Part shown: positions 1 to 64,000 of the stretch, in pieces
Layout: every line of letters begins with the position of its first letter
Position numbering within the stretch: position 1 is the stretch's first letter
NCBI GenBank assembly: GCA_963555825.3
Contig: CAUVXB020000002.1
Coordinates: 1,728,001-1,792,000, forward strand
Reading direction: 5' to 3'
Length of the DNA stretch: 64,000 nucleotides
From: Alphaproteobacteria bacterium
GTDB lineage: Bacteria > Pseudomonadota > Alphaproteobacteria > JAAXGF01
The notes under the pieces: generated by a model
Seen by the model: only the letters and a program-made list of their open reading frames with translations
Told to the model about the DNA's origin: nothing
Databases searched by the model: none
Made by a program: the position numbers and the translations under genes

Positions 1-518
1 GTGGGCAGCGAGCGTGCGGGGGAAGTTTTTTTGAACGCCTCGATCACCCGCTGGTCCTGCTTGGGGTGCTGCGGCCGGGCGCTGATGTGGGAGAAGGACA
101 GCGCGACGAGAAGGTCGGAGATCGCCCGCTCGCTATAGATCACGCCAAAGCGTTCTTCGATCACCCGTTTCAGGTCAACCCGCCGCCAGCGAACCACACC
201 GTCAATCTCTGGATCGGGGCCCGTTTCGACGATCACCGACAGTTCGCCCATCTGCTCGTCGGTCAAGAGCCGGGGGCGGCCCGCACCGGGACGGTTCTTC
301 AAGCCGTCTGCCCCTTCATCGTTGAAGCGGTGCGCCCAGTCTCTCAGCGTCTGGCGATCCATGCCGCCGACCTTAGCGGCTTCCGCTCGGCTCATGCCGT
401 CGTAAACCGCCGCCAAGGCCAAAAGCCGGCGAACTTGGCGGGGATCGCGACTGTGCTTGGCCAAACACCGGAGCTCAATGCTGTCGTAGTCGTCCCGAAG
501 AGCAATGCATACTGACAT
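1..518 (-). CDS. IS630 transposase OrfA (HTH part), partial
   Basis: Same sequence as OrfA starting at 28643 (MSVCIALRDDYDS...GMDRQTLRDW). Confidence 0.85.
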   Translation of the reverse strand, partial: MSVCIALRDDYDSIELRCLAKHSRDPRQVRRLLALAAVYDGMSRAEAAKVGGMDRQTLRDWAHRFNDEGADGLKNRPGAGRPRLLTDEQMGELSVIVETGPDPEIDGVVRWRRVDLKRVIEERFGVIYSERAISDLLVALSFSHISARPQHPKQDQRVIEAFKKTSPARSLP

Positions 519-601
519 GGCGAATCTCCTTCGCCAGCCTTGAATCACATCCAGCCCAAAAAGGGAATCCCTTGCGAGTCAGAATTTTGCGCCGTTGGTA
601 T
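1..601 (-). mobile_element. IS630-family element, partial (runs off the window start)
   Basis: Reverse complement of 28560-29160. Terminus ATACCAACGGC at 601, followed by target TA at 602-603. Confidence 0.93.
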
Positions 602-1511
602 TACAGCCGTAAATGCGAGCACTAAAGCCGGCGCGACGCTCACAAGTTTCACGGGTAATGTCCTAATTGCTGAACAGTCTGAGATGGCAATCTACTCGCA
701 AAACGGTGGCACTCTTCCATTGTTCGTGTCGATAACTGCGGGCGGTACAGCGACCTTTGAAGCCAATTCTCTTGCGGGACCAAAAGACGAAGATGGAGAT
801 CTGCCGCCTGACCCTGCGAAGATCGTAACCACGAACTTCCCAGTGTTCCAAGCCAGCGAAACGGAAACCGCCTTCCTACCGATCCCACAGTGGGTGGATA
901 ACGGTGTCTTCTTGCCCATGGTGACAGGCTTGGGCTTCGATTGGTTCGAAAAGCAGATGATTGCGATCCTTGGTCCAATCGTGGCGGAAGGAGGCGATCT
1001 GGATGAAGTAATGCGTCAAATTTTCCAGATCGAAGTGGTAGGTCTTCCGGTCGACGTGCTTGGGCGAGTGGACCTGGATCACCGCTCTACATCTACCGTT
1101 CTTATCGATCCCTTTTTCAACAGTGCACGAATCAATGCCATCCCAGGGCTCATTATCTGTGGCAAGGTCATCGGCAACCACCTCACCAACGTATTAATTC
1201 ACGAAGGAAGACACACTTTTCAGAACTTCATAACCACCCTCGATCTGGACCAACAAGACGATATTCCATTTAGTCCCGACAATGACGATGACCGCGACTT
1301 TCTGGTCGATAGCGAGGACGTTCCCGCGTCTGCAAGCCTGAGCGGTATAATCCTTGACACGACCGCCTCACGAACGGTCTGCAATCAACGCACTAACGAG
1401 TTGCCCACACGTTCGTATAAGGGTGATGGTAGTCAACAAGGAGACGATATCAGCGATGTACTACTTGCAATTGAGTACGACGCCCATGTTTTCGCCGAAG
1501 CTCATGACTAG
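602..1511 (+). pseudogene. 3' part of an IS630-interrupted gene with a C-terminal HExxH (zincin-like) motif
   Basis: The first ~20 codons of ORF 540-1511 lie inside the IS. The remainder contains NVLIHEGRHTFQ, an acidic DNDDDRD loop and a downstream AIEYDAH (possible third zinc ligand). Confidence 0.65.
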
Positions 1512-1515
1512 GCTA

Positions 1516-1573
1516 ATGCCAATGCGCGTTCGCAGACCGTGGATCGGCTTCTTGGGTTTCTCGTTAGCCTTGG
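1516..1573 (+). pseudogene. 5' fragment (start of signal peptide) of the split 298-aa exported protein
   Basis: MPMRVRRPWIGFLGFSLAL joins in frame to VLSVFASS... at 5444 across the CTTGG duplication. Confidence 0.7.
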
Positions 1574-1770
1574 TGCGTCGTGCCCAAGTTGAAGTAACTG
1601 CCCGGGCTTCTATTTTCCCAATCGGCTCGACGAAGATGCGAGATCGCTATGCAGATGCCGGTTGAGGACCGGATTGGCCTTCGACCGCCGTGTTTGCTAT
1701 GCTACCGGCGACCGCAAGTGGTCATCTGGGAAATCTCGGAAGAATGGCCATCCAAAGGACCTACTGAACC

Positions 1771-2338
1771 GTGGAACCCCTTCTCTACCTAGAGTTATCG
1801 GCGTGGGCGGCTGGCTCCGTTGCGTCGATTTTCGTTGCAACGCACGCGGTGGCCCGCACACGATTCAACGAAGAACTCTCGTACGCACTAAGAAATTTTG
1901 ATTTCGAACGCTGGTCGAAATCGTGGCAAGATAAATTCGCCACGCTGATAGACATAGTTTTTGGAAAGAAGCCACTCTCGTTCTCCTTTTTCTTCCGTTC
2001 GTGCGTGGCTTCGTTCACGGCTGTTTTCTTGTTGTTCATTGTCTTTCTTATCATCGCCGGCATCGGTCCTCGTACTTACATTGCGTCGTGGCCTCCGGGA
2101 CGGCTGATACCAGGGTTGAAGTTCCTGATTTTGGGGAATTTTGTGCCAGACTATCTCTCGTTGCTTGAAACACGGTTTCTTGTTCGACGAATGGATGGCT
2201 CGTCTACTCTTCTTCGCGTCGCTCTGTTCCTAATGGTTGATTTTGTGGCTACAATTATCGTTTTCGGTTTGGTGAACCCGCCGATTTCATTTATGAGATT
2301 TGTGTCAGTGAGCATAGCTGATGTCGACAAACTTATAG
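1771..2338 (+). pseudogene. Multi-pass membrane protein, 3'-truncated at the IS1380 IRR (passenger DNA)
   Basis: Several hydrophobic segments and an NFVPDYLSLLETR motif. The ORF reads into IS sequence after 2338. Confidence 0.6.
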
Positions 2339-3729
2339 CCGACATTCCCCATATACCATCCAAATTCGTGGAAATCGTACCACTTTCCCACCGCCAAGGG
2401 AACTGTATCCCCTATGCAGCCATCCGATGGCATGATTTTGGTAATCGGCCCGCGCTTGGAAGGCCACTCGGTCATTTTTCTCGCCATCCAGACACACCTC
2501 TCCTGTCGCTTTCTCCTCGCCGTCGATTCCCTCGGCCTACGCCGGAGCGGGTCTTCGTCGCAGATCATCAATCAAGCTCAGGATTTTCCGGAACAGGTCC
2601 CTCGGCACCGCCACCTCAGCCAATTGGAACGTAACGTAGCGGCCATGTCGGACAACCTTGGCCCCGATCTTCACCAGCTTGTCGCGCAACGTCGTCATCG
2701 ACCAGTGCTCCACCTCCTTCGGCAAAGCCAGTGTCCTCATGAAGTTGCCCAGATTGTAGGCCAGGGCGTGAAGCTGGAGCCGAACGGCATTGTTGCGGAA
2801 CTTGCGACATGACAGACGGGTCCAGTTGATGGCGTTCTTGCCTTCCTTGATGTGCTGCTCCGCCGTGCCACGGTGATTATAGAACGCCACCACCCGCTTG
2901 GTAGGGCGCGACAGATTAGTGACGATGAAACCGACGCGAGGAACCAGCTCGCCGGGGTGCCACTCCACTTTGGCCACGACACGGCGCTTCTTGTTCCACG
3001 ATCCGGCCTGATAGCTGAAGCTGGCGTGGAAACGGCGAACATGGTCGGGCGGGCGACCGACAGGTCGCGTAAGCAGATGGGCAATGTTCCGCTGGAGAAT
3101 CGCGTTCGCTTTGAGGCGGATGACGTAGAGTAATCCCTCGGCTTCGAGATATTCGTATATCTCCGGTGAGGCGAAGGCGGCATCGCCACGAAAATACAGC
3201 CGCACCTTCCTTTCCTTATAGCGCATCACCACCGGCTCCAGAACATTCCGCCATCCGTCGGCACTGTGAACATTACCGGGGCGCAGGGAACATCTCTCCA
3301 AGTCGCCGAACTGGTTGAACAGGAATAGCGGATGGTAGCAGGTACAGCCGAAGTGACCATTGTACGCTGTTCCCTCTTGTTCGCCATGGGTCGGGCTGAC
3401 GCTGCTGTCCATGTCGAGAATGATCATCTTCGGCGGATGGCGGTCATGAACCTTGTCGATCCACACCCCGTTCATGTCGACCAAGGCTTCAACGTTCTCG
3501 TCGGTGGCCAATAGCTCCGTCTCGAAGCGTCCCATCTGGCTGGTGGAAGCGGCCTGTCTTTCGATGGCCTTGCCGCCAACAATCCAGCGCATGGCGGGAT
3601 CGCGTCCCAGACGGTCGGCGTCGTTCACATCGTCATAGCCGCCAAGGCGCCCGAAAACGGACTGGCGAAACTGACCCGTCATGCCGTGCCATCCGTTCTT
3701 GCCGGTACGGCTATCCTGGAAAACACCCT

Positions 3730-5179
3730 GGAGATGTCCCGGTCGATGTTGAAAAGTTGAGGTAGGTGTCGCTCTCCTGGAGCCGTTAGGCTCCGGGTGC
3801 TGCAAACCCAAGAGGGAGAACGACACCATGGGAAAGGATATCCGTAGTTCCAGTAGCCCGAAAGCCCTTGCCACCTCGTTTCCTATGCCGCCGCTGGCAG
3901 ACGCGATGGACGCAGTCCGTCTCAGCGTGGATCGGTTCTGTCTCCTGGCCGGGGTCGAGGCCTTGGCCGAGATGATGGAGGAGGACGCCACGACCGTGTG
4001 CGGGGCCCGACATCGTCGCCATGGGAACCGTCGGGGTTATCGCTGGGGCCATACGCAGAGCGAGATCGGCTACCACGGCGGCCGCGTGAAAGTGCAGCGG
4101 CCACGGGTTCGCGACCATGCTGGCAAGGAGGTGGGTTTGGAGAGCTGGCAGGTGCTGCGCGACGGCAACCTGTTGCTCGAGTGGGCGCTCAACCTGATGG
4201 TCCTGAACGTGTCGACCCGCAAGTACCACCGCGCGGTCCGTCTGCCCGAGGGCGACCTGGCGAAAGCGCGTGGCGACGGCACCTCGAAGTCGGCCGTTTC
4301 CCGGCGCTTTGTGGCGCTGTCGCGCAAGAAGATGAAGGCCTGGCTCGCCTCGGACCTCTCGGAGCTCGACCTGCTGGTCATCCAGATCGACGGTCTGCAT
4401 GTCGGCGACCATGTCTTGGTGGCGGCGATCGGCGTCGATGGCAACGGCGACAAGCATGTCCTGGCCGTGGTCGAGGGGGCGACGGAGAACACTGTCGTCG
4501 TCCAGGCCTTGCTCGACAATCTCCTCGCCAGGGGGCTCGATCCGACGCTGCCCCGGCTGTTCATCGTCGATGGCGCGAAGGCGCTCAGCAAAGCGATCCG
4601 CAACACCTTCGGTGTGGCCGCCGCCATCCAGCGCTGCCAGGTCCACAAGGGCCGTAACATCATCGAGCGCCTGCCCCTGCATTTGCATGCGAGCGTCAAG
4701 AAGGCGCTCCGTCAGGCCTGGGACCAGGACGACGCAGACAAGGCCGAACGGCTGCTGCGCAACCTGGCCCGGCGTCTGGAGCATGAGGAACCGGGCGTCT
4801 CGGGCAGCATCCTGGAGGGGCTGGACGAGATCCTCACCGTCATCCGCCTCGGCCTGCCGCACGAACTCCGGCGCTCGCTCGCCTGCACCAACATCGTCGA
4901 GAACGCGCTCGGCACGGTGCGCCAGGTCACCCGCAACGTCAAACGCTGGAGACACGCCGAGATGGCGCTCAGATGGACCGCCGCCGGCCTGCTGGAGGCC
5001 CAGAAAACCTTCCGTCGCCTCAAGGCCTATCGTCAGCTGCCCATCCTCCGAAATGCTCTCCAGGAACACTTGAGAAAGGCTCAGGCCGACAGTGCCATTG
5101 AAACCATCATGAAGGCAGCATAGCATCATCAACCAGCGACGCCTGCCCCACGAATTTCAACAGAGATAGGGACATCGCC
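3730..5179 (+). mobile_element. IS256-family element
   Basis: IRs GGAGATGTCCCGGTCGATGTTGAAA / GGCGATGTCCCTATCTCTGTTGAAA (rc). 8-bp TSD AACACCCT at 3722-3729 and 5180-5187. Confidence 0.93.
3828..5123 (+). CDS. IS256-family (mutator-type) transposase
   Basis: IDG...AIGVDGNGDKHVL..EGATEN, IVDGAKAL, QRCQVHK and TNIVE motifs. Confidence 0.92.
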   Translation: MGKDIRSSSSPKALATSFPMPPLADAMDAVRLSVDRFCLLAGVEALAEMMEEDATTVCGARHRRHGNRRGYRWGHTQSEIGYHGGRVKVQRPRVRDHAGKEVGLESWQVLRDGNLLLEWALNLMVLNVSTRKYHRAVRLPEGDLAKARGDGTSKSAVSRRFVALSRKKMKAWLASDLSELDLLVIQIDGLHVGDHVLVAAIGVDGNGDKHVLAVVEGATENTVVVQALLDNLLARGLDPTLPRLFIVDGAKALSKAIRNTFGVAAAIQRCQVHKGRNIIERLPLHLHASVKKALRQAWDQDDADKAERLLRNLARRLEHEEPGVSGSILEGLDEILTVIRLGLPHELRRSLACTNIVENALGTVRQVTRNVKRWRHAEMALRWTAAGLLEAQKTFRRLKAYRQLPILRNALQEHLRKAQADSAIETIMKAA

Positions 5180-5443
5180 AACACCCTCGGCCATCTCAGT
5201 CAGGCCGAGGGCATCGTCAAGCTCCCGGTAGGCGAGCAACCCGGCATCAGAGGTGATCTTGGAACCGTGGAATTCAAGCTTCAATCGACGGTCAAAAACG
5301 ACCCGAAGGCACCCCGGTTTCGATTCACCCATCGGGTGTGCCATATCCGCCGCTCCATGTATGCTACAACTTCATGATTCTTATAGCAGAATCGCCTTCT
5401 CGCCGCACTGAATATCGACGATACTTGGGAAATGCGGGCTTGG

Positions 5444-5941
5444 TCTTATCTGTTTTTGCGTCCTCCGTGAATTTGAACCCCTCTCTTGCATTTACGGTGC
5501 CTGCTTCGGAAGCGCGCAAAGACATCGATCGTCTATACGGACTTGCTGTACAGAGCGAGCATCGCGAGGCGGCGATTGAGGACATCCGGGCCTATGTCGA
5601 ACGCGGGGGCATTAAGTTATCAGACCAACGATACGCCTTGAGACGGCTGGAAGAATTGCCCGCGCCCGAACTTAAGGATTATCTCCTGCGCGTGGCCATC
5701 GGGGAGGTCGAGTTCGAGAACAGCGCATACCTTCGTGGTAATGCCCATCGGGCATACTGGGCTACTCTTCTTGCAGAAGCGAAAGACGCGGCGGACGAAG
5801 AGCGCATTCTTGTCGAGGGTCTGGAGGCTCACATTAAAGGGGCGCCTGACGGGTCTGTCAGGGCCTGGTCAGCCGGCGAACTGTGCCGAAGGGGTAAGTC
5901 CGAACATTTTGAAAAAATTTCCCGGTCGCTGAACAGGTATA
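5444..5941 (+). pseudogene. Middle fragment of the split exported helical (HEAT-like) protein
   Basis: Open frame from the signal-peptide end (NPSLA-FT) to ...SLNRY, cut by IS630 at TA 5940-5941. Confidence 0.7.
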
Positions 5942-7127
5942 ATACCGACTCCGCCTGAATGATTCGGTTGCGACGGATTCCCGTTGGAATCGGAAAGGGT
6001 TAGGATCCGTAGTCATGATTCGCGGAGGGGCGGGACATGGCGCATGTCGAGGAACATTTGCAGCTTTCTGAGTTGGAGGGACGGTATCGCTCGGCGAAAC
6101 ACATCTTTCGGAGGCGACGGAGGCGCGGCACTTCCAGGTGATCTGGCTTTTGGCCAAAGGCCATACGGTTCGCGAAGTGTCGGAGATGACGAGTTTCGGC
6201 CAACGCTGGCTCGAACAATTGCTTTCTCGCTACAACAAGCTCGGCCCGTCGTCGCTGGGCGATCGTCGACGCTCGAACGGCTCCGAGGCGACGATCCTGA
6301 AGCCGGAAGTCCTGGCGGTGTTGAAAGAGCGCCTGAAAAAGCCGCCGGCGGACGGCGGCTTGTGGTCTGGGCCGAAGGTGGCGGCTTGGATGGCGGGCGA
6401 ACTGGGCTTGGAGACGGTGGCGCCGCAACGGGGCTGGGAGGCGCTGAAGGCAGTCGAGTGGAGTTTGCAGGTGCCCAGGCCGAACAACCCCGGGGCGGCG
6501 AGCGAGGAAGAACGCCAGGCGTTTAAAAAAAACTTCACCGCCTGGTCGCGGAAGAAGCCGAGCGCCACCCCGGCACGCCAATCGAAGTCTTCGCCAGCGA
6601 CGAACACCGGCTCGGTCTGAAGCCATTGGCCCGGCGCTGCTGGGCGCCGCGCGGGATGCGCCCGGTGGCGCTCGGCCACCACCGCTTCAAATGGCTCTAC
6701 GTCACCGCCCTCGTCTCGCCGACCAGCGGAGAGACCTTTTGGTACATCTCCAATTGTGTCTCCAAGCCATTCTTCGAGAAGCTGCTCGCCCTCTTCGCCC
6801 GCGAGGCCGGCGCTGGGCAGAGCCGCATCATCATCCTGGTGATCGACGGCGCCGGGTGGCACACGGCGCCGAACCTCACGGTGCCGGAAGGCCTCCACCT
6901 CGTCTACTTGCCGCCCTATACGCCCCAGCTGCAACCGGCCGAATGTCTCTGGCCCGTACTCGACGAGCCGGTCGCAAACAGACACTTCGAGACCATCGAG
7001 GAACTCGACGCCGTCGTCGCCCGGCGCTGCCTCACTCTCGATGCCAATCCCGAACTCTTCAAGGGGCGTATCGACTTCCACTGGTGGCCCAAAACCATCT
7101 ATCCGAACTGATCAGCCGGATGCGGTA
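5942..7127 (+). mobile_element. IS630-family element with probably inactive transposase
   Basis: TA duplication 5940-41 / 7128-29. IRs ATACCGACTCCGCCTGA / TACCGCATCCGGCTGA (rc). A-run slippery site near 6525. OrfA (from ATG 6037) has an extra frameshift near 6100-6110. OrfB has DGAGWH and LPPYTPQLQPAE. Confidence 0.9.
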
Positions 7128-7129
7128 TA

Positions 7130-7470
7130 ACACTAACAGTAGAGCCCAGCAAAGGATTGACCTCTGCGGAAGACAAATCGAGCAGATAAACATGTTCGAT
7201 AGCCGATTGGCGGCAATGAAACACATCTTTGAGGTGGTCGACCCAACCAAGGAAACTGCTCTCATCGAATGGGCAGCAGATGAGATAATCGATCTACAAC
7301 CAGATGAAATGGAAAAAATATTCATTGATTATTTGTTGAGGCTTCAGAACGACTTAAAGATAGAATTTGGAGATTCGTTATATCATGTGCCTTTTGATTT
7401 CCTTCGCAAAAATAATTGGACTGACGATGAGTTCGAGGCGCGCGGGATTAAACCAATGCATTGGATCTAA
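7130..7470 (+). pseudogene. 3' fragment of the split exported protein
   Basis: Continues RY|NTNSRAQQRIDL...KPMHWI* in frame once the IS630 is removed. Confidence 0.7.
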
Positions 7471-7543
7471 TGTGCATCGACAACGTAGCGTTCAACCTGC
7501 CGAGAAATGTGCGCGCGAGCGATCGAGCAGAGGGAGACACGAG

Positions 7544-10500
7544 ATGACGACGACACGATTGGGAAACCAAGTTCCTCGTACGGCCGCACGGCCGATCCGC
7601 GCGTTCCTAGTGCTGCTCGGCGTTGTCGTTCTCCAATTGACGATCCCAGCCGCGGAAGAGGCTCACGCCCAGCAAGTCGTGCTCGACGAGAACTGCGTCA
7701 TCACGATCCTCAACCGCACCTCGCGGGTCAAGGAGGATGGCTCGTGGCGGGTCGACAACGTGCCGAGCAACTTCGGACCAACCCGCGCACGCGCCACCTG
7801 CATCGTCGACGGGCAGACCGTCTCGGGCGCGTCCGGCTTCTTCGTCATCCAGCCCAACCAGGGCAACGGCTTCGACGCCGACATCCCGCTCGGCGCGCCC
7901 GATCCGGTGCCCGCCAGCCTGACGATACCGCCGCTTGCCGGCGCGCTCGGCGGGGTCGGCGCGACGGCGCAGCTCGTCGTCACGGCGAACTTCACCGACG
8001 GCTCGACGGCCGACGTCGCGGCGGCGCTCGGCGTCTCGTACACGAGCACCAATCCGGCCATCGTCGCGGTCTCGGCGACCGGCGAGGTGACCGCGGTGAT
8101 GAGCGGCACGGCGGCGATCACCGCGCTGTTCGACGGCGCCGTCGGCATGGTGCTGGTCGGCGTCGTGCTGAGCGGCGATTCGGACGGCGACGGCATCCCC
8201 GACGACGTCGAGCTGGCGGCGGGCCTCAACCCCGACGACCCGCTCGACGGGCTCGAGGACCCGGACGGCGACGGCCTGACCAACAAGCAGGAGCTGGTCG
8301 ACTTCGGCACCGACTTCGAGGTTGCCGACACCGACGCCGACGGCATCGACGACGGCGAGGAGGTGGTCGCCGGGGCCGACGGCTTCGTCACCAACCCGCT
8401 GGCCGCCGATTCGGACGGCGACGGCATCGACGACGGCGAGGAGGTGGTTGCCGGCGCCGACGGTTTCATCACCGATCCGCTGGTCACCGATTCGGACGGC
8501 GACGGGCTGAGCGACGGCCTCGAGATCGCCACCGGCAGCGACCCGACCGACGCGCTGAGCTTCAACCTGGCCTCGGCGCTGCAGGAACTGACCATCGCGC
8601 CCGAGCTGTTCCGGATCGAGCTCGACCCGGATGGCGCAGACGTCTTTCAGCAGCTCACGGTGACCGGCGAGCTGATCGACGGCACGTTCATCGACGTCAC
8701 CGAGCCGATCCGCGGAACGGTCTACAGCCTGGCCGATCCGACGGCGTGCAGCTTCGGTTTCGAGCCGGGCCGCGTGTTCGGCGATTTGGCCGGGATTTGC
8801 GCCGTTACCGCCTCGATCGGCGGCTTTAGCGCCGAGGCGACCGGCACGGTGGTCGGCTTCACGCCGGGCGGCCTGGCCTCGATCAAGATTCCGGGCTTCG
8901 CCAACAACGTCGACGTCCAGGGCTCGCTCGCCTATGTCGCGGCCGGCGAGGCCGGCCTGCAAGTGGTCGACGTCAGCGTGCCGGGCGAACCGGTGATCGT
9001 CGGCGCCTTCGACACGCCGGGCAACGCCAACGACGTCAAGGCGGTGGGCACGCTCGCCTACATCGCCGACGGCTCGGCCGGCCTGCAGATCGTCGACGTC
9101 AGCGACCCGACGGCGCCGGTCGGCGTCGGGGCGGTCGACACGCCGGGCGACGCGCATGACCTCGCGGTATCGGGCGCCTTCGCCTATGTCGCCGACGGGA
9201 CACCCGTCGGAGGCGGCGCGTCGGGACTGAACATCATCGACATCAGCGTACCCGGCGCGCCGGCGATCGTCGGCACCTTCGGCTTCGCCGGCAGCGCCGA
9301 GGCGGTCGCCGTGACCGGCACTGTCGCCGCCGTGTTGGTTGGTGACCCGACCAAGGCACTCCAACTGATCGATGTCAGCGTGCCGGCGGCGCCCACGCTG
9401 GCCGGCTCGGCGGCGCTCGCCTTCACTGTGGTGAGATCGATCTTTACGCACGACGTGGAGATCGCCGGCGATCTCGCCTATCTCGTTGTCGGTGAGGGCG
9501 GCTTTGTCATCGTCGATATCCTCGACCCGACAGCGCCGGCGGTGGTCGCGACGACCTTCCAGCGGTTCACTCGTGACGTCGCCGTGGCGAACGATGTCGC
9601 TTTCATCATCAAATTTCGGGATCTCAGCAACATCTTTGGGCGTTTCATCCCGTTCGATGTGAGCGACCCGACGGCGCCGCTCGCGCAGACGCCCATCCAG
9701 ATTTCGACGTCGTTCACCGGCTATACCGGCACGGGCATTGTTACGGCCGGCAATTTCGCCTTCGTGTCGGCGCAATTTCTCGCATTCACCCGGAAGATCG
9801 GCGTGGATTGGTTCAGTCGCCTGTTCGTCGTTCAGCACAGCCCGTTCGACGACAGCGCCGGCGTGGCGCCGACCGCCAGCATCACGACGCCGACAGGCGC
9901 CGGCCCGATCGTCCAGGGACAGGACTTCGTGATCGAAGCCGCGGCGAGTGACGATGTGGCGGTCGCCTCGGTCGAGTTTCTGATCGATGGCGTGCCGGTC
10001 TTCGTCGATACCGCCGCGCCCTTCGAATTCGAGACGACCTTCCCCGAGGCCGCGCTTGATCTGGAAATCTCGGTGCGGGCGTATGACTACGCCAACACCC
10101 CTGGGAACACCGCTGTCGTCGTCGTGCCCGGCGCGCCCGATCTCTTCACGACGGTCGAGGGGACGGTCGTCGACGGCGACGGCTTCGCGGTCGAAGGGGC
10201 GGTCGTGAGCTGTCTCGGCGCCGAGGGGATCAGCGACGCGATCGGCGACTTCTCGGTCGTCGGCATTCCGACCACGAAGGGGCCATTCGCCTGCCACGTC
10301 GTCTTCGACCCGGTCGTGGATGCGCCGATCGACGGACAATCGATTACAATCGCGCCAATCCCCCTCGCGGTCTTCGATGTCGGGACGATCGAGCTGCGCT
10401 CGTGGACGCTCTTCGCCACCGCGCATGCCTTCGCTGGCCAGCCCAGCTCGCTCTACCAGATCGACAGCGAGACCGGCGCGGCGAGTCTCGTCGGCAATAT

Positions 10501-11140
10501 CGGGTTCAAATCCGTCAGCGGCATGGACTTCGATCCGATCGGCGAAACGCTGTATGCGACCGGCTTCCGCGACGTCAGCCCGTCCCGTGGCAACGAGGTC
10601 CTCTTCACGATCGACCAGAGCACCGGCGCCGGAACGGAAGTCGGATCGACGACCCTCGATCAATCCACAATCATCAACAAAGTCCCGGGCCTGACGTTCA
10701 GGGCCTCGGATGGCGTGCTCTATGCGTATGTCAGGCCCATCCAGGTCCTGATGACCATCGACATAGCGACGGGCGAGACCGATGTGGTTGACCGGACGAT
10801 CCCTTTCAGCACGGCAGGCAACGCCCTAACTTACTCGCCCGACGATACGCTGTATCTCATGTGGTCGGACTTCGTCACGACGAACCTTGCCACGCTCGAC
10901 CCGATCGACGGACGCCAGGTCGAGATCGGTCAGCTCTTCCTTCCGGTCGCGTCGGAGTTCGACACCCGCGTCTCGGCCGCCGACTATCATCCGCCGACCG
11001 GCCTGCTCTACGGCGTGCTGCGCGGCGTCTTCGTATTCGAAGACAGCTTCATCGTGACCATCGATACCGAGACGCGCGACGTGACCATCATCGGCCAATC
11101 CATCGATGGGCTCGACGCCCTGGCCTGGGTGCGCGACTGA
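7544..11140 (+). CDS. Large exported surface protein (1198 aa): Ig-like domains, DxDxDG calcium-binding repeats, LVIVD repeats, C-terminal beta-propeller-like region
   Basis: RBS AGGGAG before ATG 7544, signal peptide ending AHA-QQ, repeated DSDGDG, repeated [16 protein letters not shown] and [16 protein letters not shown]. Confidence 0.85.
8339..8500 (+). repeat. In-frame 81-bp tandem duplication (27-aa acidic repeat)
   Basis: [16 protein letters not shown](V/I)T(N/D)PL..DSDG occurs twice, starting at 8339 and 8420. Confidence 0.85.
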
Positions 11141-11311
11141 GTTCGGGGCAAGCTCGCAACCCGTCGCACAGTCGGACTATCCGTAGCAGATAATCTACAG
11201 GCGTCCCATTTGCCTCGGCAGCCCGCCGGCGTCGTTCTTCGCCCGCAACGACGCGACCTCGGCCTCGAGTTCGGCGATCCGGTCGTGGAGGGGCGCGAGG
11301 AGGGCGGTGAC

Positions 11312-12212
11312 CGCGTGTTCGTCGCCGTGGTCGACGCACGAGGATTTTCAGCGGCCTCCCGGGTGCTACGGATGCCGTTGTCGACGGTCGGCCGAATAAT
11401 TGCTGAACTCGAGAGCCATATTGGCGCTCAATTGCTGACTCGCTCCACGCGCAAGGTCGTCGTCACCGACAGTGGATGGCGTTATTTGCGAGGATGCCCA
11501 GCGCATCCTCGATGCCGTCGAGGACGCGGAGCGCCAGGTTTCTGGAGAACATCAACAGCCGATGGGGGACTTGACGATTACGGCGCCAACCCTCTTCGGT
11601 CGCCGTATCCTGCTACCGATCGCCAACAGCTTCATGCGGATCCATCGCGACATTACCATTCGGTTCCACTTGACGAATGCCGTCGTGGACTTGCTGGCGG
11701 AGCACATCAATCTGGGAATCAGGATCGGTCCGCTGGCGGACAGTTCCATGATCGCCAGTCAGGCGGGAACGATACGCGAGATCGTTTGTGCCAGCCCCGA
11801 TTATATCGCCCGACACGGTCGTCCCCTCTCGCCGCGCGAACTCGCCGGGCATCAATGCATTACATACGCTTGGTCCGACGCCCCAAAAGAGTGGGCGTTC
11901 AAGTCGGCGACCGGGCACAGCCAACGCGTACCCGTCCAGGCTACGCTGGCGCTGAACTCGGTGGAGGGGATCGTACTCGCGGCCGTGCAGGATGCCGGCG
12001 TCGCAATGGTCTACGCCTATCAGGCCGCACACCATATCGCCGACGGTCGCTTGGAGATCGTTTCGAGCGACTATGAGGTCGATCCGCTACCCGTGAGTTT
12101 CATATACTCTCAAGACAGGCTGGTGCCGCAAAAGGTAAGAGCCTTCATCGACTTCGCCATGCCACGCCTTCGTGAGCGTCTTGCAATCGTCGCGGCGCAA
12201 TGTGCGCAATGA
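11312..12212 (+). pseudogene. LysR-family regulator, 5'-truncated and frameshifted
   Basis: HTH FVAVVDARGFSAASRVL...LLTRSTR in one frame and the substrate domain in another (shift near 11488). No native start codon. Confidence 0.8.
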
Positions 12213-12503
12213 TCCGGCTCGATGACCCGTCTTGGCTCGGATGTCGCGCGGTATTTTGTCGCCCCACGGAGGCAACCACCGGTCCATTCCATAACCATCC
12301 CCTAATCATCGAATCGGATGCCGTGTCGCTGCGCCAATCTCTGCCGTCGGGCGTATGGTGTACAAAGCCCGCTGGGAAACCGGCTTTCCGGGCGCTGGTT
12401 TGACACGATTTCGTAACCAGACCTGGCCCAGCGCGACGTACTTGCCTCGGGTCTCCCGATGGTCGATGGTTGTCGCCGGGATACCACGAGGGGAGGGCGC
12501 GTC

Positions 12504-12878
12504 ATGGCGGGGGTCAAACTGTTCAGGAAGGGCGATCAGGACCTGACGCCGAACGAGCGCGGCGGCGCTGTGCGGGGACTGATAAATCCGACGATTAGCG
12601 CGACCATGGGCGGCGGCATCGGCACGTTCGAGAACTGCGCCAACGAATGGACGGTGACCTACGACGAGGTGCTGTTCATCCACCAGGGCGAGATGACGCT
12701 GCGCGTCGGCGACGACGACTACCGCGCCGGGCCCGGCGACGTCCTGTGGATCCCCAAGGACACGGCGCTGGTCTACATCGCCGACGCCAAGGTGACCTTC
12801 TTCTACGCGGTCTTCCCGGCGACCGGCTCGCCCTCGGCGCGCCAGGAGATCGAATACCCGACGGCCGGGCCGTCGTAG
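12504..12878 (+). CDS. Cupin, EutQ-like
   Basis: WTVTYDEVLFIHQGEMTL...AGPGDVLWIPK. RBS GGGAGG upstream. Confidence 0.8.
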   Translation: MAGVKLFRKGDQDLTPNERGGAVRGLINPTISATMGGGIGTFENCANEWTVTYDEVLFIHQGEMTLRVGDDDYRAGPGDVLWIPKDTALVYIADAKVTFFYAVFPATGSPSARQEIEYPTAGPS

Positions 12879-12908
12879 GCGCGGGCGCGCCGAGCGAAAG
12901 ACGACATC

Positions 12909-14366
12909 ATGCGCCTGCCCCATGGCGATCGGGACGAATTCGGCTTCCGTTGGGACGGCCGCGCGGTGACCGCATGCGTGGGCGACAGCGTCGCCGCCGC
13001 GCTCTACGCCGCGGGCCACCGCGTGCTCGCGCGCTCGCGCAAGTTCCACCGGCCGCGCGGCCTTTCTGGCGCCTTTACCGCCGGTGTGCTGGCGCGCGTC
13101 GACGGCCGGCCGCATCAGCGCCTCGACGCCGTCGCGGCGCGGCCCGGCCACGACGTGCGCTCGCAGAACGCCTGGCCGAGTGCCCGGTTCGACCTGCTCG
13201 CCGCGGCGCGGCTCGTACCCCGGCGCTGGCTGCGCGCCGGTTTCGAGCACCCGCGGATGCTGGCCAGCGGCACGCGCCGATTCGAGGCCTGGGAGCGGCT
13301 GATGCGCCACGCCGCCGGCGTCGCCGCGCCGCCCGCCCGGAGCGCCTGGGGCGCGGCAATCGCCGGCCGGCGCATCGCCGCCGACACCGTCGTCGTCGGC
13401 GGCGGCCCGGCGGGCCACGCCGCGGCGGCGCGCGCGGCGCAAGACGGCGGCTCGGTCGTGCTCGTCTCGCGCCATGCCGAGCCCGGCGGGCTGGCGCGCG
13501 AGACCGGCGTCGGGCTCACGCCGCTGCCCGAGAGCGTCACCGTGCTGGCGGCCCACGACGTCTTCGCGCTTTACGAGGGCGCGACACAGGTTGCCTGCGC
13601 GCCGCGCGACGGCGAAGCGGGTGCAACGCTGATCGACGCCGGCCATGTCGTGCTGGCGACCGGGCGGCGCTCGTGCCCGCCGCTGGTGCCGGGCGCCGAC
13701 CTGCCCGGCGTGCTCGACTGGCACTCGGCGCTGGCGCTCGCCCAGGACCACGCGGTGGCGCCCGGGCGGCGCGTCGCGGTGCTCGGCAGCGGTGTCGAGG
13801 CGGACGCCGCCGGGCTGCTCGCCCGGCTCGGCGTCGAGATCGTCCACGCCGGGCCGGTCGCGGCGCTGCATCGCATCGCCGGCGGTAGCGCGGTCGCCGC
13901 CATCGCGCTCGATCGCGCCGTCATCTGCGACGCGGTGGTCCATTGCGGACCGTGGCGGCCCGATCCGGCGCTCGCCTTCCAGGCCGGCCAGCACGGCGAT
14001 TTCCGCCTGGCGAGCACTGGCCCGGGCGCCAACGTCACGCTCGCCGGCGACACCGCGGCCGAGCCGGTCTCGGTCGGCGCCGCGCTCGACGACCGCGCGC
14101 TGGTCTGCCCCTGCATGGACGTCACGGTCGCCGAGGTGCGCGCGCTGGTCACGGGCGGCATCGATCACGTCGAGGAGATCAAGCGGCTGACCGGCTGCGG
14201 CATGGGGCCGTGCCAGGGCGTGCCGTGCTGGGACCTGCTGGCCGCCGCGCTCGGCGAAATTACTGGGCGGCCGGCCGAGGACTTCGGCCACCCGACCTAC
14301 CGGCCGCCGCGCGCCGGGCTGACCATGGCCCAGGCCGCCGGACTGCATGGGCTGGTCGAGCCATGA
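12909..14366 (+). CDS. Sarcosine oxidase/proline dehydrogenase alpha-like subunit with C-terminal BFD-like Cys cluster
   Basis: GDSVAAAL..SRKFHRPRG N-domain, VVGGGPAG, LATG..P..PGADLPGV, and CPCMD...CGMGPCQGVPC..RPP. Confidence 0.8.
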   Translation: MRLPHGDRDEFGFRWDGRAVTACVGDSVAAALYAAGHRVLARSRKFHRPRGLSGAFTAGVLARVDGRPHQRLDAVAARPGHDVRSQNAWPSARFDLLAAARLVPRRWLRAGFEHPRMLASGTRRFEAWERLMRHAAGVAAPPARSAWGAAIAGRRIAADTVVVGGGPAGHAAAARAAQDGGSVVLVSRHAEPGGLARETGVGLTPLPESVTVLAAHDVFALYEGATQVACAPRDGEAGATLIDAGHVVLATGRRSCPPLVPGADLPGVLDWHSALALAQDHAVAPGRRVAVLGSGVEADAAGLLARLGVEIVHAGPVAALHRIAGGSAVAAIALDRAVICDAVVHCGPWRPDPALAFQAGQHGDFRLASTGPGANVTLAGDTAAEPVSVGAALDDRALVCPCMDVTVAEVRALVTGGIDHVEEIKRLTGCGMGPCQGVPCWDLLAAALGEITGRPAEDFGHPTYRPPRAGLTMAQAAGLHGLVEP

Positions 14367-15514
14367 GCCGGACCGAACGCGCCGAGGTCGTCATCGTCGG
14401 CGGCGGCATCGCCGGGCTGATGTGCGCCTTCTTCCTGACCCGACACGGTATGCGCGACATCGTCGTCGTCGACGCCAACTACCCCCAGGGCGGCGCCTCG
14501 GGGCGCAACGGCACGCTGGTGCGCGGCGGCTTCTCGTCGCCCGAGTGGTGCCGCTTCTACGGCCATTCGCTCGAGCTGTGGCAGGGCCTTTCGGCGATGC
14601 TCGGCGAGAACGTCATGTACACCCGGCGCGGCTACGCGATCATCGCCGAGTCCGAGCGCACCGCCGATATCTGCGCCGAGGCGCTCGCCGCGCACCGCGA
14701 AACCGGCGTGCAATCGCGCGCGCTGAACGCCGCCGCGCTGAAGCGGGTGCTGCCCAACATCGACCACGCGCGGGTGCGCGCGAACGTTTATTTCGACAAC
14801 GGCGGCGTCGCGCCGCACCACGCGGTGATGAAAGGGCTGATGGCGGCGTGCCGGCGGGCCGGCGTCGATCTGCGCTACCACACGCGGGTCACCGGCATCG
14901 AGACGGCGGCCGGCCGCGCCACCGGCGTCGCGATCGGCGACGACCGCATCGAGGCCGACACCGTCGTGCTCGCCGGCGGCGGCCACAACCTCGAGCTCGC
15001 CACGCTGGCCGGCGTCGAGCTCGACGGCGTCGCCATGCGCATTCAGGCGATCGCGACCGAGCCCTTGCGCCCCTTGATCGGCCCTGGCCTCGCGCTGATC
15101 GACCGCGCCGCCTATCTGCACCAGACCGCGCGCGGCGAAGTCATGGGCGGCTGCGAGGTGGTCGAGCCGCATCGCGCGGACATCACCTCGGACCTGCCGA
15201 TAATGGCCGCCACGGCGCACCATTTCGTCACGATGTTCCCGGCGCTCGCCAGCGTCCGCGTGCTGCGCCAGTGGTCGGGCATCCTGCACGTTTCGAGCGA
15301 TTACGGCCAACTGCTCGGCCCGCACCCCGACCTCGACGGGCTATGGCTCAGCGCCGGCTGGCTCTACGGCATCGCCGGCGCGCCGGCCGGTGGCGCGCTG
15401 CTCGCCAAGGCGATCGCCACCGGCGAGATCGACGACCGCATGCGCCCCTTCGCGGTCGACCGCTCCCGCCGCGGCGCGGCCATCACCGAACGCTCGCTGG
15501 TTATGCTCGAATAG
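14363..15514 (+). CDS. FAD-dependent amine/imino-acid oxidoreductase (DAO family, SoxB-like beta subunit)
   Basis: VVIVGGGIAG, GASGRNG and RVLRQWSG. ATGA overlap with the upstream gene. Confidence 0.85.
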   Translation: MSRTERAEVVIVGGGIAGLMCAFFLTRHGMRDIVVVDANYPQGGASGRNGTLVRGGFSSPEWCRFYGHSLELWQGLSAMLGENVMYTRRGYAIIAESERTADICAEALAAHRETGVQSRALNAAALKRVLPNIDHARVRANVYFDNGGVAPHHAVMKGLMAACRRAGVDLRYHTRVTGIETAAGRATGVAIGDDRIEADTVVLAGGGHNLELATLAGVELDGVAMRIQAIATEPLRPLIGPGLALIDRAAYLHQTARGEVMGGCEVVEPHRADITSDLPIMAATAHHFVTMFPALASVRVLRQWSGILHVSSDYGQLLGPHPDLDGLWLSAGWLYGIAGAPAGGALLAKAIATGEIDDRMRPFAVDRSRRGAAITERSLVMLE

Positions 15515-15674
15515 GACCCTTCGGGGCCGTCCCCTAGGGCGGTTTGAACTTCCCCCTCGCCGCGCCAGGAGGGCTATTTTCCGGAAGATGGTGACTTCGA
15601 AAACCCGGACCTTAACCAATGACACGGCGGCCGGTGAGGCAGCGCCAATGTCTCCTTCGGGTCCAGACTGTGTA

Positions 15675-16850
15675 ATACCAGTGAGCGCCTGAATTGACTC
15701 TCGGGATATTCATTGATGGCGGATGATGGCGGATTGTGATTCTATGGTCTCCCACCAGATGTGGGGGATGTCATGGGATCAGCACTCAAGATACGGGATG
15801 ATTTGACGCCTTTGGAGCTTCGGCGCTGGGCTCGCGTGGAATCGTACGGTCGAGCGGCGGCGCGGGCCTATGGGATCGCGAATGCTTTGGAGGAGATGCC
15901 CCGGGCTGATGCCGCGCGGCTTGCGGGGATGGATCGCCAAACGCTTCGCGACGCGGTTGTTCGTTACAATGCAAAGGGATTGGAGGGGCTTCACGACCGT
16001 CCAAAGGGCTACTCGCCGCGGCGGCTGACGGCAGACGAGGAAGCGGCGCTGGCGGCGGTCATCATCGCCGGGCCGGAGCCTGAGCGCGACGGGGTTTGCG
16101 CCTGGACCCGGGCCGATCTGTGCCGCTGGCTGGAGGAGCGCTTCGCCAAGACCTACCACCCCTCGAGCATGACCCGGGTTCTACGGCGGATGGGATTTTC
16201 CCGCCAGAAGGCGCGCCCGAGCCACCCGCGAAGGGACGCCGAAGCGCAGGAGCGCTTCAAAAAAGGGGGCTTCGCGACATCCTGAAGGCGACCGCCGCGG
16301 CGCATCCCGACAAGCGCCTACAGCTGTGGTTTCAGGATGAAGCGCGCGTCGGCAACAAGGGCCGGGTGTGTCACCGGTGGTGGCGCAGGGGCGAGCGTGC
16401 CCCCGGGACGCGTCAAATCGGCTACCAGTGGGCCTACATCTTCTCCGCCGTGCGCCCGGACACCGGCGACGACGTCACCCTGGTGATGCCGAGCGTCAAC
16501 GCCAAGGTCATGGACCTGTTTCTCGCACACTTCGCCGATACCCTGGACCAGGATGCGCACGCCGTCATGATGTGCGACGGCGCCGGTTGGCACGACGAGC
16601 GCGCCCTCACCGTCCCCGACAACGTCACCTTGGCGCTGTTGCCGCCTTACAGTCCCGAACTCAACCCCGTCGAGCGGGTTTGGCTCTACCTACGCGAACG
16701 CTTCCTATCGCTCCGCGTCCTCGACGACACCGAGGCCATCATCGACGCCTGTTGCCAAGCATGGATCGACCTCATCGCAGAACCGGATCGTATGCGAACC
16801 CTCTGCGCCTATCCATGGATCATGAAGGTGATTTCATAGGCTCACTGGTA
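15675..16850 (+). mobile_element. IS630-family element (OrfA 15773-16285, OrfB to 16839, -1 frameshift)
   Basis: IRs ATACCAGTGAGC / GCTCACTGGTA, TA duplication, AAAAAAG slippery site, and WFQDEAR, DGAGWH, LPPYSPELNPVE motifs. Confidence 0.93.
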
Positions 16851-17022
16851 TAAGAACGTTTGCTGCGTGATCTGTACGGCGCGTCTTTGGCTTCGATGAT
16901 CCGTCGCGGCGGGTATTCCGGGATTAAGGATTTTCGCCACTCGTGCGGACCTGTCGGCCGGCTGGCGCCGGTGTGAGCTGCGATTTGGCCGGATATGGGC
17001 GCAATTTGCGGCGCAGAGAGGC

Positions 17023-18465
17023 CTATGCGGTCCTCATCGCCGCGATCAGCGGGTCGATGCCCGTGATGTTCATGACGCGCTTGAGATTGTAGGCCAGCAC
17101 GTGCAGGGCCATCTCGGTCCTCACCCGTTTCAGCGTCTTCGTCTGGAAATGCGTCGCGCCCATCCAGGACTTGATGGTGCCGAAGGGATGCTCGGCCGTC
17201 TCGCGCCGCCGACGCATCGCCTCCGGGTGCTCGTCGAGCCGCCTCTCGACGGCCTCGAGAACATGCTCGTGCTGCCAGCGGGTGATGCGGCGCTGCTTGG
17301 CCGTGGTGCAGCGATGCTTGATGGCGCATCCCTGACAGGCGTTGGTCCAGTAGCGCCGCATGCTCAGCCCCCTCTCCTGGCTGGTGAAGCGGTAGACCAA
17401 ACGCTCGCCGGCCGGGCAGCGATAGACATCGTCGGCGGCCAGATAGACGAAGTCCTGTTTGCCGAAGCGGCCCTTGGCCTTGGCTCCAGAGGTCAGCGGC
17501 TTAGGCAATGTGACGGTGATGCCGGCCTCATCGCAGGCCAGAATCTCCTTGCCGTTGTAGTAGCCGCGATCGGCAACGACATCCAACTCGTCGGTCTCCA
17601 GAGCCGCCTTGGTCCGCTTCGCCATGGCTGAGAGCTGGACGCGGTCGGTGCCCTGATTGGTCACCTCGTGGGCGACGATCAGGTGGTGCTTGGTGTCGAC
17701 GGCGGCCTGAACGTTGTAGCCGACCACGCCGGAACCCCGGCCGCTCGTCGCCATCGAGCGGGCATCGGGATCGCTCAGAGAGATCTGCTGGTCCGGGCTC
17801 GCACGCCGCTCGACTTCAAGCGCCTTCAGGCGCCGCATCTCCTCCTTGAGGATCGCGATCTTGTCGGCCAGACGAGTCGTCTTGGTCGTGCGCGCCAGCG
17901 ACGGCTCTTGCCGGTCGGCGCTGTCCAACTGGTCCAGATAGCGCGCAACGCTCTCCTCGATCTGCGCCACCCGCCGCGCCATCTTGGCCCGCGTGAAGTT
18001 CCTGTCCCGGCTGTTGACCGCCTTGAACTTCGAGCCATCGATCGCCACGCTCGCCTCGGCGAACAGCCCGAGTTGCCGGCACAGCGCGACGAACCGGGCG
18101 CAGACCTTGCGGATCGCACGGCCGTTGTCCTTGCGGAAGTCGGCGATCGTCTTGTGATCCGGCGCCAGCCGGCCGACCAGCCACATCACTTCCACATTGC
18201 GCCCGGCCTCCCTCTCGAGCCGACGGCTCGACTGAACCCGGTTGAGATAGCCGTAGATGTAGAGCTTCAACAAATCGCAAGGATGATAGGCCGGCCTGCC
18301 GGTCGCCAGCGGCTCGACCCGGTCGAACCCGAGGCCGCCAAGATCGAGCTCATCGACGAAGACGTCGATCGCCCGAACCGGGTTGTCGTCCCCGATCCAG
18401 TCTTCCAGGCGCTCCGGAAACAACGTGCCCTGGCTGCGATCGACACCCTCGACAAAACGCTTCAT
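17023..18465 (-). CDS. IS1182-family transposase
   Basis: GRPAYHP..LLKLYIYGY, PDHKTIADFR, IDGSK, SDPDAR, GYNVQ, ADRGY and EHPFGTIK. Confidence 0.92.
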   Translation of the reverse strand: MKRFVEGVDRSQGTLFPERLEDWIGDDNPVRAIDVFVDELDLGGLGFDRVEPLATGRPAYHPCDLLKLYIYGYLNRVQSSRRLEREAGRNVEVMWLVGRLAPDHKTIADFRKDNGRAIRKVCARFVALCRQLGLFAEASVAIDGSKFKAVNSRDRNFTRAKMARRVAQIEESVARYLDQLDSADRQEPSLARTTKTTRLADKIAILKEEMRRLKALEVERRASPDQQISLSDPDARSMATSGRGSGVVGYNVQAAVDTKHHLIVAHEVTNQGTDRVQLSAMAKRTKAALETDELDVVADRGYYNGKEILACDEAGITVTLPKPLTSGAKAKGRFGKQDFVYLAADDVYRCPAGERLVYRFTSQERGLSMRRYWTNACQGCAIKHRCTTAKQRRITRWQHEHVLEAVERRLDEHPEAMRRRRETAEHPFGTIKSWMGATHFQTKTLKRVRTEMALHVLAYNLKRVMNITGIDPLIAAMRTA

Positions 18466-18710
18466 CAGACCCTCCCGCCAAAGCACGAGAGAATCATAAC
18501 ACCATCGACGTTTTTACACAGTCTGGGTCAGCAGCAGACACAAAGCCGCGTCGCTTCCAACGACCGCTTCGTCGCGGGAACCAGACATCGAAGGTCGGGA
18601 TTCTGAATTCTTCGGCGCCAGTGTCGGCTGACGAGCAGGAAGCGGACAGCGAGCGATGACGCCCGCCTGCCGCTAGGAATCGGGAGTTAGGTTCGGCGCG
18701 ACATCTTCGT

Positions 18711-19007
18711 TCAGCGCGCCTCGCCGTTGGCCGGGCGTTGCCAGAAATGAGAGCCCAGACGCGTAGCGAGGATCCAACAGCTGTGATCCCATGGCTGATA
18801 CCAACCAAACAGCGACGCGCTGTCCAATTGAAACCGCCAGGCGACGGCCAGCAAGCTCACGACGCCCACAATCGAACCCACGACAACCCCGAGGGCCTTG
18901 ACCGCCAGCACAAGAAACCAGAGCCACGCGTAGGCCGCGCCGAGGGTGACGACAATAGCGCCGACAAGGTGACCGATTGCCAGCGCCCAGAACAGGAACC
19001 TGTGCAT
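18711..19007 (-). CDS. Small hypothetical membrane protein
   Basis: Two long hydrophobic stretches. Lies between palindromic repeat clusters and may be degenerate. Confidence 0.35.
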   Translation of the reverse strand: MHRFLFWALAIGHLVGAIVVTLGAAYAWLWFLVLAVKALGVVVGSIVGVVSLLAVAWRFQLDSASLFGWYQPWDHSCWILATRLGSHFWQRPANGEAR

Positions 19008-19236
19008 TGGGTTCCTGCGATCAAACGTCGGTTCACCAGACATATCTCAGACAAGCTCCAAGTTCGCGGAAATTGTACTACGATTTGGCCACCAAGGGGA
19101 AGGTATTCCCAGACCGATGACTCGCACCCCGCTACCAGACCCAGGTCGAGTATCAAGTTTGCCCGGTCAGAAATGAGATCCGATTGGCACCACAAACTGA
19201 GACGGATAGCACATTGCGAGATGTCTGCTTCGCGTC

Positions 19237-19398
19237 AAGGCTGTGTGGAAACTCCGATATTTACCACTAATTGGAGAGTGTCCGCTCAAACTTTCTAAAA
19301 TGCACTCTGATGAGATGTCGATTTGGTTGAACTTAGAAATTCGAGAATTCAGAAAAATTCGCGCCTAGAGCGCTCGGAAGCAGTTTTTACACACCCTG
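19237..19398. mobile_element. 162-bp MITE-like element with IS1182-type ends
   Basis: AAGGCTGTGTGGAAACT...AGTTTTTACACACCCTG resemble the IS1182 IRs. AT-rich interior, flanks CGTC/GGTC. Confidence 0.65.
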
Positions 19399-19517
19399 GG
19401 TCACACGGAGACCTCAAGTGAACTTGACTCGAACGTCCGCCTCGGAGCGGTCGGCAGACGTCGAACGCCGATGTTTCGAGTTCCCCTTTTGTCGCCGAAA
19501 GACTCCAACCAGCCGCG

Positions 19518-21005
19518 TCAGGCCACGTCATCGCCGGCGGCCGCGGCGCCGGCGATGCGGCCGAATACCGTGCCCGCGGTGAGCCCGGTTCCGCCCGGGT
19601 AATTGCCCCAGAACAGCCCGCCGACGATCTCGCCCGCCGCGTAGAGGCCGGGGATGGCGGCGAGGTCCTCGTCGAGCACCCTGGCATCGGTGTCGATGCG
19701 CAGCCCGCCGAAGGTGAAGGTGACGCCGCAGGTCACAGCAAAGGCCTCGAAGGGCGGCGTGTCGATCGCGTTGGCCCAGTTCGACTTGGGCACCGCGAGG
19801 TTGCGCGTCGCGCGGCCGTCCTTGACCGTCGGGTCGAACGGTGGGTCGTCGGGCACCGCCGCGTTGAACGCCCGTAGCGTCTCGAGTGCGCACGGGCCGT
19901 CGACGCCGTCGAGCTTGGCGACCAAGTCTTCGATCGTGTCGGCCGTGACCTTGGTGACCTGGCGGATGCGGTATTCGTCGCGCAGCAGATGGGCGACCTT
20001 GGCGTCGAACACTTGCCAGGCGAACTGGCCCGGCTGGCCGAGAATTTCGGCGCCGTATTTGGCGTAGGTGTAGTTGCGGAAATCGGCGCCCTCGTCGACG
20101 AAACGCGCCCCCGCCGCGTTGATCATGACGCCGAACGGATAGGAGTGCTTCTGGAAGCCGTCGCCGACCGCGAGGTCGCCGAACTCGGGCGCGTTGCGGT
20201 CCCAGGCGACCGCGTGGCAGCCCGACCAGTGGCCGCAGGACGCGGCGCCGATGTCGAGCGCCATGCGGTGGCCATCGCCGGTGTTGAAGCGCGTGCCGCG
20301 TACCTTGGCGAGGTCCCAGCCGGGGCCGAGATAGCGCGCGCGCCAGGCGGGGTTGGCCTCGAAGCCACCGCAGGCCACGACAGCGGCGTCGGCACAGAGC
20401 GTCTCGACGCGGCCGGCCTCGCGGACGCGGACGCCGGTGACGCGCGTATCGTCGTGGACCAGAGCGACGGCGCGCGCGCCATAGCGGATGTCGACGCCCT
20501 GGCGCCGCGCGGCGTCGGTCAGCGCGGTGATCAGGCCAGGGCCGCCGCCCACCGTCTCGACCGCCAGGCCGCCCCAGAAGCGGAAGCGGCCATCGACCTT
20601 GAACGCCTGGCGGCCATAGCTCGGCGCGAAGCGCACGCCGTGGCCGCGCAGCCACATCAACGCCGGCATGCTTTGCCGGACCAAGCGCTCGACCAAGTCG
20701 GGGTCGCATCGATAGTCGGTCACGCGCCCCATGTCGTCGAAGAAGCGCGCTTCCGGATAGCCGCCGAAGTCGGTATCCGCGATCTCCGCCTCGGTCAGGT
20801 CGGGCATCAACGCGCGCAGATCGTCGATGCCGTCGTATACGACGCGCATGGCGCCCGCGGCGAAGCGCGAATTGCCGCCCGCCTCGTCCTCGGGCGCGCG
20901 CTCGAGCACGATCACTTCGGCGCCGCCCTCGCGCGCCGCCAACGCCGCGCAGAGCGCCGCGTTGCCGCCGCCGACCACAATGACTTTTGGGGCCTGCTTG
21001 CTCAT
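19518..21005 (-). CDS. tcuA: FAD-dependent tricarballylate dehydrogenase TcuA-like
   Basis: [49 protein letters not shown] and [11 protein letters not shown]. Confidence 0.8.
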
Positions 21006-21125
21006 TCTCAACTCATGTTCGAAACCGCCTCCCGCCGACCAATACTAGCCCGATTCATGGCGGCCCGACACCGCCGGCTGGGGTATGCTGGGCGGGTGCC
21101 GACCGTCGTTCCGGAGGAGGGCCCG

Positions 21126-22147
21126 ATGCTCAAGCTCGAAGAGAAGTTCGAACGCTATCCGCTGACCTTCGGTCCGACGCCGATCGAGAAGCTGCAACGC
21201 TTGTCCGATCATCTCGGCGGCGCCGTCGATATCTATGCCAAGCGCGACGATTGCAACAGCGGTCTGGCGTTCGGCGGCAACAAGGTGCGCAAGCTGGAGT
21301 ACCTGGTGCCCGACGCCATCGCGCAGAACTGCGACACGCTGGTCACCATCGGCGGCATCCAGTCGAACCACACTGGCAGGTCGCCGCCGTTGCCGCGAAG
21401 ATCGGCATGAAATGCCGGCTGGTGCAGGAAAGCTGGGTGCCGTTCAACGACGCGGTTTACGACCGGGTCGGCAACATCTTGATGTCGCGCGTCATGGGCG
21501 CCGAGATCGAGCTGGTCGACGAGGGCTTCGACATCGGCATCCGCGAGAGCTGGCAGCGCACCCTCGATGACGTCAAGGCCAAGGGCGGCAAGCCCTACGC
21601 GATCCCGGCCGGCGCCTCGGTCCATCGGCTCGGCGGCCTCGGCTACGTCGGCTTCGCCGAGGAGGTCCGGGCCCAAGAGGCCGCGCTCGGCTTCGGCTTC
21701 GATTACGTCGTCGTCTGCACGGTCACGGGCTCGACCCACGCCGGCATGGTCGTCGGCTTCGCCGCGGACGGACGCGCGCGCAACGTGATCGGCATCGACG
21801 CCTCGGCGACGCCCGAGCAGACCCGCGCACAGGTCCTGAGCATCGCGCGGAACACCGCCGAGTTGGTCGAGCTCGGGCGCGACATCGCCGCCGACGACGT
21901 CGTGCTCGAAACCGGCTACGCCTATCCGCAATACGGCGTGCCGTCGGCGGAAACCAGCGCGGCGATCCGGCTGTGCGCCCGCATGGAAGGCATGATGACC
22001 GACCCGGTCTATGAGGGGAAATCAATGCAGGGCCTGATCGACCTGGTCGGCAAGGGCTTCTTCCCGGCCGGGGCGAAGGTGCTCTCCGCCCATCTCGGCG
22101 GCGTGCCGGCGATCAACGCCTACAGCTACCTTTACCGCAACGGCTGA
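21126..22147 (+). pseudogene. acdS: ACC deaminase with a single-base frameshift near 21374
   Basis: [33 protein letters not shown]|[14 protein letters not shown] and HLGG (AcdS-diagnostic Glu and Leu). Confidence 0.9.
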
Positions 22148-22181
22148 TTTATCACTGATCCTTGGTATTCGGGAGGCCGCC

Positions 22182-23138
22182 ATGACTGAATTCAACCAGC
22201 CCGACATCGGGCCCTACCGCCAGCGCTTTTCGCAGATCTCGACCATGATGCGCCTGCCGCATGTCGAAGACGTCGCCGGGCTCGACATCGCCTTCGTCGG
22301 CGTGCCGTTCGACATGGGCGTCTTCTTCCGTCCCGGCGCGCGCGCCGGGCCATCGCAGATCCGCGAGATGTCGCGCATGCTGCGCAACGTGCATACGGCG
22401 AGCCACGTCGCGCCGTTCGAGATGTGCCAGGTCGCCGACGCGGGCGATGCGCCGGTCAACCCGATGAACGTCGAGGGCACGATCGCGCGCATCACCGAGC
22501 ACTATGCCGATATCGCCGCCAAGGGCGTCGTGCCGATCTCGATGGGCGGCGACCACACCATTCCGGTGCCGATCCTGCGCGGCCTGAAACAGGGCGGCGC
22601 GATCGACGCGCCGGTCGGCATGATCCACGTCGACGCCCACGCCGACGTGCTCCAGACCGGCGCCGCCTTCGACGGCTACGAGGTCAACCACGGCACCTTC
22701 GTGCGGCTCGCCATCGAGGAGGGCCTGGTCGACGCCGCGCGCACCGTGCAGATCGGCCTGCGCGGCACGCAGTATACGCCCGACGCCAACGACTTCGCGA
22801 AAGACGCCGGCTGCCGCATGATCTACCAGTACGAGTTCGACGAGATTGGCGTCGACGCGGTGATCGCCGAGATCCGCCGCGTCGTCGGCGACGGCCCGGT
22901 CTATTTCACCATCGACGTCGACGGGCTCGACCCGACCTGCTGCCCGGGCACCGGCCATCCCGAGCCGGGCGGCATCACCATGCGCGAGATGAACGCGATC
23001 ATGCGCGGCGTGCGCGGCATCGACATGATCGGCGGCGACGTCTGCGAGATCTCGCCGCCGCATGATGCGAGCGGCATGACCGCGCTTAACGCCGCTCATC
23101 TGCTGTTCGACATGCTGTGCCACGCGGCCGAGGCGCTA
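22182..23138 (+). CDS. Ureohydrolase (agmatinase family); its last ~10 codons are displaced to 27515-27547 by IS630
   Basis: GVPFD, RPGARAGP, GGDHT, DAHAD, NHGT, DVDGLDP and PGTG metal-binding motifs. Confidence 0.88.
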
Positions 23139-23888
23139 GTGTCCCGATTCCGAAGTTCGCATGATTTTCGCCTGCTGTTCAGCGATTTCGATTGTTCGGA
23201 GGCAGAAGCGCTGGATGGCGCCGAGGATGTCATCGGCGGATTTGGTCCATTTGAAGGGTTTGGGGTTCTGGTTTGTCGTGTCGATGTAGTCGAGGATGGT
23301 GCGCTCCAACTCCTTGGTGGAGCGATGGACGCCGCGCCTGATCTGCTTGTCGGTCAGCAGCCCGAACCAGCGCTCGACCTGGTTCAGCCAGGAGGCGCTG
23401 GTGGGTGTGAAATGGGCCTGCCAGCGCGGCCGTTTGGCGAACCAGTCGCGGATCGCCTTGGTCTTGTGGGTCCCGTAGTTGTCCATGACGATGTGGATGT
23501 CGAGATCAGCAGGGACGTTCGCCTCGACGAGGTCGAGGAATTTGCGGAACTCTCGGGCCCGATGGCGCGGGAAACATTTGCCGATGATCTCTCCCGTGGC
23601 GATGTCGAGGGCCGCGAAGAGAGAGGTCGTGCCGTGGCGCTTGTAGTCGTGGCTGCGCCGCTCCGCCTGCCCGGGGCGCATCGGCAAGAGGGGCTGGGAA
23701 CGGTCCAGGGCCTGGATCTGGCTCTTTTCGTCGACACAGAGAACCAGGGCACGATCCGGCGGCGCCAAATACAGACCGACGATGTCGCGGACCTTCTCCA
23801 CGAAGAAGGGATCGCTCGACAGCTTGAAGGTCTCCGAGCGATGCGGCTGCAAGCCGAAGGCCCGCCAGATGAGCTATAGCTGAATCTT

Positions 23889-25689
23889 GACGGGGCGGTA
23901 AAAAGTCGATTCCTCATGAGAGTCGGCTGGATTATAATTGTGCATGTTTACTTTACGCGACCGACGGACTGGGGAATTGTTTGATCGCTGGTCCGATTTC
24001 GGGGACAAACGTCGGCGCCTGATGGAGCAATCCTGGGCCGGGGTTTTTCGGAACCATCTGCTTGTCGAACTTCCGGTTGACGATCTTTGCCGTCACCTTG
24101 ATGAACGCATGGGCCGACCATCGAAGGATCTACACGTTGTCATCGGGGTCTTGCTTTTGCAGCAGCTGCACGATCTGAGCGATGCAGAGACCGTCGAGGC
24201 CCTGGCCTTCAATATGGCGTGGCACTATGCCTTGGACGTGCGCAGCGAAGCGGACAGCTATTTCTGTGAGAAAACCCTGCGCAACTATCGCCGTCTGTTT
24301 ATCGAACAAGGTCTCGATGAATTGCTGTTCCGGTGTTTGACGGATCGGCTGGTGCAGGGGTTCTCTGTCGATACCAGCCACCAACGCATGGATTCGACGG
24401 CCCTTCGTTCGGCAATGCGGGCGCTGACACGACTTGGTATCGTTGTTGAGAGCATCTCGAAGTTTGCCCGTGAGCTTGAGCGATATCATCCCGGTCTGCA
24501 CGAGCAGATCAGCAAGGAGGTGATCCGCCGCTATGTCGATCGCGAGGGTAATGGCGCGTTCGCGAATACGGCGCCGAGTGTTTCAAAACGGCGCCTCGGC
24601 GAAGCGGGTCAGTATCTCCTAGCCCTGGTGCTGCAATTCCGTGACACGGCGGCGGCAAAGCTTTTCAGTTTTGCGATCCTGGAGAGGGTTCTGCGCGATC
24701 AGTTCGAGATCGTTGATGATGAGTATGGCGATCGTGACGCAACGCGCGCCGCGATTCGAGATCCAAAGGATGTGCCGTGCGATACCGTCGGCAATCCGGC
24801 CGACCCGGACGCGAGCTACAACGCGCACAAGGGTCAAGGATACATGGCGCAGATCGTCGAAACCTATTGTGAAGATGTCAGTAACGAGGCGGTTGCCGCG
24901 ACACCGGACCTCATCACCCACGTGGAGGTCCACAAGATGACGGTGCATGACGGCCATCGCTTAGCCGATGCGCTGGATGATCTGAGCGAGCGCGCGCTGA
25001 CGCCGGCGGTGATGCTGGGTGATTCACATTACGGTTCCAGTGACAACATGGCTCTGACGCGCGAACAGAACATCAATCTCGTGGCGCCCGCACGACCGCC
25101 GAAAGGCGCCGTCTCGGGACGGTTGACGTTGGAGGATTTCACTCTCAACGAAGAAGGCTTGGTCTTGCGCTGTCCCAATAACGTCGAACCGGTTTCAGCC
25201 TCGCTCGCCAAAGCCAAGCTGCAGGCCCGTTTCGACCTCTCCATCTGCCAAAAATGTCCCGATATACTGCGATGTCCCGTGCAGGCGGCCAAGCGTGACG
25301 GCCAATTTTCCCGCTTTCAATATACCCCGGCCAGGGCTGCCAACCAAAAGCGCCGGCTTTATGAACAAAGCGATGCCTTCCGCGACGTCTACAGATGGCG
25401 GGCCGGCATAGAAGCGACCATGTCGCGATTAAAGTACCAGATGAACCTGGCTCACCTACGCATTCGCGGCATGCCGGCCATGCGCTACGTGGTCAATCTG
25501 CGTGCCCTCGGCCTCAATATCCGACGCTGCGCGGCAATCGCACCATAAAAAACGAAGCCAAGGAGAAGCCAAGGGTAGGTAATATCAGGTTTTATCCACC
25601 AGCAACGCGGAGACAGGCAAATATTCTTCACCGAACCGCAAAGACCTGTACAAGCACGCCATCGGCCAACAACTTTTTACCGCCCCGTC
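23889..25689 (+). mobile_element. IS1182/IS5-like element
   Basis: Perfect 18-bp IRs GACGGGGCGGTAAAAAGT. 7-bp TSD GAATCTT (23882-88, 25690-96). Confidence 0.92.
23944..25548 (+). CDS. DDE transposase (IS1182/IS5-like)
   Basis: GRPSK...LQQLHDLSD, RMDST, DPDASY..HKG.GY, GDSHYG and YRWRAGIEAT. Confidence 0.85.
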   Translation: MFTLRDRRTGELFDRWSDFGDKRRRLMEQSWAGVFRNHLLVELPVDDLCRHLDERMGRPSKDLHVVIGVLLLQQLHDLSDAETVEALAFNMAWHYALDVRSEADSYFCEKTLRNYRRLFIEQGLDELLFRCLTDRLVQGFSVDTSHQRMDSTALRSAMRALTRLGIVVESISKFARELERYHPGLHEQISKEVIRRYVDREGNGAFANTAPSVSKRRLGEAGQYLLALVLQFRDTAAAKLFSFAILERVLRDQFEIVDDEYGDRDATRAAIRDPKDVPCDTVGNPADPDASYNAHKGQGYMAQIVETYCEDVSNEAVAATPDLITHVEVHKMTVHDGHRLADALDDLSERALTPAVMLGDSHYGSSDNMALTREQNINLVAPARPPKGAVSGRLTLEDFTLNEEGLVLRCPNNVEPVSASLAKAKLQARFDLSICQKCPDILRCPVQAAKRDGQFSRFQYTPARAANQKRRLYEQSDAFRDVYRWRAGIEATMSRLKYQMNLAHLRIRGMPAMRYVVNLRALGLNIRRCAAIAP

Positions 25690-25768
25690 GAATCTTGGTG
25701 ATGGAGAATGAAGGCGGCGTATCCTGGCGTTGATGAAGACGCCAATTTTCCGAAGAAAGGGATACGCC

Positions 25769-27025
25769 ATGAAAGACGATACAGTTGTTGCGTTGCGCCA
25801 GCCAGAGTCATTTTCCGACGATCCGCTGACGGAGATATTGCGCGCCGGCGCCCGGCAGTTGCTTGGCCAGGCGATTGAAGCGGAAGTTGCCGCCCATATT
25901 GAAGCCCATGCCGATTTGACCGACGCTTCGGGCCGGCGCCGTATTGTCCGTCACGGGCACATGCCGGAACGCGAGGTTCAGACCGGGATCGGAGCTGTGA
26001 CGGTGAAGCGGCCAAGAGTGCGAGACCGAGATCCACAGGCCACGGGCGGGCGCATCCGTTTCACGTCATCGATCCTGCCGCCTTATCTCAGGCGCGCCAA
26101 GTCGGTCGAGGCGCTTCTGCCCTGGCTTTATCTGAAGGGCATCTCCAGCGGCGACTTTTCGGAGGCCCTGGCGGCGCTGCTGGGACCGGACGCGCCGGGC
26201 CTGACGGCCAGCACCATTGGCCGGCTGAAAGCGGTCTGGTGGGACGAATACGAAGCCTGGCAAAAGCGCGACCTTTCGGCTCGGCGCTACGTCTATTTTT
26301 GGGCCGACGGGGTCTACTTCTCGCCTCGCATGGACCATGACAAACAGTGTGTTCTGGTGATCATCGGCGCCGACGCCATGGGCAACAAGGACATCGTCGG
26401 CATGGTCGACGGTTATCGAGAGAGCGCGCAAAGCTGGAAGGAACTGCTGCTTGATCTCAAGCGCCGGGGCTTGGAGACCGGCCCCGAGTTGGCCGTCGGC
26501 GACGGCGCCTTGGGCTTCTGGAAGGCGCTACGCGAGGTTTACGGAGAGACCAGGGTGCAGCGTTGCTGGGTCCACAAGACCGCCAACGTGCTCAACCAGA
26601 TGCCCAAATCCCTGCAGGCCAAAGCCAAGGGCCATCTGCACGACATCTGGATGGCCGAGACTAGGGCCGACGCCGAAGCCGCCTTCGACTTCTTCATCGC
26701 AGCCTACGGCGCAAAATACCACAAGGCCGCAGAGCGCCTGGTCAAGGACCGTGAACGCCTGCTGAGCTTCTACGACTTCCCGGCCGAGCACTGGAAGCAC
26801 ATCCGCACCACCAACCCCATCGAAAGCACCTTCGCCACGGTGCGCCTGAGGACCGTGAAGACCAAGGGGTGCCTGAGCCGCAAGACGGCGCTCGCCATGG
26901 CCTTCAAACTGATCTTGAGTGCCAGGCGGAAATGGCGGAAGCTGGACGGATCAAATCAACTCGCCGAACTCGTCGAAGGAGTGCCGTTCAAGGACGGAAT
27001 CAAGATAACCAAACACGCCGCCTGA
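25769..27025 (+). CDS. IS256-family transposase
   Basis: LYLKGISSGDF, WADGVY, VGDGALGFW, QRCWVHK and RTTNPIES. Confidence 0.93.
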   Translation: MKDDTVVALRQPESFSDDPLTEILRAGARQLLGQAIEAEVAAHIEAHADLTDASGRRRIVRHGHMPEREVQTGIGAVTVKRPRVRDRDPQATGGRIRFTSSILPPYLRRAKSVEALLPWLYLKGISSGDFSEALAALLGPDAPGLTASTIGRLKAVWWDEYEAWQKRDLSARRYVYFWADGVYFSPRMDHDKQCVLVIIGADAMGNKDIVGMVDGYRESAQSWKELLLDLKRRGLETGPELAVGDGALGFWKALREVYGETRVQRCWVHKTANVLNQMPKSLQAKAKGHLHDIWMAETRADAEAAFDFFIAAYGAKYHKAAERLVKDRERLLSFYDFPAEHWKHIRTTNPIESTFATVRLRTVKTKGCLSRKTALAMAFKLILSARRKWRKLDGSNQLAELVEGVPFKDGIKITKHAA

Positions 27026-27543
27026 TAGCTCCGTCACCAACTTTCGGACATAGCTCCCGCCAGATGCGATGAATGGTCGAGGGCGCGTGGCCGCTCGCCC
27101 GCGCCATCGAGCGAAGGCTCCAATGGGTCGCGTCCGGCGGCGTCTCTTCCAGCGTCAGCCGGACCGCTTCCGCGATGGCGTCATCGCCGATTTGACGCGG
27201 CGCGCCGGGGCGGGGTTCGTCGTACAGACCGTCGAGGCCCTCCGCCGCATAGCGGCGACGCCACTTGCCCACGGTGTCCGCGCTCGCCTCGAGACGAACG
27301 GCGATCTCCTTGTTCTCCAACCCTTCCGCCGCCGCCAAGACGATCCGAGCCCGCCGCGCAAGCCCCTGCGACGTCTTGCGACGACGAGACAGCGCCTCCA
27401 ATTCGGCGCGCTCGTCATCGCTCAAAGAGATCGTCACCGCCACTCTCGCCATCAATCGCGCCTCCTAAAAACAAATAGAGACATAATCATATCAATTTAT
27501 CGATCAGGACACTAGTCCGCCGCCGAAAGGAGCGGGCGACGCC

Positions 27544-28548
27544 ATGACGATTACCCTGAGCCTCGCCGAGGTCGACACGCTGACGATGCGCGCGCTGACC
27601 GCGTGCAACACGCGCGAGGACAACGCGCGCTCGGTCACCGACTCGGTCGTCGCGTCCGAGGCCGACGGCATCCACAGCCACGGCCTGGCGCGCCTGCCGA
27701 CCTATTGCGCGCACGCCAGATGCGGCAAGATCGACGGCCAGGCGACGCCGCGTTGCGAACGTTCCGGCCCTGCCGCGCTCATGGTCGACGTCTGCGACGG
27801 CTTCGCCCATCCCGCCATCGAACTGGGCTTCGCCGATCTGGTGCCGCTCGCCAAGGAGACCGGCGTCGCCGCCATGGCGGTAACCAACTCGTACAACTGC
27901 GGCGTCGTCGGCTATCACGTCGAACGCCTCGCGAGCGACGGCCTGGTCGCGCTCGGTTACGTCAACGCGCCGGCCTCGATCGCGCCCTGGGGCGGCGCGA
28001 AACCGGTCTTCGGCACCAATCCGATCGCCTTCGCGGCGCCGCGCGGGGCGGGCCCGCCCTTGGTGATAGACCAATCGTCGAGCGTGGTGGCCAGGAGCGA
28101 GGTCATCGGCCACGCCCAGAACGGCGAGCCGATCCCCGAGGGCTGGGCGCTCGACGCGCACGGCCAGCCGACGACCGACGCATCCGCGGCGCTCGCCGGC
28201 TCGATGGTGCCGCTGGGCGGCTACAAGGGCGCCGGGCTGGCGCTGATCATGGAGGTCATGGCGGCGGCGATGACCGGCGCGAACTTCGCCTATCAGGCGT
28301 CGTCGTTCGCCGACAACGAGGGCGGCTCGCCGCGCACCGGGCAGTTCTTCATCGCGCTCGATCCCGGCCGCTTCGCCGGCCCCGGCTTCGGCGCCCGGCT
28401 CGACGAGCTGCTCACGCGAATGACCGCCGAGCCGGGCACCAGACTGCCCGGGGCGCGTCGCGTCGCCGCGCGCGAGCGCACGGCGCGGGACGGCGTCACG
28501 ATCAGAAAAACGTTGCATGACAAACTGTTAGCCTACGCCGAGGGCTGA
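27544..28548 (+). CDS. Ldh_2-family NAD(P)H oxidoreductase (DpkA/ComC/AllD-like)
   Basis: DGIHSHG, FGTNPIAFA, IPEGWALD..G.PTTD and GGYKG. Confidence 0.88.
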   Translation: MTITLSLAEVDTLTMRALTACNTREDNARSVTDSVVASEADGIHSHGLARLPTYCAHARCGKIDGQATPRCERSGPAALMVDVCDGFAHPAIELGFADLVPLAKETGVAAMAVTNSYNCGVVGYHVERLASDGLVALGYVNAPASIAPWGGAKPVFGTNPIAFAAPRGAGPPLVIDQSSSVVARSEVIGHAQNGEPIPEGWALDAHGQPTTDASAALAGSMVPLGGYKGAGLALIMEVMAAAMTGANFAYQASSFADNEGGSPRTGQFFIALDPGRFAGPGFGARLDELLTRMTAEPGTRLPGARRVAARERTARDGVTIRKTLHDKLLAYAEG

Positions 28549-28559
28549 TCGGACCGGTA

Positions 28560-29721
28560 ATACCAACGGCGCAAAATTCTGACTCGCAAGGGATTCCCTT
28601 TTTGGGCTGGATGTGATTCAAGGCTGGCGAAGGAGATTCGCCATGTCAGTATGCATTGCTCTTCGGGACGACTACGACAGCATTGAGCTCCGGTGTTTGG
28701 CCAAGCACAGTCGCGATCCCCGCCAAGTTCGCCGGCTTTTGGCCTTGGCGGCGGTTTACGACGGCATGAGCCGAGCGGAAGCCGCTAAGGTCGGCGGCAT
28801 GGATCGCCAGACGCTGAGAGACTGGGCGCACCGCTTCAACGATGAAGGGGCAGACGGCTTGAAGAACCGTCCCGGTGCGGGCCGCCCCCGGCTCTTGACC
28901 GACGAGCAGATGGGCGAACTGTCGGTGATCGTCGAAACGGGCCCCGATCCAGAGATTGACGGTGTGGTTCGCTGGCGGCGGGTTGACCTGAAACGGGTGA
29001 TCGAAGAACGCTTTGGCGTGATCTATAGCGAGCGGGCGATCTCCGACCTTCTCGTCGCGCTGTCCTTCTCCCACATCAGCGCCCGGCCGCAGCACCCCAA
29101 GCAGGACCAGCGGGTGATCGAGGCGTTCAAAAAAACTTCCCCCGCACGCTCGCTGCCCACCTAGCCGGTCTGCCCAAGACCAAGCGGGTCGAGATCTGGT
29201 TCCAAGACGAGGCCAGGCTGGGACAGAAGAACGGGCGTGTGCGCATTTGGGCGAAGAAGGGAACAAGGCCACGCCTGCCCGCCGATCAGCGCTACACGAA
29301 CGCCTACCTCTTTGGCGCAATCTGTCCCATGGGAGCCAAGGGTGCCGCTCTCATGCTCCCCTTCGCCAACACAGCCGCCATGCAGATGCATCTCGACGAG
29401 ATCAGCTGCAACGTCGCCGCCAAGGCCCATGGCGTCGTCCTGATGGACCGCGCCGGGTGGCACAGCACCGACCAGCTCAAGGTCCCCAAGAACCTCACCA
29501 TCATCCTGCTGCCATCGCGCTCGCCCGAGCTGAACCCGGTCGAGAACATCTGGCAATACCTCCGCCAGAATTGGCTCTCTAACCGCGTCTTCGAAGATTA
29601 CGACGCCATCATCGAGGCCGGTTGCCAAGCCTGGAACAAACTAATCGACCAGCCCGAGACGATCATGTCCATCGGAATGAGAGATTGGGCGATTTCAGGT
29701 CAATAATTAGTGCCGTTGGTA
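28560..29721 (+). mobile_element. IS630-family element, complete (OrfA 28643-29164, OrfB to 29706)
   Basis: TA duplication, IRs ATACCAACGGC / GCCGTTGGTA, A8 slippery run at 29129-29136, and WFQDEAR, DRAGWH, SPELNPVE motifs. Confidence 0.94.
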
Positions 29722-29832
29722 TAAGTTCGCGACATATCACCCGTTCGGATGATGACGGCTGCCGTGAGCCGCCCGATAATGGCCCGAGATTCAGCGTGGC
29801 GAAGGGCGCAACGCGGGCACGAGGGCTTGGCG

Positions 29833-30036
29833 ATGGATCAGACGGTCACGAAGATCAATCCGGCGCGGCGCTTGGCGCTGCACCCCGGCACCGGCGCGAG
29901 CAACATGATCCCGGACGATGTCTGGGCGGTCTTCGCGCGCTTCATGCTCGACCGCAAGACCGGCAACATCAAGCTCAACATCAAGGACGGCCGAATCCTC
30001 GGCTACCACGTCGAGGAAATCTGCAAGGTCAGATAA
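29833..30036 (+). CDS. Small protein (67 aa), DUF2292/YezD-like
   Basis: Good codon usage, RBS GAGGG and a TGNIKLNIKDGRILGYHVEE beta-hairpin pattern. Confidence 0.55.
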   Translation: MDQTVTKINPARRLALHPGTGASNMIPDDVWAVFARFMLDRKTGNIKLNIKDGRILGYHVEEICKVR

Positions 30037-30062
30037 CAGAAACGGACACGCGACGACGCGAG

Positions 30063-30088
30063 GCCCCGCTCCCCCGAGCGGGGCTTTT
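30063..30088 (+). terminator. Intrinsic terminator
   Basis: GCCCCGCTC-CCCC-GAGCGGGGC-TTTT. Confidence 0.8.
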
Positions 30089-30109
30089 CGATGCGGGCGG
30101 CATGACAAG

Positions 30110-30137
30110 AAAAGAGCGACCCCCGAAGGGGCCGCTC
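30110..30137 (-). terminator. Intrinsic terminator of the 469-aa gene
   Basis: rc GAGCGGCCCC-TTCG-GGGGTCGCTC-TTTT. Confidence 0.75.
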
Positions 30138-30170
30138 AGGGTCTCGAATTGTTACCCGACGTCTGCGTGA

Positions 30171-31580
30171 TTACAACGTTTCGTCATGGTCCGGATTGTC
30201 CTGCAGAGGCAGGGGATAGAACCGAACCTGGGCGTTGAACAGCTTGTCGGTATCGACGCCGAGCAGCAGGTTGACGAACTCCGACAGGTGGAAGATGAAC
30301 ACCGGGTCGTTGGTGAAGTCGCGGCACTCGGGCAGCTTCTCGCACAGCTCGGCGTCCGCTCCCGACAACGTATCGCCGACAGTGATCGTCTTGCAGGTCT
30401 CGGCGGTCTCGCAGATGCCGTCGCCGTCGTTATCGTCATCCTCCGCCGTCAGGTCCTCGACCTCGACCGAGAAGGAGACGCCCTCGACCAACGCCGGGCA
30501 GACGAATGCGGTATCGTCGTCGTTGATCTCACTCTTCTGGCAGAACGCGTAGCCGGTCGCGGTGGGAGTATCGTCGTCTGGGCAATCGTCGACCGCGACG
30601 ACCGTGCCGCCATCGTTGGTCGCACCCGCGCAGCACACGACGCGGTCGATCGGGGTGATGTCATCGGTCCCGTCGTTGTTGGTGTCGCCCGATGTGAAGT
30701 CAGCGCAGATGTTCTCGCAGGTCTCACCGCCGTCGCAGATGCCGTCCTCGTTGCCGTCGACGCCAGCCACCTCCTTGATGCAGAACAGGTCGATGTCGGC
30801 GTCGTTGATGAAGCAGATGCGGCCGTCGAAGTTGAACAGGTCCGAAATGTCGGTCGCCTTCTTGGCACCCTTGCCCGGCTTCGTCGTATCGAAGCGGTTG
30901 GCCGGCAGGCCCGCCGAGTCGAAGGTGCCTTCGCTGGTCAACAGTCCTAGCAGAACGAGGTCGTTGCCGAACTCATCCTCGACCAATTGGATGCCGCCCT
31001 CATCGACGAAGAAGTCTATGTCCGGTCCGCCGCCGTCGGCCGGCTTGCCGAGGACGCGCAGGAAGACCGCGTAGCCTTCGGAGTCCTTGGGCAGCAGGAC
31101 CTCGGCCGGGTCGCCGTCGCCGGTTCCGGGAAAGTCCGGAAACGCTTCGGCGCACCAGTCGGTGACCTGGAGCTCGGTCGCGCCGGGATTCTTCTTCGGC
31201 CCGCCGCGCCCGGACTGGATCAGGATCGAGACCGGCGCGTCGTTGTTAGTGGTATCGCGCTGGAAGTTGACCACGTTGCCGAAGAATTCGATGGTGGTCG
31301 CCTCGCAGGCATCGAGTTCCGGACAGGACTTCACGAGATCGCCGACCGTGTGAGAACCGTCAATGTCCGTGGTGATACGTTCGAAGAACTGCGGCGCCGG
31401 ACAGGCGAAATCGTCCTTCTTGCCGTGCAGGATGAGGTTGAAATGCGGGCCGCTCGGAAACCCGTTGCCGAGGTATTCCAAGACACCGTCGTTGTTCTTG
31501 ATTGGCTTGCCCGCGTTGCTGGTGCCGGCCCAAAGCGCCGTCGCGGTCACGAGCATCGCCGTGAGAAAGAATCTCTTCAA
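30171..31580 (-). CDS. Exported Cys- and Asp-rich hypothetical protein (469 aa)
   Basis: TTG start after AGGAGG, signal peptide MKRFFLTAMLV...SNA, many Cys and two DG(I)C..ETC motifs. Confidence 0.75.
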   Translation of the reverse strand: MKRFFLTAMLVTATALWAGTSNAGKPIKNNDGVLEYLGNGFPSGPHFNLILHGKKDDFACPAPQFFERITTDIDGSHTVGDLVKSCPELDACEATTIEFFGNVVNFQRDTTNNDAPVSILIQSGRGGPKKNPGATELQVTDWCAEAFPDFPGTGDGDPAEVLLPKDSEGYAVFLRVLGKPADGGGPDIDFFVDEGGIQLVEDEFGNDLVLLGLLTSEGTFDSAGLPANRFDTTKPGKGAKKATDISDLFNFDGRICFINDADIDLFCIKEVAGVDGNEDGICDGGETCENICADFTSGDTNNDGTDDITPIDRVVCCAGATNDGGTVVAVDDCPDDDTPTATGYAFCQKSEINDDDTAFVCPALVEGVSFSVEVEDLTAEDDDNDGDGICETAETCKTITVGDTLSGADAELCEKLPECRDFTNDPVFIFHLSEFVNLLLGVDTDKLFNAQVRFYPLPLQDNPDHDETL

Positions 31581-31789
31581 ATCGTGCCTCCTGTTGCGCG
31601 CGTCGTGTGGTTGCTGTTTTCTTGGTTGTTACGCCAACCTTGCATTCCCCAAACACGCGACACGCCGCTAGTGTCGCATAAATTCGTGGCAGTCTCCCGA
31701 CCAAACTCGGGGTTTTTCCCTGCCCGGCCAATCGGTTCCGGGGCGGGACCCAATGTTCGGTCGTGGCGCGGCCCACGTCACCGCCGAAT

Positions 31790-31889
31790 CAAAAAGAGCC
31801 CCGTTCCGAAGAACGAGGCTCGGTATATCCGATAACCTATTCGGTCATTTCAACAAACGAGCCTCCCAGACGTGATAGCCGAAGCTCAT
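31790..31889 (-). promoter_or_regulatory. Leader: 14-codon uORF (MSFGYHVWEARLLK), small hairpin and terminator
   Basis: ATG 31889 to TGA 31845, TCGG-ATATA-CCGA, then GAGCCTCGTTC-TTCG-GAACGGGGCTC-TTTTT. Confidence 0.55.
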
Positions 31890-31987
31890 TCTTTGTTGTA
31901 GATATCTGTCTCACAAAGCGGCCGTTTCGTCAAGGTAAACCGGCCTCGGCGAGCCTCGAAATAGGGCGGTGGCCGCCGGCAGCGGCG

Positions 31988-32953
31988 TCAGCTCTCGTCG
32001 GCGGGCGGCGGCGGTTCGGCCGGCCGGCCTTGGCGCCAGGCCAGGATCTCGAAGGGTCGCGCGCCACGCGGTGTCAGGCGCAAGACGGCCTCGCGCACGA
32101 AGACCGCGCCCCGGCCGCCGAGCGCCTCGACGCGGATCGTGACGACCCGGCCGCGCGAGCGCGCGACATAGCTCTTGAGGCCGACGATCGTCGTCGCGCC
32201 CTGGGTGGCGTCGTCCTCGGCGGCGGTCGCGCGGCTGTCGAGAAGGGTCTCGATGTCGGCATCGGTAATGCCGGGAATCGCGCTCAGCACCACCGCCGAT
32301 GCCTTCGACGGGTCGATCCGGCCGCCGCGCCCGGCGTGGACCGTCAGATGCGGCGCCGCCAGCTCGTAGAGCGCACGGGTCATGCCGAGCACCTGCTCGA
32401 GTTCGGCGACCGTCGCGAACGCCGCGTCCTTGGCCTCCCAGGCGAGCCCCGCGGCGCGGTAGTCGTCGTCTTCGGCGCCATCGGCGCGCGCGACGTCGTC
32501 GGCGTCGCGGAAGTCGGCGATGGCGTGGACTAGCAGGCGCGCATGCTCGGGCTCGGCGCCGAGCGCGAGGAACAGGCCCTCGACCATGTCGTCGGGCGCG
32601 CGGTTGAGATCGACCTTGCCGGCCTCGTCGAAAATGCTGATGGCGACCTCGCCGCCGCCGAAGGCCCACGGATAGAGCCGGCCGTCGCTCTGCCAGCGCG
32701 CCTCCGGGTCGCGGTCCAGCAGGCCGATGACGGCGCGGTAGACGCCGGCGTCGGCGAGCGCGCGCGCCTCGGCGTTGCCGAGCAGGTTGCGTGCGACCTG
32801 CGTCTCGACGGTGGTGTCGCGCAGGAACCCGGCGGCCATCACCGACAGCAGCACCAAGACCCACAGCACCGCGACCAGCGCAACGCCACGCGGTCGGGTG
32901 GCGGGTGGCGGCGTGGCGCTATTGCGTTTCGTCCGACCGCGGCTCGTCGTCAT
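31988..32953 (-). CDS. gspK: T2SS minor pseudopilin GspK
   Basis: RGVALVAVLWVL, DEAGKVDLN, IADFRDAD and ELEQVLGM. Confidence 0.88.
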   Translation of the reverse strand: MTTSRGRTKRNSATPPPATRPRGVALVAVLWVLVLLSVMAAGFLRDTTVETQVARNLLGNAEARALADAGVYRAVIGLLDRDPEARWQSDGRLYPWAFGGGEVAISIFDEAGKVDLNRAPDDMVEGLFLALGAEPEHARLLVHAIADFRDADDVARADGAEDDDYRAAGLAWEAKDAAFATVAELEQVLGMTRALYELAAPHLTVHAGRGGRIDPSKASAVVLSAIPGITDADIETLLDSRATAAEDDATQGATTIVGLKSYVARSRGRVVTIRVEALGGRGAVFVREAVLRLTPRGARPFEILAWRQGRPAEPPPPADES

Positions 32954-33512
32954 CTTCGCTCTCGGCCTCGGGCTCGGCCGGCTCCGGTTGCTGTGTCGTG
33001 CGCTTTTTCCGGCGCTTCGGCCGCGTCGCGTCGGTCAGCTTGAGCACTTCGGTCGCGTCGCCCTGGCTAAGCGTCATGGTGTCGGGCTCGATGGCGACGA
33101 CCAGCCAGCCGTCGACGCGCTGGCCGACGACCAGCCTGAGAAAATCGCCGCCCCTGCGCCGCGTCACCAGGGCGACACGCTCGTCCGACGAGGTGACGAT
33201 CCCCAACAGGTTGAACAGGTTGCGCTGGGCTCCGACAGTGGGTTCCGCCTCGACTTCGACCTCCTCCGGCTCGGGCGGTCGGCGCGTCGCCATGAACAGC
33301 GGCCGGGCGACCGTCTCGGAGAAGTCGCCGATCGGCGGCAGCTCGGTGGGCGCCTCGGGCGCATCCACGGCGGCGGCCGGCGGCGCCGGCGCGGCGTCGG
33401 CGTCGATCGCGATCGGGCCCGCCTCGAGCGTGCGCCAGACGTGATAGCCGAGCGCCAGGCAGAGCGCGATGAGCAGCAGCGACGGCCGCCGTCGTGTCTT
33501 GCGCCCGCTCAT
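32919..33512 (-). CDS. T2SS XpsN/GspC-like protein
   Basis: N-terminal TM helix, RPLFMATRRP and LLGIV...GQRVDGW. ATGA overlap with gspM. Confidence 0.7.
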   Translation of the reverse strand: MSGRKTRRRPSLLLIALCLALGYHVWRTLEAGPIAIDADAAPAPPAAAVDAPEAPTELPPIGDFSETVARPLFMATRRPPEPEEVEVEAEPTVGAQRNLFNLLGIVTSSDERVALVTRRRGGDFLRLVVGQRVDGWLVVAIEPDTMTLSQGDATEVLKLTDATRPKRRKKRTTQQPEPAEPEAESEDDDEPRSDETQ

Positions 33513-34084
33513 GACCCGTCGATCCGCATGTAGCCGAAGACGTCGAAGCGCACCTGCAGGATGCCTTGGTTCTTGTTCTTGCGGCGCGAACGCCGCTTGG
33601 GTCCGCGCAGGTCGAGCCGGTCGAGGAACAGGTAGGGCGTCGCCGTTTCGAGCGCGTGAAAGACCGCCTGGGCGGCCTCGGTGTCGGCCATCATGGTCAC
33701 CCGCACGGCGACCTTGCGAAAGGTCTCGCCGTCTTCGGCGGGCAGGATCTGCGTGCTCTTCAACTCGGCATCGTTGGCGTTGGCCAACGCCTTCAGCTTG
33801 TTCTGTATGCCGGCCGTGGCGAGCTCGACGCTGTCGCCCTCGATCAGCCGGCCCGCCGTCGATTGCGTCTCGCGCAGCGCGGCGAGTTGGGCCTCGAGCT
33901 GCTGGCGCTCGAGCGCGATGCGCATGTGGCGGCTCAGCAGGTCGCGCGACTGCTCGATGGTCCTGTCGTGTTCGGCGAAGCGCAGCTTGACCGGCTCGAC
34001 GATGCCGGCCCATGCGCCGAGCGCCGCCGCCGCCAGTAGGACGAGGGCAAGCAGGCGGCTGACGGCGGGCGACAGGCCGTTCAT
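33509..34084 (-). CDS. gspM: T2SS protein GspM
   Basis: TM helix plus coiled coil, LETATPYLFLDRL, and position in the cluster. Confidence 0.82.
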   Translation of the reverse strand: MNGLSPAVSRLLALVLLAAAALGAWAGIVEPVKLRFAEHDRTIEQSRDLLSRHMRIALERQQLEAQLAALRETQSTAGRLIEGDSVELATAGIQNKLKALANANDAELKSTQILPAEDGETFRKVAVRVTMMADTEAAQAVFHALETATPYLFLDRLDLRGPKRRSRRKNKNQGILQVRFDVFGYMRIDGS

Positions 34085-35184
34085 GGCGCAACCTTGTCGG
34101 GTGCGATCCGGAACGACATGTTGAAGCGCTCCAGGCCGGTCCGCGGGTCCTGGGTGACCGACGACCGGAAGCGGGGCCCCTGCAACCTCGGCGACTTGTC
34201 GATCAGGCCGATCAGCGCCGAGGCGGTCGGCGCATAGCCGGCGATGCGCACCTCCTGGGCGGCGACCTTGAGCTCGAACAGCCAGGTGTCGTCGGGCAGG
34301 ATGCGCGTCAGTTCGTCGAGCAGTGTCACGGCCGAAAACGCGTCGCGCCGCTGGCCGCCGAGGAACGCCCGTTCCTTGCGCAGGGCGTCGACCTCTTCGC
34401 GCAGACGGAGCGTCGCCTGCGCCTCGACCTTGGCGACCATGACCCGGGCCAAGAGCGCGTCGGCCGCCGTCTGGCGCCTGTCGAGCGGGATGTACACCGC
34501 GGCCGCGATCAGCCCGGCGGCGACCAGCGCGAGCAGCAGGTTGACCGGTGATGCGCCGGCGCCCGGGCCGGCGACGGTGCCGCCCGGCAGCAGGTTGACG
34601 CGGGGCGCCGCGTCGGCGTCGCGGTCGACGACGTCGACGATGTCGGGTGTCAGGCCCCAGCGCTCGGCGCGCGCGATGGCATCGTCGACGATGGTTCGCG
34701 GAATGACCGTCACCTCGACGGTCAGCCGCTTGGCCTCGGCGTCGCGGCCGATGACCTCGAAGTCAAAATAGACCTCGTCGGGGGTGAACGGCGTCTGGCG
34801 GTCGATCTGGAAATAGAGCGCTTCGCGCAGGTCGGGCTCGGCCGCCCAAGGCAGATCCAACCGGCGTCGCAACACGCGGTCGCCGGGCAGGCGCAGGACC
34901 ACCGGGTTGCGGTTCGGCGCGCCGCGTCGCACCGCCTTGCGCACGGCCTTGCGTTGCGCCGCCTCGTCGATACCGTCGAGCTCGGCGCTGCCGATCTCGC
35001 GGCCGTGCTTGCCTCGGTTGAGCGTGGCGATGATCGAGCCGCCGGCCGGCGCGACGATCAGATACGCCGCGGCCGGGCGGAACAGCCGGCGCAGGCCTTC
35101 GGGCAGGCATTCGGCCAACGCGCCGAACCACCAGGCGAAGAAGCGCGGAATCAGACGGTGCGGGCGGGTCAGGGCGGTGTCCAT
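34081..35184 (-). CDS. gspL: T2SS protein GspL (PilN-domain)
   Basis: FFAWW..L, QIDRQTPF..DEVYFD and LDELTRILPDDTWL. Confidence 0.85.
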   Translation of the reverse strand: MDTALTRPHRLIPRFFAWWFGALAECLPEGLRRLFRPAAAYLIVAPAGGSIIATLNRGKHGREIGSAELDGIDEAAQRKAVRKAVRRGAPNRNPVVLRLPGDRVLRRRLDLPWAAEPDLREALYFQIDRQTPFTPDEVYFDFEVIGRDAEAKRLTVEVTVIPRTIVDDAIARAERWGLTPDIVDVVDRDADAAPRVNLLPGGTVAGPGAGASPVNLLLALVAAGLIAAAVYIPLDRRQTAADALLARVMVAKVEAQATLRLREEVDALRKERAFLGGQRRDAFSAVTLLDELTRILPDDTWLFELKVAAQEVRIAGYAPTASALIGLIDKSPRLQGPRFRSSVTQDPRTGLERFNMSFRIAPDKVAP

Positions 35185-35251
35185 GGGTGTTAAGCGCGAT
35201 TTCAGTTCCCGGTCACTATATCAGGCCGCGGCGATGGCGGATAAGCCTGCC

Positions 35252-35914
35252 TCAGGGGACCATCGGCGCGACGATCAGCGGCGGCCAGGTGCGGCCATCG
35301 TCGTCGTCGAAGGAAATCTCGACGCGGACCAGCACCGGCAGCCCCCTCTTGCCCTCCCAGCGGTCGACCCATTCCGTGTCGCCGCCCTCGGCAGCGGCGC
35401 GCAGGTAGGCGAATTCGACCTCCGCGACGTCGTCGACCAGAACGCTTTCCTGGCCTTCGACGGGGCGCGCGCCGTCGTCGTCCTCGGATTGGTAGAGTTG
35501 CCAGGCCAGCATCAGCCGCTCGCGGCCGTCGTGTTCGTCGACGAACAGCGAAACGCGATAGAGGCCGCCCAGGGCGAGATGGGCGGGCAGGGGTGCGATC
35601 AGACGCATCCGCGTGCCATCGCCAGCGAAGCCGATGACCGATGACTGGTCGTCCTGGCGCGACGCGAGCGGCCGCGCCGCGGCGATCTGACGCCTGAGAA
35701 AGCGTTGCGCGACCTGGACGTCGGCGATGCGTTCGATGCGCGCGTCGCCGGCCTCCCAGGCGCGCGCGCCGAAGCGCAGGCCGCCGAGCATCAGCACCGA
35801 GATGAAGCCGAGCAGGACCAGCGCGACGAGCAGCTCGACCAGCGTGAAGCCGCCGGCGCGCCACTTGCGCGCACTATTCGGCGGGCGCCAGGCGCAGCGT
35901 GGTGAGTGTGACAT
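35252..35914 (-). CDS. gspJ: T2SS minor pseudopilin GspJ (start uncertain)
   Basis: GFTLVELLVAL prepilin motif and W..RW....LP.LVRV. Confidence 0.82.
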   Translation of the reverse strand: MSHSPRCAWRPPNSARKWRAGGFTLVELLVALVLLGFISVLMLGGLRFGARAWEAGDARIERIADVQVAQRFLRRQIAAARPLASRQDDQSSVIGFAGDGTRMRLIAPLPAHLALGGLYRVSLFVDEHDGRERLMLAWQLYQSEDDDGARPVEGQESVLVDDVAEVEFAYLRAAAEGGDTEWVDRWEGKRGLPVLVRVEISFDDDDGRTWPPLIVAPMVP

Positions 35915-36269
35915 CGCGTGGATCATCCCCATCGCCCCAGCTTACCGCGACGACGACCCGGAAGGCACGCCCGGCCGCCGCCTCGTCGTCGCTGTCGGGT
36001 ATCTCGTACGGCTGCACGTCGAGGCGCCAGCGGAAGCGGCCGTCGAAGTCGCCCGACGTCTCGCCCGCCGCCAGCGGCGCCTCGACGCCGACCGCGGCGA
36101 GCATCGATTCGGCATACAGCGTCGCCGTCGTGTAGTCCTCGGCGACGCGCGCGTTGCGCAGCCCGGTCGAGAAAACCTGGATCAGCACGCCGAGCGCCAC
36201 CGCCAGGATCACGAAGGCGACCAGCACCTCGATCAGCGTGAAACCACGCATCTGGCCCGTGGCGGCCAT
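35874..36269 (-). CDS. gspI: T2SS minor pseudopilin GspI
   Basis: RGFTLIEVLVAF. Confidence 0.85.
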   Translation of the reverse strand: MAATGQMRGFTLIEVLVAFVILAVALGVLIQVFSTGLRNARVAEDYTTATLYAESMLAAVGVEAPLAAGETSGDFDGRFRWRLDVQPYEIPDSDDEAAAGRAFRVVVAVSWGDGDDPRDVTLTTLRLAPAE

Positions 36270-36271
36270 GG

Positions 36272-36709
36272 CTAATCCCTGATCGAGACGCGGCCGGTGA
36301 GCCAGTCGACGTCGACATGGTAATCACGCTCGTCCAGCGCGAGCGTCACGCGCCCGCCGGTCGAGCTGCCGTCGGAAAAGAAGCGGATCGTGCCGACGGT
36401 CTCGTCGCCGAGCTCGGACCGCGCGGTCTCCAAGGTGATGTCGAGCGCTTCGTCGAGCGACCGCGTCGCGCGCCCGTCGTCGACCGTGAAGCGATGGGCC
36501 GCGACGTCGAGCGTGAAGGCGACCTCGCGGTTGCGACTGATTGCCAGGCTGCGCGCCGTGCGCAAGCCGGCGGCGACGTCGTGAGCGGCGCTGGTCAGCG
36601 TGACGCCGGGCAGCGCGTTCGAGGCGTAGGGTGCGGCGATGACCAGCATCAGCGCCATGAAGGCGAGCACCACGATAAGCTCGATCAGGGTGAAGCCGCG
36701 CGGCGGCAT
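36272..36709 (-). CDS. gspH: T2SS minor pseudopilin GspH
   Basis: RGFTLIEL, IRFFSDGSSTGG and VDWLTGRV. Confidence 0.87.
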   Translation of the reverse strand: MPPRGFTLIELIVVLAFMALMLVIAAPYASNALPGVTLTSAAHDVAAGLRTARSLAISRNREVAFTLDVAAHRFTVDDGRATRSLDEALDITLETARSELGDETVGTIRFFSDGSSTGGRVTLALDERDYHVDVDWLTGRVSIRD

Positions 36710-36714
36710 GGCGG

Positions 36715-37185
36715 CTACCAGCTCACCAGGTCCTGGTCCTCGTCCTCGCCGCCCTCCTGACCGTCTGCGCCCAGCGAATAGATATCATAGTCGCCGTGCT
36801 CACCCGGGAACCGGTAAATGAAACGGTTGCCCCAGGGATCGTCGATCATCGCGCGCTTCTTGAGGTAGGGCCCGTTCCAACGCTCGGCGTCCGCCGGGCG
36901 CTCGAACAGCGCGTCCAGCCCCTGTTCCTCGGTCGGGTAACCGCCCGCGTCGAGGCGGTAGAGGTCGAGCGTGGCGCCGAGCTGCTGGACCTGGATCGCC
37001 GCGGTGTCCGACTTGGCGCCACCCAGATATTTGAGCACCTGCGGCACCGCGATCAGTGCGAGGAAGCTGAGGATTGCCAGCACGACCAGCAGCTCGAGCA
37101 GGGTGAAACCGCGCGACCGGCGGCGCGGGCGCCGGCCGGACGGCTGAACGACGGTGGCGGGTAGGGCCGCGGCGGAAACGATCAT
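36715..37185 (-). CDS. gspG: T2SS major pseudopilin GspG
   Basis: GFTLLELLVVL, YRLD.G.YP..EQGL, WNGPYL, DPWG and SLGADG. Confidence 0.95.
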   Translation of the reverse strand: MIVSAAALPATVVQPSGRRPRRRSRGFTLLELLVVLAILSFLALIAVPQVLKYLGGAKSDTAAIQVQQLGATLDLYRLDAGGYPTEEQGLDALFERPADAERWNGPYLKKRAMIDDPWGNRFIYRFPGEHGDYDIYSLGADGQEGGEDEDQDLVSW

Positions 37186-38224
37186 TACAAAGCCAGCTCG
37201 TTGACGCTGAGGAAGGCGACGAGAACCGAGCCTATGATAGCAGCAATCAACAATCCCAGGCCAATCGTCAACAATGGCACCAGAAGGCTCAGGAGTCGCT
37301 GGGTGGTCCGGCCGACCTCGCCGTCGAAGATGTCGGCGACCTTGGTGAGCATGGTCTCGAGTGCGCCGGTTTCCTCGCCGACGCGGACCAGCTGGACGGC
37401 GAGCGCGGGGAACGCGCCTGACGCCGCCATCGGCTCGGCCAGGCCCTTGCCCTCCTTGAGCCGGTCGGCGACGCCCTCGACCGCCGCGCCGATCACCGTG
37501 TTGCCCAGCGTGTCCTTGACGATGGTCAGCGCGCCCAACAGCGCGACGCCGTTGCCCAGCAGCGTGCCGAGCGTGCGCGCGAAACGCGCCACCTCGATCT
37601 TGCGGGTGAGGTCGCCGAACAACGGCAGACGCAGCATCATGCCGTCCCAGCGTCGCCGGAAGGCGGCATTGGCGAGCCGGCGGCGCACGAACAGGACCAG
37701 CGCGATGGCGACCAGCGCCATCAACCAGAACCAGCGCTCGAACACCTCGCCCACCGCGACCAGCACCCGCGTCGCGAGCGGCAGGGCCTCGCCGGCGTCA
37801 TCGAACAGTGGCTTGAACTCGGGGATCACCAGGGTCAGCAGGACGATGATAGAAAGCCCGGCCATGACCAGCAGGATCACCGGATAGATCAGCGCCGAGC
37901 GCACGCTGTCGGTCAGCGCCTGCGACTTCTCGAGGAAGCCGGCGAGCCGCGCGAGCACGACATCGAGCGTGCCGCCGGCCTCGCCGGCCCGCACCATCGA
38001 GACGTAGAAGTCGGGGAACGTGCCGTCCTGGTCCGCCATGGCGTCGGCCAGCGTCACGCCGCCACGCACGCCGTCGAGGACGCGCACCAGAAGCTTCGCG
38101 ACATTCTCCTTATCGGCCAGGCCGACCAGGATCTCGAGCGCGCGGTCGAGCGGCAGGCCGGCGCCGAGCATGGTGGCGAGCTCGCCGGTGACCAGCGCGA
38201 CGACGCGGCGCGATACCTTGCGGT
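37185..38224 (-). pseudogene. gspF: T2SS inner-membrane protein GspF, 5'-truncated
   Basis: AGLPL.RAL, AGEAGG.L, SALIYP and VGEETG. The N-terminus is replaced by an IS end at 38225. Confidence 0.88.
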
Positions 38225-38742
38225 GGGTGCGAGTCTCGCATGGCAGTGATGTCTGCGGCTTGGTTCGTTGAGTTCAGGCAGCGATTGCCATGGCTGCTGC
38301 ACGTGGACTGATGTTGTCGTTGGCCGGTGTGTCGGTTGCGCTGATCAGGGCCTTCCATGCCCGCTCGAAGCGGCCGGATTTGATCAGGGCGCGGAAGGTC
38401 AGAACAGCCTGTCCGCCGACGATCCGCCAGCGCATGCCGGAGCGCTTCATGCGCTGTGTCACCAGGGTCTTGTTGGCAGCTTCGACCACGCCTGAGCCGA
38501 TGGCGATGCCCTCTTCCTTCAGGGCGTGGTAGCGCATGCGATGGCGATGCTTGCGGAAGAAGGCGAGTTCCCGCTCGGTCTCGGCCCGGTCCGGCGCAGC
38601 GGCGGCATCGCGAAGGTGGCGCAGCGCCCGGATCACCTTGGCGACGCCACGGGGATCGTGACGGAGGATCTCGCGGTACTTCTCGAACCAGCCGGGCGCC
38701 ACGGCATGGTCGGACGCGGTTTGCAGATGTTCGCAAGCATGC
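38225..38742 (-). mobile_element. ISKra4/ISLre2-like remnant (3' part of transposase)
   Basis: RMRY..L...G..IGSGVVEAANK.LV.QRMKRSGMRW. Cut by IS21. Confidence 0.8.
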
Positions 38743-38933
38743 TGTCAATGGCGGAGCAAAAAGGGACCACCTCGGCGGTGTAAGAAGGGACCGCTTGGCG
38801 GCTGCGGGCTTGTCCCCGTAGTCCACGGGAGGGCCCCGCGCGCGACGCGGCGTGCCCTCAACAGGCTGACGCGGCGGCGCGCGCGGGAGGGACCTGTGGG
38901 CCCACGGGGTCAAGCGTGGGCTGGGTGGTCGGT

Positions 38934-39698
38934 TCAGTTAGCAGTCGGGGTTTGACGCCTGCGGCTCTGGTTGAGCCTGTAGCTGTCACCGTTCATCTCG
39001 AGGATGTTGACGTGGTGGGTGAGGCGATCGAGGAGCGCGCCGGTGAGGCGCTCGGAGCCGAACACCTCGGTCCATTCGTCGAAGGGCAGATTGGTGGTGA
39101 CCAGGGTCGAGCCCCGCTCGTAGCGTTGGCTGAACACCTCGAACAACAGCTCGGCGCCGGTCTTCGACAGCGGCACGAAGCCGAGTTCGTCGACGATCAG
39201 AAGCTTGTAGGTGGCGAGCTTCTTCTGGAACCTCAGCAGCTGCTTGTCATCGCGGGCCTCGATGAGTTCGTGGACCAGCGCGGCGGCGGTGATGAAGCCG
39301 ACCGAGAGGCCCTTCTGGCAGGCCGCCAGGCCGAGACCGAGGGCGATGTGGGTCTTGCCGGTCCCACTGTTGCCGAGCGCGATGAGGTTCTCGCGGCGCT
39401 CGATGTACTCGCAGCGGGCCAGCTCCAGGACCAGCGCCTTGTTGAGCGAGGGGATGACCTTGAAGTCGAAGCTGTCGAGGCTCTTGACCACGGGGAAGCG
39501 CGCCGCCTTGATGCGCCGCTCGACCATGCGGCGCTCGCGGTCGATCAGCTCGAGCTCGGCGAGTCTCAACAGGTAGCGGACGTGATCGACGCCTTCCGAG
39601 GCGCACTGCCGGGCGATCTTGTCGTACTCGCGCAGGAAGGTCGGCAGCTTCAGCGTCTTGAGGTGGTGGGCGAGCAGCACTTGCGGTGTGTCGGTCAT
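38934..39698 (-). CDS. istB: IS21 helper ATPase IstB
   Basis: GNSGTGKT, LLIVDELG, TTNLPF.EW and ALLDRL.HH. Confidence 0.94.
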   Translation of the reverse strand: MTDTPQVLLAHHLKTLKLPTFLREYDKIARQCASEGVDHVRYLLRLAELELIDRERRMVERRIKAARFPVVKSLDSFDFKVIPSLNKALVLELARCEYIERRENLIALGNSGTGKTHIALGLGLAACQKGLSVGFITAAALVHELIEARDDKQLLRFQKKLATYKLLIVDELGFVPLSKTGAELLFEVFSQRYERGSTLVTTNLPFDEWTEVFGSERLTGALLDRLTHHVNILEMNGDSYRLNQSRRRQTPTAN

Positions 39699-41194
39699 GC
39701 GCCGAGCCCCGACAGCAGGCTCATGTACGACTTGGCGGACGTCATCGCGACCCGGGCGCGCGGCAGATACGGATAGACGTCGAGGTTGAGCCTGGGCGGC
39801 CGCCGCTCGATGCGGCACAGTACCAGGTGCTTCACCGCATCAAAGCCGATTGCGCCGAGCCTGAGCGCGTCGCCGACCGCACCCTCGACCTCCTCGAGCC
39901 GGAAGGTCTCCAGTAGACGGAGCACCTGGACGTACTCGCGCTTGCCTGCCTTGCCCATACGAGCTTCGAGGAGCCGCCGCAGAGTGATGAAGGCCTCGGG
40001 CAGGTCCCAGCCCGCCAATGGCGCGGCCTGGTCGAGGGCGCCGATCTTCTGCTCGATCAAGGGCAGGTAATGCAGCGGGTCGAAGATCAGGTCCTCGCTG
40101 TCGTAGGACCGGCGGTGCCGGGCGATCACCTCGGCCCCGCAGCTGATCACCACCTCATCGACGTAGCCCCGGATGAGCACCTCACGGTGGCCGTAGGCCA
40201 CGGGCACGGAATAGTCGTTGCTGCGGTAACGCACCAGCGACAGCGAACTCGCCCGTCCAGGGCGCTTATCGCAGGCATCATAGGGAGCAGGCGGCAATGG
40301 CAAGAGAACTTGACGATCCCGCTCGAGACGCTCGCCGATGGTCTCCTTGTGGCCCCGCAGCCGCGCCGCCTGGCGCCGGCGGCACTGTTCGGCGAGAGCA
40401 TCGTTGAGGGCCGCGAAGCTCTCGGCACGCGGGACGGGGACCAGGAAGTTCCGCCGGATGAAGCCGACCAGTCCCTCGACCTTGCCCTTGTCGTTGCCCT
40501 TGCCCGGCCGGCCGAACCTGTCCTCGAACAGATAGTGGGACTGAAGCTCCGTGAAGACGCGCGTTCGCTGCCGCTTCCCATCGCCCAGGATCCGGGCAAC
40601 CGCCAGCTTGGTGTTGTCGTACAGGATGGATCGGGGGACGCCGCCGAAGAAGGCAAACGCCGCGTTGTGGCCATCGCAGAATGCTTCGGTCGTCTCCGCC
40701 GGATAGGCCGCAACAAAGCAACCATCACTGTGGGGAAGGTCGAAGGCAAGGAAGTGGATCTTCCGTAACGCGCCGCCGATCACCGCCATCGCTTCGCCGA
40801 AGTCCGCCTGGGCGTGACCGGGGGAATGGGAGAGTGGCACGAACACCTCACGCGACCGAAGCCCCTGCTCACGAACGTAGTCCTTCACGATGGTGTAGCC
40901 GCCCGTGAAACCGTACTCGTCCCGGAGGCGGTCGAAGATGCGCTTCGCAGTGTGCCGTTGCTTGCGGTGGCTGGTCCGATCGTCTTCCAAGATCCGATCG
41001 ATGATTCCCGTGAACGGACCCAGCTTTGGCCGCCTCGGCGGCGCGCTTCGGCGATACCCTGGCGGCACCGAGAACGACAGCATCTTACGGACCGTCTTGC
41101 GGTCTACACCAAACACCCGCGAGGCCTCGCGGGTGCTCATCCCCTCGACATGACACGCCCGCCGAACCCGTGCGTACAACTCCACCCGATACAT
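39695..41194 (-). CDS. istA: IS21 transposase IstA
   Basis: AQADFG, FGGVP..ILYDN, KGKVE and NDYSVP. Confidence 0.94.
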   Translation of the reverse strand: MYRVELYARVRRACHVEGMSTREASRVFGVDRKTVRKMLSFSVPPGYRRSAPPRRPKLGPFTGIIDRILEDDRTSHRKQRHTAKRIFDRLRDEYGFTGGYTIVKDYVREQGLRSREVFVPLSHSPGHAQADFGEAMAVIGGALRKIHFLAFDLPHSDGCFVAAYPAETTEAFCDGHNAAFAFFGGVPRSILYDNTKLAVARILGDGKRQRTRVFTELQSHYLFEDRFGRPGKGNDKGKVEGLVGFIRRNFLVPVPRAESFAALNDALAEQCRRRQAARLRGHKETIGERLERDRQVLLPLPPAPYDACDKRPGRASSLSLVRYRSNDYSVPVAYGHREVLIRGYVDEVVISCGAEVIARHRRSYDSEDLIFDPLHYLPLIEQKIGALDQAAPLAGWDLPEAFITLRRLLEARMGKAGKREYVQVLRLLETFRLEEVEGAVGDALRLGAIGFDAVKHLVLCRIERRPPRLNLDVYPYLPRARVAMTSAKSYMSLLSGLGA

Positions 41195-41312
41195 CCCCCC
41201 CGCCTTCCAGTCAGAGCAACCCTGACAGAAGGCTATACGCGGTCCCATTTTGGTCCGCCGCAGCCGGATCGACCGGCCGCTTCAGTGGGGGATTATTGCT
41301 CTGCCGTTCTCA

Positions 41313-41705
41313 TGCATCGGGGCGACAGGTTCCCACGTTCCACACAAGAGCCTGAACCAAGGTAACGCCGCCTTTATGCCGGACGCCATCTGGGCAGTAA
41401 GCAGGCTATCTCCCAGACTTCTCCCGGGCTAACGAAACCCACCCGGTTTTGACGACTTCTTTGCACTTTTCGACACGTCATCAGCGGTTCGCTTGCGCTC
41501 GTCTCCTTGGACCTCACCTGACCGGATATCGTCCAACCTTTTCCTCAACGCTCACCACCATCGCTCTTTACGACAGCAGCTTGAGGCGGTTTGAAGCCTG
41601 CTCCTGCAAGCCGACTTCGAGGGGCCATACCCTCATCTCCTGTGCAGCATGGCTGCTTAGGACTTGCCTAACTCATGGCTCCTCCTTCGCGCCTTCGTGG
41701 CGCAC
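41313..41705 (-). ncRNA. Group II intron, 5' fragment (domain I region; RmInt1-like class), RT ORF lost
   Basis: 5' end GTGCGCCACGAAGGCGCG. EBS1 TTTCGT (41432-37) and EBS2 AAGTGC (41463-68) match the 5' exon. Confidence 0.85.
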
Positions 41706-41999
41706 TCTCGTCCAAGTGCCACCGTTCGGTCGGTCGTGGCCGCCGACGTTGAATCCGCCGCGCATAGGCCCGACCGAATTTCAAGACCCATCTTCGAACT
41801 GTCTCATACGAGATGTCGAGACCACGCTCGGCAAGCAGGTCCTCAACGTCCCGATAGCTCAGCGTGAAACGGCAATAGAGCCAGACGGCATGCTGGATGA
41901 TGATCGGCGGAAAGCAGTGACGATGGTACGATATCTTGCACATTCAGAGACGCTAAAGCACCGGCCGTGCCGAAGCCACGCTGTTAACGTGACAATGCC
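41706..41999 (-). mobile_element. IS6-family 5' remnant (transposase start 41943), host of the intron
   Basis: IR GGCATTGTCAC. FPP.II.HAVWLY.RF.LSYRDVEDLL.ERG..ISYETVRRW..KFG...WHLDE. Confidence 0.9.
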
Positions 42000-42305
42000 C
42001 CAGAGCCGCATAAATAACGTGTTTATTGGAGGTCGATACTGGAAACTGCGCCGTCGTGTCGCTCCTTCTCATCGACGTTGAAACAATCGAAGGAGCTTGA
42101 GGCTGCGTCCTTCAGCCTCATAGCATCTTGTAGCCAGGAGGAGACATTTGTCGGCACCTTTGACATCCCTAATCAGACCATTGGATGGTTGCGGATGGGA
42201 TGCAGTTCTCCCGGCGGTGGAACAGTGGTACGGTTTCCCCAAATTTGGGGATTATCCGGGCAATGTCGGTTTAGATGAGTTCTCTATCGAACGTTCCTGA
42301 AAAAT

Positions 42306-42590
42306 TTGATGACTTCCTACCCTGGCAGCCGCGAAGCGTCGCGCAGGCTCCAGACTGGCGCGCGGCTGGTCCGCGAGTGGAACGGCGTCAGCCACGTGGT
42401 CGAGGTGACCGAGGGCGGGTTGGTATGGAATGGCGACCGACACCGGTCGTTATCGGCAATCGCGCGCGCCATCACGCAAGCGATCCTCGACGGTCGCCAG
42501 CCCATCGAGCTGACGGCCAAACGGCTGAAACGGATATGCGATCTCCCCGTGTCGTGGGCGGAGCAGCGCCGGGTCCTGGGCTTCGCCTGA
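42306..42590 (+). pseudogene. Relic fusion of a DUF2924 fragment and a serine-recombinase C-terminus
   Basis: GARLVREWNG..H.VEV...SLSAIARAIT joined to QAILDGRQP...LP.SW.EQ...LGF. Confidence 0.65.
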
Positions 42591-42795
42591 TCGATCGACC
42601 AGTGCACCTCACAGTTCGGACGAAAAGTTATGGCGCTCGAAACCGGCCGCGAGAGACGGTCGGTGGACTTGGCCCAAAATTCGTGAGTTCGCGCGTCTCC
42701 CGGCCACGGTCGCCGGCGGTGTCCCGGCCGAACGCCCCGGAACCGCGGCGTTTCCGCCGCGCGGTCTCATGGACCTCGGTTTGCCGGGAAGCGGG

Positions 42796-42871
42796 TGGTG
42801 GAGCCGAGGGGAATCGAACCCCTGACCTCGACATTGCGAACGTCGCGCTCTCCCAACTGAGCTACGGCCCC
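42796..42871 (-). tRNA. tRNA-Ala(CGC)
   Basis: GGGGCCGTAGCTCAGTTGGGAGAGCG...TTCGCAA...GGTTCGATTCCCCTCGGCTCCACCA, 76 nt, G3:U70 pair. Confidence 0.97.
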
Positions 42872-42932
42872 ACAGTACGCACAGGTTGCGCGCAGGTTTC
42901 GCGCTGGTTGCCCGCGGCTCGCGGGCGCGGCG

Positions 42933-42962
42933 ATAATGTGGGCGATGCCAGCACTCTGTCAA
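42933..42962 (-). promoter_or_regulatory. Putative sigma70 promoter of the tRNA
   Basis: TTGACA-N18-CATTAT on the minus strand. Confidence 0.5.
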
Positions 42963-43072
42963 GTCGCGCTTGGCGAATCGCGAGATCGGGGCTGCCGCGC
43001 GCCACGGAGTTGCGATATACTCCGCGCCGTCGCGCCGGGCGACCTTCCGAGACACTGTAAACGGCCCCCCCC

Positions 43073-43363
43073 ATGACCGCGTTAGTACTGCTCATCGACA
43101 CGGTGATCAATATCTACACCTGGGCCGTGATCGTTCATGTCGTGCTGAGCTGGCTGGTCGCCTTCCGCGTGGTCAACACGCAGAACCGCTTCGTCTATAT
43201 GGTCGGCGATTTCCTCTATCGCATCACCGAGCCCGTGCTCCGGCCGATCCGCAGGATCCTGCCCAACCTGGGCGGCATCGATATCGCGCCGATCGTGCTG
43301 CTGTTGTTGCTGTTCTTCCTGCGCAACCTGGTGATCTGCGACATGTTCAGCGCCTGCTACTAG
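43073..43363 (+). CDS. yggT: YggT-family membrane protein
   Basis: LSWL..F..VN, ITEPVLRPIRRILP and GGIDIAP. Confidence 0.92.
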   Translation: MTALVLLIDTVINIYTWAVIVHVVLSWLVAFRVVNTQNRFVYMVGDFLYRITEPVLRPIRRILPNLGGIDIAPIVLLLLLFFLRNLVICDMFSACY

Positions 43364-43374
43364 ACGGACCCGCC

Positions 43375-43707
43375 TTGACGACGCGAACGGCCCCATACGA
43401 CGCCGCGGCCGGCGGCCTGCGCGTTGCGCTCAAGGTGACGCCCAAGGCGGCGCGCGCCGCGATCGGCGGCCTCGGCGCTGACGCCGACGGCCGCGCCTAC
43501 CTCAAGGTCACGGTCACCGCCGCGCCCGAACGTGGCAAGGCGAACGCCGCGGTGATCAAACTGCTGGCGCGCGCTTGGCGCCTTGCGCCATCGGCGCTCT
43601 CGATCACCGGCGGGGCGACGGCGCGCCGCAAGACGCTGCACGTCGCGGGCGATACACCGGAACTGTTGAAACGACTGAACGAATGGATCGAAACACACCA
43701 TGTCTGA
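43375..43707 (+). CDS. DUF167 (YggU) protein
   Basis: [18 protein letters not shown] and [10 protein letters not shown] start is inferred. Confidence 0.85.
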
Positions 43708-44587
43708 TGCCGACATCATCGATGGAAAAGCCTTCGCGCAGGACTTGCGCGAACGCATCGGCCGCGAGGTCGCCCAACTCCAGGCGGCCGAGGGCATCAT
43801 CCCCGGTCTCGCCGTGGTATTGGTCGGTGACGACCCGGCGAGCCATGTCTACGTGCGCAACAAGAACAAGGCGACGCTCGAGGCCGGCATGAACAGCTGG
43901 GAGCACCGCATGCCGGCGACCGCGTCGCACGACGCGGTGATGGCCAAGGTGCACGAGCTCAACGCCGACGACGCGGTCGACGGCATCCTCGTGCAGCTTC
44001 CGCTGCCCGCCCGGGTCGACGCGCTCGCCGTCCTCGACGCCATCGACCCGGACAAGGATGTCGACGGCTTTCACGTCATCAATGTCGGCCGGCTGTCGAC
44101 CGGCCAGGACGCGCTGGTGCCGTGTACGCCGCTCGGCTGCTCGATGCTGCTCAAGGATCGCCTGGGCGACCTCAAGGGTATGGAGGCGGTCATCGTCGGA
44201 CGCTCCAACATCGTCGGCAAGCCGATGGCGCAACTGCTGCTCACCGAGCACTGCACGGTGACCGTCGCGCATTCGCGGACCATTGATCTCCCATCTGTAT
44301 GTCGCCGCGCGGACATCCTGATCGCCGCCGTCGGCCAGCCCAAGATGGTCGCCGGCGACTGGATCAAGCCGGGCGCCACGGTGATCGACGTCGGCATCAA
44401 CCGCATCGAGCGCGACGGCAAGAACAAGCTGGTCGGCGACGTCGACTTCGAGGCGGCGCGGTGCGTCGCCGGCGCGATCACCCCGGTGCCCGGCGGCGTC
44501 GGGCCGATGACCATCGCCTGCCTGCTGAACAACACGCTGACCGCGGCCTGCCGCCGGCACGGCGTCGCGCGACCCGAGGCAATATGA
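43700..44587 (+). CDS. folD: Methylenetetrahydrofolate dehydrogenase/cyclohydrolase
   Basis: [29 protein letters not shown] and [11 protein letters not shown]. Confidence 0.97.
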
Positions 44588-44600
44588 AAGTGAAATGCCG

Positions 44601-45290
44601 ATGATCGGCACGATCGGCGGCGTGGCGCTCGCGGCGGCGGTCTTCGTCGCGAGCCATATCGTGCTGTCGTCGACGCCGTTGCGCGGCGCGCTGGTCGGCG
44701 TGCTCGGCGCGGCGGGCTTTCGCGGTACTTATTCGGCGGTCGCGCTGGCAGCGCTGGTCTGGCTCGTCGCCGCCCACGGCGCCGCGCCCTATGTCGAGAT
44801 CTGGGGCCCGAGCACCGCGACGCGCCATCTGTCGCTCGTCGTCATGCCGTTCGCCGCGGTCCTGCTGGTCGCCGGCGTCACCGTGCGCAACCCGGCGGGC
44901 ATGATGGCGCCGGCGCCCGGCGGCGATCCCGCGCCCGGCATCCTCAAGGTGACGCGCCATCCGGTGATGTGGGCGATCGCGCTCTGGGCGCTCGCCCATA
45001 TGGCGGCCAACGGCGACGCCGCCTCGCTCTTGCTGTTCGGCGCTCTGGCGTTGCTCGCGCTCGCCGGCATGCCGCTCATCGACCGGCGCAAGGCCGCGGA
45101 ACTCGGCGCCGACTGGGGACCGATCCTGCTGACCACCTCGGTGCTGCCCTTCGCGGCGATGATCTCGGGCCGCGCCAGGTTCCGTTTCGCCGAGATCGGC
45201 GTCTGGCGTGTGCTCGCCGGCGTCGCGCTCTATCTCGCGCTGCTGCTGCTCCACGGCCCGGTAATCGGCCGCACCGCGCTGCCGGGGTAG
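44601..45290 (+). CDS. NnrU-family membrane protein
   Basis: TRHPVMWAIALWALAH..NGD and TSVLPF. Confidence 0.85.
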   Translation: MIGTIGGVALAAAVFVASHIVLSSTPLRGALVGVLGAAGFRGTYSAVALAALVWLVAAHGAAPYVEIWGPSTATRHLSLVVMPFAAVLLVAGVTVRNPAGMMAPAPGGDPAPGILKVTRHPVMWAIALWALAHMAANGDAASLLLFGALALLALAGMPLIDRRKAAELGADWGPILLTTSVLPFAAMISGRARFRFAEIGVWRVLAGVALYLALLLLHGPVIGRTALPG

Positions 45291-45297
45291 GTTTTCG

Positions 45298-45413
45298 AAC
45301 CACAGAGACACAGAGAAAAAATTTCAGTGGAAGAATTGATTGGCGCTTCGCGCCGGGGACGGCCTGATTCCGGGCGCTCCTCTGTGCCTCTGTGCCTCTG
45401 TGTCTCTGTGGTT
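45298..45413. repeat. Palindromic element built from CACAGAG(A/G) octamers
   Basis: AACCACAGAGACACAGAG...CTCTGTGTCTCTGTGGTT, between convergent genes. Confidence 0.7.
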
Positions 45414-45432
45414 CTTCTTTCTTTTCGCTGCC

Positions 45433-46641
<1,209 letters not shown>

Positions 46642-46724
46642 GGCACCCTCCCCCGTCGCGCCGAAGCCGCGCAGTATAGGCATCGCGCGGACGGCGGCAA
46701 GCGATGTCAGAAAAGCGACGGTCG

Positions 46725-46800
46725 AACCACAGGGCCGCGGTGTTTGTAGAGGCGGGTTTGAAACCCGCCCCTACGACGGACGTCTCTGTGTCTCTGTGGT
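46725..46800. repeat. GTAG-type REP hairpin inside an octamer palindrome
   Basis: GTAGAGGCGGGTTTGAAACCCGCCCCTAC (46746-46774) flanked by AACCACAG and CTCTGTGTCTCTGTGGT. Confidence 0.7.
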
Positions 46801-46813
46801 CAATCGATCGTCG

Positions 46814-47947
46814 CTACGCCCTCACGGGTGCAGGGCGGGATTTGCGGGCGCGGACGCTGGCCGATTTGAGCTGGCCGCAGGCGGCTTGTATGTCGCGGCC
46901 GCGCGGCGTGCGCACGGGCGCGGCGTAGCCGGCGGCGTTGACGATCCTGGCGAAGGCTTTCATGGCCGCGTCGGTCGAGCATTCGTACGGCGCGCCGGGC
47001 CAGGCGTTGAACGGGATCAGGTTGACCTTGGCCGGGATGCCGGCGAGCAGCTTGACCAGGGCGCGGGCGTCGGCGGTCGAATCGTTGACGCCCTTGAGCA
47101 TGACGTATTCGAAGGTGATGCGCCGGGTGTTGCCGCCGGTCGGATAACTTCGGCACGCATCCAAGAGCGCGGCGATCGGGTATTTGCGGTTGAGCGGCAC
47201 CAAATCGTCGCGCATCTCGTCGGTCACCGCGTGCAGCGAGACCGCGAGATTGACGCCGAGTTCGGCGCCGCAGCGCTCGATCAGCGGCACCACGCCCGAG
47301 GTCGAGAGCGTGATGCGCCGCTTCGAGATCGCGATGCCTTCCGCGTCGCCGACGATCTTGAGCGCCTGGGCGATGGCCTCGAAGTTGTACAACGGCTCGC
47401 CCATGCCCATGACGACGATGTTCGACAGCATGCGTCCTTCGGCTGGCGACGGCCATTCGCCGAGCGCGTCGCGCGCCAGCATGACCTGGCCGACGATCTC
47501 GCCGGCCGCCAGGTTGCGCACCAGGCCTTGCGTACCGGTGTAGCAAAAGCGGCAACTCAGCGTGCAGCCGACCTGCGAGGAGATGCACAGCGCGCCGCGT
47601 CCGTCCTCGGGGATGTGAACGCATTCGATCTCGTGGCCGTCGACCATCCTGAGCAGCCACTTGCGCGTCCCGTCGACCGACGTCTCGACGCGCGACACCT
47701 TGGGCCGGGCGATCACGAAACGCTCGGCGAAGGCCTCGCGCGAGCGCTTGGCGAGGTTGGTCATGGCCTCAAAGTCGGTGACGCCCCGGTAGTAGATCCA
47801 GTGCCACAGCTGCTTGGCGCGGTAGGGCTTCTCGTCGAGCGCCTCCATTTCGGCGGCGAGTTCCTCGCGGTCGAGGCCGACGAGATCGAGGCGCCCGTCG
47901 CCGAGCACCTGCTCGGGCGGCGCGAAGGCCTTGGGTGACGCGATCAT
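46814..47947 (-). CDS. rlmN: 23S rRNA/tRNA m2A radical-SAM methyltransferase
   Basis: [21 protein letters not shown] and DIQAACGQL. Confidence 0.96.
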
Positions 47948-48008
47948 GGCCCGCTAGATATACGCCGCGCGGGTGCTTTGGCAAGCGTGCGCCGACGACT
48001 CATTACTT

Positions 48009-48194
48009 CCAGCCCGCGCCAATCTTGATTCCAACAAGAGGGCGGGCCGCCGACCGTTCGGACAATCCTTGTGGGATAAAGAATGGCCTTGTGGGATCAA
48101 GAATGGCCTTGTGGGATCAAGATTGGCCTTGTGGGATAAAGATTGGCCTTGTGGGATAAAGATTGGCATGCGCGGCGACTGAGCGCAGGTCACC
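48009..48194 (-). repeat. Modular intergenic repeat with five tandem 20-bp units
   Basis: (CCTTGTGGGATMAAGAWTGG)x5 at 48067-48166. Flanks are shared with the copies at 49345, 57756 and 62763. Confidence 0.9.
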
Positions 48195-48242
48195 TTAGCG
48201 TGAGTCAAAGATGACCGCACAAAAAGTGACCGCACCAAATAT

Positions 48243-48761
48243 CTACAGCCCGCAGGCCTTGCCGATGGTGTTGTGGGCGGCGGTGAAGCCGGCGAGCGAA
48301 TAGGTGTCGGTGGTCGCCGTGCCGCGCGACGAGGTGCCCTTGATGACCATCGTCGAGCCGGCGCGCATCGCCTTGACCAGCGCCACATCGTCGGCCGCGC
48401 TCGATGCCCAGGCGGTGTTGCCGTGGACGAACAGCGTGAACGCGGCGCCGCCGATGGCGATCGTGACCTGACTGTCTTCCTTGTAGGTGTAGCCGGTGTG
48501 CACACTGACCACGTTGAGCGCCTTGGTCGCCGGACGGTGGCTGACCATGGCGTAGATCTTGCCGCGCTGGGTGTATTTGCCCTCGTCCTTGGTCGGCGTA
48601 CTCGCCATGTAGCAGAGGTTCTTGCCGCCCTGCTGAGTGCGGTAGGCGGTCCATTTCTTGAATTGGCCGAGGCTGTCGACCTGCTGGGCGTGGGCAGGCG
48701 CGGCGATTGACACCAGCACGAGGGGCGCGAGGGCGAGGAGCAGGGTTCGGATCATCATCAT
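48243..48761 (-). CDS. Invasion-associated locus B (IalB)-family periplasmic protein
   Basis: Signal peptide, F..W, CY, AMRAG...G.SSRG..T.D.YSL.GF, upstream of rlmN. Confidence 0.85.
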   Translation of the reverse strand: MMMIRTLLLALAPLVLVSIAAPAHAQQVDSLGQFKKWTAYRTQQGGKNLCYMASTPTKDEGKYTQRGKIYAMVSHRPATKALNVVSVHTGYTYKEDSQVTIAIGGAAFTLFVHGNTAWASSAADDVALVKAMRAGSTMVIKGTSSRGTATTDTYSLAGFTAAHNTIGKACGL

Positions 48762-48833
48762 GTCAAGAAAATTAACCGGCTCGACCGCCCATGCCAAGCC
48801 CTCCTGTGGTGCCGGTCGTCGCCAACGGCGCGA

Positions 48834-49304
48834 TTATCCGCGCCCGCGGTAGGGCGCGACGCCGGTATCGGGCAGCCACAGCCCCTCGGGCGGCTCGGCC
48901 GTCTGGTAGAAGACATCGATCGGCATGCCGCCGCGCGGGTACCAATAGCCGCCGATGCGCAGCCAGACCGGCGCGATCTCGTCGACCAGACGGCGCGCGA
49001 TGGCCACCGTGGTTGCCTCGTGGAGGGCGCCGTGGTTGCGGAACGAGCCGAGGTAGAGCTTGAGCGACTTGCTCTCGACGATCGCCGCATCGGGCACGTA
49101 GTCGATCACCAGATGGGCGAAATCGGGCTGGCCGGTGACCGGGCAGAGGCAGGTGAACTCGGGCGCCGTGAAGCGCACCACATAGGTCTCGTCGGGCCGC
49201 GGGTTGGCGACCTTCTCGATGACCGCCTCGTCGGGCGAGGCCGGCAGCGCACTCGTGCCGCCGAGCTGGCCGAGGCCCCGGTATGGCGCGTCGTCGTCGG
49301 ACAT
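48834..49304 (-). CDS. queF: PreQ0 reductase
   Basis: [24 protein letters not shown] and PRGG. Confidence 0.96.
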
Positions 49305-49344
49305 GGCGCTGTTGTCGCCGCCGCGCGTGCGTCCGTCAAGGGTA

Positions 49345-49477
49345 TTTGGTTTCCGGCCACCTTCGGTGACCTGCGCTCAATCGTCGCGCAGGCCAACCTT
49401 ATGGGATAAAGGCCGGCCGAACGGTCGGCGGCCCCCCCCCCCCCCCTCTTGTTGGAAATAGGATTGGCGCGGGCTGG
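49345..49477 (+). repeat. Modular intergenic repeat copy (one degenerate 20-bp unit, poly-C tract)
   Basis: GGTGACCTGCGCTCAATCG...CCGAACGGTCGGCGGCC...CTCTTGTTGGAA...GATTGGCGCGGGCTGG. Confidence 0.8.
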
Positions 49478-49514
49478 TAGAATGTGACCGGTTCTATTCG
49501 ATCGGAGTATGCCT

Positions 49515-50945
49515 TCAGACCTCGAGCGGTGGGCGGCGTTGGGCCCAGGGGGCGGCTTTCTCGAGCTGGCCGGCGAGGCGCAACAGTGTCGCCTCGTCGC
49601 CGAAGCGGCCGACGAACTGGGCGCCGATCGGCAGGCCCGTCTGCGACCAGTAGAGCGGCACCGACATGGCCGGCGCGCCGGTCGCGTTCGACAGCGGCGG
49701 GAAGGACGCGAAGGCGCTGCTCTCGGCGATATAGGCGTCGACGTCGTCGCTCATCGTGTCGAGCACGCCGAGCGGCAGCGGCGGCTTGGCCATGCACGGC
49801 GTCAACAGCACGTCGTAATCGAGCATGAAGCGCGCGACCTGGCGGCCGACCCGGTGGATCGTTGCGACCGCGGCGGTGTAGTCGGCGCCGCTGACGCTGG
49901 CGCCCCTCTCGGCCATCGCGCGGGTCATGTTCTCGACCTCGCCGGCCCAGTCGCGGCCGCGCTCGCGCCCGCCCTCGATCACGCCGTTCAGCGTGTTGGC
50001 GGTGACGATCTTGAGGAAGGCGTCGGCCAGGCTCTCCTTGTCGTATGTCGGCGCGGCTTCGGCGACCCGGTGGCCCAGCTCGGCGCACAGCGTGGCGGCG
50101 CGCTCCATCGCGGCGATGCATTCGGCGTCGACCGGCGCGCCGGTCGGCGTCTCGGCCGAGACCGCGATGCGCAGTTCGCCGGGATCGGCGCCGACCTCGT
50201 CGGCGAAGGACCGCGCGGGCGGCGGCGCCCAATAGGGATCGCCGACGTCCGGGCCGGCGCCGGCGTCCAACAGCGCCGCCGAATCGCGCACGCTGAGCGT
50301 GATCGCGTGGCCGACCGCCATGCCGGCCCAGCCCTCGCCCGCGTCGGGACCGCGGGGCGTCCGCCCGCGCGTCGGCTTGAGGCCGAACAGGCCGCAGCAC
50401 GACGCCGGAACGCGGATCGAGCCGCCGCCGTCGCTGGCGTGCGCCGCCGGCACGATACGCGCGGCGACCGCCGCCGCCGCGCCGCCCGACGAGCCGCCCG
50501 GCGTGCGGCTCGTGTCCCACGGGTTACGCGTCGCGCCGTGCAGATGCGGCTCCGTGGTATAGGCGATGCCCATCTCGGGTGAGTTGGTGCGGCCGAAGAT
50601 GACCAGGCCGGCGCGCCGGTAGCGCGCCACCAGCTCGCTGTCGTGGTCGCAGACGAAATCAGCGAAGAGCCTGGAGCCGTTGGTCATGGCCGAGCCGGCG
50701 TAGGGCGCGAAGAGGTCCTTCAAGAGGAACGGCACGCCCCTGAGCGGCCCGTCGGGCAGCCCCGCCTCGATCGCCGCCTGGGCCGCGTCGTACATCTTCA
50801 CCGAGACCGCGTTGATCACCGGATCGACCGCCTCGAGCCGGGCGATCGCGGTCTCGAGCAGCTCGCCCGCCGTCGTCTCGCCCTCGTCCACCAGATGCGC
50901 CAGCCCGACGGCGTCGTAACGGTCGTAGTCGTCGAAGATGGTCAT
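49515..50945 (-). CDS. Amidase (amidase signature family)
   Basis: [26 protein letters not shown] and GLKPTRG. Confidence 0.93.
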
Positions 50946-50954
50946 GTGGCGCCC

Positions 50955-51131
50955 CTATCCCCGACCCAGCAATTCATCGACGTTAAGGCCGATATCGCGG
51001 GCAATCTTTCGTAGCAGCGTCGGGGAGATGTCACGCCCGGCATGAAAGGGCACCGTCGTGCCACGTCCATCGGCATGCCGGAATTGTTTGTGGGAGCCAC
51101 GCTGGCGGATTTCGACGAAGCCGTGCCGCAC
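50955..51131 (-). pseudogene. hicA: HicA-family toxin, N-terminally truncated (58 aa, absent from the ORF track)
   Basis: (V)RHGFVEIRQRGSHKQFRHADGRGTTVPFHAGRDISPTLLRKI, with the GSH motif. Confidence 0.8.
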
Positions 51132-51154
51132 CTATCCATAGTGAGAAGTCCGGG

Positions 51155-51364
51155 CTAGGCGACCTGGATCCTGCGCACGCCGACGAATTCCGACTCGAGC
51201 GCCGGCTCACCGTCCTCCAGAAGCATCTCGATGACCTCCTGGAGGTTGCGCTCGACCTCGTTCAGATCGGCGCCCTGGGTGTGCGCGCCGGGCCAGCCGG
51301 GCACATAGCCGACGTAGACCCCGGTGTCCGCATCCCGCTCTACGACAAAGTCGAACGTTCGCAT
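51155..51364 (-). CDS. hicB: Short HicB-family antitoxin (69 aa)
   Basis: MRTFDFVVERD..TG.YVGYVPGWPGAHTQG..L.E...NL.EVIEMLL. RBS GGAGG. Confidence 0.85.
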   Translation of the reverse strand: MRTFDFVVERDADTGVYVGYVPGWPGAHTQGADLNEVERNLQEVIEMLLEDGEPALESEFVGVRRIQVA

Positions 51365-51465
51365 GCGCCTCGTGCCTCCGGTTCCGTCTCGAAGAGAGAC
51401 TATCGCCCCGAGGACCGCCGGTCCAGTCGGCCTAGCGATGATCGGATGACCCGCGTCGATCATCC

Positions 51466-51595
51466 GATCGACCGCCTCGAGCCGGGCGATCGCGGTCTCG
51501 AGCAGCTCGCCCGCCGTCGTCTCGCCCTCGCGCACCAAATGCGCCAGCCCAACGGCGTCGTAGCGGTCGTAATCGTCGAATGTGGTCATGTGGCG
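51466..51595 (-). repeat. Diverged duplicate of the amidase 5' end
   Basis: 130 bp matching 50822-50951 with about 8 mismatches. Confidence 0.9.
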
Positions 51596-51809
51596 GGCTC
51601 CCTGCCGATTGCCTCTGATGGAGAATCTCGGTCGGCCGATACCCTATCTCAGTCGCAAGGAGGCGCAAGGTTGGAGGTTGGAGGGGTGCCATGTGCTATG
51701 CGCAGGGGCCGCGCCAGCACGCGTCGACGTACGTTCTAGCTTAAAACGGAATCTCAACGTCCAGTTCAGGCGTCGATACTGCCGCCGATTCGCGGCGCTT
51801 CAACCGGCT

Positions 51810-52553
51810 TTACAAACCCCGAAGGAACCGAATCGACGCCGACACATGGTTGAAGATCAGGAGTGCCTCATCGTAGTTAAGAAGCACGTTGTCGTGAGCG
51901 AGGCTTTGATTGTTCCGCACATGATTAAAGGCCTCCAAAGTCGAAATGCTCGACTTGAGGATACGATCAGTCATCCCGGACTCGATGTGATCGCCCCGCC
52001 GGAGATGCTTGACATACTCTCCGAACAGACTGTGCAGTGGCTTGTCACGGTTGACGGTGATGCCCCGCGGCTCACATAGCGACCGAACGAACATCGTGAC
52101 GAAGGTGTGCAGGCGGTCAAGGCCGGCTTCCGGTTCGTTCTTTTCTATCGCCTCACGGACCGCCTTAGCGACGATCTCGAAATTCGGCTCGTCGGCGGTC
52201 ACTGTCAAAGCGTCTAGTTCAGATACAGTACTGGTCTCGGAGAGGCGTGACACAATTTTCTGGCAGTCATCGACCAATGACGAATCACGCAGCAAACCCT
52301 CGCTTTGCCCGCAGTCGATAAGCTCTCCGATCAGCTTGGCGACCAAAGGATTGGCCTCTTCGTTCCAAAATGCTCGCAACCTGTTAGCCTTCGATCCGCT
52401 CCCATAGTCGTATTTCTCATCGTAGATACCGCGCCCTGTGGTATCGAGGACAAATTCTTCGAAAGTCCGATTAGAAAATTCGAGCACATACCCTGAGCCC
52501 ATCCCGAAAAGGCGCTCAAGCTTTCGCTTCTCCATCGCTTTTAGATCAGACAT
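51810..52553 (-). CDS. AbiJ-like abortive-infection protein (C-terminal HEPN/Abi_C)
   Basis: LF.M.SGYVL.FSNRTF..F N-terminus and RNNQSLAH near the C-terminus. Lower GC. Confidence 0.75.
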   Translation of the reverse strand: MSDLKAMEKRKLERLFGMGSGYVLEFSNRTFEEFVLDTTGRGIYDEKYDYGSGSKANRLRAFWNEEANPLVAKLIGELIDCGQSEGLLRDSSLVDDCQKIVSRLSETSTVSELDALTVTADEPNFEIVAKAVREAIEKNEPEAGLDRLHTFVTMFVRSLCEPRGITVNRDKPLHSLFGEYVKHLRRGDHIESGMTDRILKSSISTLEAFNHVRNNQSLAHDNVLLNYDEALLIFNHVSASIRFLRGL

Positions 52554-52747
52554 TGGACACTACAATTCTTCCGACCATGCACACTGGCCAACGAGGTGCG
52601 AAATTTGAGACCACCGATGCCCGCCTCGAATATGATCATAAGCTCCTTCGCAGACAATGAACGTCTCTAACACGCTATAGTCGTATCGCTGAATTCGCTT
52701 CTCCCATTTCGCCAGCGATTGGCAGCGTTAAGCAACGGAGTGCAGAC

Positions 52748-53431
52748 ATGTCAAACGGACAGCTAGCTGCGACGTTGATCCAGCAGATCGACATTATAGT
52801 GCAAGAATTTGAGGCGAATCTTGCCCGCTCTCAATATGACGACTGTTCCGACGTGATGTCCGAGACCAAGGCGGTGGAGTTAGCTACCCGCGGCTATGCG
52901 GCGATTGAGCGAATTTCGGGTGCCGACTCGACATATTGGCGACGCGCTGAGGAGATCCGAGGTGATGAAGCGTACGAACACATGAAGTTGGTCCGTCTGG
53001 TGGGGGTGCTGGGATCGTTAAGCGCCGATATAAAGGCTGGGTACCTGCGCACGTTCGAGGAGTTAATCCACGGCGAGTTATTCGGCGACTTTTTTTAAAT
53101 GGCTCGGCACCTCCAGGAGGGCGGCTATAAGGACGCTGCGGCGGTAATCACAGGCAGCGCATTAGAGGCACATTTGCGGCAGCTCGCTAAACGAGCTGGA
53201 GTAAGCATTGAAAAATCGACTTCGAAAGGTGTCCGACCGAAGAAAGCTGACCAAATCAACGCTGAGCTTGCCAAGGCAGCGACATATCCGGTCATGGACC
53301 AGAAGAATGTTACGGCATGGCTGGATCTCCGCAATAAGGCTGCGCATGGCCACTATGGCGATTACCAGTCGGAACAAGTCGCACTCATGATTGACGCCGT
53401 TCGCAACTTCATGACGAGACATCCAGCCTAA
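52748..53431 (+). pseudogene. HEPN (DUF4145-like) protein with an in-frame TAA at 53096-53098
   Basis: Two abutting ORFs in the same frame. KDAAAVI.GS.LE.HLR and RNKAAH (RxxxxH). Confidence 0.7.
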
Positions 53432-53537
53432 TGTTGCTCGTTGCCTAACGGGCCGCTTCAGTCGGCGAATGGTGCAGGCGCGCTAAGATAGTTAGAGACG
53501 ATCGTGACCGCGCCTGGCGGCTGAACTCAGCCACTCC

Positions 53538-54104
53538 TCATCTGTCGCCCCTTCTCGGGCCGAGACTTCGAGGGCCCGCCTTCTTCCCCCGCTTGCGCGC
53601 CTCCCCGAACACATGCTCCGGCAGCGGCGCGGGCGTGCCGCCGGGCGCCAGCGGGCGTTCGGCGAAGCGGCCGAGGTTGAGCGCGCGGTCGTACATGACG
53701 ACCGCGCCGGCCGACGCCAGGTTGATGCAGAAGCCGGTCGGGATGCGCGCCAGGTGGTCGCAGCGCGCGACCATTGCCGCGCTCAGGCTGCCGCGTTCGG
53801 GGCCGAAGACGTAGGCCGCGCAGCGCGGGTGGCGAAAGCTCGGCAGTTCGGCCGCCTCGTCGAGGAGTTCGATGCCGACCAGCTTGCAGCGCTCGGGCAG
53901 CGTCAGCGCGGCGGCGTCGGCGAACTGGTAGAGCGGCAGGTTCTCGGGCGTCGCCGCGGTGTCGGCGAGCCCCGCCAGCCGGCCGTACTCGGCGTCGACG
54001 GTGAAGACGAAACTGGCGCCGAAGGCGTGCGCGGAGCGAAACAGGTTGCCCAGGTTCATCTCCTTGCTTATACCCTCGACGCCGATGCTGAAGTAGCCAC
54101 GCAT
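53538..54104 (-). CDS. SpoU/TrmH-family RNA methyltransferase
   Basis: NLGNLFRSA, FGPERGSL and IP..FCINL..AG. Confidence 0.88.
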   Translation of the reverse strand: MRGYFSIGVEGISKEMNLGNLFRSAHAFGASFVFTVDAEYGRLAGLADTAATPENLPLYQFADAAALTLPERCKLVGIELLDEAAELPSFRHPRCAAYVFGPERGSLSAAMVARCDHLARIPTGFCINLASAGAVVMYDRALNLGRFAERPLAPGGTPAPLPEHVFGEARKRGKKAGPRSLGPRRGDR

Positions 54105-54176
54105 GGCCCAAGCCTGCACCCGGCGGGCCGCCGAGGCAAGCGCCGCGCCGTTCCCCGAACCGGATGCACCGAGACC

Positions 54177-55214
54177 ATGAACACACAACCCGTCAATCCG
54201 ATCGCGGCCGCCAATCCGATCGCGGTCGAGGTGACCCGCGGCGACACGGTCGAAAGCCGCCACCGCGCCTGCGCCGTCGTTGCCGACGCGACAGGCGCCA
54301 TCGTCGCGCGTTGGGGCGACGTCGAGGCGCCGGTCTTCCCGCGCTCGGCGATCAAGCCGATCCAGGCGCTGCCGCTGGTCGAGACCGGCGCCGCCGAGCG
54401 CTTCGGCTTGTCCGACGCCGAGCTGGCGCTCGCCTGCGCCTCGCACGCCGCCGAGCCGATGCATATCGCGGTCGTCGAGCCGTGGTTGGCGCGCATCGGC
54501 CTCGGCGAGGCCGACCTCGAATGCGGCGCCCACCTGCCGAGCAGCGAGGCCGCGGCGATCGCGCTGCTGCAGGGCGGCGGGACGCCGAGCCAACTGCACA
54601 ACAACTGTTCGGGCAAGCACACCGGTTTCCTGACCACCGCGGTGCATCGGGGCGAGCGGCCGGTCGGCTACATCCACCTCGACCACCCGGTGCAGCAGCG
54701 CGTCCTCAGCGCGATCGGCGAGATGGCCGGCGTCGACATGGCGCGCGCGCCGGTCGGCATCGACGGCTGCTCGATCCCGACGCTGGCCATCCCGCTCGCC
54801 GCGCTGGCCACCGCCTTCGCCCGTTTCGCCGAGCCGTCGGGTCTGGCGCCAGAGCGTATCGCCGCGACCGAGCGCATCCGCGCGGCGATGACCGCGAATC
54901 CTGAGATGATCTCGGGCACCGGCCGCCTGTGCACGCGGCTGGTCGCCGCGTCAGGCGGCCGCATTATCGCCAAGACCGGCGCCGAGGGCGTCTATGCCGC
55001 GGCTCTGCCCGAAGCCGGCCTCGGCGTCGCGGTCAAGGCCGACGACGGCGCCCACCGCGCCGCCGAGGTCACGTTGATCGCCGTGCTGCGCCATCTCGGC
55101 GCGCTCGACGACGGCCTCGCGGCCGAGCTCGCCGGTTTCGCCGAGGCGCCGCTGATCAATCGCGCCGGCCGCCACATTGGCGTCGTGCGTACCGCCGCCG
55201 GCTGGCCGGCATGA
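54177..55214 (+). CDS. Rhizobium-type L-asparaginase (asparaginase II family)
   Basis: RSAIKP, ASH, NNCSGKH, DGC and AKTGAEG. Confidence 0.9.
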   Translation: MNTQPVNPIAAANPIAVEVTRGDTVESRHRACAVVADATGAIVARWGDVEAPVFPRSAIKPIQALPLVETGAAERFGLSDAELALACASHAAEPMHIAVVEPWLARIGLGEADLECGAHLPSSEAAAIALLQGGGTPSQLHNNCSGKHTGFLTTAVHRGERPVGYIHLDHPVQQRVLSAIGEMAGVDMARAPVGIDGCSIPTLAIPLAALATAFARFAEPSGLAPERIAATERIRAAMTANPEMISGTGRLCTRLVAASGGRIIAKTGAEGVYAAALPEAGLGVAVKADDGAHRAAEVTLIAVLRHLGALDDGLAAELAGFAEAPLINRAGRHIGVVRTAAGWPA

Positions 55215-56206
55215 CCGGGACGATGCGCGCGGTGGTCTGCCGGGCCTGGGGGACGCCCGAGGACCTGACCGTCGAGGACGTGGCGGCGCCGACGGCCGGC
55301 CCGGGCGAGGTTCGCATCGCGGTCGCCGCCGCCGGCGTCAACTTCGCCGACACGCTGTTGATCGCCGGCAAGTACCAGGAGAAGCCCGACTTCCCCTTCA
55401 CGCCGGGCATGGAGATCGCCGGCGAAGTCGTCGCATGCGGCGCCGGCGTCGAGGGCTTCGCAGCCGGCGACCGGGTGATGGCCGGCGTCGGCGTCGGCGG
55501 CTTCGCCGAGCAGGCGGTCGCCAAGGCCGACGATGTCATCCTCATGCCCGACGCCATGAGCTACGCGCAAGCCACCGGCTTCTCGGTGACCTACGGCACG
55601 GCGCATATCGCGCTCGGCCACCGCGCCAATCTCGCGGCCGGCGAGACGCTGCTGGTGCTCGGCGCGGCCGGCGGCGTCGGCCTGACCACGGTCGAGGTCG
55701 GCAAGGCGATGGGCGCCACGGTGATCGCCGCCGCGAGCGACGCCGGCAAGCTCGTGCTCGCCGCCGAGCACGGCGCCGACCACCTGATCGATTACCGCGC
55801 CGAGGATATGCGCGCGCGCGTCAAGGAGATCACGCAAGGCGCCGGCTGCGACGTCATCTTCGATCCGGTCGGCGGCGACGCCTTCGACACGGCGCTGCGC
55901 TGCATCGCCTGGGAGGGCCGCATCCTCGCCGTCGGCTTCGCCTCGGGGCGCATTCCGCAGGTCCCGGCGAACATCCTGTTGGTCAAGAACTGCGCCGTCG
56001 TCGGCGTCTACTGGGGCGCCTACCGGCGGCGCGACCCGGCGCTGTTCCGCGCCTCGTTCGACGAACTGTTCGCTTGGTTCGGGCAAGGCAAGCTGAAGCC
56101 CCACGTCTCGAACGACTATGCGTTGGAAGAGGTCGGCGAAGCGCTCAACGCGCTGATCGCGCGCAAGGCGACCGGCAAGGTCGTGCTGACGACTGGGCGG
56201 GACTAA
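55211..56206 (+). CDS. NADPH:quinone oxidoreductase (MDR family)
   Basis: GVNFAD, PG.E.AG, GAAGGVG and GFASG. Confidence 0.92.
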   Translation: MTGTMRAVVCRAWGTPEDLTVEDVAAPTAGPGEVRIAVAAAGVNFADTLLIAGKYQEKPDFPFTPGMEIAGEVVACGAGVEGFAAGDRVMAGVGVGGFAEQAVAKADDVILMPDAMSYAQATGFSVTYGTAHIALGHRANLAAGETLLVLGAAGGVGLTTVEVGKAMGATVIAAASDAGKLVLAAEHGADHLIDYRAEDMRARVKEITQGAGCDVIFDPVGGDAFDTALRCIAWEGRILAVGFASGRIPQVPANILLVKNCAVVGVYWGAYRRRDPALFRASFDELFAWFGQGKLKPHVSNDYALEEVGEALNALIARKATGKVVLTTGRD

Positions 56207-56213
56207 ACGGACG

Positions 56214-57475
56214 ATGGCCGACGCACCGGGCGATGCCGAGGTCCGCGCCCAGTACGAGGCGTATCCCTACCCGGCGCGCGACCCGGCCGACGAGGCCAAG
56301 CGCCTGATCACCGGCTCGCCGAGCCACCTCGACGAGATCAACCACTACGTCTTCGCCGGCCGGCTCGACACACGCCGGCCGTTTCGCGCGCTGATCGCCG
56401 GCGGCGGCACCGGCGACGCGACGATCATGCTGGCGCAGCAGTTGGCCGACCGCGGGTGTCCCGCCGAGGTCGTCTATCTCGATATCTCGGCCGCCTCGCT
56501 GGCCATCGCCCGAGCGCGCGCCGAGGTCCGCGGCCTGACCAATCTGCGTTTCGTGCAAGGCTCGCTCGACGACATCGGCGCGCTCGCCGCCGGTCCCTAC
56601 GATTACACGACTGCTGCGGCGTGCTGCACCACCTGGCCGAGCCGGCCGCCGGGCTCGCGGCGCTCGCCGGCCAGCTCGCCGAGGGCGGCGGCATGGGCTT
56701 GATGCTCTATGGCGCGCTGGGGCGCACCGGCGTCTACCACGCCCAGGACATTCTCAAGCTGATCGCGGCCGGCGCGGACGACGCAACGCGTCTCGACGTC
56801 GCGCGGCGCCTGATCAAAGGCCTGCCCGAGACCAACTGGCTGGCCCGCAACCGCTATGTCCGCGATCACCTGGACGGCGGCGACGCCGGGCTCTACGACC
56901 TGCTGCTGCACAGCCGCGACCGCGCCTACACGGTGCCCGAGATCGGCGCCATGGTCGAGGCCGCCGGTCTCGCGATCACCGGCTTCATCGAACCGGCGCT
57001 CTACGATCCGGCCAATTATCTCGCCGATAGCGAGCTGACGCCGCGTGTCGCCGCGCTGCCCTGGCTCGAGCGCTGTGCCGTCGCCGAGCTGCTCGGCGGC
57101 ACGCTCAAGCGGCATACCTTCTACGTCGTCGCGAAGCGCCACGCGGCCGAGGCGGTCGCGGCGCCCGATGACCGCCGCGCCGTGCCGCTGCTGCGCGACG
57201 CCGACGGCGCCGCGATGGCCGGGCCGCTGCGGGCCGGCGGCCGGATCAAGGCCGAATTGGACGGCGTCGCGCTGAGCTATCCGGTGCTACCGCTCGCCGC
57301 CGCCATCCTGGCCGCCATCGACGGCAAGCGCGATCTGGGCGAGATCCAACGCCGCGTCGGCCGGGCCGCGGGCCGCAGTCTCAACCGCGACGAATTCCGC
57401 ACCGCCTTCGACACGCTCTACGCGGCGCTCAATGCGCTCAACGTCATGCTCATCGCGCGCCCGCCCAAGCGCTAG
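56214..57475 (+). pseudogene. Class I SAM methyltransferase, frameshifted near 56608
   Basis: QYEAYPYP and AGGGTG, then GPYDY|DCCGVLHHL continues in the next frame (one base missing). Confidence 0.85.
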
Positions 57476-57746
57476 CCCGGCTTTCTCACCAAGGACAGGT
57501 GCGGCACGGCGGATTTCGGCCGACAGGCTAGGAAAGGTGTGCAGCGCGATGCTTGCGCATCGGGCAAGCGCTTTGACGCGGCCTGTCGTCCGAGATCCGC
57601 CGCCCTTAAGGGTCGCGCCGGGCGGGGCGGGCGCGGCGTCGAAGGCCTTGACCGTGGCCCAGGCCACGCTCGGCAGCCTTCTCCTGGCGGATCGGCGACC
57701 GCCCGACGCGATGACGCGCCTGTCCTTGGTGAGAAATCCGGGCTAG
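57472..57746. mobile_element. 275-bp MITE-like element with CTAG ends
   Basis: CTAGCCCGGCTTTCTCACCAAGGACAGG...CCTGTCCTTGGTGAGAAATCCGGGCTAG, with internal palindromes. Confidence 0.8.
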
Positions 57747-57755
57747 TTCTTTGTG

Positions 57756-57984
57756 CGGTCACCTAAAGGTGACCTGCGCTCAATCGCCGCGCATGCCATT
57801 CTTGATCCCACAAGGCCATTCTTGATCCCACAAGGCCATTCTTGATCCCACAAGGCCATTCTTGATCCCACAAGGCCATTCTTGGCCATTCTTGATCCCA
57901 CAAGGCCATTCGATCGATGATCCCACAAGGATTCTTGATCCCACAGTGCCATCGGCCTTGATCCCACAAAGCCATTCTTGATCC
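57756..57984 (+). repeat. Modular repeat with a 20-bp tandem array (five perfect units, one half unit, degenerate units)
   Basis: GCCATTCTTGATCCCACAAG units from 57795, after GGTGACCTGCGCTCAATCGCCGCGCATG. Confidence 0.9.
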
Positions 57985-59012
57985 GGCACGAAGGTCGAAC
58001 CGGGCCGAGCAGCAGGCCATTCTAATCGATCGCGGCCTGGCACAGCGCGGCGCCGTCCAGCCAGCCGCTCGGCGAAGCGCGGCAAGGCGATCGAGCCGGC
58101 GCGCGGCCGCTGCCATGTCAGCTTGTCCCGCTGGCGCGCGAAGAAGGCGTCGAGCAGCGCGAGGTTGCCCTCGATGATCTCGAGATTCCTGCCGATGACC
58201 GCGTCACGCTGGCGCAGCGCCACCGTGGCGAGGAACTCGCTGGGCGCCGAATTGCAGATCGTCGTGTAGTCCTTGAAGCCGGCCATGGCGTCATAGACGG
58301 CGCGGTTGCGCGTGGCGATCCAGCCGATGCGCAGGCCGGCGAGCCCGAAGCTCTTCGACATGACGCCCAGCGAGACGCCGTTCTCATAGGCGTCGCAGGC
58401 GGCCGGCAAGCGGTCGGCCGGGTCGAATTCCAAGAGCCGGTAAACCTCGTCGCAGAACAGCACCAGGCCGTGGCCGCGGCAGATCTCGACGATGCGCTCG
58501 AAGACGGCATGCGGCGCCAGGAAGCCGGTCGGGTTGTGCGGCAGGTTGACGACCAGCGCCCGGGTGTCGGGCCGGATCAGGCGTTCCAGCTCGTCGAGCG
58601 AGAGCGCCCAGCCGAACTCCTCGCGCGCCGGCCATTCGCCAATCTCGAAGCCGAGCGCGCGCGGCAGTTCGGTCAGCGACTGATAGCACGGCGTCTGCAC
58701 GATGACGTGGCCTCCCGGCTCGAGGGCGGCATTCATGAAGCCGAAGATGGCCTCCTCGGCGCCCGAGTGCACCAGCACACGGTCCGCCTCGACGCTGTCG
58801 TACAGCCCGGCGATCTCGGCGCGCAGGACGGGGTTGCCGGACGATTCGGTATAGCCGAGCCAGAGCTCGCGGAACGCCGCCTCGGCGCCCGGTTCGAGCG
58901 CCAGCAGCGCCTCGACCGACAGCGCCTCGCAGTCCGAGGCGCACAACAGGTAGGGTGCGCTGAACTCGTGCGCGGCGAAGAAGCGTTCGAGCGCGAAGGG
59001 CGGGATTTTCAT
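57780..59012 (-). CDS. PLP-dependent class I/II aminotransferase with an aberrant C-terminus reading into the repeat
   Basis: NLPHNPTG, DEVYR and MSKSFGLAGLRIGW. The sequence after ~58080 is degenerate. Confidence 0.8.
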   Translation of the reverse strand: MKIPPFALERFFAAHEFSAPYLLCASDCEALSVEALLALEPGAEAAFRELWLGYTESSGNPVLRAEIAGLYDSVEADRVLVHSGAEEAIFGFMNAALEPGGHVIVQTPCYQSLTELPRALGFEIGEWPAREEFGWALSLDELERLIRPDTRALVVNLPHNPTGFLAPHAVFERIVEICRGHGLVLFCDEVYRLLEFDPADRLPAACDAYENGVSLGVMSKSFGLAGLRIGWIATRNRAVYDAMAGFKDYTTICNSAPSEFLATVALRQRDAVIGRNLEIIEGNLALLDAFFARQRDKLTWQRPRAGSIALPRFAERLAGRRRAVPGRDRLEWPAARPGSTFVPDQEWLCGIKADGTVGSRILVGSSIEWPCGIKNGQEWPCGIKNGLVGSRMALWDQEWPCGIKNGMRGD

Positions 59013-59167
59013 GAGCACCTCGTGGCGCGGGCGGAGACCGAACTAGCCAGTCAGATAGAGCACCCGAGAGGCGACGTCGAGTGGGGCGCGCGCGCCAGAA
59101 TCGAAACGCGCGCCCCGCATTTCGGCGCGGGACGCGCGTTCGATGGCCCCTGTCATGAGGCGGTCTC

Positions 59168-59443
59168 CTAGGAACGCCACACCGGCTTGTCGAATTCCGT
59201 GAGCGCCGCGGCGCGGCTGACGCCGATGTCGTCGAGCATGCGGCTCTCGAGCCCGACCATTTGGCGGCGCTGGTGCGCCCGGGCGTACCAGGTGACGACG
59301 AGGCCCAGCGTGTCGACGGCCGCGTTGCGCAGCGCGTCAATGAAATCGGTGGGTGTGTAGCCGACCGGCGCGGGCTGGACGCCTGCCTCGGAAATCCGCG
59401 ACTGGGCGGCGCTGAAAGTGATCGTCTGAGCCTGGTTCGTCAT
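59168..59443 (-). CDS. DUF1127 small protein
   Basis: W..R..QRRQM..L..RMLDDIGVSR....E..KP.WR. Confidence 0.88.
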   Translation of the reverse strand: MTNQAQTITFSAAQSRISEAGVQPAPVGYTPTDFIDALRNAAVDTLGLVVTWYARAHQRRQMVGLESRMLDDIGVSRAAALTEFDKPVWRS

Positions 59444-59789
59444 CGTCTTGTCTCCTCTTTCCTGCATCGCGCGGGCCGTCTGCCCTGGCGACGTCGTGTC
59501 TGTTGTGGATGATAAATAGGTATTCGGAAGACCGGCGACAAACGATGATTTTTCATCATATTAATAAGAAAAACTAATGCGAAAGAATTTCGAGACGATC
59601 GACTCTCAGCCACCATGGATAGCTGTGTTCCACCCGCAGTCGCTATGGATAGAGGCTTGAAAACAGGCAATATACGAAGGTTCGTGCAATACTGCCATGC
59701 GCGTAACGCGGGGCTCGATGCCAAACATCGGGGCTTGCCGCCGTACGATGTGTCGCTTAAAATGGATCAGGTCACTTTATTCGAGAAAT

Positions 59790-60698
59790 ATGGCCCGTCG
59801 ACTGCCACCACTGAACGCGCTGCGTGCCTTCGAGGCCGCCGCCAGGCACCTTAGCTTCACCCGCGCGGCCGAGGAGCTGAACGTCACCCAGGCGGCGATC
59901 AGCCATCAGGTGAAGACGCTCGAGGAACGCCTCGGGGTGATGCTGTTCCGCCGCCTCAACCGTCGGCTGCTCTTGACCGACGCGGGCCAGGCCTATCTGC
60001 CGCCGGTGCGCGAGGCGTTCGACGGCATCGCCGCGGCGACCGGCCGGCTGACTGCCCGCGACAGCGCCGGCGCCCTGACGGTCAGCGTGATTCCGTCATT
60101 CGCCGGCACTTGGCTGGTGCCCAAGCTGAGTTCGTTCCGCGCCCGGCAACCCGATGTCGACGTGCGCATCTCGCCGTCGTTCGAGCTGATCGATTTCACG
60201 CGCGAGGACATCGACGTCGCGATCCGCTACGGCCGCGGCAACTGGCCGGGCCTGCGCTGCGACTGGCTGATGGCCGAGGAGCTGATCCCGGTGTGCAGCC
60301 CCGCGCTGCTCGACGGCGCGGCGCCGTTGCGCACGCCGTCCGATTTGCGCCACCACACGCTGCTGCACGACGATCACCGGGTCGACTGGCGTGTCTGGCT
60401 GATGGCCGTCGGCATCGACGATATCGACGCGACGCACGGCCCGTCGTTCACCGATTCGAGTCTGGTGCTGCTCGCCGCCGCCGAAGGCCAGGGCGTCGCG
60501 CTCGGGCGCAGCGCGCTGGCCGAGCGCGACATCGCCGCCGGCCGCCTGGTCAGGCCGTTCGACATCAGCGTGCCGGCCGAGCTGGCCTACTATCTGGTGT
60601 GCCCCGAGGCGACCGCCGAGCGGCCCAAGATCGTCGCCTTCCGCGACTGGCTGATCGAGATGACCGGCGGCCGCGCGGCGGGTGCGGAGTCGCCTTGA
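59790..60698 (+). CDS. gcvA: GcvA-like LysR regulator
   Basis: RLPPLNALRAFEAAARHLSFTRAAEEL.VTQAAISHQ and DVAIRYG.G.W. Confidence 0.88.
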   Translation: MARRLPPLNALRAFEAAARHLSFTRAAEELNVTQAAISHQVKTLEERLGVMLFRRLNRRLLLTDAGQAYLPPVREAFDGIAAATGRLTARDSAGALTVSVIPSFAGTWLVPKLSSFRARQPDVDVRISPSFELIDFTREDIDVAIRYGRGNWPGLRCDWLMAEELIPVCSPALLDGAAPLRTPSDLRHHTLLHDDHRVDWRVWLMAVGIDDIDATHGPSFTDSSLVLLAAAEGQGVALGRSALAERDIAAGRLVRPFDISVPAELAYYLVCPEATAERPKIVAFRDWLIEMTGGRAAGAESP

Positions 60699-60997
60699 AC
60701 GGCGCGCATGTCGGGTTACGGCCCTGAAGTTCCACGCAATTGACTCCCGTAGCCGCTTTATCACAGACAGCGCCATCCATGATGCCGCGGCGACAGGCAT
60801 TTACGTCGACACGGCACCCGCCAAACTGGCGGTTGCGTTGGGGCATCCGATAAGGCCTTGCTGCGTTGGTCGGCGATGGCCACACGAATACGGGGCCGAC
60901 GCGTTGCAGTTGATCCCTGGCATTCGACATTTCCGGGCCTTTTGGATAGGTTGGCGTATGGTGTTGGCCCAGAACTATTGTCAGCTAACAGGGGACG

Positions 60998-62353
60998 ATG
61001 GTGAGCGGCGCACGGGGCAAAAATGGTGAATCTGAGCGCCGAAAATCGGTGATCGCAGCTGGTCGCGACGACACTGAGCGATGGCATGATCTTACAAATT
61101 TCGAGGATTCGTGGAACGCGCGCGCAATGCGGGCGGCCGATTACATTCCCGCCGGGGCCCGGGTGCTCGATCTTGGCTGCGGCACGATGTCACTTGAGCA
61201 GTTTCTTCCAGATGGTTGCGTTTACTTGCCGTGCGACCTAACGCAGCGCGATTCACGCACACAAGTTTGCAATTTTAACGCCGGCGAGATGCCCGATCTG
61301 TCCGATGCGGACATCGTAACGGTGCTTGGCGTGCTCGAGTATCTCTACGACGCACCCGGCTTCATCCGCCGACTTGCGGAAGCTGGGAAGCCCATCATTT
61401 TGAGTTATTGCCCGACCGACACGACAGCGAATCTCGACCGTCGAGGGCTCGGATGGATCAACGATTACAGCCTGAGCGACATTCGCAGCATGGTCGAAAC
61501 TGATCGGTTCAGCATTCGCCGCCACGATCAAATTGATCAGATTCAATCGATTTTTCTCTTGTGTTCGCCGTCGCCTGCGCTGTCGCCACCGAAATCAGTT
61601 CTGGTTCTATCGTACAACAACGTCGGAAATTTTGGCGATCGGCTGGGCTATCACCTTGTAAATGCGGCGTTGCCGTCGAACACCGAAGTCACGTTTGCGA
61701 ACTTTAAACCTTGGAACGTTCCGTCAGACGATTTTGATCTACTGGTGCTGGGTATCGGCAACAGCTTGTTCACACCGCTCCTTACTGACGATCTGGTTCA
61801 TTTACTCAATAGGATTCCTGCCAGCGTTGGAATCTTCGGCACGCAGTATCGACAACAAATTCCCCGCCACCGGCTCGAGGCTGTGTTGGATCGATTGACC
61901 GTCTGGTACGCGCGGTATCAAGAAGACATCCAATATTTCGGGCGCGGGCGATCAAATGTCCAGCATCTTGGAGATTGGCTTATCTCGGCGTTCCCGATGA
62001 CGACGGGTCGGAATACGCAACCGCTGACGATCGGCGACGAAATTTGGGACGATCTGCCGCTGGATCGGACAATTCAGCACATACAGTCTTACGCCAAGGT
62101 CTTGTCCACCCGTGTCCACCCTTTGCTCTGCGCGGTTACAAGTGCCGAAGAGGTTGCCTATCGCGAACAGTGGGAGTCCGGGGACGAAAACCCATCGGGC
62201 AAGTTTCGCTCTATGCTGATCGACGTGTTTGGTCGAACATTTCCCGAAGAACGTTACTGCCCGGTGGACCGACACGCTGTGCGTTCGTACAAGCGACTTG
62301 TCGATACCTCGGTTGCCACGCTTCGGGCCGACTTGGCGAGATTGCTGACGTAA
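60998..62353 (+). CDS. SAM methyltransferase fused to a polysaccharide pyruvyl-transferase-like domain
   Basis: VLDLGCG and GVLEY, then NVGNFGDRL and STRVHP. Lower GC. Confidence 0.65.
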   Translation: MVSGARGKNGESERRKSVIAAGRDDTERWHDLTNFEDSWNARAMRAADYIPAGARVLDLGCGTMSLEQFLPDGCVYLPCDLTQRDSRTQVCNFNAGEMPDLSDADIVTVLGVLEYLYDAPGFIRRLAEAGKPIILSYCPTDTTANLDRRGLGWINDYSLSDIRSMVETDRFSIRRHDQIDQIQSIFLLCSPSPALSPPKSVLVLSYNNVGNFGDRLGYHLVNAALPSNTEVTFANFKPWNVPSDDFDLLVLGIGNSLFTPLLTDDLVHLLNRIPASVGIFGTQYRQQIPRHRLEAVLDRLTVWYARYQEDIQYFGRGRSNVQHLGDWLISAFPMTTGRNTQPLTIGDEIWDDLPLDRTIQHIQSYAKVLSTRVHPLLCAVTSAEEVAYREQWESGDENPSGKFRSMLIDVFGRTFPEERYCPVDRHAVRSYKRLVDTSVATLRADLARLLT

Positions 62354-62411
62354 TTATTGCTTGGGTGGACCCACGGCGGGGAGATGACCGCCATGGCGCT
62401 CGCGGACGACC

Positions 62412-62744
62412 TCATTCCGACTTGACGACCTGGTCGTCGGGCGCTGCGAGGCCCTCGGGCACGCCGTCGGCGAGCAGGAAACGCGACTCGGACGAGGCGT
62501 GGCGGAACTTCATGACGGCTTGGTATTCGGGCGAGGCGTGGAACGTCTTGGCGGCCTGAAGGGAAGGGAACTCGAGCACCACCAGACGGTCGTCGAACGG
62601 CGGCCCCTCGAGCGCCTCGACGGCGCCGCCGCGCACCAGGAAGCGGCCACCGTGCTTGGCGATCAACGCCGGCGTCTCGGCGGTGTATTTCCTGTAGGTC
62701 TCCGGATCGTCGACCCGCACCAGACAGACCAGATAGGCGCTCAT
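62412..62744 (-). CDS. DUF1330 protein
   Basis: HGGRFLVRGG..E.LEG, VVLEFPS and SPEYQ. Confidence 0.92.
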   Translation of the reverse strand: MSAYLVCLVRVDDPETYRKYTAETPALIAKHGGRFLVRGGAVEALEGPPFDDRLVVLEFPSLQAAKTFHASPEYQAVMKFRHASSESRFLLADGVPEGLAAPDDQVVKSE

Positions 62745-62762
62745 ATCGATTTCCTCCGGAAC

Positions 62763-62833
62763 TTTGGTTTTCGGTCACCTTCGGTGACCTGCGCTCAATC
62801 GCCGCGCATGCTTCCGCCGAACGGTCGGCGGCC
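62763..62833 (+). repeat. Modular repeat copy with no 20-bp units
   Basis: CGGTCACCTTCGGTGACCTGCGCTCAATCGCCGCGCATG...CCGAACGGTCGGCGGCC. Confidence 0.8.
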
Positions 62834-62883
62834 TGCGGTCGCAGGCTGGCATCGGTCAAACGAGTGGCCTCGTTCGGCCGATG

Positions 62884-64000
62884 CTAATCGGCCTGCTCGA
62901 GCGAGGCGGCAGCCGGCGCGCGGCGCTCGGGCGGCAGGAACAGGGCGGCGACCGCGACGACCAGCGCCATGGTGCCGAGGATCGTGAACAGCAGCGCGAA
63001 ATCGCCGGTGCGCGCGTGGATCAGCGCGACCATCGGTATGGCGAGCGCGGCGACGCCGAGCGCGATGACGAACTTGGCGCCGTAGATCGTCGCGCGCCAG
63101 GCGACCGGCGTGTGGCGCGCCACCACGACCTCGCTCACCGGCAGGGCGCCGACGTTGAGGAAGACGAAGACAATGGCGATCAACATCAACGGCAGGTCGA
63201 AGAGATCGGCGGCGAGGAACAGGAGCGGCGCCTGCAACAAAAAGATGATCGAGAACAGCGGCTTCAGCGGATATCGGTCGACCAGATGGCCGACGGCGAT
63301 CTGCGCAAAGCCGGCCACCGCGTAGACGATCGAGACCATGAGGCCGATCCCCAGCGTACCCGTTACCAGCCCGGTGAGGCGGATGTCGAACACCTTGGGC
63401 AGGCCGATCGTCATCGACTGGAAGATCATCCCGCCACACAGCGAGGTCACCGCGATGACGCACATCATTCGGATCGTGTCGGCGCGCGCCGGTTCGGCCT
63501 GCGCGACGCGGTCTTCGGCCTGGGTCGCCATAGCGCCTGAGCGCGCGAATAGCGCGAAGGCGACGCCGGTGGCGACGGCGACGGCGCCGGGCAGGATGAA
63601 GGCGGCGCGCCAACTGACCAGGTCGGTCAGCGCGCCGGCGATCAGCGCCGCGGCGGCAACGCCGAGATTGCCGAACAGGCCGTTGACGCCGATCGCCTTG
63701 CCGCGCCGCGCCGCGTGGCGCACGACCCAGGCGGTGCCAACCGGATGGTAGATCGAGGCGAACACGCCGATCAACGTCAGCCCGACGCCGATGCCCAAGG
63801 GCGATTGGGCGAGGCCGGTGAGGATCGACGCGCCGCCGGTGCCGATGAAGAACACCGTCAGCATGCCCATGGCCGACCAGCGGTCGCTCAGCCAGCCGGC
63901 CGGCAAGGCGCACACCCCGAAGGCGATGAAGCCGGGCAGCGAGTACGGCAAGAGCTCGCCGTACGGCAGGTCGAAGACGCCCTCGAGCGCCACCACCACG
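62884..64000 (-). CDS. MFS transporter (5' end outside the window)
   Basis: GWLSDRW and GHLVDRY loops, ASIYHPVG and many TM helices. Confidence 0.9.
   Translation of the reverse strand, partial: VVVALEGVFDLPYGELLPYSLPGFIAFGVCALPAGWLSDRWSAMGMLTVFFIGTGGASILTGLAQSPLGIGVGLTLIGVFASIYHPVGTAWVVRHAARRGKAIGVNGLFGNLGVAAAALIAGALTDLVSWRAAFILPGAVAVATGVAFALFARSGAMATQAEDRVAQAEPARADTIRMMCVIAVTSLCGGMIFQSMTIGLPKVFDIRLTGLVTGTLGIGLMVSIVYAVAGFAQIAVGHLVDRYPLKPLFSIIFLLQAPLLFLAADLFDLPLMLIAIVFVFLNVGALPVSEVVVARHTPVAWRATIYGAKFVIALGVAALAIPMVALIHARTGDFALLFTILGTMALVVAVAALFLPPERRAPAAASLEQAD

Follow-up and report, generated by a model that had tools for sequence, protein, structure and literature searches.

Several described systems control an intrinsic terminator through a small RNA structure. 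In the BglG/SacY/LicT type, a small beta-rich dimer with CAT and PRD domains stabilises the RAT hairpin. The ANTAR twin hairpins (EutV, NasR, AmiR) consist of two 3-bp stems whose hexaloops carry A1 and G4, and leader-peptide attenuators (trp, his) couple a short ORF to helices 1:2, 2:3 and 3:4 that exclude one another. BrrG of the Bartonella gene transfer agent BaGTA is reported to be a Q21-like processive factor with its binding site close to the promoter (10.1101/2024.11.20.624540). Proteins of the DUF2292/YezD type (PF10055) are similar in size and helix-strand-turn-strand pattern to the small protein described below; in two papers that name DUF2292 (one being PMC7921472, consulted in passages), neither a downstream RNA element nor a phage role was found.

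We analysed a 64-kb stretch of alphaproteobacterial DNA (the window), in which two related elements, copy A and copy B, flank a gene for a secreted protein. Three further copies were found outside, all in phages. The shared unit comprises a small-protein gene, 25–26 nt of hairpins and a terminator, with scaffold and capsid genes coming next in the phages. Our best reading, to which we assign a probability of about 0.5, is that a phage conditional terminator was captured by the chromosome. A literature search returned no description of this unit; the supplements of RNA-motif surveys, outside the scope of that search, could hold a related motif.

With the BglG/SacY/LicT systems the unit would share a small dimer that steadies a weak bulged hairpin over the 5' arm of a terminator. 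It differs in that the 67-aa protein has no CAT or PRD match (Pfam, NCBIfam) and an alpha-beta-beta fold, that just four terminator bases are sequestered, and that the gene lies directly 5' of its own putative site. Like ANTAR targets, it places two tiny tandem hairpins right before an intrinsic terminator, but its loops are 3–5 nt long without the hexaloop A1/G4 pattern, its P2 hairpin abuts the terminator rather than overlapping it, and no ANTAR domain was matched. The mutually exclusive helices coupled to a short ORF recall trp and his, whereas here there are no regulatory codons, the ORF codes for a protein that is conserved and folded, the 2:3 form cannot compete in energy, and the unit sits mid-operon instead of in a 5' leader. 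BaGTA is likewise reported to have a terminator gating capsid genes, in an alphaproteobacterium that has domesticated regulatory parts of phage (10.1101/2024.11.20.624540). The candidate factor here is a 45-residue core whose putative site is the terminator itself.

Table 1. Features of the locus, in window coordinates.
Feature	Position	Strand	Remark
IS630-type element	28560..29722	+	HTH and DDE_3 matches; matching ends
Promoter candidate of the small gene, sigma-70-like	29752..29780	+	consensus match only, 9/12
Copy A small-protein gene, 67 aa	29833..30036	+	complete; whole copy A is 29833-30088
14-mer in copy A, codes (L)GYHV	29999..30012	+	apex of a local hairpin, 6-nt loop
Copy A mini-hairpin	30049..30060	+	register differs from phage-type P2
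Copy A intrinsic terminator	30061..30088	+	first GCC 26 nt past the stop codon
Terminator of the secreted-protein gene	30106..30137	-	convergent with that of A; outside the unit
Secreted-protein gene, 469 aa	30171..31580	-	downstream of copy B
Terminator B to secreted-gene start codon, 209 nt	31581..31789	-	
Copy B intrinsic terminator, 11 bp + U-tract	31790..31821	-	first GCC 25 nt past the stop codon
Copy B hairpin P2, 4 bp, 5-nt loop	31820..31832	-	abuts the terminator
Copy B hairpin P1, spans the stop codon	31832..31848	-	
Copy B 14-codon mini-ORF	31845..31889	-	whole copy B is 31790-31889
Weak promoter candidate, 8/12	31888..31916	-	below the standard scan threshold; start ~31882
gspK	31988..32953	-	Pfam T2SSK_1st

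The region is rich in IS elements; as a matter of context, the IS630-type element sits between an Ldh_2-family gene and copy A. gspK is the last gene of a gspF-G-H-I-J-L-M-(?)-K cluster whose gspF lacks its N-terminus, and its transcript would enter copy B. Neither a Pfam scan (44 window ORFs) nor a PHROG scan (26 window ORFs) detected a phage structural gene. Copies A and B thus do not stand between a portal module and scaffold or capsid genes; their neighbours are an IS, the Ldh_2-family gene, the secreted gene and gspK.

An earlier note on this DNA had linked A and B through a shared 14-mer, which is indeed present at 29999-30012 (+) and 31869-31882 (-) and reads GYHV.E in both. In each copy seven further codons and a stop follow, and 36 nt separate the motif from a 4-bp hairpin (30049-30060; 31832-31820), after which come the terminator and U-tract. 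However, the 14-mer has four exact occurrences, not two: the others, at 27908 (the Ldh_2-family gene) and 33438 (a gene between gspM and gspK), lie within long genes and are not matched by R1, a covariance model trained on the three outside copies only. With two of its four occurrences in unrelated genes, the 14-mer is weak evidence when taken by itself. We rejected it as a functional RNA signal: it tracks the GYHV codons, appears in those two genes and is present in one and absent from two of the three phage copies, and GYHV.E itself is found in 4 of 136 distant relatives. The conserved RNA of the unit lies past the stop codon instead.

The kinship of the two copies is seen outside the motif. 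Their 36-nt spacers match ungapped at 17 of 36 positions (shuffle p 0.0026), their terminators are the top-scoring pair of 351 (27 hairpin+U candidates in the window), and R1 gives 39.0 bits for B and 32.4 for A, with 6.8 bits for the next match in 64 kb. The terminator of the secreted-protein gene scores 6.0 bits with R1 and 9.7 with R2, a non-coding model. Upstream of the motif A and B show no similarity (p 0.39). The stems had been described as differing in sequence while still pairing; they pair, but the terminator stems are in fact alike (5' arms 7/9 identical), and the difference between the mini-hairpins does not count as clean covariation because that of A is out of register with B and the three outside copies. 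A chance meeting of a GYHV-codon 14-mer with ordinary GC-rich terminators would draw on the two unrelated genes nearby that carry it, one of which supplies B's best exact match (17 nt). Yet independent models match A and B alone, the spacer identity and terminator ranking count against it, and the 17/25 identity of B to L014 outside the 14-mer was reached in 0 of 20000 shuffles. Chance, to which we give next to no weight, is already refuted by the two models and this 25-nt comparison; A and B are real, related elements.

The outside copies (L008, L014 and L016) lie on MAG contigs assigned to two phyla, and in all three the unit stands in a phage head module, where the portal precedes it and the capsid genes follow. 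Portal and terminase were recognised in L016 and L014, and the major head protein in L016 and L008; the upstream portal fragment in L008 was judged by eye. Stop codon and terminator are 25–26 nt apart in all five copies. No terminator on the coding strand of any of the phage loci is stronger than that of the unit, and scans restricted to sigma-70 found no promoter between it and the next gene, which in L008 begins ~15 nt past the U-tract. Three of 21 scan loci are family members; the scan pattern that gave them, the second of two, covers 63 of 136 distant relatives, and three loci are no census. The 18 unrelated loci served as controls. The first pattern, which covers 23/23 close and 12/136 distant relatives, returned seven stretches on genome contigs, none confirmed. 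R1 had no further match in 26 sources at E<=0.05, and four distantly related phage records, found via their portal, contained neither a family gene nor the element. Phage and plasmid collections gave no match to the small protein, the secreted protein, L016 junction DNA or P0258, weak matches to P0254 (E 3–8) in one search and none in another, and three short GC-rich matches only to the DNA of B. The enrichment near secreted or type II secretion genes anticipated by the earlier note did not appear beyond the window, 3/3 outside copies being in phage head modules. A and B are homologous to this phage unit, and their ancestry is very probably of phage type.

Copy A has the complete upstream small-protein gene and lacks the phage-type RNA signature (post-stop P1, P2 and terminator); in copy B the reverse holds. 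The gene of A matches the family HMM at E 1e-25, while its RNA reaches only 7.8 bits (E 4.8) with R2, has no stop-codon hairpin and does not have the alternative helix intact. A keeps the conserved protein and has lost the RNA switch signature and, as claimed earlier, no gene follows its terminator on the same strand. Copy B scores 30.4 bits with R2 (E 4e-8), against 19.7 for the best unrelated terminator in eight non-training loci. Its P2 is in exact register with those of the three phage copies, and the 3' strand of its P1 (R-GG-Y, 31838-31835) can base-pair instead with the four leading nucleotides of the terminator, leaving a 2-nt bulge. What had been called a 14-aa uORF is present as a short ORF (MSFGYHVWEARLLK) but represents the end of a further small-protein gene: of 11 tail residues, 8 are the same in P0011, P0022, P0023 and P0144. 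Only this C-terminal tail is left (1.1 bits with the family HMM), and it holds atypical W and A residues. It has no run of regulatory codons and no clear Shine-Dalgarno sequence, and its start codon lies within a predicted long hairpin. Two extensions of the homology of B were rejected, one upstream of the motif (p 0.39; family HMM 1.1 bits) and one 3' of the terminator, where a likeness to the phage scaffold leader seen by eye gave p 0.42 and 0.49. A transcript from the 8/12 promoter candidate would start at ~31882, the 5' edge of the homology.

That the leader is a decayed duplicate, named earlier as what would refute the proposal, is half true: B has decayed as a gene but is intact as RNA. 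This leaves a plausible competitor, which we rate below even odds, in which both terminators are relics: B would have survived, or not yet decayed, only as a constitutive terminator that ends or insulates the gsp transcript, the secreted gene would be served by its own promoter, overlooked within the 209 nt, and the small protein would have a task unrelated to B. The truncated coding part with its W and A residues, the IS-rich surroundings and the cut gsp operon fit such a history, and a terminator ~170 nt past gspK is ordinary and wins thermodynamically in every state. Against this, the reading frame eroded while P1, P2, the bulge and the forward helix stayed intact. Over the 25 nt past the stop codon B is as close to the phage copies (11–17/25, the highest value being to L014) as these are to one another (11–14/25), and the sigma-70 scan found no promoter 3' of the B terminator.

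In four of the five copies (B and the three phage copies) the GG strand is able to pair with the base of the terminator across a 2-nt bulge. In these four, P2 pairs in 16/16 cells and the forward helix in 15/16, and the bulge is always 2 nt, a layout with a shuffle frequency of 0.003–0.017 per copy that is post hoc, its descriptor having been drawn from the same copies. With five copies only in all, an alignment fitted to the proposed structure has 92% of cells paired, against 38–52% in slid controls, and two-sided changes in six pairs. The forward helix shows one two-sided change only, and its GG/CC core, which does not vary, could be a sequence signal instead of a helix. P1 passes the pairing rule in three of the four intact copies, L014 failing. 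As mutually exclusive helices 1:2, 2:3 and 3:4, B, L016 and L008 pass throughout, L014 passes for 2:3 and A fails. Rfam had no gathering-score match at the locus (the best score, 24.6 bits where 45 are required, fell on the other terminator) and none at E<=1 in the three phage loci.

With the stop-codon strand blocked, the read-through (ON) fold is computed to be 3.5–9.6 kcal/mol weaker than the terminator. Blocking lowers the penalty from 11.8 to 8.4 in B, 9.6 to 3.5 in L016 and 8.4 to 5.6 in L014, and raises it from 7.5 to 9.6 in L008. Complete antitermination is no easier than with shuffled upstream sequence (p 0.32, 0.42), and a long-range antiterminator through the motif hairpin, seen in partial folds, was rejected since it did not exceed 300 shuffles. 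One could dispense with a protein ligand if translating to the stop codon, or stalling a few codons earlier, melted P1 so that the forward helix forms; the 14-codon ORF of B would then be the functional minimum and its peptide no effector. P1 does overlap the stop codon at the invariant 25–26 nt spacing, the frame of B is still open with its stop in register, and the penalty falls in three copies. We nevertheless find this quite unlikely. The penalty rises in L008, and the footprint of a ribosome at the stop codon would extend over the GG strand (+7 to +10) as well. There are no regulatory codons, the mini-ORF of B has a sequestered start and no clear Shine-Dalgarno sequence, many relatives of the small protein have longer C-tails, and its fold and dimer interface are conserved beyond the needs of a leader peptide.

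This protein has 23 intact relatives at 60–99% identity plus one frameshifted, and its family counts 170 representatives at E<=0.001 (237 sequences gathered). AlphaFold2 gives an alpha-beta-beta model (pLDDT 77, 45 residues confident). As a homodimer it scores 0.67, against 0.00 for the best of three controls, a mark that 20 of 30 solved homodimers attain, as does 1 of 23 single chains; the dimer runs have pLDDT of at least 85 and agree in at least 97% of contacts, and the interface strand carries near-invariant T, N, N and K. We describe it as a predicted homodimer of an unnamed family, as it has no Pfam, NCBIfam or PHROG match. The label DUF2292-like has no direct match behind it: neither the 67-aa nor the 95-aa ORF matches PF10055 at E<=10 (gathering threshold 22 bits), one of 136 distant relatives passes the gathering score and six reach E<=0.1, and a precomputed Pfam is carried by 0 of 120 among the matches listed for the protein. 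In the Atlas, a cluster in which DUF2292 accounts for 25% of the members scored 0.81, and DUF2292 is a distant lead only. Foldseek found no significant match in PDB (best E 0.68) or BFVD (best E 0.17), a PDB sequence search none either, and the best VIA hit, a MinE-like alpha-beta-beta fold at Z 2.7, is not significant.

The small protein might also be a mere neighbour, with a separate Q-like processive phage antiterminator opening the gate, or with the structure serving stability or processing or forming a short RNA; in the window, B would then act as a shut gate, or would yield a small RNA of ~90 nt whose promoter is the weak one at 31916. A precedent is the Bartonella gene transfer agent, whose capsid operons are reported to be under Q-like antitermination (10.1101/2024.11.20.624540), and transcription from the candidate promoter would begin where the homology has its border. 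A conserved bulged helix over the base of a terminator is not something a processive factor requires, though, the promoter matches at only 8/12 and there is no Rfam match; we consider all this very improbable. The fold searches that bear on a Q-type fold used a 67-aa model with 45 confident residues and gave no significant match.

The protein encoded behind B is acidic (90 D+E) and has 18 Cys and an N-terminal hydrophobic helix, an N-terminus typical, by eye, of a signal peptide. Its model has a beta-sandwich-like core (pLDDT 76); a fold search gave no significant match (best Z 5.0, a generic beta-sandwich) and an Atlas search was blank. It has 119 homologs, the best non-self matches being 40–48% identical. 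Because no relative exceeds 48% identity, compared with 23 close relatives of the small protein, a conserved pairing of A with the secreted gene is without support. The gene has a strong Shine-Dalgarno sequence at 31592-31587, and a scan covering sigma-70 only found no promoter in the 209 nt before it.

The attenuator proposed in the earlier note therefore survives in part: the unit is repeated, has instances outside, sits mid-operon in the phages, where no sigma-70-like promoter was found behind it, and has an alternative helix in B and the phage copies, but beyond the window it has no link to secreted or type II secretion genes, the 14-mer is not its signal and A lacks the switch signature. 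In the captured-terminator reading, the ancestral unit would have had an alpha-beta-beta gene, P1 over its stop codon, P2 and the terminator, followed by scaffold and capsid genes. When OFF, the GG strand would fold back on the stop-codon strand (P1) and the terminator would form; when ON, it would reach forward to the terminator's four leading bases, so that P2 grows into a bulged hairpin and the terminator stem is separated from the U-tract. As the ON form is too weak to stand unaided, some factor would have to bind and keep it in place, and ribosome traffic across the stop codon would free the GG strand. The most economical candidate factor is the putative small homodimer encoded just upstream, a role we propose tentatively and expect to be wrong rather than right. 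In phage, where the chances that the unit is a conditional terminator seem about even, scaffold and capsid synthesis would be delayed until the portal module is translated. In the chromosome, A would supply the protein and end in a plain terminator, and B would keep the switch between gspK and the secreted gene, at least terminating the incoming transcript and possibly gating that gene. That A acts on B here we think rather unlikely, and equally speculative is the full scheme, in which tiny homodimers are site-specific RNA antiterminators forming a self-timed portal/capsid checkpoint in phage, each recognising a bulged hairpin 25 nt past the stop codon of its own gene, the device being split in the bacterium into the protein of A and B as a trans target gating the secreted protein at the end of a type II secretion cluster.

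The locus points to an RNA element absent from Rfam and a small-protein family absent from Pfam, NCBIfam and PHROGs, which occur together in uncultured phages, in their head operons. A genuine switch would be a mechanism that orders portal before capsid synthesis, would rank among the smallest protein-RNA antiterminators known, would open DUF2292-like proteins to functional study for the first time, and would be a phage regulatory device re-used by its host.

Re-inspection of the window bore out the positions given in the earlier note for both elements, copies A and B, and the architecture described there: in each, a 14-mer is read as GYHV, a 4-bp hairpin comes 36 nt later, and behind that hairpin stand a terminator and its U-tract. 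In both, seven codons and then a stop follow the motif. The 14-mer had been presented as shared by these two copies; it has four exact occurrences in the window, two of them inside other genes, and is thus poor evidence by itself. Of the 36 spacer positions, A and B share 17 (p 0.0026). Their terminators are the top pair of the 351 that the window's 27 hairpin-plus-U candidates can form; the sequence that precedes the motif showed no likeness between the copies (p 0.39). Judged from sequence, chance is ruled out for the likeness beyond the 14-mer. The four exact 14-mers are packed into 5.5 kb, all on the sense strand, and each sits at the apex of a predicted hairpin whose loop is 6 nt. Such clustering was unique among 12 dispersed 14-mer families and arose in 1 of 80 Markov simulations. 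Two are homologous; the other two are unexplained, probably codon-driven.

Coordinates of features in the window and in two phage loci
Feature	Position	Strand
1257-aa protein gene	7367-11137	
14-mer in Ldh_2-family gene	27908	
Copy A (small gene, terminator)	29833-30088	+
Small-protein ORF	29833-30036	+
14-mer, copy A	29999-30012	+
Cys-rich protein gene	30171-31580	-
Copy B	31790-31889	-
14-mer, copy B	31869-31882	-
14-mer in gsp-cluster gene	33438	
gspF region	37185-41250	
Group II intron fragment	41516-41634	
tRNA-Ala	42796-42871	
20-bp array, 5 copies	48067-48167	
Dispersed repeat, further copies	49365, 52898, 62783	
Low-GC segment	51158-52553	
20-bp array, about 10 copies	57795-57984	
Downstream motif, L016	5860-5900	-
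Downstream motif, L014	1-35	-

The ORF of copy A has 24 matches, 23 intact at 60–99% identity and one frameshifted, and on this sequence evidence is a real gene. Its relatives number 170 representatives at E≤0.001, and 136 of the 149 newly listed are small proteins; the total set of 237 sequences includes, at 75% core identity, three tight clades (32, 25 and 19 members) and 127 singletons, the window protein belonging to the 25-member clade. The 32- and 19-member clades (P0165 and P0175) have long terminal extensions and may be further host-captured lineages. Two relatives, P0018 (intact core) and P0024 (frameshifted), share a listed longest contig of 315,211 nt, which may reflect a sequencing error or a genome that carries both. 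The window protein matched nothing in Pfam, NCBIfam or PHROG and does not pass as a DUF2292 member; of the DUF2292-likeness proposed for it, the HMM check left a distant tie via relatives, one of the 136 passing the gathering score and six reaching E≤0.1. The nearest Atlas clusters are mostly viral (score 0.85, a lead only). AlphaFold2 modeled a single helix plus two strands (pLDDT 77). For a homodimer joined by the first strand the prediction scored 0.67, against 0.00 for the best of 3 controls; 20 of 30 solved homodimers reach that mark, compared with 1 of 23 single chains. Contact agreement between runs was at least 97% and pLDDT at least 85. These models support such a homodimer. The first strand bears near-invariant T, N, N and K, and we infer that this interface strand has a face that would bind RNA.

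Species-representative genomes were scanned for close relatives, and none was found. Relaxing the pattern, so that it took in 63 of the 136 distant relatives, gave 21 loci, three with family members: L008 (a Nitrospinota MAG), L014 (a Rhodospirillales MAG) and L016 (an Alphaproteobacteria MAG chromosome). Each of the three lies in a phage head module, which may belong to a prophage or to a phage contig that was co-binned. The order in L016 is terminase, portal, 133-aa gene, small gene, element, probable scaffold gene, two genes and major head gene; L014 shows the same order up to the small gene before its contig runs out; in L008 a portal-like fragment (recognized by eye) is followed by small gene, element, short genes, probable scaffold gene and major head gene. 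The scaffold label is a reading from position and composition. In the window, no phage structural genes were found among the ORFs scanned (44 against Pfam, 26 against PHROGs). L016 and L014 share a second conserved motif past the terminator, ahead of the probable scaffold gene (p 0.0007); it has no Rfam match and is a possible translational operator.

A covariance model trained on the three outside copies alone scored B at 39.0 bits and A at 32.4, the rest of the window reaching at most 6.8 bits, and found no further match in 26 sources. Another model, confined to the sequence after the stop, gave B 30.4 bits but A only 7.8, with unrelated terminators up to 19.7; E-values of both models are rough. 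Over the 25 nt after the stop, B shares 17 positions with L014, 13 with L016 and 11 with L008, and A shares 7–9 with the other copies, which is chance level. Measured from the stop codon, the first GCC of the terminator lies at 26 (A), 25 (B), 26 (L016), 25 (L014) and 26 nt (L008). Common to B and the phage copies is a base-exact layout of R-GG-Y, two unpaired bases, a hairpin, P2 (4 bp, 5-nt loop), and the terminator. P2 is paired in 16/16 cells, and forward pairing of R-GG-Y with the first four terminator bases holds in 15/16; its alternative pairing back over the stop codon (P1) follows the rule in B, L016 and L008 but fails in L014. In a model-fitted, hence optimistic, alignment, 92% of cells are paired, with six two-sided pairs, versus 38–52% in slid controls. 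An exact-register descriptor matches only its four source copies in 627 kb, and no Rfam family matches the element.

The 14-aa uORF ascribed to B does exist as a short ORF, but it forms the tail of another small gene: 8/11 residues are as in four family tails, and 5/11 match A. The front part of this gene is missing. The protein thus survives in copy A but the RNA signature does not; in copy B the reverse holds.

In each phage locus the unit's terminator is the strongest on the coding strand and lies mid-operon; no promoter was found between it and the next gene in a scan for the sigma-70-like type, and in L008 that gene begins ~15 nt past the U-tract. Read-through therefore seems to be needed at the phage copies. 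P1, the forward helix and the terminator together have the logic of an attenuator. Blocking the stop-codon strand still leaves the forward form 3.5–9.6 kcal/mol weaker, and full antitermination is not easier than in shuffled sequences, so that a stabilizing ligand would be needed rather than a free-running switch. RAT elements likewise need a stabilizing ligand; here the simplest candidate would be the small dimer encoded next to the RNA. Attenuation is plausible yet unproven, at roughly even odds, with the helix triple and mid-operon terminator for it and the energetically weak forward form against it.

In its proposed working the unit resembles protein-assisted antitermination of the BglG/LicT-RAT and ANTAR kinds, or a leader attenuator, but by their membership tests it belongs to none of them. 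The nearest biological parallel found is the Bartonella gene transfer agent, whose capsid genes are under Q-like control (10.1101/2024.11.20.624540). A literature search, with supplements outside its scope, returned no description of the unit, nor did passages of PMC7921472 or PMC5737381.

Copy B sits between gspK and the gene for a 469-aa Cys-rich, probably secreted protein. That gene is preceded by a strong Shine-Dalgarno sequence, and a search of the 209 nt separating it from the B terminator gave no sigma-70-like promoter; a weak promoter candidate (8/12) near B has its predicted transcript start at the motif. The protein has 119 homologs, nothing exceeding 48% identity except itself, and no match in Pfam or PDB. 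Its unnamed family, of at least 119 clusters, includes Vibrio, Litoribrevibacter and Pseudoalteromonas proteins and shows conservation of many Cys residues and of an N-terminal motif. Control of this gene by the small protein is unlikely. IS elements are numerous in the region and the N-terminus of gspF is missing, so B may have become a relic that now does no more than terminate.

gspF lies beside an IS-like ORF and IS21 (istA/istB), and gspE and gspF motifs searched for in the window gave nothing. At its 5' end the type II secretion cluster appears truncated, close to a group II intron fragment and a tRNA-Ala. Another protein that is probably secreted or exposed at the surface, bearing LVIVD, TSP3 and Ig-like repeats, is encoded in the same IS-rich region. 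On opposite strands lie two related tandem arrays of 20-bp units, each adjoining a dispersed repeat, a possible MITE or iteron-like element, and a low-GC segment carries a HicB-like fragment and an Abi_C-domain gene.

For the two elements themselves, we put the probability that both descend from a phage head-operon unit at 0.85–0.9.
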